From positions 1 to 25,071 of IMG/VR virus record IMGVR_UViG_3300033076_001536: 25,071 nucleotides of DNA; one strand, given 5' to 3'. A program made the position numbers and the translations under genes. Within the stretch, counting starts at the first letter, position 1, and each line of letters opens with the position of its first letter. Shown here one piece after another: positions 1 to 25,071 of the stretch. The DNA comes from a virus. Its lineage: Duplodnaviria > Caudoviricetes. The notes beneath the pieces are model-generated. The model did not search any database, was not told where the DNA came from, and was given only the letters and a program-made list of their open reading frames with translations.

Positions 1-82
1 AGTTCCCGACACGCTTTAATTTCGCGGGAGTGATGTTGAAAAACAAAATGTCATTCTGTCAGTTGACTGGGGGCTGTAGAAA

Positions 83-865
83 ATGGCAGACGATTCCAAA
101 GGCAACGCGATCAAGGCTCCTGGCCTCCAGGAGTGGGCGACGTATTATGAAATCTCCCTGCGACAGGCGTTTCGCTGGCAAACCGCCAGTCTCGAAAAAA
201 TGCAGGGGCATCCGCCGTTTCAAGACCCACCAGCAATGATCGCCTGGTGGGGGAGGTGTTTCAAAAATCGCGTCTCCTCCAAAATCACCAAAGCCAACGC
301 CAAATGGGCCACCGGCGCACGTCCATCGAATCAGCCTTCTCAGTCCCCTCCGGACTCATCGGATTCAGCACCCGACGTAACTGCTCCAAAAGAAGCCAAC
401 TTCGACTTCGGCGAGCTCAATACCGATCTGACCACTTTAAACAGCATCTCCGTCGCCCGCATGGCCGTCGCTGATTGTTGGGCCATCTACCAGGACGCCC
501 GGACGCGCGGAGCCCTCGGCGAACTCGACCACCTGCGCCAGAACCTCCAGCGTTCGCAGGAGACTCTCTCCAAGCTCGAATCCCGATCCACCCGCCAGCT
601 CCAAGCCGAAGGAGCCCTCGTCCTGGCCTCCGAAGTCCAGGCCCGCCTGCTCCCGCTCCTCAAAGTCATTCCTCAACAATTCTCCCGCACCATCGAAACC
701 GCCCTCCTCCGGCTCCTCACAGATCAACTCCACATCACACCTGAGACCATCCGCGCCGCCGTCTCCGCCGCCCAATCCGAAGCCTGCACCCACATCACCA
801 ACCACCTCCTGCCCCTCACCACCGACGAAATCAAACTGCTCGCCACCGAGCCCGCGCCCCCATGA
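83..865 (+). CDS. terS: Terminase small subunit (putative)
   Basis: 260 aa; N-terminal HTH-like segment (LQEWATYYEISLRQAFRW); helical C-terminal half; stop overlaps the terL ATG (ATGA at 862-865). Confidence 0.7.
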   Translation: MADDSKGNAIKAPGLQEWATYYEISLRQAFRWQTASLEKMQGHPPFQDPPAMIAWWGRCFKNRVSSKITKANAKWATGARPSNQPSQSPPDSSDSAPDVTAPKEANFDFGELNTDLTTLNSISVARMAVADCWAIYQDARTRGALGELDHLRQNLQRSQETLSKLESRSTRQLQAEGALVLASEVQARLLPLLKVIPQQFSRTIETALLRLLTDQLHITPETIRAAVSAAQSEACTHITNHLLPLTTDEIKLLATEPAPP

Positions 866-2919
866 TTTCTCCCGCCCCCAACAAAGGCGAAACCCTCGTC
901 AACCAATGCCTCGCCGAAGCCTTTCGCCCCCTCAGCACCGAACGCATCGCCGACTGGGCCTACCGCGTCATCCGTTTAAACAACGTCGAAGGCGAATTCA
1001 AAAACCTTCCCTACGACGTCCAACGCACCCCCATCAACACTGACATGTTCGACTGGTGGCAAGACCCCACCAGCAAATATTCCGAATACGTCATCATGAA
1101 AGGCTCCCAGGACGGCCGCACCCTCGGAGCCGCCATCTGCGCCGCCTACAACTTCGCCAACAACCCCGGCAACTTCGGTTATTTCGGCTCCAGCAAAGAA
1201 GAAGCCAACCGAATCACCCGCGCCCGGTTCATGCCCATTTTGCGTCAGGCCGATCCCAGCATCTCCGATGCCATCGACCTCGCAGGCGAAGCTGCCGTCG
1301 TCAAACTCATCAACGGCAACGTCTTCCTCACCCACGGCGGCACCGTGCCCCCCGCCTCCTGGCCACTCCGCGACATTGTCATCGACGAAGCCGCCATCCA
1401 GCCACTCACCGAATTCGGCTCCACCATGGAACTCGCCGCCAAACGCAGCGAGAAACAAAGCGGACGCAAAATCCTCATCTTCTCCAAGCCCGAAATTTGG
1501 CCCAAATACCAAGCCAACCCCCGCAACGGAGACCTCCGTCTCATCAACGGAGAACGCGCCCTTTTCACCGAAAAATGGATGTCCGGCACCCAGGAAGTCC
1601 CCATGGTTCCCTGCCCCCACTGTGGCGGATTCCAAGAGCTCACCGACGAACAATTCCGCGCCCCCGCCCGACTACTCCCCGGCCTCGACCTCCAGGAAGC
1701 CGACATCGATCTCACCGAAATCGAAAACAACACCTGGTATGAGTGCGTCCACTGCGCCCATCCCATCTACGAAAAAGACAAAGCGCAAATGGTCCGCTCC
1801 TACCGACTCGAGCCCGCCCCGCTCGATCCCAAAGAAGCCAAACGCCGAGGCTTCGCCCGCCCCCGCATGGTCGGCTGCGACCCCAAACACCCCGACATCA
1901 CCCGCTACAAACGCCCCCTCCCCGGCGTCAAATCCATCCACACCTCCGACCTTTACAACATCACCACCCCCGAATGTTCCTGGGGTAAAATCCACCGCAA
2001 AAAACTCGCCGCTCAGCGCGATCCCTCCGCGTGGGCCACCTACTGCAAAGACTGCCGGGGCGAGCCCCCCGCCGAGACCACCTACAGCGGAGAACTCACC
2101 GATCGCATCCTCTCCCGGCTCAAAGGAGCGTATAAAAAGCTCGGGCTCATCGACCCCCTCACCGGCGAACTCGGCACCCCACTCCATTCCCTCCCCATCG
2201 ATCCCGAGCGCCTCACCGTCCAGATCGACTACCAGGAAGGCGCCGTCGGCCAGTCCAGCTACTTCCCCTTCACTCTCACCGCCTTCGACGACAAAGACCA
2301 AATCCACGTCGTCGACTACGGCATTCTCAAAACCCTCGAAGACATCGCAGACCTCCTACAGATTGAATTCCAAGGCCCCAGCGGAAAAAAAGGCCGCATC
2401 ACCTTCGGACTCATGGACTCCCAGCACGACACCTCCACCGTCCTGGAATTTTGCCAACGCCCCGGCGTTTACGGCCGCCTCTATCCCTCCGCCGGCGTCA
2501 GTCGAAACCTCGACATCGACCGCCGCGATCTCACATTGAAATCCAAATACGGCGTCCCCTTCTGGGCCCTCAACTACCGTTCATCCTACTGGGAAAATCA
2601 ACTCTACACCTTCGCCCTCAGCAAATGGTGCGAACTCCTCGATCCCAACAACCGCGCGCGCCTCAATGGCATCGCCGCCGCCCGACACGCCCACATCTGC
2701 CCACGCATCTTCCTACCCATCGACACCTGCGATGATTACTACGCCCAAATCTCCAACATGCACGAAGCCCCCGTCTCCGCCAAAGACCCCACCAAGGGAC
2801 TATGCTGGCAAAAGATCCGCAGCTCTGATCCCAACGACTACGGAGACTGCCTCAAGCTGGCCCTCATCCTCCGCCGCTTCTTCCGCGACGGAGAAAACCG
2901 CTCTGCCCTCGCCTCGTGA
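862..2919 (+). CDS. terL: Terminase large subunit, lambda GpA family
   Basis: 685 aa; GpA-type Walker A region YVIMKGSQDGRT; Walker B IVIDEAA; CPHC...CVHC zinc-ribbon; C-terminal nuclease acidic residues (LMDS, NDYGDC). Confidence 0.92.
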   Translation: MISPAPNKGETLVNQCLAEAFRPLSTERIADWAYRVIRLNNVEGEFKNLPYDVQRTPINTDMFDWWQDPTSKYSEYVIMKGSQDGRTLGAAICAAYNFANNPGNFGYFGSSKEEANRITRARFMPILRQADPSISDAIDLAGEAAVVKLINGNVFLTHGGTVPPASWPLRDIVIDEAAIQPLTEFGSTMELAAKRSEKQSGRKILIFSKPEIWPKYQANPRNGDLRLINGERALFTEKWMSGTQEVPMVPCPHCGGFQELTDEQFRAPARLLPGLDLQEADIDLTEIENNTWYECVHCAHPIYEKDKAQMVRSYRLEPAPLDPKEAKRRGFARPRMVGCDPKHPDITRYKRPLPGVKSIHTSDLYNITTPECSWGKIHRKKLAAQRDPSAWATYCKDCRGEPPAETTYSGELTDRILSRLKGAYKKLGLIDPLTGELGTPLHSLPIDPERLTVQIDYQEGAVGQSSYFPFTLTAFDDKDQIHVVDYGILKTLEDIADLLQIEFQGPSGKKGRITFGLMDSQHDTSTVLEFCQRPGVYGRLYPSAGVSRNLDIDRRDLTLKSKYGVPFWALNYRSSYWENQLYTFALSKWCELLDPNNRARLNGIAAARHAHICPRIFLPIDTCDDYYAQISNMHEAPVSAKDPTKGLCWQKIRSSDPNDYGDCLKLALILRRFFRDGENRSALAS

Positions 2920-2949
2920 AATTGACTCTCCTCCCAAAATCAAACATCC

Positions 2950-3276
2950 ATGAATAGGCACGTTATTATTTTCACTAGCAACTGCGCTCTCATCAGCACC
3001 GAAACCTCCGCTGATCCGATCATCATAAAGAGGGAGCCGATGGCTTGGCGACCAGAGCCACAAGGAACGGTCTCCACCAGCGATCCAGGCACCGGCACCT
3101 ATACCGAGCCCTGCTGGCCGGCTTACAACGATACAAATATTGCCGATTTCATTCCCCGCCAACAGCCGAAATTCTCCCCTTCCCACTCCCGTTATCTCGC
3201 GGCAAAAGACCCACACTCCGGCCAGCGCAAAATCCCAAAATTTCGCAAAATTAACCGCCCACACAAAAAGCGTTAA
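2950..3276 (+). CDS. Hypothetical protein, basic C-terminus
   Basis: 108-aa ORF fills the gap after terL; preceded by the TTGAC motif at 2922; less C-biased codons. Confidence 0.5.
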   Translation: MNRHVIIFTSNCALISTETSADPIIIKREPMAWRPEPQGTVSTSDPGTGTYTEPCWPAYNDTNIADFIPRQQPKFSPSHSRYLAAKDPHSGQRKIPKFRKINRPHKKR

Positions 3277-3325
3277 CTCCGCCCCTCTCAACTTTCTCAA
3301 GTCTCACCTCTCACCCATTCCTCCC

Positions 3326-3673
3326 ATGCCCATCCCCATCCCCAGCGACGACGAAATCGACTTCATCATCGAAACCAAACTCATGGACGGAGACGCCTAC
3401 TCCTGCGATCTCCTCAACGCAGAGATCGAAGCCGCCCGCCAAGCCCTCGCCGACGCCAGCGTCACCAGCAGCTCCGCCCTCGGCCACAGCGCCACCGTAG
3501 ACGCCGAGCTCGCCCGGGCCAACCTCAACACCCTCCTCCTCGCCCGCAAAACCTGCCAAGCCCGAGCCGCCGCCGTCGCCGCCGAACTCAGCGAACAAGA
3601 AATCGCCAACGCCCAGCCCTTCGAGGCACCCATCAACCGCTCCTTCAACTTCGCCGCCCGCCGCCTAATGTGA
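3326..3673 (+). CDS. Head-tail joining protein (gpW-like position)
   Basis: Start moved to ATG 3326 (cctcccATG), 115 aa; helix-hairpin-helix pattern (...ASVTSSSALGHSATV...); lies between terL and portal. Confidence 0.6.
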   Translation: MPIPIPSDDEIDFIIETKLMDGDAYSCDLLNAEIEAARQALADASVTSSSALGHSATVDAELARANLNTLLLARKTCQARAAAVAAELSEQEIANAQPFEAPINRSFNFAARRLM

Positions 3674-3757
3674 ACGTCACAACGGAGGCACGCGAATAAT
3701 GGGACACCCGAATTCACCAACCGACTTCGACGCGTTGCCTCCCGTGGCTGGTTCTGG
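3669..3757 (-). mobile_element. attC: attC-type integron recombination site (89 bp)
   Basis: Minus strand: R'' CCAGAAC, 5-nt spacer CAGCC, L'' ACGGGAGG (8 nt, one extra base), CA-A-CGCG (second extra base), 36-nt variable loop, CGCGTG, L' CCTCCGT (7 nt), 6-nt spacer TGTGAC, R' GTTCACA. This is canonical attC spacing with both extrahelical bases. Confidence 0.8.
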
Positions 3758-3952
3758 CCGGGAGTGGATCGTGGAAATTCCATGCCGGATAGTCCACACG
3801 ATGACCGTCCGCGCTGACTCCAGAAAAGAGGCTGAAGCAAAGCTACGCAAACGATCTGAACACATGGACGACTTTACAGCGATCGACCACCAAACCGTCA
3901 GCTTCGGGATCGGACGCGTGATCTGCGAAGACGCAAAACGAAATCGCCAGAA
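3675..3952 (-). mobile_element. Integron-type gene cassette (~278 bp) integrated in the phage head module
   Basis: Bounded by G|TT crossover points on the minus strand; GTTCTGGC (3751-3758) is the exact reverse complement of GCCAGAAC (3946-3953); the segment lacks the C-rich bias of its flanks. Confidence 0.72.
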
Positions 3953-3956
3953 CTAG
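3699..3956 (+). CDS. Small cassette-encoded hypothetical protein
   Basis: 85 aa; GGAGG at 3684-3688, 10 nt before the ATG; core WIVEI...TMTVRADSRKEAEAKL resembles small beta-beta-alpha phage proteins; stop lies just past the cassette boundary. Confidence 0.7.
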   Translation: MGHPNSPTDFDALPPVAGSGREWIVEIPCRIVHTMTVRADSRKEAEAKLRKRSEHMDDFTAIDHQTVSFGIGRVICEDAKRNRQN

Positions 3957-4105
3957 TTGATCACCGACAGATTTGTCGATTATGACGCGTATTTGCGCGT
4001 AAACCAACATTTCACCTCCGATCCCTGACCTCCGATCCCTGACCCCTGACCTCTGCCCCCTGAGGTCACCGCCATGCCCCTGTCATTGACACCGCCCCTG
4101 CGGCA

Positions 4106-5653
4106 ATGACACCGCAGCCCACGTCCACTCTTCCGCCCACTGGCTACCTCCAGACCGCCACCGGCCTCATCATCCCCGCAGGCACCAACGACGTCGCCTT
4201 CTCCCCGCCCTTCGGTTACGCTGGGGCTCCTGGCAACTACACGGCCGCTGTTAAAGATCCCGCCCAGGCCTCCATTTATTTTCCAGAGAGGCGCAGCGTC
4301 TTCGACATCACCCCCGACGACCGGCTCACCATCCTCGACAAAGCCCGCTGGGCCACCCGCAACACTGGCTTGGGCAACCGCATCAACGAAGGCATCGCCG
4401 AAATGGTCGGCGCCCTCGCCCCCAGTCCCACCACCACCGACGAAGAATGGAACCAGCTCGCCAAAGCCGCGTTTGAAGACGTCACCTCCTCCGCACTCAT
4501 CTTCGACCAGGCAGGCGATGAAAACTTCGAGCAACGCCAGCTCACCCTCACCAAGAAGTTAGTCGAAGATGGAGACTGCCTGCTCGCCCTGACGGAAACA
4601 GCCTCCGGACTGCCATCCACCGCCCTTTACGAATCCCCCCAGATCGGCAACCCCAAAGGGAAATCCGCCCGCGACGGATGGCTCGACGGCGTTCAACTCT
4701 CCGGATCCTACCGCCGGCAAGCCTTCGGCATTCTCGATGCCAACCTCTGCCCCACAGACTTCAGCATCTCCGCATTCGACGCCATTTTCTTCGGCGATCC
4801 CAAACCCCACGCCCCCCGCGGCGTCTCCAAGTTCGCCACCTTCGTCAAGCGCCTCATGGACGTCCGCCAGATGGACAACGACCAGCTCGCAGGCATCCAC
4901 GCCGCCAACCTCGTCGGCTTCTACCTCAAAAATAACACCCTCGAAAACGCCAAGGCCAAGGCACTCATGGACGAAGCCGTGTTTAAAACAAAATTCGGCA
5001 ACACCCCCACCGCCGACGGCGACCAGAAATCCTACAAATCCGAAGACATCTTCCGCCACTCCGGCACCATGGCAGACCTCAACATCGGTCAGGAATTCGC
5101 CACCGTCCACGACGAGCGCCGCCACCCCAACACCGCCGAATTCGTCAGCTACTTCATCCGCGACATGGCCTGGGGCACCGGCTTTCCGCCCGAAGTCATC
5201 TGGTTCCTCGGCCAGCTCGCAGGCCCCGGCGTCCGCTTCATGATCAAATCCGGAGAAAAAGCAGCCAAACGCTACCGCCGCATCCTCCGCGAGCGCTACT
5301 GCCAGCGCATCTGGGTCTGGGTCATTTCCAAGCTCGTCAAACTCGGACGCCTCCGACCCTGCAACGACAACCGCTGGTGGAAATGCGAATGGTTAGAGCC
5401 CGAATCCCTCACCATCGACCTCGGCCGCGACATCAAAGCAGGCCTCGAAGAGATCCGCGCCGGAGGCAACACCTACGCCAACTGGTATGGCGAGGTAAAA
5501 CAAGACTGGAAAGAGCAATTCCGCCAAAAAGCCGCAGAACTCAAGGAAGCCGCAAAGCTCGAAAAAGACAACGACCTCCCCCCCGGCTCGCTCCTCGGCC
5601 AAGTCATCATCCAGCTCAACCCCAACAACATCCAACCCGCCCAAGCTGCGTAA
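4106..5653 (+). CDS. Portal protein, lambda family
   Basis: 515 aa; motifs ARWATRN, EDGDCL, DGVQL, PRGVS, W..P..LTIDLGRD; position after terL/gpW. Confidence 0.92.
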   Translation: MTPQPTSTLPPTGYLQTATGLIIPAGTNDVAFSPPFGYAGAPGNYTAAVKDPAQASIYFPERRSVFDITPDDRLTILDKARWATRNTGLGNRINEGIAEMVGALAPSPTTTDEEWNQLAKAAFEDVTSSALIFDQAGDENFEQRQLTLTKKLVEDGDCLLALTETASGLPSTALYESPQIGNPKGKSARDGWLDGVQLSGSYRRQAFGILDANLCPTDFSISAFDAIFFGDPKPHAPRGVSKFATFVKRLMDVRQMDNDQLAGIHAANLVGFYLKNNTLENAKAKALMDEAVFKTKFGNTPTADGDQKSYKSEDIFRHSGTMADLNIGQEFATVHDERRHPNTAEFVSYFIRDMAWGTGFPPEVIWFLGQLAGPGVRFMIKSGEKAAKRYRRILRERYCQRIWVWVISKLVKLGRLRPCNDNRWWKCEWLEPESLTIDLGRDIKAGLEEIRAGGNTYANWYGEVKQDWKEQFRQKAAELKEAAKLEKDNDLPPGSLLGQVIIQLNPNNIQPAQAA

Positions 5654-5655
5654 CC

Positions 5656-5877
5656 ATGAGGGCAAAACTGACCAACACCGAATCCCGCGTCCAGTTTCCC
5701 ATCGGCCTCTGCGCCTGCGGCACCACCACCCGTCACCGGCGCAAGAATGGAGATCCCTGGTGCGTCCCCTGCCAAGTCCGTGCCACCCGCGCCGCAGAAG
5801 AAGCCAAAGGCATCCCATTCGAACCCTTCCCCCTCATGCCCGCCATGCAAGGCCGCCACGAAAACTTCCGCTTCTAA
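5656..5877 (+). CDS. Small Cys-rich (possible Zn-binding) protein
   Basis: 73 aa from ATG 5656, 3 nt after the portal stop; CACG...WCVPC; phage-like codon bias. Confidence 0.55.
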   Translation: MRAKLTNTESRVQFPIGLCACGTTTRHRRKNGDPWCVPCQVRATRAAEEAKGIPFEPFPLMPAMQGRHENFRF

Positions 5878-5926
5878 CCTCACTCCCTTACTCTCCCACT
5901 CCCTAACTCTCTTTTACCCTCCTCCC

Positions 5927-6841
5927 ATGCACTACAACCGCATCCTCAACCTCCTCACCCTCCAGCCCCTCGAACTCCGCGCCGCCGCCAACGGCCAAGG
6001 CATCGGCCCCGAGCATCGCACCTTCATCGAAGCCGTCCACGCCCGCCTCCATGGCCCCGCCGAGCGCGTTTCCCCCAGCGTCCGGGAATATGCCCCCAAA
6101 GACTTCCGCCCCGCCAACATCGCCCCCGGAGGGATCAATGCAGCTCGGCAGAAATCCGGGCTGGATCCCATTTACAGCTACGATGCCGCCACCAACGTCA
6201 TCACGTTAGACATCTGCGGCCCACTCGCTCTCCACGCATCCCTTTTCGAAATGGACTGCATGGGAGTCGTCTCCTACGACCACCTCAACGAAGCCCTCCA
6301 GGAGATTCCCCAGCGTTACCCCAACGCCAAAGCCACCGTCCTCAACATCGACTCCCCCGGCGGTCAGACCCGGGGCAACATGGCCACCGCCTCCTTTGTC
6401 GAGCAGCTCACCGAAGCTATGCCAGTCGTCGCCTACAGTGATTCCATCATGTGCTCCGCCGCCATGAAGATCGCCGCCCCCGCAGACTACATCCTGACCA
6501 GTTCCGATGCTGAAGTCGGCTCCATCGGCACCGTCTTAGCCTTCCTGGACGATACCGAATACCTCCAAAACCTCGGCCTCAAATGGGAAGTCATCGCCAG
6601 CGGAGAACTCAAAGGCATCGGCTACGGACCCCTCACCGAAGTCCAGCGGGACCACCTCCAGTCCCAAGTGGACGCCGCCGCCAACACCTTCAAAGCCCAC
6701 ATGCAGACCCACCGCCCCGGCCTCACCGCCGAAGACATGCGTGGCCAGTCCTGGTCCGCCGCCACCGCACCCGCCGCCCTCCTGGACGCCACCAACTTCC
6801 CAACCCTTGCCCACGCCCAAGCCTTCGCCGCCACCCTCTAA
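5927..6841 (+). CDS. Prohead protease, S49/SppA (ClpP-like) family
   Basis: Start ATG 5927 (cctcccATG), 304 aa; LNIDSPGG, CSAAMKIA, VGSIG and GELK motifs. Confidence 0.9.
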   Translation: MHYNRILNLLTLQPLELRAAANGQGIGPEHRTFIEAVHARLHGPAERVSPSVREYAPKDFRPANIAPGGINAARQKSGLDPIYSYDAATNVITLDICGPLALHASLFEMDCMGVVSYDHLNEALQEIPQRYPNAKATVLNIDSPGGQTRGNMATASFVEQLTEAMPVVAYSDSIMCSAAMKIAAPADYILTSSDAEVGSIGTVLAFLDDTEYLQNLGLKWEVIASGELKGIGYGPLTEVQRDHLQSQVDAAANTFKAHMQTHRPGLTAEDMRGQSWSAATAPAALLDATNFPTLAHAQAFAATL

Positions 6842-6843
6842 AA

Positions 6844-6871
6844 GTGGCGGGGGCATTCTGCCCCCAAGCCC
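6844..6871 (+). repeat. REP-like palindrome, copy 1 of 6
   Basis: GTGGCGGGGGCATTCTGCCCCCAAGCCC, 7-bp stem with 3-nt loop, 3 nt after a stop codon. Confidence 0.85.
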
Positions 6872-7056
6872 CACACCCTTTCCGGCACGTTGTCGGAACC
6901 CCGGAGGGGTCGTTGATACCCCGCTAAACTAATCCTCGGCCCCTCCGGTTAGCCTTTGCAAGCCCCACTTTTCTCACTCTCCCACTCCCTCACTCTCTTT
7001 CCTCCCCACTTGACACCCCTCCCTCATCACATCCGCAAACCACCAACCATCCTACC

Positions 7057-7644
7057 ATGAAGAAAAAAACCTCGTTCCTGTTCCTCCTCGCGCTCCTCTG
7101 CCCCGTCTTTTCCATCACGGCTGACGACGCCCCCGGTTCCCCTGATCCCGCGCCAGATCCAGCGCCCGAGCCAACTCCCGCACCAGCTCCAGAATCCGCC
7201 GACAACCGCAGCGTCGCCGCCAAATTCATCGACCAGCTCAAGTCCAAAGACACCCTTTCCTCCGCCAACGCCAAGCTCAAAACAGACTTGGCTAGTGCCA
7301 ATGCCCGCATCACCACATTGACCGCCGAGAACACCACCCTCACCGGAGCTGTCGAAGCCTCGCAGGATCTGCTCAACCGCCTCGGAGCCGTGGAAAAGGC
7401 CATGGGCCTCACTTCCGGCCTCCTCAGCACCGGCACCACACAGGAAATCGACTCCGCCATCGCTGGCAAAATCGCCTCCGGCGTCATCGACGAACAAGCC
7501 CGCGCCGGAGTCCCCTCCGCCACGCTCCCCGCCGCCGCCCCGTCGGATGTCAACCCACAAGACGCCAAACTCAACGCCCTCACCGGTCTCGATCGCTCCC
7601 AGGCTGCCTTCGCCTCCATGCCCATCTTCAAACGCTCCGCCTAG
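7057..7644 (+). CDS. Probable capsid scaffolding protein
   Basis: 195 aa; Pro-rich linker and coiled coil; lies between protease and capsid; hydrophobic N-terminal leader. Confidence 0.6.
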   Translation: MKKKTSFLFLLALLCPVFSITADDAPGSPDPAPDPAPEPTPAPAPESADNRSVAAKFIDQLKSKDTLSSANAKLKTDLASANARITTLTAENTTLTGAVEASQDLLNRLGAVEKAMGLTSGLLSTGTTQEIDSAIAGKIASGVIDEQARAGVPSATLPAAAPSDVNPQDAKLNALTGLDRSQAAFASMPIFKRSA

Positions 7645-7701
7645 TCCATCCGTCACCACCACCACCCATTAAAATAAAGTTAGTCTAACCAACAAAACAT
7701 C

Positions 7702-8667
7702 ATGGCCCGTCTCACCCTCGCGCAAGTCGCCGCAGTCACCTCCCCAAACATCATGGGGCCGCTCATCGAAGCAAACACCACCTTCGCTCCTGAATGGGGC
7801 GTTGTGCCCGTCAAATCCATTCCCGGCACTAGCTATCAAACGCTCGTCCGCACTGGCCTCCCATCCGTCGCCTTCCAAAACCTCGGCGCAGGCGTCACCG
7901 CCACCAAGAGCCAATTCGCGCTCCGCAAGCACGATATGTTCTTCAAAAAGGCCCGTGTCGAAGCCGTCAAGGAAATCGCCGACGCATGGGATTCCCAGAG
8001 TGGCGTGGGCTCCTACTTCAACGTAGAGGCCAGCGGCATCGTGCGCGCCACCATGCAACTCCTCGGCACCCAAATGTTCTACGGCACCGCCGCAGGCACA
8101 GACAAGGGCTTCCAAGGACTCAAAGCCTTCACCCCATTCGGCGGCTCCTACACGCTGGACGCCACCGGCACCACCGCCTCCACCGCCTCCAGCATTTATC
8201 TGTGCTGGCTCGGACTGGAAGAAGAAGCCATCGCTTTCCTCACTGGAAACAACACCGTCTTCCAACTTCCTCCTCCACGCCTGGAAACCATCAGCGTCAC
8301 CAACGCAGACGGAACAACGGGAAATGCAGACGCCTACACGTCCCAGCTCGATGGCTACAGCGGCCTCCGCATCGGCTCTCCGCAGGCCGTCGTCCGCATC
8401 TGCAACATCACTGCAGAAACAGGCAAGAAAGCCACGGACAACCTCATTGCCCAAGCCCTCGCGCTCTTCCCCATTGGCTACCAACCGAACGCCATTTTCA
8501 TGAGCCGCCGCAGCCAGGAGCAGATCCGCGTCAGCCGCAGCCCCAGCAGCATCACCGTTCTCAACGGTGGAGGCATCTCCCTCTCCGCGCCGCCTCCAAC
8601 GGACTACAACGGCATTCCGTTCGTCATCACCGACTCCATCCTCAACACCGACGCCATCGAATCCTAA
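7702..8667 (+). CDS. Major capsid protein (HK97 fold, BPP-1-like family)
   Basis: 321 aa; M..LTL start, VRTGLPSVAF..G.GV..KS, FQGL, YNGIPFVITDSILNTD; A-rich leader. Confidence 0.88.
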   Translation: MARLTLAQVAAVTSPNIMGPLIEANTTFAPEWGVVPVKSIPGTSYQTLVRTGLPSVAFQNLGAGVTATKSQFALRKHDMFFKKARVEAVKEIADAWDSQSGVGSYFNVEASGIVRATMQLLGTQMFYGTAAGTDKGFQGLKAFTPFGGSYTLDATGTTASTASSIYLCWLGLEEEAIAFLTGNNTVFQLPPPRLETISVTNADGTTGNADAYTSQLDGYSGLRIGSPQAVVRICNITAETGKKATDNLIAQALALFPIGYQPNAIFMSRRSQEQIRVSRSPSSITVLNGGGISLSAPPPTDYNGIPFVITDSILNTDAIES

Positions 8668-8676
8668 CCGCCAAAA

Positions 8677-8703
8677 GTGGCAGGGGCATTCTGCCCATAA
8701 GCC
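8677..8703 (+). repeat. REP-like palindrome, copy 2
   Basis: GTGGCAGGGGCATTCTGCCCATAAGCC, 10 nt after the capsid stop. Confidence 0.8.
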
Positions 8704-8741
8704 AATCACAGCACTAAGCAACACACCCACCCCAACAACCC

Positions 8742-9170
8742 ATGGCCTCTTATCCAAACAATCGCGGACTCAAGTCCGAAGACACCACCAAGTTCAAAGC
8801 CCTGCCCGCCGCCGCTGCCACCAACTACAGTGACAGCATCGACCTCGGCACGGATCCCGCCACCCACGGCGTCCTCCTGGAAGGCAAGCTGGAGATCTAT
8901 CTCCCCGCCACTCCTTCCCTCGTGGATGCGAAGACCGTCACCCTCACGCTGCAAGACAGCGCGGATGACTCCACCTTCACCGATGTTACCGGCATCGCCA
9001 CCGTCGTCGCCACGGGCGCCAGCTCCGCCGGAGCCGCCGCCATCACGCGGGAAGTCCCCATCCCCTCCACCCTCCGTCGTTACGTCCGCCTCAAACAGGC
9101 TGTCCTAACTGCTGGCGGAGACAACACCGCCATCTCCACCCGACTCGCCTTCCTTTACGGAGCCTGTTAG
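8742..9170 (+). CDS. Capsid cement/decoration protein (Bbp16-like)
   Basis: 142 aa beta-rich; SDSIDLG, TLQDSADDSTF and RRYVRL motifs; directly after the capsid gene. Confidence 0.72.
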   Translation: MASYPNNRGLKSEDTTKFKALPAAAATNYSDSIDLGTDPATHGVLLEGKLEIYLPATPSLVDAKTVTLTLQDSADDSTFTDVTGIATVVATGASSAGAAAITREVPIPSTLRRYVRLKQAVLTAGGDNTAISTRLAFLYGAC

Positions 9171-9196
9171 GCAAACCCTTTGCTGCCCTGCAAACC

Positions 9197-9262
9197 GCCG
9201 GGGCTGGAAACGTGCCTTCTTCGTCGTTTCCCACGCCCTCCAGCCCCGGCATTTCCCTTTTT
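9197..9262 (+). terminator. Stem-loop, possible terminator or attenuator
   Basis: Perfect 12-bp stem GCCGGGGCTGGA/TCCAGCCCCGGC (9197-9250), large loop, followed by ATTTCCCTTTTT. Confidence 0.45.
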
Positions 9263-9270
9263 CAATTCAC

Positions 9271-9807
9271 ATGCTCACCTTCCTCTACCTCTTCGCCTTC
9301 GCCTCCGCTAACGCCCTGGAAAAACCCGTCCTGCTCTACGCCGGATACGAGCCCGGAGATCAATTCGCCGCCTACAAGCAGGCCAGCCTTTCACCTTGGG
9401 ACCATTTTGTGTTCGGCACTTCTGCTGGATCTGAAGTCCGCGCCCCGCATTCCTTCACCCCGCAAGAACGCGCAGAGTTTAGTGAATGCGTCATCGCTGC
9501 TGCAGAAGCCGCCGCCCGTGCCGCCGCCACCGAAGACACGGAAGAACTGCTCAGTATCACCGAACGCGCCTACACTGCCTACTGCGAAGCTGTAGGCGGT
9601 AAAGCATTCAACGGTGATCCTCTCCCGTCCTGGAAAGAATTTGCCGCGGATCCCGCCAAACAACTCCAAGCCAACGCCTGGGTCCAAGCCCTCGCCGCCG
9701 CCACCGACCAACCCGCCGTTCCTTTGCCCGAACCCGATCCCGCAAAAGAAACCCCGCCCGTCCTCACCCTCCCACCCAACGGAGGCCCAGCCAAGAAGGC
9801 CAAATAA
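9271..9807 (+). CDS. Hypothetical head-region protein
   Basis: 178 aa; C-biased codons; Pro/Lys-rich tail. Confidence 0.7.
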   Translation: MLTFLYLFAFASANALEKPVLLYAGYEPGDQFAAYKQASLSPWDHFVFGTSAGSEVRAPHSFTPQERAEFSECVIAAAEAAARAAATEDTEELLSITERAYTAYCEAVGGKAFNGDPLPSWKEFAADPAKQLQANAWVQALAAATDQPAVPLPEPDPAKETPPVLTLPPNGGPAKKAK

Positions 9808-9841
9808 ACAAGTTGCTAGTTCCGTTCGTTTCATGCTGCCC

Positions 9842-9884
9842 GCCCCTGTCTTGGCCTGACCACCGAGGCAGGGGCTTTTTTCTT
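9842..9884 (+). terminator. Rho-independent terminator
   Basis: GCCCCTGTCTTGG...CCGAGGCAGGGGC followed by TTTTTTCTT. Confidence 0.8.
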
Positions 9885-9885
9885 A

Positions 9886-9913
9886 GTGGCGGCGGCATTC
9901 TGCCCCCAAGCCC
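9886..9913 (+). repeat. REP-like palindrome, copy 3
   Basis: GTGGCGGCGGCATTCTGCCCCCAAGCCC. Confidence 0.8.
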
Positions 9914-9980
9914 AGCACCCGCCCCGCCCTCCGGCCTCCTCACTTTCTCACTCTCTGACTCCATCACTCTCTAATCAGCC

Positions 9981-10373
9981 ATGTCCTTCGCCGCCCTCAC
10001 CGCCCGCCGTCACGCCTCCATTGCCCGCCGTTTCGCGTCTAATGCCGCCGGAGAGCTTCTGAAGGTATTCTTCCCCACCACGCCAGGCGCGCGCGCCACA
10101 GAGTTCCCTGACGCCGTCACGGCCATGCAGGGACAGACCAACAAAGCGGACAAAGACGTCTCCCATCTCCTCGACCAAAAGAAGTCCACCCACACCATTT
10201 CCGTCATCACCGCAGAGTTGCCAGCCGCCTATCGGCGCGGAGATCGGGACTCCATCCCCAAGCAACAAATCCTCAAGCTCGGCCACACCATCGAAACCGC
10301 AGTCTCCTACAAAGTCACCTCCTCCAGCTCCGCCGCCGGCATCACCCAGATCGAATTCGACTCCAACACCTAG
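9981..10373 (+). CDS. Putative head-closure/adaptor protein
   Basis: 130 aa, beta-rich C-terminal half; synteny only. Confidence 0.5.
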   Translation: MSFAALTARRHASIARRFASNAAGELLKVFFPTTPGARATEFPDAVTAMQGQTNKADKDVSHLLDQKKSTHTISVITAELPAAYRRGDRDSIPKQQILKLGHTIETAVSYKVTSSSSAAGITQIEFDSNT

Positions 10374-10378
10374 CCGTC

Positions 10379-10525
10379 ATGTCAATCCTATCCATCATCG
10401 GCCTCTCCATGATCTCCGCCTCCCTCGGCGGCCTTCTCGTTTTCTGGATCAATCATCGGCATCAACGCAGTGAATATCTCCGTGGCTACAAGAACGGCTT
10501 CCAAGCCCTCACCAAACGCAACTAA
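10379..10525 (+). CDS. Small single-TM membrane protein (absent from ORF track)
   Basis: 48 aa MSILSIIGLSMISASLGGLLVFWINHRHQRSEYLRGYKNGFQALTKRN; fills the gap between neighbours. Confidence 0.6.
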   Translation: MSILSIIGLSMISASLGGLLVFWINHRHQRSEYLRGYKNGFQALTKRN

Positions 10526-10555
10526 CACTCCGTCTTCCAAACTCCGTCCTCCGCC

Positions 10556-11314
10556 ATGCAAGCCACCCTCCGCATCAAACCCTCTTCCATCAGAGATCTG
10601 GAGCGCGCGTTGCGGGAGACCATGGCCATGAAAAAAGGAGATCCCGCCGCCCTCGTCAACAAAGCCGCGCAATACGTCACCAGCTTCGCCGCAGCCACCG
10701 GCACCAATGCCAAGATCCCCATCGCAGATCCCGCTAAAATCGAATCAACCCTGCGCCGCATTGTCCATCCCCTAACGCAGCGGAAAAGCCGCGCCATCGG
10801 CAAAGGCAAACGGAAGAAAATCAACCGCGCCGCCGCTGTGCAAAACGAGTGGCGTGGCACCCTGGCCTCCGTCATCATCGCCTCCATTCTCGCAGGCAAG
10901 CAGGGGAAGATTGGTCGGCGTTACGTCAAGCTCGCTCAAAAGCTCACCAAAGGCAAAAACGACAAGGGAGCCACCGCCAACCAATTTTACCGCATCGTTG
11001 CCAAATTCGTCAGGCTCAAACAAAACAGCGTTGGCCTTCACCGCGCCGGCCTGCTCCCCGCCATCAAAGCCTTCCGTGCCAAAGCTGGAGATGCTGCCAT
11101 GCGCCGTTTCAAAGCTCCCCCCGGCTCCGCCACCGCAGCTGAACGGGGCTCCTCCAAAATCATCGCCACCATCACAGACTCCGCCCGCGCCATCACTGAG
11201 ATCGCCCCCAATGCCCTCCGCCAGGCCGAATCCGAAGTCGCCCGGCGCTTCACCAAATGGATCGAAGAAGACCTCCTCAAATGCGCCAAAGCCGAAGGCT
11301 TCAAAACAAACTAA
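10556..11314 (+). CDS. Putative neck/tail-completion protein (very basic)
   Basis: 252 aa Lys/Arg-rich; position typical of gpZ/HK97 gp10-like proteins. Confidence 0.55.
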   Translation: MQATLRIKPSSIRDLERALRETMAMKKGDPAALVNKAAQYVTSFAAATGTNAKIPIADPAKIESTLRRIVHPLTQRKSRAIGKGKRKKINRAAAVQNEWRGTLASVIIASILAGKQGKIGRRYVKLAQKLTKGKNDKGATANQFYRIVAKFVRLKQNSVGLHRAGLLPAIKAFRAKAGDAAMRRFKAPPGSATAAERGSSKIIATITDSARAITEIAPNALRQAESEVARRFTKWIEEDLLKCAKAEGFKTN

Positions 11315-11326
11315 CACACCGCGCAC

Positions 11327-11380
11327 CTGACCTCTGACCTCTGACCTCTGACCTCTGACCTCTGACCTCTGACCTCTGAC
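11327..11380 (+). repeat. (CTGACCT)7 heptamer tandem array
   Basis: Seven perfect units plus CTGAC, intergenic. Confidence 0.95.
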
Positions 11381-11391
11381 TCTCTTACCCA

Positions 11392-11970
11392 ATGAACTTC
11401 TCCCCACTGCCCCCCACCAACGAGCTCCGCGCCTCCATCATCGAGCTGTTAGGCAACGGCATCGCCACTCACCTCGATCCACTCTTTCCCGGCATCCCCA
11501 TCTATGGCGATGACGAACCAGAGAACGCCGTCGCTCCCTACATCGTTGTCGATCTCACAGCCGATCCCCAGCCATGGAAGAAATCCCACTACTGGGCATT
11601 TCGCACCGTTGTTAGGCTAGTCCAACCCATTGCCATCCCGGATGATCCATCCGTCTCCCTGGATTACGATTCGCTCGACCAGGCCACCTACGAGCACAAC
11701 CTCGCCGCCATCATCCTCGGAGCATTCCCCAAGGTCGGCATTGCCTACAACTCCGCATCCCGCGCCACCTACCGCAACCTCAGCGACTGGCTCACCCTCT
11801 CCGCCTCCGTCCTCTCGCATCCACTCGTCCTCTTGGACGTCGCCCAGCTCCACCGGCCAGACAACACCGATGCCGGACTCCCCATCCGCGCCAAAATGGA
11901 AATCGCCGACAACCAAGACCTCGAATTCGATTTCCTCCTCGTCGCCGCCCTGGAAGACACCGAACTCTAG
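11392..11970 (+). CDS. Putative tail terminator protein
   Basis: 192 aa acidic; PIY.DDEP...PYIVV pattern; upstream of tube-like genes. Confidence 0.55.
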   Translation: MNFSPLPPTNELRASIIELLGNGIATHLDPLFPGIPIYGDDEPENAVAPYIVVDLTADPQPWKKSHYWAFRTVVRLVQPIAIPDDPSVSLDYDSLDQATYEHNLAAIILGAFPKVGIAYNSASRATYRNLSDWLTLSASVLSHPLVLLDVAQLHRPDNTDAGLPIRAKMEIADNQDLEFDFLLVAALEDTEL

Positions 11971-12045
11971 CAGGAAATTTAATACCCTGAATAATACCTT
12001 TTTCAGAAACTATTTTCCATTCCCCAAAAATAATTTTTCCACCCT

Positions 12046-12087
12046 CTGACCTCTGACCTCTGACCTCTGACCTCTGACCTCTGACCT
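12046..12087 (+). repeat. (CTGACCT)6 array
   Basis: Six perfect units ending 9 nt before ATG 12097. Confidence 0.95.
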
Positions 12088-12096
12088 CTCCCTCCC

Positions 12097-13731
12097 ATGC
12101 CCGCCACCTGCCCCAGCTTCATTCTCCATTCACTCCAGGACGTTTACCGCTTCGGCCTCCACGCGGAGCCATCCCACATGTTCCTCCACGAGGTCACAGA
12201 TGTCCCGCACCGCGTGCGGGATCGCATCATGAATGAGAACCTTGGCGTCGCCATCTATGAATTCTTCGCCGACGTCGGCATGACCATCAAAGTCGACTGC
12301 CACATCCGCGCCCAGTCCGGCATTCAGAATCAACACCCCGGCTCCGCAGTCAGCACCTCCGTTCTCAACATCCTCTTGGGCGATGCCCCATTTGGTTTCA
12401 GTTACGGCCAGGGCGTCTTCGCCCTCTCCCAGATCCAACGTCGCCGCCCCGCTGGTGAATTCCACCACGTCCCCTTTGAAATCGAATGGCTCTTCCCCGA
12501 AGGTGATCTCTACGGCAGCGGCATCACCGTCGATCCCGACGTCGGCGCTCCCCCGATCGAAATCGGCGGTGGAGATCCCGGCCCCGGCACCATCGATCCC
12601 GGCATCGGAGGAGAAGGCCTCCGCACCTACCGCCTGCACTATCATTTCGAACCCGCCCGCGGCCGCGCCGAATCCAACCGCAACGGCTACGTTACCCGCA
12701 TTCTCAGCTCCGCCACCACGCCGGAAACCATTGCCCCGCTTCTCATCTATCAAAATCCCCCCGGCTACGTTTGGCAATCCACCCCGTCCTCCACCAGCGC
12801 CGTCCCCTCCGGCTGCTACTGGACATCCACAGACTCCACGGCCGATACCGAAGCCAGCGTCCCCGGCATTTACACCCTCACCGGCGTCTATCAGCTCGAA
12901 GGCTCAGAGACCGAAGGCATATGGCTCTACGAACACGCCGATCTCGTTGCCAGCCCAAAAGAACAGGACACCACCGCCTACGGCACCGACGTCATCGTCG
13001 TCCGCTACACCAACGGAACGAAACGCATCATCCTCGGAGACCTGCCCAACCTCGCTGCCGTCCGCACCCATCTAGGATTAGCCAACAACTCTACCTTCAC
13101 CGCCGTTTACTCCGCCAAGACCGCCACCTATTACCACGGAGAAGCCGTCGCCGGGCTGGATGAACTCGCCTTCTGGCGTTTTACCAAAGACCAACCGGTT
13201 GCCCAAAATTACCTGCAAATTTACGAAATCTTCGGCAGCCGCACCCCCGCCTCCAACTATCATTATCTGCGCTGCACCTACAACCTCTTCGATCCCGACC
13301 TCGTCATGTTCGGTGCGCCCAATCCGCCACCACCAACGCATTACAACCTCGTCACCTCCGCTTCCGCCTACCTCATGGATGGTGATCCCGTCGCCATTTA
13401 CAATTTCAACGACTCGCATTACGACGTCGGGAATTCCTCCGCCGTCTCCGGCATCAGCATCACCCCACCCACCACCGGGGATGATCTCTGGATTTTCCAA
13501 CGCGGCTCCGGTCTCGGCTCCATTTCCAACACCTGGGACTACCTCCGCGCCAACGCCAATACCACCGGCGGCTTCTGGACCGCCATGGGCCACTCCGGTT
13601 CCTACAGTGACGACACCACCAAATACAAAGTCCTCTTCCACGCCAACGGCAACGGAGGCCGGGGAAAATACTACATCGGCTCTTCAGCCATGGGCAATCC
13701 ATGGGACGTCATTGGGCTATCACTTTACTAA
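12097..13731 (+). CDS. Virion protein: tube-like N-terminal domain, Gly/Pro linker and ~370-aa extension
   Basis: 544 aa; first ~135 aa align by eye with 14006..14455; Tyr/Thr/Ser/Gly-rich remainder. Confidence 0.65.
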   Translation: MPATCPSFILHSLQDVYRFGLHAEPSHMFLHEVTDVPHRVRDRIMNENLGVAIYEFFADVGMTIKVDCHIRAQSGIQNQHPGSAVSTSVLNILLGDAPFGFSYGQGVFALSQIQRRRPAGEFHHVPFEIEWLFPEGDLYGSGITVDPDVGAPPIEIGGGDPGPGTIDPGIGGEGLRTYRLHYHFEPARGRAESNRNGYVTRILSSATTPETIAPLLIYQNPPGYVWQSTPSSTSAVPSGCYWTSTDSTADTEASVPGIYTLTGVYQLEGSETEGIWLYEHADLVASPKEQDTTAYGTDVIVVRYTNGTKRIILGDLPNLAAVRTHLGLANNSTFTAVYSAKTATYYHGEAVAGLDELAFWRFTKDQPVAQNYLQIYEIFGSRTPASNYHYLRCTYNLFDPDLVMFGAPNPPPPTHYNLVTSASAYLMDGDPVAIYNFNDSHYDVGNSSAVSGISITPPTTGDDLWIFQRGSGLGSISNTWDYLRANANTTGGFWTAMGHSGSYSDDTTKYKVLFHANGNGGRGKYYIGSSAMGNPWDVIGLSLY

Positions 13732-13794
13732 CCGTAAACCACTTTCCAGGCGCATTGTGAACGTCTGGAATCTTGGACAGTGCAGACAGAGAAC

Positions 13795-13824
13795 GAAGGC
13801 CGGGAAATACGTTTCCCGGCCTTC
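13795..13824. other. Perfect 13-bp hairpin with TACG tetraloop
   Basis: GAAGGCCGGGAAA-TACG-TTTCCCGGCCTTC; no U-tract on the + strand. Confidence 0.8.
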
Positions 13825-13829
13825 ACCCT

Positions 13830-13857
13830 GTGGCGGGGGCATTCTGCCCCCAAGCCC
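13830..13857 (+). repeat. REP-like palindrome, copy 4
   Basis: Identical to copy 1. Confidence 0.85.
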
Positions 13858-13862
13858 AGCAC

Positions 13863-13937
13863 CACAGAGCCACAGAGCCACAGAGCCGCAGAGCCTCAGT
13901 TTCTGACCACTGACTCCTGACTCCTGACCTCTGACCC
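13863..13937 (+). repeat. (CACAGAGC)x3-4 followed by a degenerate CTGACNN x5 array
   Basis: Octamers at 13863-13894; heptamers at 13903-13937. Confidence 0.85.
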
Positions 13938-14005
13938 CTCTGTCTTGACTCCCGCCCCCCACAAACGCCTCTCACACCAACCTCATCTTTTCACCCGCCT
14001 CCACC

Positions 14006-14455
14006 ATGCCAGCCAACGTGCCCTACGCCCTCATCCACGGGACAAATCTCGATACCAACCCCGGCCCCAACGGTGATCTCACCTCCTGTTATTACGACGG
14101 AGCAATCACCTTCAAGCCCAGCCACGAAAACAAGATGCGGATGCGCAATTACCAGGGCGTCAACGCCGCGCATCTCCTCACCACGCCACGTTTTGACCTC
14201 ACCGCCCCCGTCATCCTGAAACAGGAAAACAGCACGTTTGGCAACATTCATCCTGGCTACGGCGTCAGCCGTGCCATCGTCGTCTGCGCCGGAGATCGCG
14301 GCGGGCACGGATTCCCCATGGATACAAACGCCCCCGGCTACTTCATCGTCGGCGACATCTCCAGCAGCGTCGAACTCGGCTCCTACCGCAAGCTCACCCT
14401 GGAGCTCGAGCTCTTCGGCTTCGCCACCACCACCGCCGCCAACGGCGGGGTCTAA
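14006..14455 (+). CDS. Putative major tail (tube) protein
   Basis: 149 aa beta-rich; size and position between terminator and chaperone genes; own TTGAC motif upstream. Confidence 0.55.
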   Translation: MPANVPYALIHGTNLDTNPGPNGDLTSCYYDGAITFKPSHENKMRMRNYQGVNAAHLLTTPRFDLTAPVILKQENSTFGNIHPGYGVSRAIVVCAGDRGGHGFPMDTNAPGYFIVGDISSSVELGSYRKLTLELELFGFATTTAANGGV

Positions 14456-14459
14456 AAGT

Positions 14460-14487
14460 GTGGCATGGGCATCCTGCCCATAAGCCC
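14460..14487 (+). repeat. REP-like palindrome, copy 5 (compensatory variant)
   Basis: GTGGCATGGGCATCCTGCCCATAAGCCC; stem ATGGGCA/TGCCCAT. Confidence 0.8.
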
Positions 14488-14632
14488 CTCACCCATTACC
14501 GTGTCGGTTAGGCCGTCAGGCCTGCCGAGAGCCCCGGACTAGGCTCGTCAATCGCCGCATCATATCCGGATGGTGCGGCGAAACTACATCCCCCCATCAC
14601 CTGCCAATCTTACCCTTCCAACACTAAACGAA

Positions 14633-15067
14633 ATGGCATCCGTCAACAAAGTCATCCTCATCGGGAACATCACCCGCGCCCCAGAACTCCGCTACACGCC
14701 CAAAGGCACCGCTTGCACCGAGATCGGCCTCGCCATCAATCGGAAATGGAAAGATGATAGCGGAGCCACCAAAGAAGAAGTTACGTTTCTCGACATCACC
14801 TTCTGGGGAAAAACCGCCGAGACCATCAGCAAATTTTGCCACAAAGGCGATCCACTCTACGTCGAAGGCCGCCTCCAAATGGACACCTGGGAAGACAAGA
14901 CCAGCGGCCAGAAGCGATCCAAAATCCGGATCATCGCCGAGGAATTCCAATTCCTAAAATCCGCCACCAGCAACGGAGCCAGCAACGGAACCACCGCCCG
15001 CCAAGCCGCCCCAGCAAACACCCCCGCTGCCACCACCACCGGAACCCGCGACGAATACCCCTTCTAA
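14633..15067 (+). CDS. ssb: Single-stranded DNA-binding protein
   Basis: 144 aa from ATG 14633; NKVILIGNITRAPELRYT, KGDPLYVEGRL, C-terminal DEYPF tip. Confidence 0.97.
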   Translation: MASVNKVILIGNITRAPELRYTPKGTACTEIGLAINRKWKDDSGATKEEVTFLDITFWGKTAETISKFCHKGDPLYVEGRLQMDTWEDKTSGQKRSKIRIIAEEFQFLKSATSNGASNGTTARQAAPANTPAATTTGTRDEYPF

Positions 15068-15082
15068 TTTCCCTAGGATGCC

Positions 15083-15235
15083 ATGAGACGATTACTCTGC
15101 TACTTAATTATTATCGTCATCCAACCAATTCACACGATTCTTTTCGTAGGCTACAAGCTGGGTGAATTGTCAAGAAAAGCCATGGGGTTATTCGACCCAT
15201 TGGCTGAATGGGTAAGGAAAGGATTGGCAAAATGA
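15083..15235 (+). CDS. Small AT-rich membrane protein (absent from ORF track)
   Basis: 50 aa MRRLLCYLIIIVIQPIHTILFVGYKLGELSRKAMGLFDPLAEWVRKGLAK; atypical codons. Confidence 0.55.
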   Translation: MRRLLCYLIIIVIQPIHTILFVGYKLGELSRKAMGLFDPLAEWVRKGLAK

Positions 15236-15333
15236 ACCGAGAACTCACGTCCCATTAGTCCCTTCCATCCCCTCCCGCCGCGCACGCCCCATTCTCTCAT
15301 TTTCTCATTCCCTAATTTTCCTTCTCTGCCACC

Positions 15334-16167
15334 ATGATCCTCGACTTCCAAACTGGCGATCCCATTTTTGCCGCTGCCTGCGCCTCACTCGGTATGCCCT
15401 GCCGATTCGATCCCATGGAGCACAAGCCCACCGCCTCCGCCAAGCGCAACCAGCTCTACAAGACCTGGCACATCGCCCGCTCCGAAGACGGCGCGCATGA
15501 TCCCCGCAGCATCCTGGAAGAGCTTTCCAACGGCAACCTCGCCCAGACCGCGCCCGCCCATCCCATTTTCTCAGCCCTGGCTGCGATCGAATCCTACGCC
15601 GCCCTAGCCGCGCATCCCAGTTACGAGCTCTCCCTCGTCCCCTTCTTTCCCACCGCCTTCCGAGCCAAAACTAACCGCATTTGCACCCTCCGCCCCCCAC
15701 GGCAGAATGATGGTCGTTTAAATCACATTGAGCACACACTGGAGCGAAAAATAATAAGGATGGTCCCGCAATACGCCGCCGTAGCCGCCGTCTGCGGCTT
15801 CCGCTTCTACAGCACGATTGGAGAGCCATCCGTCCTCATGAGCGATTCCGTAGCCTTCCCCGGCCTCAGCATCCTCCAGCTCGTCGAATGGTTCAACCAC
15901 TTCGCCTCCATGGCCAACGCCGGCGGCATCATCCATCCCGGCTCCGTCACCGTCGCCCACACCCTCCCCGGATTCCCCCCAGGCGAACACCCAGCCCACT
16001 ACGCCCTAACAGCCATCCGCATCTTCCAAGCCTACTCCCAGGCCCAAGCCCCCACCCGCTTCCTCTTCACCGGCACCTTCTCCGCTCTCGTCCCCACCAA
16101 ACTGGACCCATCCGAGCAAGACCGCACCCTTCGCTTTCTCACCCAAGGCGGCTCCGCCCTCCTCTGA
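15334..16167 (+). CDS. Hypothetical protein with internal duplication
   Basis: 277 aa; two copies of AA..a..G and HP...AL.AI..Y/F motifs; stop supplied by the first heptamer unit. Confidence 0.75.
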   Translation: MILDFQTGDPIFAAACASLGMPCRFDPMEHKPTASAKRNQLYKTWHIARSEDGAHDPRSILEELSNGNLAQTAPAHPIFSALAAIESYAALAAHPSYELSLVPFFPTAFRAKTNRICTLRPPRQNDGRLNHIEHTLERKIIRMVPQYAAVAAVCGFRFYSTIGEPSVLMSDSVAFPGLSILQLVEWFNHFASMANAGGIIHPGSVTVAHTLPGFPPGEHPAHYALTAIRIFQAYSQAQAPTRFLFTGTFSALVPTKLDPSEQDRTLRFLTQGGSALL

Positions 16168-16205
16168 CCTCTGACCTCTGACCTCTGACCTCTGACCTCT
16201 GACCT
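16164..16205 (+). repeat. (CTGACCT)6 array
   Basis: Six perfect units forming almost the whole spacer between two genes. Confidence 0.95.
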
Positions 16206-16210
16206 CTGCC

Positions 16211-16813
16211 ATGCAAAATCCACCACCAGCCACCGACCCCACCGACATCCTCGCCGCCTTCGCCGCTCACAATGCAGCCGCCGCGCAATCCCTCCCACCA
16301 GGAGCCGCCCCGCTCGGTCCCAAGGTCGCCCGCATCCTCGAACTCCTTCGCCTGCTGGAGCCACCTGATCCCGCCCCCGGAGATCCACCACTGCCCCCAG
16401 CTCCAGAAACCGCCCGGGGCGAAATCTGCGAACTCCTCAAATCCCTCTCGTGGCCAGTCCAGACCGCCCACGGCCCCGTCGAAACTCCCCTCATGCTCAC
16501 TCTCGGCAAGCAGGATCTCTGCGAGCGACTCTTCCGGCAGGATGGCGCCGGATCCGAACTCGACCGCCGCTGGATATCCTCCGCCAAGATCATCCTCTAC
16601 GTCGCCTGTCACGACGTCCGCACCTTTGCCTACTACTATTCATCCCTCCCCGGGCAGCTCCTGGCCGTCCATGAATGGTATGATCAACAAATCACCGATC
16701 TCGCCTCCCGCGACCTCCTGGCCGAAACCGCCTACGCCCTCTGGAATGGCCACCGCATCACCATCAGCGTCCCCGCTCCAGCCCCTCATGGAACCCACAC
16801 CTCGGGAAACTAG
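16211..16813 (+). CDS. Tail assembly chaperone (gpG-like)
   Basis: 200 aa ending TCG GGA AAC TAG; upstream of tape measure. Confidence 0.75.
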   Translation: MQNPPPATDPTDILAAFAAHNAAAAQSLPPGAAPLGPKVARILELLRLLEPPDPAPGDPPLPPAPETARGEICELLKSLSWPVQTAHGPVETPLMLTLGKQDLCERLFRQDGAGSELDRRWISSAKIILYVACHDVRTFAYYYSSLPGQLLAVHEWYDQQITDLASRDLLAETAYALWNGHRITISVPAPAPHGTHTSGN

Positions 16814-17031
16814 CATGGCCTGACTGGCAATACCAGATCAGGCCCAAACTCGTCTCCCTCACCGGGCTCACCTGGCATCAAGTCTATCACGAGCTCCCCC
16901 TCTGCGATGCCTACGGCCTCCACCACCAAGCCCTCATCCAGCTAGGCATGGCCACCGCCTGGCCAGCCCAAACCCGCGCCACCGAATCCGCCATCCGCGC
17001 CAAATTCGCCCAGGCATTCAACCAGCAGTAA
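16804..17031 (+). CDS. -1 frameshift extension (gpT-like part of gpGT)
   Basis: Slippery G GGA AAC at 16804-16810; -1 frame open for 73 codons from 16810 (LAWPDWQYQIRPKLVSLTGLTWHQVYHELPL...FNQQ) to TAA 17029-17031; no suitable own start. Confidence 0.82.
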   Translation, partial: GKLAWPDWQYQIRPKLVSLTGLTWHQVYHELPLCDAYGLHHQALIQLGMATAWPAQTRATESAIRAKFAQAFNQQ

Positions 17032-17039
17032 ACGCCCTC

Positions 17040-17080
17040 AAAACCCCGCCGGACAACCTCCCGCGGGGTTTTGTTTTTTT
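17040..17080 (+). terminator. Rho-independent terminator
   Basis: AAAACCCCGC...GCGGGGTTTT followed by GTTTTTTT. Confidence 0.8.
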
Positions 17081-17114
17081 CGTGCCCTTCGTGTTTTTCG
17101 TGGTTCCCCTCCCA

Positions 17115-17133
17115 TTGACTCCGCCCCTCCGGC
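17115..17133 (+). promoter_or_regulatory. TTGAC-C-rich upstream motif (representative copy)
   Basis: TTGACTCCGCCCCTCCGGC-ATG, nearly identical to TTGACACCGCCCCTGCGGCA-ATG at 4086; follows a terminator. Confidence 0.6.
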
Positions 17134-18888
17134 ATGAGTCAAATCACCTCCGAGATCATCCTCGATCCCACCAAGGCCATCAACCAAGCGGACGATGCCG
17201 CCAAGCAAATCACGTCCAAATTCGACAAGGCGCGCAATTGGTCGGATGATCTCGTCAAAACCGCCACTGCCAAAGGTGCGGCCATCGGAGGGAACGCTGG
17301 AATGGGCCTCCAGAAAGTAGCCCAGTTCGCCGACGATGCCCAGTACGGCCTCAAAGGCGTCACCAACAACATCTCCGACACCCTCATGGCCCTCGGCGCC
17401 GGAGCAGGCCTCGCCGGAGCAGCCACCATCGCCGCCGTCGGTATTCAGACCGTATTGATTCCCGCCCTGGAAAAACTCGCCTTTGGTGAAACAGAAGCCG
17501 CCCGCACCGCACGCCAGCAAGCCGCTGCCGAACTCGATGCCGCACAAGCAAAGCGGCGCCTTGCCGTTGAAACAAAAATTGCCGACAAAGCCCACAAAGA
17601 CTGGGAAACCCGCCTTTCCTCCAGCATCAGCACTGTCAAAGCCATCAACGCTGCCGTCACCGAAAGCATTTCGCGTCAGCAAGAATGGAATGATCTCAAG
17701 ACCTCCAACGCCAAAGCAAAAATCGAGGCTGAGGACATCCCAGAAATCGACCGCATCAAAAAGATCGCCGCCGCCGAAGCAGGAGCCATGGTGGAAAAAA
17801 ATCGCTTGGACCGCGTCGCCGGACAAACCACTGCAGCCAACCTCAACAAAGAATACGAGGCGCAACAAAAACTCTACAACGAAACGGCTCGCGCTTTCGG
17901 TGTCGCGTCTCAAGAGAGAGCGAGAATCCGCAAGCAGTCTGACGCGCTCGCAGGCGACAAAAACACGGAAAGCCAGAAAAAAGAATTAGAGGTTCAAGCT
18001 GAGGCATTTGAAAGGCAAATGGCCGAACTAAAAGCCAAAAAAGAGGAGCTAGGTAGCAGCCTCAAATCTCTCGAAGGCGATAGAAACTCCGCCAACAAAG
18101 CCTACGCAAAAGCTGTCGATGAACAAAAGATGCTAGATATTCGTTTGGAAACGAACACCATTCAATCCCAGCAAAAAATTAAGAAAATCCTCGAAGCAAC
18201 CGCCAAAGAGCGGGAGCAATCGTTTTCCGCCATTGCCGACATCGGAGCAGGCATGGCCAAAAAAGGAGACACAGCCGCTGGGAAATTCGACAAAGCCAAC
18301 GCCAAAGACGCAGACCTTGCGAGCGACCGCGCCGCCTTCGATGCAGAGCTCCAGATCCAATCCCTCCGCGCCAAAGGCCACGACCGCCAGGCCGACAAAT
18401 TGAAGAAAGAGCAGGCCATCATCAAAGAGACCCAAGCCCTCCTCAAAATGGGCTACACCGAACAGGAAGCCGCCGATCGCGCCCGCCGCAAAGCAGACTT
18501 GGATGATCCCCGCAAGACCAACTCCAGCCACCGCCTCACAGCCGAGGAAATGGCCGCCAAAGGCACCCGCACCAGCCACAACGGCCTCGGCTCCGCTAGC
18601 TTCTCAGGTCTCGATTATTTGGAAAAGGGGAAAGGGACATGGTTCGGTAAAGGCCGAGTCGGCGACCAAAACTTCGCCCGCCTCGACGCCATGGCCGCCC
18701 GCCAAAAAGAATCCGATGCCGCCCGGCAGCCCCGCATCACCGACATTTCCAAGGGCCCCAAATCCGAAAACAACATCCTCGTCGACGGCCTCGCCAGCAC
18801 CACCAAAGAGCTCGCCGCCCTCCGCGAAATCATCGCCCCCCTCGTCAAAAAATACAACGCATCGGATCTCAATCAAAAGCCCCAGTAG
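17134..18888 (+). CDS. Tape measure protein
   Basis: 584 aa Ala/Lys/Glu/Gln-rich helical protein; QFADDAQYGLKGVTNNI plus hydrophobic Gly/Ala segment; follows the G/GT pair. Confidence 0.85.
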   Translation: MSQITSEIILDPTKAINQADDAAKQITSKFDKARNWSDDLVKTATAKGAAIGGNAGMGLQKVAQFADDAQYGLKGVTNNISDTLMALGAGAGLAGAATIAAVGIQTVLIPALEKLAFGETEAARTARQQAAAELDAAQAKRRLAVETKIADKAHKDWETRLSSSISTVKAINAAVTESISRQQEWNDLKTSNAKAKIEAEDIPEIDRIKKIAAAEAGAMVEKNRLDRVAGQTTAANLNKEYEAQQKLYNETARAFGVASQERARIRKQSDALAGDKNTESQKKELEVQAEAFERQMAELKAKKEELGSSLKSLEGDRNSANKAYAKAVDEQKMLDIRLETNTIQSQQKIKKILEATAKEREQSFSAIADIGAGMAKKGDTAAGKFDKANAKDADLASDRAAFDAELQIQSLRAKGHDRQADKLKKEQAIIKETQALLKMGYTEQEAADRARRKADLDDPRKTNSSHRLTAEEMAAKGTRTSHNGLGSASFSGLDYLEKGKGTWFGKGRVGDQNFARLDAMAARQKESDAARQPRITDISKGPKSENNILVDGLASTTKELAALREIIAPLVKKYNASDLNQKPQ

Positions 18889-18972
18889 CAGAGCGGGCAA
18901 GATTAGCCCCATTCGACCTATTAGCCCTATCCCACCACGCACGCCCTTTGACTTCTCTCCCATCACAGAGAG

Positions 18973-19686
18973 ATGCAAAACGTCCATTCCCACTACCGCG
19001 CCGGATTCAACAACCAAACGTACCAATTCATTGGCACGCGCGGAGTCCCGCGCAGCGTCTCCGGCCTTGCCACCTTCCAAGAAAAAGTAGCCTGGCGCGG
19101 CACCTTCGCCTGGATGGCCAACACCGCCTTCCCCATTGGGAAAAAGCATCCTAACTCCAACTACCCCTACTTCTTCGCCCAGCAACTCCTCGGCGATATC
19201 GTCCCCTCTTGGACCGGGGAAGTCTGGCAAGGCACCCTGGAATTCGCCGGCGTCTTCAATCCCGGGAAAACCATGGTTTCCGAAGAAATCGGCACCTACA
19301 TCCAAGGCAAAGCCTTCCCCAAAATCGCCGGCGGCACCTACGGCACGCCCAGCATCATTCTCCCCGGCCGCACCAGCAACGTCAACGACTCGCAGGTCAA
19401 CCAGCTCGTCCCCAGCTACAGCCGCAGCTACATTTCCACCACCGCTCCAGAGCTCCCATTCGTCGATTCCTTCGGCGTCGAAACCAAGCCCCTCGGCTGG
19501 GTTGCCCCCATGACCCCAGCCGCCCTAACGTGGCTTTTCCCCCAGTACGCCACCTACACCTATCCCAACGGTTGGTATCTCGCATCCCGCACGACCAAGC
19601 AAATGCGCCTCTCCGACGGCACCCTCATCCCCCTCTACGACGTCTCCGAACAATGGCTCTACGTCCCCGCCGCCTCCACCCTCTGA
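18973..19686 (+). CDS. Putative tail-tip/distal tail protein
   Basis: 237 aa aromatic, beta-rich; directly after the tape measure gene. Confidence 0.55.
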   Translation: MQNVHSHYRAGFNNQTYQFIGTRGVPRSVSGLATFQEKVAWRGTFAWMANTAFPIGKKHPNSNYPYFFAQQLLGDIVPSWTGEVWQGTLEFAGVFNPGKTMVSEEIGTYIQGKAFPKIAGGTYGTPSIILPGRTSNVNDSQVNQLVPSYSRSYISTTAPELPFVDSFGVETKPLGWVAPMTPAALTWLFPQYATYTYPNGWYLASRTTKQMRLSDGTLIPLYDVSEQWLYVPAASTL

Positions 19687-19731
19687 CCTCTGACCTCTGA
19701 CCTCTGACCTCTGACCTCTGACCTCTGACCT
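19683..19731 (+). repeat. (CTGACCT)7 array
   Basis: Seven perfect units; the first contains the upstream gene's TGA. Confidence 0.95.
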
Positions 19732-19787
19732 CTGATTTCCGTCTTCCTAACTTTCTCACTCTCTAACTCCCTCACTCCCTTTCCGCC

Positions 19788-20303
19788 ATGTCCCTCCTCT
19801 CCGCCTCCATCGCCATCGCCCCCGTCCTCCAGCTCACCACCACCGACGCTACAAATTACATCGACGTCGGCGCCCCCTCCCAATACGATCTCCAGATCGA
19901 CGACCTCACCTACAAAGCCGACGTCATCAACTACCGCGGAAATGACATCGTCGCAGATCTCAGCAGCAGCAGCTCCGCCTTCGCAGGTTTCACCTTCCGC
20001 AACGACTTCGGTGTCTCCTTCGGCACTGCCAGAGGATTCTCCCTCATCCGCATCAAAGTCACCCGCGTCACCGGCTCCGCCTCACCAGATCTCGCTCACC
20101 CCGTCTCCATCGTCCTAACTGGCCCCGGCCTCCCAGCCTTCACCGTCGATGTCGTCGCCCCCCAAGAATTCGTCTTCATCCAACCAATCGGTTCCCTGGC
20201 AGATCTCAACGCCACCACCAGCCACATCGCCGCCACCGTCCCTGTCGAGAATCAAGGCATCCTCGCCCTCCACATCCAACTCCACGCCTGGAAAGACGCC
20301 TAG
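19788..20303 (+). CDS. Putative virion structural protein
   Basis: 171 aa beta-rich; C-biased codons. Confidence 0.65.
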   Translation: MSLLSASIAIAPVLQLTTTDATNYIDVGAPSQYDLQIDDLTYKADVINYRGNDIVADLSSSSSAFAGFTFRNDFGVSFGTARGFSLIRIKVTRVTGSASPDLAHPVSIVLTGPGLPAFTVDVVAPQEFVFIQPIGSLADLNATTSHIAATVPVENQGILALHIQLHAWKDA

Positions 20304-20330
20304 TGGCGGGGGCATTCTGCCCCCAAGCCC
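20303..20330 (+). repeat. REP-like palindrome, copy 6
   Basis: Identical to copy 1; overlaps the TAG stop. Confidence 0.85.
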
Positions 20331-20355
20331 AGCACCGCATACCCACCGCGCACGC

Positions 20356-20397
20356 CTGACCTCTGACCTCTGACCTCTGACCTCTGACCTCTGACTC
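20356..20397 (+). repeat. (CTGACCT)5 + CTGACTC array
   Basis: Runs directly into TTGACTCCC at 20402. Confidence 0.92.
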
Positions 20398-20458
20398 CTG
20401 ATTGACTCCCTCCCTCCACTAAATCCTCGCAACCCTCACCTCTCACCTCCCAACTTTT

Positions 20459-20968
20459 ATGAGCAAATTCATCTTTTCCACATCCGCCCTCCTCGATTAC
20501 AACGCCTTCGATCCCGCAGGCTCCCGGCCCCGATTAAACATCAGTCTGGAGACCCGCGCCGAAGCCCGTGATGCCCTCGATAACGACTCCCTCACCAACG
20601 GCCTCGTTTTCAAGGAATACAAAAACCGCACCACCGACGTTTCCGTTCAACTCAGCGCCACTACCGGCGTAGCCCTCGAAGACATCGCCTTTCAGACTGT
20701 TCGCTTCGCGCAAGTCAACATTGTCAAAACCGCCACCGTCACCACCGGCACCGTCTCCATCACCATCCCGCAATTCGGCATCACCAGCGGCACCCTCAAC
20801 TTCGGCAGCACCAACTACGACGATCTCCCCATCGGCGCCGTCCTCCACAGCCTCAGCGGCTACAACGCCAAAGGCGTCGCCGTCGGAGCCACCGCCGTCA
20901 CCGCAGACTTCACCACCCCCGTAGGCTTCGCCGCCAACATACTCTACATCGGCGACACCGCAGATTAA
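20459..20968 (+). CDS. Putative virion structural protein
   Basis: 169 aa Thr/Val/Gly-rich. Confidence 0.65.
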   Translation: MSKFIFSTSALLDYNAFDPAGSRPRLNISLETRAEARDALDNDSLTNGLVFKEYKNRTTDVSVQLSATTGVALEDIAFQTVRFAQVNIVKTATVTTGTVSITIPQFGITSGTLNFGSTNYDDLPIGAVLHSLSGYNAKGVAVGATAVTADFTTPVGFAANILYIGDTAD

Positions 20969-20976
20969 TCCGAGCT

Positions 20977-21018
20977 CTGACCTCTGACCTCTGACCTCTG
21001 ACTCCTGACTCCTGACCT
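20977..21018 (+). repeat. CTGAC(CT/TC) x6 array
   Basis: Four CTGACCT and two CTGACTC units. Confidence 0.92.
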
Positions 21019-21027
21019 CTCCCTCCC

Positions 21028-21288
21028 ATGGCCAAAGAAAAATTCCTCACCGGCATCCCCGAAACCTCCGACACCGAAAAAGACCGTCTCGGTAAACTCG
21101 CCAACGGCATCGCCGTCCCACCCGCCGACTACGTGGCCTACACCTACCTCGGCAGCACCAACAACATCGCCACCGCAGTCTACAAGATCGGAGGCAGCGG
21201 AGGCACCACCGTCGCAACCCTCACCTTCACCTACGTCGATGACGGTGCCGCCGATGACGACAAGATCGAATCCATCGCCCTCACCTAA
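21028..21288 (+). CDS. Small virion protein, probable fibre anchor/base
   Basis: 86 aa; P.DYV..TY...YK.GGSGGT.VATLT.TY pattern, which I recall from small proteins upstream of fibre genes. Confidence 0.55.
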   Translation: MAKEKFLTGIPETSDTEKDRLGKLANGIAVPPADYVAYTYLGSTNNIATAVYKIGGSGGTTVATLTFTYVDDGAADDDKIESIALT

Positions 21289-21330
21289 CTGACTTCTGAG
21301 GCTCTGACTCCTGCCCTCTGACTCCTGCTC

Positions 21331-22668
21331 ATGCGCTTCAATCCCCTCACCGGAAAAATCACTTACGGACCCGCCCCCGGCTCCAGCCGCCCGGCGCCGC
21401 GCTTCGAGCAAATTTCCGGCAAGGTGGATTTTAGCCGCCGTCAAAGCTCCGGCCCCGTTCCTTCGCTGGATCTAAACTTCGCCCTCGGTTCCTTCGCTGC
21501 CGCCCGCGGACCACTGCCAACCTTCAGCCGTGCCTCTGCGGCAACGTATGTCGGATCCGACGGATTGATCGCCTCCGCGACAACGAACACGCCCCGGATT
21601 GATTATGATCCTGTGAATTTGGAGTGCCGTGGGTTGCTGATGGAGCCTGCTGCAACGAATGAGTTTTCAGATTCAAATTTGGCTAGTGGTTGGGCTCCTT
21701 CTGGAGTAACGAATTCTAGTGCTGGAACCTCCCCGGCAGGTTTCACGGCTGTAAAATTGACTGAGTCAGCAACAACTCAGGCGCATTTCATTTACTCCAC
21801 GGAAATCACTACTGGCAGTGGATCTCGGCGTGTGTTTTCGATTTACGCAAAATCTGGAGAGCGCAGTGTGATTGGTGTAGCATTTTCGAATGCAGGCGAT
21901 CGTGGGATTTTCGTCGATTTGGATACCGGGGAAAAAGTGGGCGATGTGGTAACAGCGCCTGATTCGTTCGATATTCAAAACGCTGGGAATGGTTGGTGGC
22001 GCATCTCAATTTGTCAGGATGGATCAAACAACGGTTACCCGTTTTTGCTGCTTTCATCCACAGCATCCGCAAGTGATCGAATCAGTTATGCAGGGGATGG
22101 AACCAGCGGGCTTTATGTTTACGGAGCTCAATGTGAAGCGTCCGCGCTCACTTCGTTAATTGTAACGTCAGGCTCATCCGCCACACGGGCGGCGGATGTC
22201 TGCTCCATCAGTGGATCGGATTTCAGCGGTTTTTACAACGCCGCGGCTGGCACAATCGTAATCGACGCAACAATTCTAGGAGACTTGCCATCGGGTTATC
22301 CGCAGCAACTGGCCATCGGGGCAACTTCTGGGAGTGATGCTTTCCTTTTGTTCAGAGGTGTAGCGGAGACTAATTTCTTTAGCCGAGTCGTGTCGTCGAG
22401 TTCTGTAGTGGCTCAGGTGACATCAACGGAATCTTTTGATAGGAGGATTCGCGGGATTTCTTACAATGCTGCTGGAGTGTCATTCGCCATCAATGGGGCT
22501 GTCACCACGGAAGGGGCGGTGGCTTTACCTGTGGGGGTTACTGAAATGTCAATCGGCTCCAGTCTACCCGCTGGCACTGGAGCAGTCGATAGCCTCATAA
22601 TTCAGAGGATTCGTTACTACCAAACGCGCATCTCGGATGCTCAACTCCTAGCCCTAACCACTCCATGA
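21331..22668 (+). CDS. Head-spike/fibre protein with carbohydrate-binding-like domains
   Basis: 445 aa; PSLDLNF, TFSRAS.ATY..DG, PRIDYDP...GLL.E...TN, GNGWWRIS, TRAAD, IRYY..R.SDAQL.ALT motifs. Confidence 0.78.
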   Translation: MRFNPLTGKITYGPAPGSSRPAPRFEQISGKVDFSRRQSSGPVPSLDLNFALGSFAAARGPLPTFSRASAATYVGSDGLIASATTNTPRIDYDPVNLECRGLLMEPAATNEFSDSNLASGWAPSGVTNSSAGTSPAGFTAVKLTESATTQAHFIYSTEITTGSGSRRVFSIYAKSGERSVIGVAFSNAGDRGIFVDLDTGEKVGDVVTAPDSFDIQNAGNGWWRISICQDGSNNGYPFLLLSSTASASDRISYAGDGTSGLYVYGAQCEASALTSLIVTSGSSATRAADVCSISGSDFSGFYNAAAGTIVIDATILGDLPSGYPQQLAIGATSGSDAFLLFRGVAETNFFSRVVSSSSVVAQVTSTESFDRRIRGISYNAAGVSFAINGAVTTEGAVALPVGVTEMSIGSSLPAGTGAVDSLIIQRIRYYQTRISDAQLLALTTP

Positions 22669-22985
22669 GAGATCTTTACCTGAGATTTCCTAGCCGCGAA
22701 ACTGCCGTTGCGCTCGCCGAGCAATTCGGGCTCTACGTAATGGATTCGCAGGGAGAAGAGCGTCTCGTTTCAGCCTCGCACCAAATGGCAATCGATGTCG
22801 TCGGCACAGTTTACGAACCAACGGGCAACATGGTCACCCACAACGGCATGACATCCCCAGAAATGGCCGCTGTGACCGGCTGGCATATCAACATCCGCGT
22901 TCTGGATGATGCCTTTCCCATCCCGGAAATCATCAATCAATTTCTCATCACCCCTGGCCCAACGCATCGGCGCTGGGCTGCTTAA
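22665..22985 (+). CDS. Fibre-associated small protein
   Basis: 106 aa, ATGA overlap with the fibre gene; D.YLRF, IDVVG.VY.PTG, GWH.N.R motifs. Confidence 0.7.
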   Translation: MRDLYLRFPSRETAVALAEQFGLYVMDSQGEERLVSASHQMAIDVVGTVYEPTGNMVTHNGMTSPEMAAVTGWHINIRVLDDAFPIPEIINQFLITPGPTHRRWAA

Positions 22986-22994
22986 TTTCGAACC

Positions 22995-23264
22995 ATGGAC
23001 GTCTCCGACACCATCATCATCGGACTACTCACCGGCGCCGGCACCGTCATCGCGGCCCTCGCCAAGATCCAATATAACAACCTGCAAAAGCAGGTCATCG
23101 AGATCACGGCCCGCTGCGCCAAGCTAGAAGCCCGGTGCGACATCGCAGATGCCAAAAATGACGAGCTGAGCAAGGAAAATGCCGTTCTAAAAGTGAAGGA
23201 GGAGCAACTCGAATCCTGCCCGGTTCCCAATTGCCACTGGAGAGTAAAGAAGCTCGGAGTTTGA
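22995..23264 (+). CDS. Membrane-anchored coiled-coil protein (i-spanin- or holin-like)
   Basis: 89 aa; one N-terminal TM segment, coiled coil, several Cys. Confidence 0.55.
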   Translation: MDVSDTIIIGLLTGAGTVIAALAKIQYNNLQKQVIEITARCAKLEARCDIADAKNDELSKENAVLKVKEEQLESCPVPNCHWRVKKLGV

Positions 23265-23282
23265 CATTCGCCCCGGAGTGTC

Positions 23283-23852
23283 ATGCAACACACACTCCAA
23301 CAAATCCTGCAGCTGGTTTCCAAGCCTGGCTACAAAACCTCAGAAGGCCAGCTCACCGGCATCCTCGTCTCCGGAGCCGTCCTCACCATCGGAGGAGCCA
23401 TCAACAAATGGCTCGAAACCAAAACGTCCTCCGATGCCCCCGCCTTCCTCATCGCCATCGCCCTCCTCGTCATCCTCTTCGCCTGCAAGTGGTATAGCGA
23501 GCACAGATCCGACATTAAAGGCGAGCTCGGCAAGCTCCTCAACAACCCCATGTTAGTGGAGATCATCAAGCACGTCGAAACCCAGATCATCGACCAAGCC
23601 CAAACGCGCATCCCCATTCCCGGCGCCATCCCCATCGAGCCCCGAGAGCGCCCCATCCGCCCCGTCTCATTCATGGAAGCAGCCACCGGCAAGCCCTCAG
23701 AGCCGCCCCCGGATCCGCCCAAACCCGGCAAGATCGAAATCCTCCGCTCCGGAGAGACCGAAATCCAAACCTTCGATAACCGGCAGCTGGCCTGTGATGA
23801 AGCAGACCGGCTCCGCAAAGAAGATCCAACCCTCAGAGTCTACGTCCTATGA
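23283..23852 (+). CDS. Probable holin with long soluble C-terminal tail
   Basis: 189 aa; KPGYKTSE motif followed by two hydrophobic segments; in the lysis cluster. Confidence 0.6.
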   Translation: MQHTLQQILQLVSKPGYKTSEGQLTGILVSGAVLTIGGAINKWLETKTSSDAPAFLIAIALLVILFACKWYSEHRSDIKGELGKLLNNPMLVEIIKHVETQIIDQAQTRIPIPGAIPIEPRERPIRPVSFMEAATGKPSEPPPDPPKPGKIEILRSGETEIQTFDNRQLACDEADRLRKEDPTLRVYVL

Positions 23853-24001
23853 AACTCACTGCCTTCCTCCTCCTGGCCGCCGCCATCCTCATCACCGCCC
23901 TCACCAGCGGCTGCCGCGGCCCCTACACCGGCCCACCCATCACCGGCTCACTCGAGTACCAAGGTCTCAAAGGCTCCATCACGGTCCACCCCACCAAATA
24001 A
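23849..24001 (+). CDS. Small lipoprotein, o-spanin candidate (absent from ORF track)
   Basis: 50 aa MKLTAFLLLAAAILITALTSG-CRGPYTGPP...; lipobox-like LTSGC; ATGA overlap with the upstream gene. Confidence 0.7.
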   Translation: MKLTAFLLLAAAILITALTSGCRGPYTGPPITGSLEYQGLKGSITVHPTK

Positions 24002-24045
24002 GCCCATAAGCCGAATTGGGCCTATTGGCCCCAAATCCGCCCGCC

Positions 24046-24351
24046 ATGAAAAAATGCTTCACCATCCTCGCCTGGGCCATCCTCCCAGGGGCATTCACAC
24101 TCCTCTGCTGCATCCTCGTAATCGACTACATGCCGCCCATGGACACCGACGAATCCTCCTTCGCCCGCTCCGAATCCATCGACCTCTGCGGCCAGCCCCA
24201 GGACGAACCATCCGACGAAAACGAGGACATCGAAGACCCACCCCAAACCTGGGCCGAAGCCCACTGCGCCCCCCACCACTACAAGCCCCCCGAGGCACTA
24301 GTCCCCGATCGCTGGCACCCAGCAAATACTCTCCTCAGCCAAAAGCCCTGA
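24046..24351 (+). CDS. Membrane-anchored acidic protein
   Basis: 101 aa from ATG 24046; N-terminal TM segment, Asp/Glu-rich region. Confidence 0.55.
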   Translation: MKKCFTILAWAILPGAFTLLCCILVIDYMPPMDTDESSFARSESIDLCGQPQDEPSDENEDIEDPPQTWAEAHCAPHHYKPPEALVPDRWHPANTLLSQKP

Positions 24352-24404
24352 CCTTCCGTCCTCCGTCCTCCGTCTTCTGACCTCTGACCTCTGACCTCTG
24401 ACTC
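24348..24404 (+). repeat. Mixed heptamer array: CTGACCT, (TCCGTCY)3, (CTGACCT)3, CTGACTC
   Basis: First unit contains the upstream TGA; the array ends 10 nt before the endolysin ATG. Confidence 0.9.
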
Positions 24405-24414
24405 ACTTCTTCCC

Positions 24415-24981
24415 ATGACCACTGACCAAATCAAAGCCATCCAATCCCGCATCGGAGTCAACCCCGACGGCTTCTGGGGACCAGTCTCCACCGTAGTCTG
24501 CAAAAAGCATCTTCGCTCTCTCATGCCCAGCCCCAATCCATGGCCCGCTGCAGACCGCGCCTCCATGATCGTCTACTACGGGCAGCCTGGCGACGAATCA
24601 CAACACGTCGCCCTCAACGTCGAAGGACTCGGCATCGCCTACGAAGGAGTCGCCAAGAAAACCATTCGTTGCCACCGCAGAATTCAATACCCACTCCTTC
24701 GCGTTTTTGAGGCCCTCGCCAAAACTCCCGAGGGCAGACAAATCCTCTCCCGCTTCGATGGCTGCTACAATAACCGCCCCATGCGCGGAGGCACCTCCAC
24801 CAGCATTCACGCCTGGGCCGCCGCCGTCGATTTCGACGCCGGCAACAACGGAAACCTAACTCACTGGCCCGCCGTCGCCACCATGCCATTCAGCGTCATC
24901 GAATCCTTCGCCCGCGAAGGTTTCCTCTCCGCCGGAGCCTTCTGGGGCCGCGACGCCATGCACTTTCAAGCCACGCTCTAA
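24415..24981 (+). CDS. Endolysin, peptidase M15 family, with N-terminal peptidoglycan-binding motif
   Basis: 188 aa; IQ..IGV.PDG.WGP; YNNRPMRGG..TSIHAWAAAVD (SxHxxxxAxD); DAMHFQ. Confidence 0.92.
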   Translation: MTTDQIKAIQSRIGVNPDGFWGPVSTVVCKKHLRSLMPSPNPWPAADRASMIVYYGQPGDESQHVALNVEGLGIAYEGVAKKTIRCHRRIQYPLLRVFEALAKTPEGRQILSRFDGCYNNRPMRGGTSTSIHAWAAAVDFDAGNNGNLTHWPAVATMPFSVIESFAREGFLSAGAFWGRDAMHFQATL

Positions 24982-25029
24982 CCGCCGCCCGTTTCCAATC
25001 CCATTAGACCCATCAGCCCTATTGGCCCC

Positions 25030-25071
25030 ATGAAACAAGCCCCGCACCCAGTCCTCCCCAAAATCTTCGTC
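25030..25071 (+). CDS. Possible start of next ORF (truncated by window)
   Basis: cccATG MKQAPHPVLPKIFV, open to the window end. Confidence 0.35.
   Translation, partial: MKQAPHPVLPKIFV

Follow-up and report, generated by a model that had tools for sequence, protein, structure and literature searches.

A probable reversed-gene integron cassette at an active-looking swap site in the head operon of a likely Verrucomicrobiota phage

We consider it quite probable that a 278-bp unit lying between a gene in the head-completion (gpW) position and the portal gene of a phage, which likely infects Verrucomicrobiota, is a reversed-gene integron cassette at a swap site, that IntI likely exchanges cassettes there, and that the cassette gene would be read from the head-operon transcript by means of start signals carried in its own attC site. 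This is a variant of the integron cassette system and not new chemistry.

Results

Genomic context of the unit

The unit was found in a linear record of 25,071 nt, analysed here over its whole length (the window), which is ∼41% complete and in which the terminase, portal, S49 protease and capsid genes are all on the plus strand. The genes that surround the unit are as follows.

862..2919, plus strand: terminase large subunit (GpA type; PF05876, E 7e-21; phrog_15)
3326..3673, plus strand: gene of 115 aa in the head-completion (gpW) position, with a stop codon (3671-3673) that falls inside the R' box of the attC site
4106..5653, plus strand: lambda-type portal (PF05136, E 5e-22)

The gpW name of the 115-aa gene comes from gene order alone: no Pfam or PHROG match was found, and comparison with the gene in the same position of another contig (L013) gave 25% over 77 aa (E 0.14). 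The portal has eleven homologues at 33-69% identity, of which just one carries a taxon name, that of a Verrucomicrobiales bin. Together with membership of the attC site in a Verrucomicrobiota family (see below), this portal homologue points to Verrucomicrobiota as the likely host.

Anatomy of the attC site

A first-pass annotation, made from the sequence alone, had described an integron-type attC site here, and every box that it claimed is present. The elements of the site are listed below, with strands given in the attC sense.

3669..3758, minus strand (top strand): attC site, from sequence, a shuffle control and a host-trained covariance model
3669..3675, minus strand: R' box; the predicted crossover at 3674/3675 is the left junction
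3682..3688, minus strand: L' box of 7 nt, with a 6-nt spacer to R'; on the plus strand it contains GGAGG (3684-3688)
3735/3736, within an L'' region at 3731..3745: second extrahelical base, T on the bottom strand
3738..3745, minus strand: L'' box of 8 nt with one extra base at about 3742, C on the bottom strand
3751..3758, minus strand: R'' box (7-nt box 3757-3751), with a 5-nt spacer to L''
3946..3953, minus strand: cassette core site; the predicted crossover at 3952/3953 is the right junction

The complementarity claimed between 3946-3953 and 3751-3758 proved to be an exact reverse complement (8/8). The unit was also said to lack the C bias of its surroundings, and the GC skew of 3675-3952 is indeed -0.04 versus -0.37 and -0.38 in flanks of equal length; a skew at least as high was also reached by 28 of 496 sliding windows of cassette size.

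A geometric scan of the window returned 10 candidates, among which the attC site alone has a 7/7 L-box match plus six inner pairs; in 20 Markov-shuffled versions of the sequence, no site combined 7/7 L boxes with more than three inner pairs. The annotation had called for covariance scoring, and a purpose-built model trained on 44 bacterial host sites (nearly all from Verrucomicrobiota, with normal gene direction and outside the search pattern) matched 3669-3757 with 47.8 bits (E 5.8e-10). This is the sole significant match in the window, where the next best has an E of 2, and an Rfam scan of the window gave two hits (E 0.8-0.95), neither of them at the attC site. Covariation counts of the training sites are partly circular, since the sites were picked by pairing rules, and they are not relied on. 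Free folding is modest, with z scores of -1.5 (plus, or bottom, strand) and -2.2; the L stem forms, while minimum-energy folds leave the R boxes unpaired. Across the attC family, the L boxes pair best with the fifth base looped out, at 0.92 for 65 viral pattern hits and 0.91 for 121 genome hits versus 0.56 and 0.54 with shuffled partners, in a test where the pattern had fixed only the G/C content of two L-box positions. One of the 12 first viral pattern hits (L004) was dropped as a chance match as its L boxes do not pair.

Both extrahelical bases are present on the R''-L'' arm of the phage site. Such bases set attC polarity (Bouvier 2009, PMC2727003), which makes the minus strand the top strand here and gives the plus strand the layout of the recombining bottom strand. 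R-box complementarity cannot give polarity because the same boxes pair in both readings; the assignment is drawn from the extrahelical bases and from two features described below, the geometry of intI and the ends of shared units. By these sequence criteria, 3669-3758 is a real attC site and a member of the Verrucomicrobiota host attC family.

A reversed gene that starts in the hairpin

The cassette and its gene occupy the following positions.

3675..3952, no strand: cassette from AAC to AAC, 278 bp, with the attC body first and the gene after it
3699..3956, plus strand: 85-aa ORF, reversed relative to the attC site

The first 20 codons of this ORF are attC sequence, its ATG (3699) lies in the hairpin loop, and the GGAGG of the L' box is a predicted Shine-Dalgarno sequence 10 nt ahead of the ATG. 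The stop codon is supplied by the right flank, beyond the right-hand AAC. In the canonical cassette layout the gene is on the top strand and ends at or before R''; here it is on the bottom strand and starts in the attC site. The first-pass account of an ordinary IntI-type cassette insertion thus holds for the attC unit but not for its gene, which is reversed and begins in the hairpin, nor for the history of the site, which is a swap point rather than a single old insertion. The unit contains only one minus-strand ORF (62 aa, 3677-3865), which runs through the attC site and has no family match, and the coding model favours the plus-strand ORF over it.

The predicted mRNA fold buries the GGAGG (z -0.85, not significant). 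If the fold hides this motif, translational coupling of the 85-aa gene to the upstream stop codon, 10 nt before the GGAGG, is plausible. The cargo itself scored 12-13 bits (E 0.1-0.19) against PF14207 (DpnD/PcfM-like), for which the gathering cut-off is 25, and its likeness to DpnD/PcfM-like small proteins by atlas score (0.87-0.89) is a lead only. No homologue of the ORF was found in viral contigs, it matched only itself among 5.8 billion clusters of near length, and blastn of the cassette gave no match in 50,697 phage records. A single-sequence AlphaFold model of the protein has a mean pLDDT of 45 and was not used. A late-expressed accessory factor would be our guess, to which we give little weight.

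Junction variants before the portal gene

Contigs of five public sequencing runs were aligned to the region. The whole stretch is contained in one run (X1), from which this DNA may come. In a second run (X2), contigs match the left flank without a difference over 229 and 221 nt and the portal gene at ∼97-98% identity, with none inside the cassette, and other contigs of X2 and a third run (X3) match the flanks at ∼97-100%. At the left junction, two X2 contigs track the window to position 3676 and then differ both from the window and from each other, and one X3 contig tracks it to 3678 (131/133 identical) before continuing into other sequence. At the right junction, unrelated sequence gives way to that of the window at 3948 (32-nt match) and 3950 (30-nt match) in two further X2 contigs. 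Counting the window, there are four left and three right variants, all at most 3 nt from the AAC. Two of the left-hand loose ends can be read alone, and both are shaped like the arms of other attC sites, in two studies. The variant contigs are 141-257 nt long with a depth of 2-4x, the right-hand matches of 30 and 32 nt are at the limit of the tool, and left and right variants are unlinked. Neither an empty site nor an excised circle was seen in the contigs of the five runs, which show presence and not absence.

The first-pass annotation had staked its reading on related phages having their boundaries at the AAC/GTT points, and in the relatives compared at the gpW-portal spacer other DNA does begin at the same two AAC points. 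The attC-bounded 278-bp unit that it proposed is supported by the boxes, the covariance score and the junction variants alike. Ends at crossover points, which mark a mobile cassette, were found here through these variants; the cassette itself was not found elsewhere. From the sequence data, the attC cassette appears to sit at an active-looking swap site in the head operon.

A search for portal relatives returned no loci with a single protein, and one viral and six metagenome loci with an alignment. Three of these, distant relatives with 39-42% portal identity, extend as far as the upstream gene; their gap between that gene and the portal gene is about -1 to 50 bp versus 432 bp here and contains no attC site, so the attC site is young in this phage lineage.

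Gene direction across the attC family

Patterns derived from the attC site of the window, which are blind to gene direction, retrieved 12, 59 and 16 viral stretches (72 distinct contigs), as well as 119 genome stretches; nearly all of the 80 genome stretches listed are from Verrucomicrobiota. A codon model was used to call the gene behind each distinct attC site. Among 178 viral sites, 134 were reversed, 12 normal and 32 uncalled, versus 32 reversed, 149 normal and 55 uncalled among 236 bacterial genome sites, where the sites are not phylogenetically independent and the search patterns come from the attC of the window itself. No p-value is given for this contrast because the sites are related to each other. 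By locus majority, reversed to normal is 52:2 of 62 viral loci and 14:69 of 107 genome loci. The direction calls are backed by family matches, to Pfam for 11 of 24 normal host ORFs and to PHROG for a share of the reversed viral ORFs (below). Prophages or mis-binned phage contigs may account for some of the reversed loci among the genomes. As judged from these calls, the reversed layout is a class feature of most viral sites in this attC family, unlike most host sites.

PHROG families were matched by 32 of 131 reversed viral ORFs: 12 DNA methyltransferases, three Mom-like, three PAPS reductase-like and two tRNA-guanine transglycosylase-like proteins, three others and nine of unknown function. 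Much of the class cargo that can be recognised is DNA-modifying (the 12 methyltransferases and three Mom-like proteins), which points to counter-defence.

The published Shewanella phage integron and TJE1, which served as further checks on the calls, and M16-3 were all called as normal in direction. So was Virus Rctr41k, which has an IntI-like gene, and reversal is therefore no rule for all phages. In Rctr41k (KX853513.1, L216; positions 4680-10100), the gene annotated as xerD is IntI-like and is followed by six attC-like hits with normal genes; Qi 2023 (PMC9892861) does not name this virus in its main text. The longest array seen is on a viral contig of 5168 bp (L143), with twelve co-oriented attC sites in 4.7 kb, 10 of them called as reversed. 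Six small contigs labelled Desulfobacterium sp. N47 (L032, L035, L038, L075, L093 and L096) carry attC sites of the Verrucomicrobiota family, through either a shared family or a binning mix.

Unit ends and start signals within the class

Two units, of 823 bp (89.6% identical) and 764 bp (93.6%), are common to unrelated phage loci with different neighbours. Each starts at the AAC of the attC site before its gene and ends at the next AAC; several other shared phage segments have an AAC at one end only. The GTT box matched the next AAC at 4/4 positions in 61 of 89 viral pairs, versus 10 of 89 for its own AAC. Of 93 reversed genes, 53 stop at or within the next attC site. An in-frame ATG lies within the attC of 69/134 reversed viral sites versus 19/149 normal host sites in a looser test, and GAGG in an L box together with an ATG 22-40 nt past the AAC is found in 21/134 and 0/149, respectively. 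In a small alignment, the ATG column is common to all six phage sites and missing from two comparison loops, and the loop of the window's attC retains a host-type motif. We infer that host-type attC sites have been reshaped into what would be translation-start modules.

Integrase source

No integrase is encoded in the window, as the annotation had said: none was found in the 25 kb of this ∼41% complete linear record, and a complete integron, with intI beside the array, is not present in this contig. In the DNA retrieved for the 72 viral contigs, eight contigs carry an IntI-like gene (six distinct proteins). Of seven array-adjacent integrases, three pass the TIGR02249 cut-off and the other four score 194-260 bits. 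A further candidate (L022) was rejected as an ordinary integrase. In the eight reversed loci mapped, intI is on the bottom-layout strand behind the array, as in eight of nine host loci (L081 differs), and in reversed arrays it starts ∼40-75 nt after the last AAC. G005, a complete phage of 45.9 kb, encodes terminase, portal, protease and capsid proteins as well as IntI and has seven attC hits; in G025, an IntI is accompanied by six attC hits and by matches to capsid and terminase. RecT-like proteins are encoded by both complete IntI phages.

Twenty array-bearing records were searched whole, eight of which are at least 90% complete, and one of these eight has IntI, which suggests that supply of IntI in trans is common in the class. 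Such whole-record searches can miss genes: one search gave one integrase in G005 and another gave a second. The phage enzymes do not come together in one supported clade of a 22-row IntI tree, so no single origin is claimed; the groups obtained were five rows at 93/86, three rows at 100/100 that include the binned contig L046, and one long branch. L046 (6-4486, binned as Verrucomicrobiaceae) carries five reversed cassettes and then an IntI (341 bits) that groups with two viral IntIs, and is probably a prophage or phage contig.

The right flank of the cassette

The flank beyond the right junction is a further candidate element.

3951..4009, no strand: possible attI-like or secondary site; not attC (no model match)

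The intI-proximal junctions of both phage and host loci share a loose AAC-spacer-ATT motif, of which the right flank fits only a relaxed form, chosen post hoc and present at 1.3-2.2% of AAC sites. A 57-bp part of the flank (3953-4009) recurs with six differences in an unrelated 2.1-kb X2 contig (depth 17), where no AAC precedes it and a likely gene start follows. This segment may be an attI-like site or a phage regulatory motif. A pattern built from the right flank had no viral matches.

Discussion

A model for exchange

In the mechanism that we propose, the coding strand would fold as the recombining bottom strand and IntI would cut it at AA|C. Recombination between the left and right junctions would excise a circle with a fully paired attC site, and another circle could then enter at the same AAC point. 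As the unit brings its own start, it would be translatable at any landing point in a one-directional phage operon, probably with translation coupled to the upstream stop codon. The enzyme could be supplied by the host or by a co-infecting phage, or be encoded in the missing 59% of the genome, and the first two are somewhat likelier given that IntI was found in only one of eight near-complete array-bearing records. More speculatively, if genes are co-directional with replication, their reversal would place the bottom strands on the lagging template, which would speed up shuffling (a possibility that draws on PMC5371416). At the level of the class, we lean towards a picture in which Verrucomicrobiota phages run their own integron system, with a pool of reversed accessory genes of phage type (for DNA-modifying enzymes and small proteins of unknown function), attC sites serving as start modules, IntI encoded by some phages and borrowed by others, and swap sites even in the head operon.

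It would be an unlikely alternative that the hairpins are of integron attC descent but that the units are now swapped by another phage tyrosine recombinase or by RecT-like annealing of the R and L arms. Seven of the eight near-complete array-bearing records searched whole have no IntI, RecT-like proteins occur in both complete IntI phages, and several shared segments have an AAC on one side only, all of which would suit such a route. However, the variants share just 1-3 nt beyond the left AAC and 1-3 nt before the right AAC, an overlap too short for exchange by homology; both extrahelical bases and the 6/5 spacers are retained, and reversed arrays have true IntI genes 40-75 nt behind their last AAC.

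A single event, in which an ordinary host cassette landed once, backwards, at a secondary GWT (attG) site and brought a merely incidental plus-strand ORF, is largely refuted by the four left and three right variants found there. IntI inserts at GWT sites genome-wide and lone attC sites are common, as described by Loot et al. (10.1101/2022.09.11.507474), the loop of the window's attC retains its host-type motif, and the three distant portal relatives have no attC at this place. Nevertheless, the 62-aa minus-strand ORF has no family match and is disfavoured by the coding model, and the site has the GAGG-plus-ATG form seen in 21/134 viral and 0/149 normal host sites, so that we rate a single landing as very improbable. 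A chance hairpin, or assembly branching that mimics variants, is scarcely credible: the z scores of -1.5 and -2.2 and the short contigs of low depth (2-4x) would allow it, but it is opposed by an E of 5.8e-10 from a model trained on other sequences, by the shuffle control, by the two left loose ends that read as other attC arms in two studies, and by the presence of the whole stretch within one contig of run X1, possibly the source of this DNA.

Relation to known systems

Exchange of reversed cassettes by IntI, the reading that we prefer, has several relatives among described systems. Qi, Rajabal, Ghaly, Tetu and Gillings (2023, PMC9892861) surveyed 10,705 phage genomes and found 17 CALINs, three complete integrons and a single integrase on its own; IntI1 recombined five of six phage attC sites tested, and one phage had attC sites in divergent directions. 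The present site resembles those phage CALINs in that attC sites occur in phage DNA, mostly without an integrase, and DNA methyltransferase cargo is common to both (12/131 viral ORFs here). In contrast to the loci studied here, the main text of that paper mentions no reversed genes, in-attC start codons or exchange of cassettes among near-identical phages. The SALINs and attG sites of Loot et al. likewise involve one attC site and one ORF with no integrase near and crossover at a GWT triplet. A single attC site with a gene, and no intI or other attC nearby, is what the window contains, but this match to a SALIN is formal only as the relatives show reuse of the site: as described in that preprint, SALINs are scattered normal cassettes in bacterial genomes, whereas in this phage different units reuse a single site, and the gene has the opposite direction.

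Sedentary chromosomal integrons in Verrucomicrobiota belong to the same attC family, and in 8/9 of their intI loci mapped the gene is placed as in the phages with respect to the attC strand, but their cassette genes are mostly normal in direction (149 versus 32) and lack the GAGG-plus-ATG form. In inverted-integrase integrons, as set out by Cury et al. (10.1101/030866), intI and the cassette genes likewise point the same way; there, intI is flipped relative to attC, whereas in the phage loci the intI/attC geometry is usual, the genes are flipped and each attC site moves with the gene downstream of it. Short ORFs inside attC sites that aid translation, as presented in PMC8876359, are related but different. 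A literature search covering few subscription journals did not return the reversed-gene attC layout.

Strand choice in integrons has been explained, in the account given in PMC2727003, as placing genes in the right direction behind the Pc promoter. The phages keep the attC/intI geometry but reverse the genes and place start signals within the hairpin, and a phage operon would in this way be served by unchanged chemistry. If this is true, it would provide a site-specific route to the mosaicism of phage accessory genes, with turnover visible in natural populations. Reversed phage cassettes would also be a defined test system for how cassettes are made, and software that looks for cassettes may assign the wrong gene to a phage attC site.

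Other features of the window

A promoter scan of 2900-4200 gave two minus-strand sites and none at the right flank of the cassette. Between the right junction and the portal start, 4014-4062 consists of pyrimidine-rich short tandem repeats with 14-nt spacing. The ∼400 bp between the terminase gene and the gpW-position gene (2920-3325) have a slightly lower GC content, an ORF of 78-108 aa without a family match and no attC model match; the equivalent gap is 15-30 bp in two distant relatives and ∼470 bp in a third. Finally, 21331-22668 is a tail-protein gene (phrog_5939) in which the 21600-22500 part has a lower GC content and a GC skew reversed relative to the rest of the contig, and this part is likely a recently acquired module.

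Follow-up and report, generated by a model that had tools for sequence, protein, structure and literature searches.

A phage genome has, between its genes for head completion and portal, what is probably a one-cassette slot, made of an attI-like target and a gene bounded by an attC site. The gene lies on the bottom strand and its start is inside the attC loop. The cassette is exchanged, and an integron integrase (IntI) of the host is the likely agent; translation probably takes place on the message of the head operon through a stop-start hand-over. Three parts of this reading are inferred, namely that host IntI carries out the recombination, that the gene is transcribed from the head operon and that ribosomes are relayed into it.

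RESULTS

The phage record and its head genes

The window, i.e. the whole stretch of DNA analysed, is an entire linear virus record of 25,071 bases, estimated to be 41% complete. A lambda-type terminase gene (862-2919), the portal gene, an S49 protease gene and a capsid gene all lie on its + strand. The slot and its flanks have the following parts:

3326..3673, + strand: upstream gene, likely for a head-completion protein, judged from its position between terminase and portal; no family hit
3669..3757, − strand (top strand): attC site, crossover 3674/3675
attC parts on the + strand: AAC 3673-3675; 6-nt spacer; L' 3682-3688; stem to 3694; loop 3695-3730
attC 3' arm on the + strand: unpaired 3735 (T) and 3742 (C); 5-nt spacer; GTT 3751-3753
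3682..3688, + strand: L' box as read on the coding strand, containing GGAGG 3684-3688, predicted to be paired in the mRNA
3670..3699, + strand: 9-codon ORF in the AAC frame, a predicted relay; its GTG overlaps the head-gene TGA and its TAA 3697-3699 overlaps the ATG
3675..3952: cassette between the two crossovers, 278 bp
3699..3956, + strand: cassette gene, 85 aa; residues 1-19 come from attC, residues 20-78 belong to a small family weakly like DpnD/PcfM
3951..3981, − strand: proximal part of the attI-like target, also found in Verrucomicrobiales chromosomes; crossover 3952/3953; supplies TAG 3954-3956
3953..4009: 57-nt unit, ending at the second AAC 4006-4008
4106..5653, + strand: portal gene, the downstream flank (PF05136, phrog_21)

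Small genes resembling that at 3326-3673 adjoin the portal gene in distant prophages too. The last base of its TGA (3671-3673) is at the same time the first base of the AAC box of the attC site. No tyrosine recombinase or integrase gene was found in the contig, which is 41% of the estimated genome. Searches of viral contigs and metagenomes returned no close relatives of the cassette gene or of the portal gene as loci, the word-index match being the record itself, and GenBank phages gave no match; the terminase matches there are at 20–25% and indicate no host. The match of the attI-like target to chromosomes, together with portal matches of 25–33%, points to a member of Verrucomicrobiales as the likely host.

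Several features were noticed elsewhere in the window. A gene for a single-strand binding protein (14570-15067, PF00436) lies among the tail-region genes, pyrimidine-rich 7-nt tandem repeats fill many intergenic gaps just 5' of start codons, and a REP-like palindromic element of 30-49 nt (family D3) is present in six copies after gene ends. The 7-nt intergenic repeat was found in 0 of the 5 bacterial genomes examined.

7-nt repeat gaps: 4019-4050, 11325-11385, 12040-12090, 16160-16210, 19680-19735, 20355-20405, 20972-21020, 24350-24405
D3 palindrome copies: 6844, 8677, 9886, 13830, 14460, 20303

The attC site and a gene reversed relative to it

A scan of both strands of the 25 kb for attC geometry returned one site, with its top strand on the minus strand, from 3757 to 3669 (89 nt), and 30 shuffles of the sequence returned none; the attC described in a previous, sequence-only reading of this DNA is thus present. 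The conserved AAC and GTT are found in its R''/R' boxes, and its L''/L' stem has unpaired bases on one arm and spacers of 5 and 6 nt. The base at the first unpaired position is C, unlike the G that is usual there. R'' (3751-3757) exactly complements the far cassette end at 3947-3953 (7/7), and we therefore delimit the cassette as 3675-3952. Folding energy alone is modest (z from –1.4 to –2.3) and would not single the site out, and Rfam gave no family match. The GC skew of the cassette is –0.04 versus –0.35 and –0.27 in its flanks.

According to the rule given in PMC5027507, the unpaired bases, which sit on the arm opposite AAC, identify the bottom strand. With AAC read on the + strand, 3735 and 3742 fall on that opposite arm, which makes the + strand the bottom one; the same rule, applied to chromosomal cassettes, puts their genes on the top strand. 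In a classical cassette the gene is on the top strand and ends before R''; here it is on the bottom strand. The full HMMER search found 11 relatives of the ORF at 3699-3956 and a widened alignment holds 24, all of them over residues 20-78, and the minus-strand ORF at 3677-3865 has no homologue. The relatives start a median of 5 residues before a conserved Trp (20/24 within 10), and the window protein starts 22 before it. In-frame starts before this residue (Trp23) are limited to ATG 3699, TTG 3735 and GTG 3744, each inside attC; from GTG 3744 to Trp23 there is no further start codon. Because the 24 aligned relatives share the domain and the usable starts are confined to attC, we consider the ORF on the + strand to be the real gene. 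Two outcomes that had been named as fatal to this assignment, a real gene on the minus strand and a start downstream of the site, are both contradicted by these data, and the claims that the gene is inverted relative to its own attC and that its ATG lies in the attC loop hold. The first ∼19 codons had been attributed to the site; we count 59 nt (19.7 codons) of the ORF within it.

We tentatively read the product as a small accessory protein. Four of the 25 family members match PF14207 (DpnD/PcfM) weakly (best E 0.019) and a DpnD/PcfM-like protein is an Atlas neighbour at 0.87, while the window protein itself has no PF14207 match and none in PDB, PADLOC, PHROG or NCBIfam. The likeness to DpnD/PcfM-like small proteins is thus a weak one at family level and serves as a lead only.

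The target is a conserved attI-like element

The sequence beyond the far crossover is not particular to this phage. The 57-nt unit recurs, with 6 differences, between unrelated flanks in sequencing runs X2 and X5, and 3951-3981 has matches in 5 of the 301 genomes from the order of G001 (Luteolibacter), which we take to be Verrucomicrobiales. Within 2 mismatches, three genomes have 33 (G451), 3 and 1 copies of the proximal part, and the reversed control has 0-1. Those chromosomal copies that are shown lie just before GTT and a top-strand gene, in some cases followed by attC, and have no partner arm. A reading of 3951-4009 as a second, broken attC was rejected, given the missing partner arm in the chromosomal copies. 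One degenerate G451 copy is located 185 nt before an IntI N-terminus (E 3.6e–20); only a fragment of this IntI is present, and next to the full-length intI of G466 the sequence is a different one. On sequence evidence, 3951-3981 is best read as a conserved element of attI type and not as a chance site. The sequence-only reading had not noticed the attI-like character of 3953-4009.

The triplets AAC-TAG are invariant in 6/6 aligned chromosomal copies, so the stop that the cassette gene borrows is built into the host site. The earlier statement that TAG 3954-3956 comes from the target is confirmed in this way, the stop lying beyond the crossover 3952/3953. The phage copy is too short for the promoter-like part of the chromosomal element and a promoter scan of the insert gave no match, in agreement with the view that no Pc-like element drives this gene. 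Seven distant prophage portal loci had no attI-like match.

These features also set the element apart from known types. A SALIN has a single attC and no other att nearby; here there is one attC, but the attI-like target abuts it. A complete integron has its own intI and Pc; the 41%-complete record has no tyrosine recombinase, and the insert has no promoter-like match.

The target bears as well on the notion that an ordinary cassette was inserted in reverse, either by top-strand recombination or into a random secondary site, or that a chance hairpin accompanies a minus-strand gene. Top-strand insertion does occur at low frequency (PMC5027507) and single cassettes at GWT sites have been described (bioRxiv 2022.09.11.507474), but top-strand insertion flips gene and attC together, while here the gene is reversed relative to its own attC and has no start outside it. 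Taken with a target that is a conserved element rather than a random triplet and a minus-strand ORF lacking homologues, this largely refutes such an origin, which we regard as highly improbable.

In G451 (L062, L067, L069, L079-L084) we observed a unit of ∼200 nt consisting of attI plus a promoter-like part, dispersed in 33 copies. In most copies the unit stops at the AAC that directly follows the intI start codon; L063 (G466) has an attC joined at that point. It looks as if attI itself may move like a cassette in G451 and G466. The phage attI-like unit 3953-4009 is flanked by AAC at both ends. Removal of this unit together with the cassette would leave a short perfect inverted repeat at the end of the head gene, possibly the original target.

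The slot is exchanged among relatives

Contigs from five runs were aligned to the region, which run X1, perhaps the source of the record, spans whole; the slot contigs are short and have a low depth of 2-4. Three contigs from two other studies track the head gene (95–100% alike) to 3676, 3676 and 3678 and then diverge, and two contigs come in from other DNA at 3948 and 3950. In both of the latter the 30 letters shown stay open in frame to the same TAG. The two left-hand loose ends of run X2 are known only as a mixed consensus, and the loose end of run X3 is shaped like another attC arm and is identical to the start of the site in locus L016. The cassette of the window itself occurs in 1/5 runs, with no close relative, and no joints that would mark an empty slot were seen among the five runs. 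The sequence thus changes at both crossovers in contigs of two other studies, which means that the slot content is exchanged as a unit at these points. The cassette therefore appears to be swapped among relatives, and the host integron integrase is the likely agent; that the changes fall at the AAC boxes is indirect evidence for IntI acting on the bottom strand.

A stop-start overlap recurs in phage-type attC sites

A metagenome scan for the attC family of the window gave 14 hits, three of which (L049, L050, L051) are true members with unrelated genes; the other 11 proved to be chance on inspection and were dropped. Exact motif searches of viral contigs gave 0 hits, another motif search gave five, all chance matches without the AAC arm, and the family was not found in 401 genomes of the phylum. 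In the four members known, the ATG follows GGAGG by 6-10 nt and the same frame runs through the 3' arm, with different loops. The three other sites measure 77, 77 and 78 nt versus 81 in the window, and 16/16 stem pairs are kept in the four, one of them by a compensatory change, which is no more than shuffles give. L051 lies next to phage-family genes; for L049 and L050 no phage-family hit was obtained.

A sister family, defined from the X3 allele, comprises 11 viral and 24 genome loci. For a wider comparison all sites in the loci were taken and duplicates removed, giving 33 phage-type sites in 15 loci and 51 sites in 26 loci of the genome set. Of the two strands, the bottom one has the longer ORF at 29/33 phage-type and 9/51 genome sites, and the first stop in the frame of the AAC codon falls inside the site in all 33 phage-type cases. 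At 18 of these 33 sites, which come from loci picked by two patterns and are not independent within a locus or family, that stop overlaps a downstream ATG; in 5 more the two are within 7 nt, and at the remaining 10 the gene mostly starts just after the site. When site interiors were shuffled, overlaps averaged 1.4 with a maximum of 5 in 500 shuffles. Chromosomal sites have a stop-ATG overlap in one of 51 cases (L028, itself reversed) and no stop at all in 25. The AAC frame is the longest open frame upstream of 24/33 phage-type sites, and also of 23/51 chromosomal ones. The conserved device across phage-type sites is thus an AAC-frame stop overlapping a loop ATG. The window has it too: TAA 3697-3699 overlaps ATG 3699, which had been missed in the sequence-only reading.

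Two further loci deserve a mention. The viral contig L006 carries at 281-2977 a full reversed array of seven attC sites of the same polarity in 3 kb, with all genes on the bottom strand. L084 (800-919) is a chromosomal cassette with a normal top-strand gene, and its attC contains, in the loop of the bottom strand, a stop and an ATG of phage type, a sequence arrangement which suggests that phage and host cassette pools may exchange sites.

The L' box as a proposed Shine-Dalgarno sequence

It had been proposed that the L box doubles as a Shine-Dalgarno (SD) sequence, the only clear one before any gene of the region. GGAGG (3684-3688) lies 10 nt before ATG 3699, within the 5-10 nt spacing of SDs, and scores –9.5 kcal against a generic anti-SD. 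This is stronger than in all 29 other genes of the window, 27 of which lack an SD; the exceptions are the genes at 83 (–8.5 kcal) and 23283 (–6.1 kcal), so the box is nearly, but not quite, the only clear SD. Its sequestration in an mRNA hairpin agrees with prediction, in which GGAGG is fully paired.

In the corresponding mechanism, ribosomes stopping at TGA 3671-3673 free the L' box and initiation at ATG 3699 is de novo. It is favoured by the position of GGAGG 6-10 nt before the ATG in 4/4 family members, by a strength that precedes 1.7% of 229 other ATGs, by an SD-like score (–4.4 or better) at 10/23 in-site starts versus 2/29 ordinary genes, by a predicted opening of the stem when a ribosome covers the message to 3685, and by the report that the contribution of SDs to re-initiation differs by gene (PMC6728339). 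However, the four sites share near-identical arms, and GGAGG is accordingly one inherited sequence held by pairing. Outside this family, 6/19 in-site starts are SD-like versus 24% of random ATGs. The X3 allele at the very same slot matches the start of the L016 site, whose gene begins after the site. Verrucomicrobiales were found to be without SDs genome-wide in the 7/7 species reported in PMC10798248, and Akkermansia is listed as SD-scarce in PMC10783764. The gap from TGA to ATG is 25 nt, and one of ∼20 nt almost abolished re-initiation in the E. coli and Haloferax experiments described in PMC10666635. We therefore take the SD to be real as a pattern and not a general device, given that the phage genes (2/29 with an SD), the likely host order and the starts outside the family mostly do without; as the main mechanism the proposal is not supported, and initiation through a freed L' box is unlikely. 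GGAGG is in our view the L' box of its family and at most helps re-initiation.

Possible ribosome entry from the head gene

Opening of the start region is predicted to cost 20.7 kcal, more than for 28/29 other genes. Cover positions correspond to the usual range of ribosome footprints. With a ribosome at TGA 3671-3673 covering to 3682 the predicted cost is 9.8 kcal and GGAGG stays paired, and with cover to 3685 it is 6.9 kcal and the stem is predicted to collapse, relay or not. A ribosome at TAA 3697 lowers the predicted cost to 1.5–3.5 kcal. The idea that ribosomes terminating at the head gene open the hairpin is thus weakened in its original form, since the distance is 25 nt and cover to 3682 leaves the SD paired, and direct coupling across this gap is unlikely. 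Coupling as such survives in the form of the stop-start overlap in the loop.

The head gene does not itself overlap the cassette start, lying 25 nt away, but the overlap is reached through the 9-codon ORF. Its GTG at 3670-3672 overlaps TGA 3671-3673, another feature overlooked previously. Starts overlap stops at 6/29 gene ends in this phage, and an overlap in the right frame is expected by chance in ∼5% to 1 in 15 cases, which makes the relay suggestive rather than shown. For this one case we regard a relay from GTG 3670 to TAA 3697 as the likely route. GTG 3670 is on the target side and would therefore serve any cassette. At 2916-2957 we noticed a comparable arrangement, where the terminase stop overlaps a GTG opening 13 codons that end 5 nt past ATG 2950; it is either a relay or chance.

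The high opening cost, the presence of the cassette in 1/5 runs with no close relative, and a GTG overlap that can be due to chance would all fit a silent passenger, i.e. a first cassette whose stop-start device is unfed and which is tolerated as both head genes are spared. This is improbable, since the gene is intact and runs in the same direction as the operon, the frames of three different cassette ends lead to one and the same TAG, and at 29/33 phage-type sites it is the bottom strand that has the longer ORF. Translation by way of the stop-start overlap is the reading we prefer, and expression from the head operon message, as had been suggested, is probable.

DISCUSSION

The element described here works like an integron and its sites have attC features, yet it differs from the classical cassette, the complete integron and the SALIN alike. 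What is new is the target, a conserved attI-like element, and a reversed gene that starts in the attC loop with a stop-start overlap. The usual view of integron cassettes is that the gene lies on the top strand and is driven by Pc. Phage attC clusters themselves are known from Qi et al. 2023 (PMC9892861), where phage attC sites are reported to recombine with attI1. The CALINs and integrons described there similarly comprise small attC-bounded genes in phage genomes without integrase. In contrast, the parts of that article covered here mention no gene reversed relative to its own attC, no start within a site and nothing on translation, and our case is one cassette at an attI-like target in a head operon. 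With SALIN/attG, as presented by Loot et al. (bioRxiv 10.1101/2022.09.11.507474), the slot shares a single attC without nearby integrase and, probably, expression from a resident promoter. It differs in reusing a conserved attI-like target instead of a random GWT triplet and in having its gene on the bottom strand. Within the literature searched, outside which lay most subscription papers and the supplements of PMC9892861, we found no description of genes reversed relative to their own attC.

Translational coupling at recombination sites has a precedent in class 1 integrons, where according to PMC8876359 ORF-11 across attI1 and short ORFs in attC couple translation to the next cassette gene. 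There, as here, a short ORF crosses the recombination site and the stop comes from partner DNA, and ribosomes are coupled past the hairpin, as we predict for the phage. The phage arrangement mirrors this on the bottom strand: the start codon of the real gene is in the loop, the stop is contributed by attI from the 3' end of the message, and there is no Pc. Stop-start overlaps of the ATGA and TAATG type are the same as in the termination-reinitiation at –4/–1 overlaps treated in PMC6728339 and PMC10666635. Here the overlap is built into the recombination site, and coupling would therefore survive gene swapping.

The slot could operate as follows. Cassette genes would end open in the AAC frame and borrow the stop of the next site, be it the TAG of attI or the next attC-loop stop. 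A ribosome travelling in the AAC frame would melt the 5' arm and restart at the overlapping ATG. In the window, which has no cassette upstream, the GTG on the head-gene stop would feed ribosomes into the AAC frame via the 9-codon ORF.

More tentatively, Verrucomicrobiales phages may carry a portable, integrase-less mini-attI together with a reversed cassette pool of their own. Each attC would then be a translation junction, at which the AAC frame of one gene closes and translation passes to the overlapping loop start of the next, and the target would give the entry start and the exit stop. This wider picture is a possibility to which we lend somewhat less than even credence. Were the reversed pool real, it would account for many odd N-terminal tails of small phage proteins, which would be attC arms that are translated.

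The stop-start rule (18/33 versus 1/51) is sharp and offers a means of distinguishing phage-type from host-type attC sites. If the wider picture is true, the phage operon would provide for the expression of any cassette that enters the slot, cassettes of the host, being oppositely oriented, would be silent on arrival, and the host integrase would shuffle two separate gene pools on opposite strands. A reversed phage-side pool on the same sites would then be a route by which phages swap accessory genes with the host enzyme.
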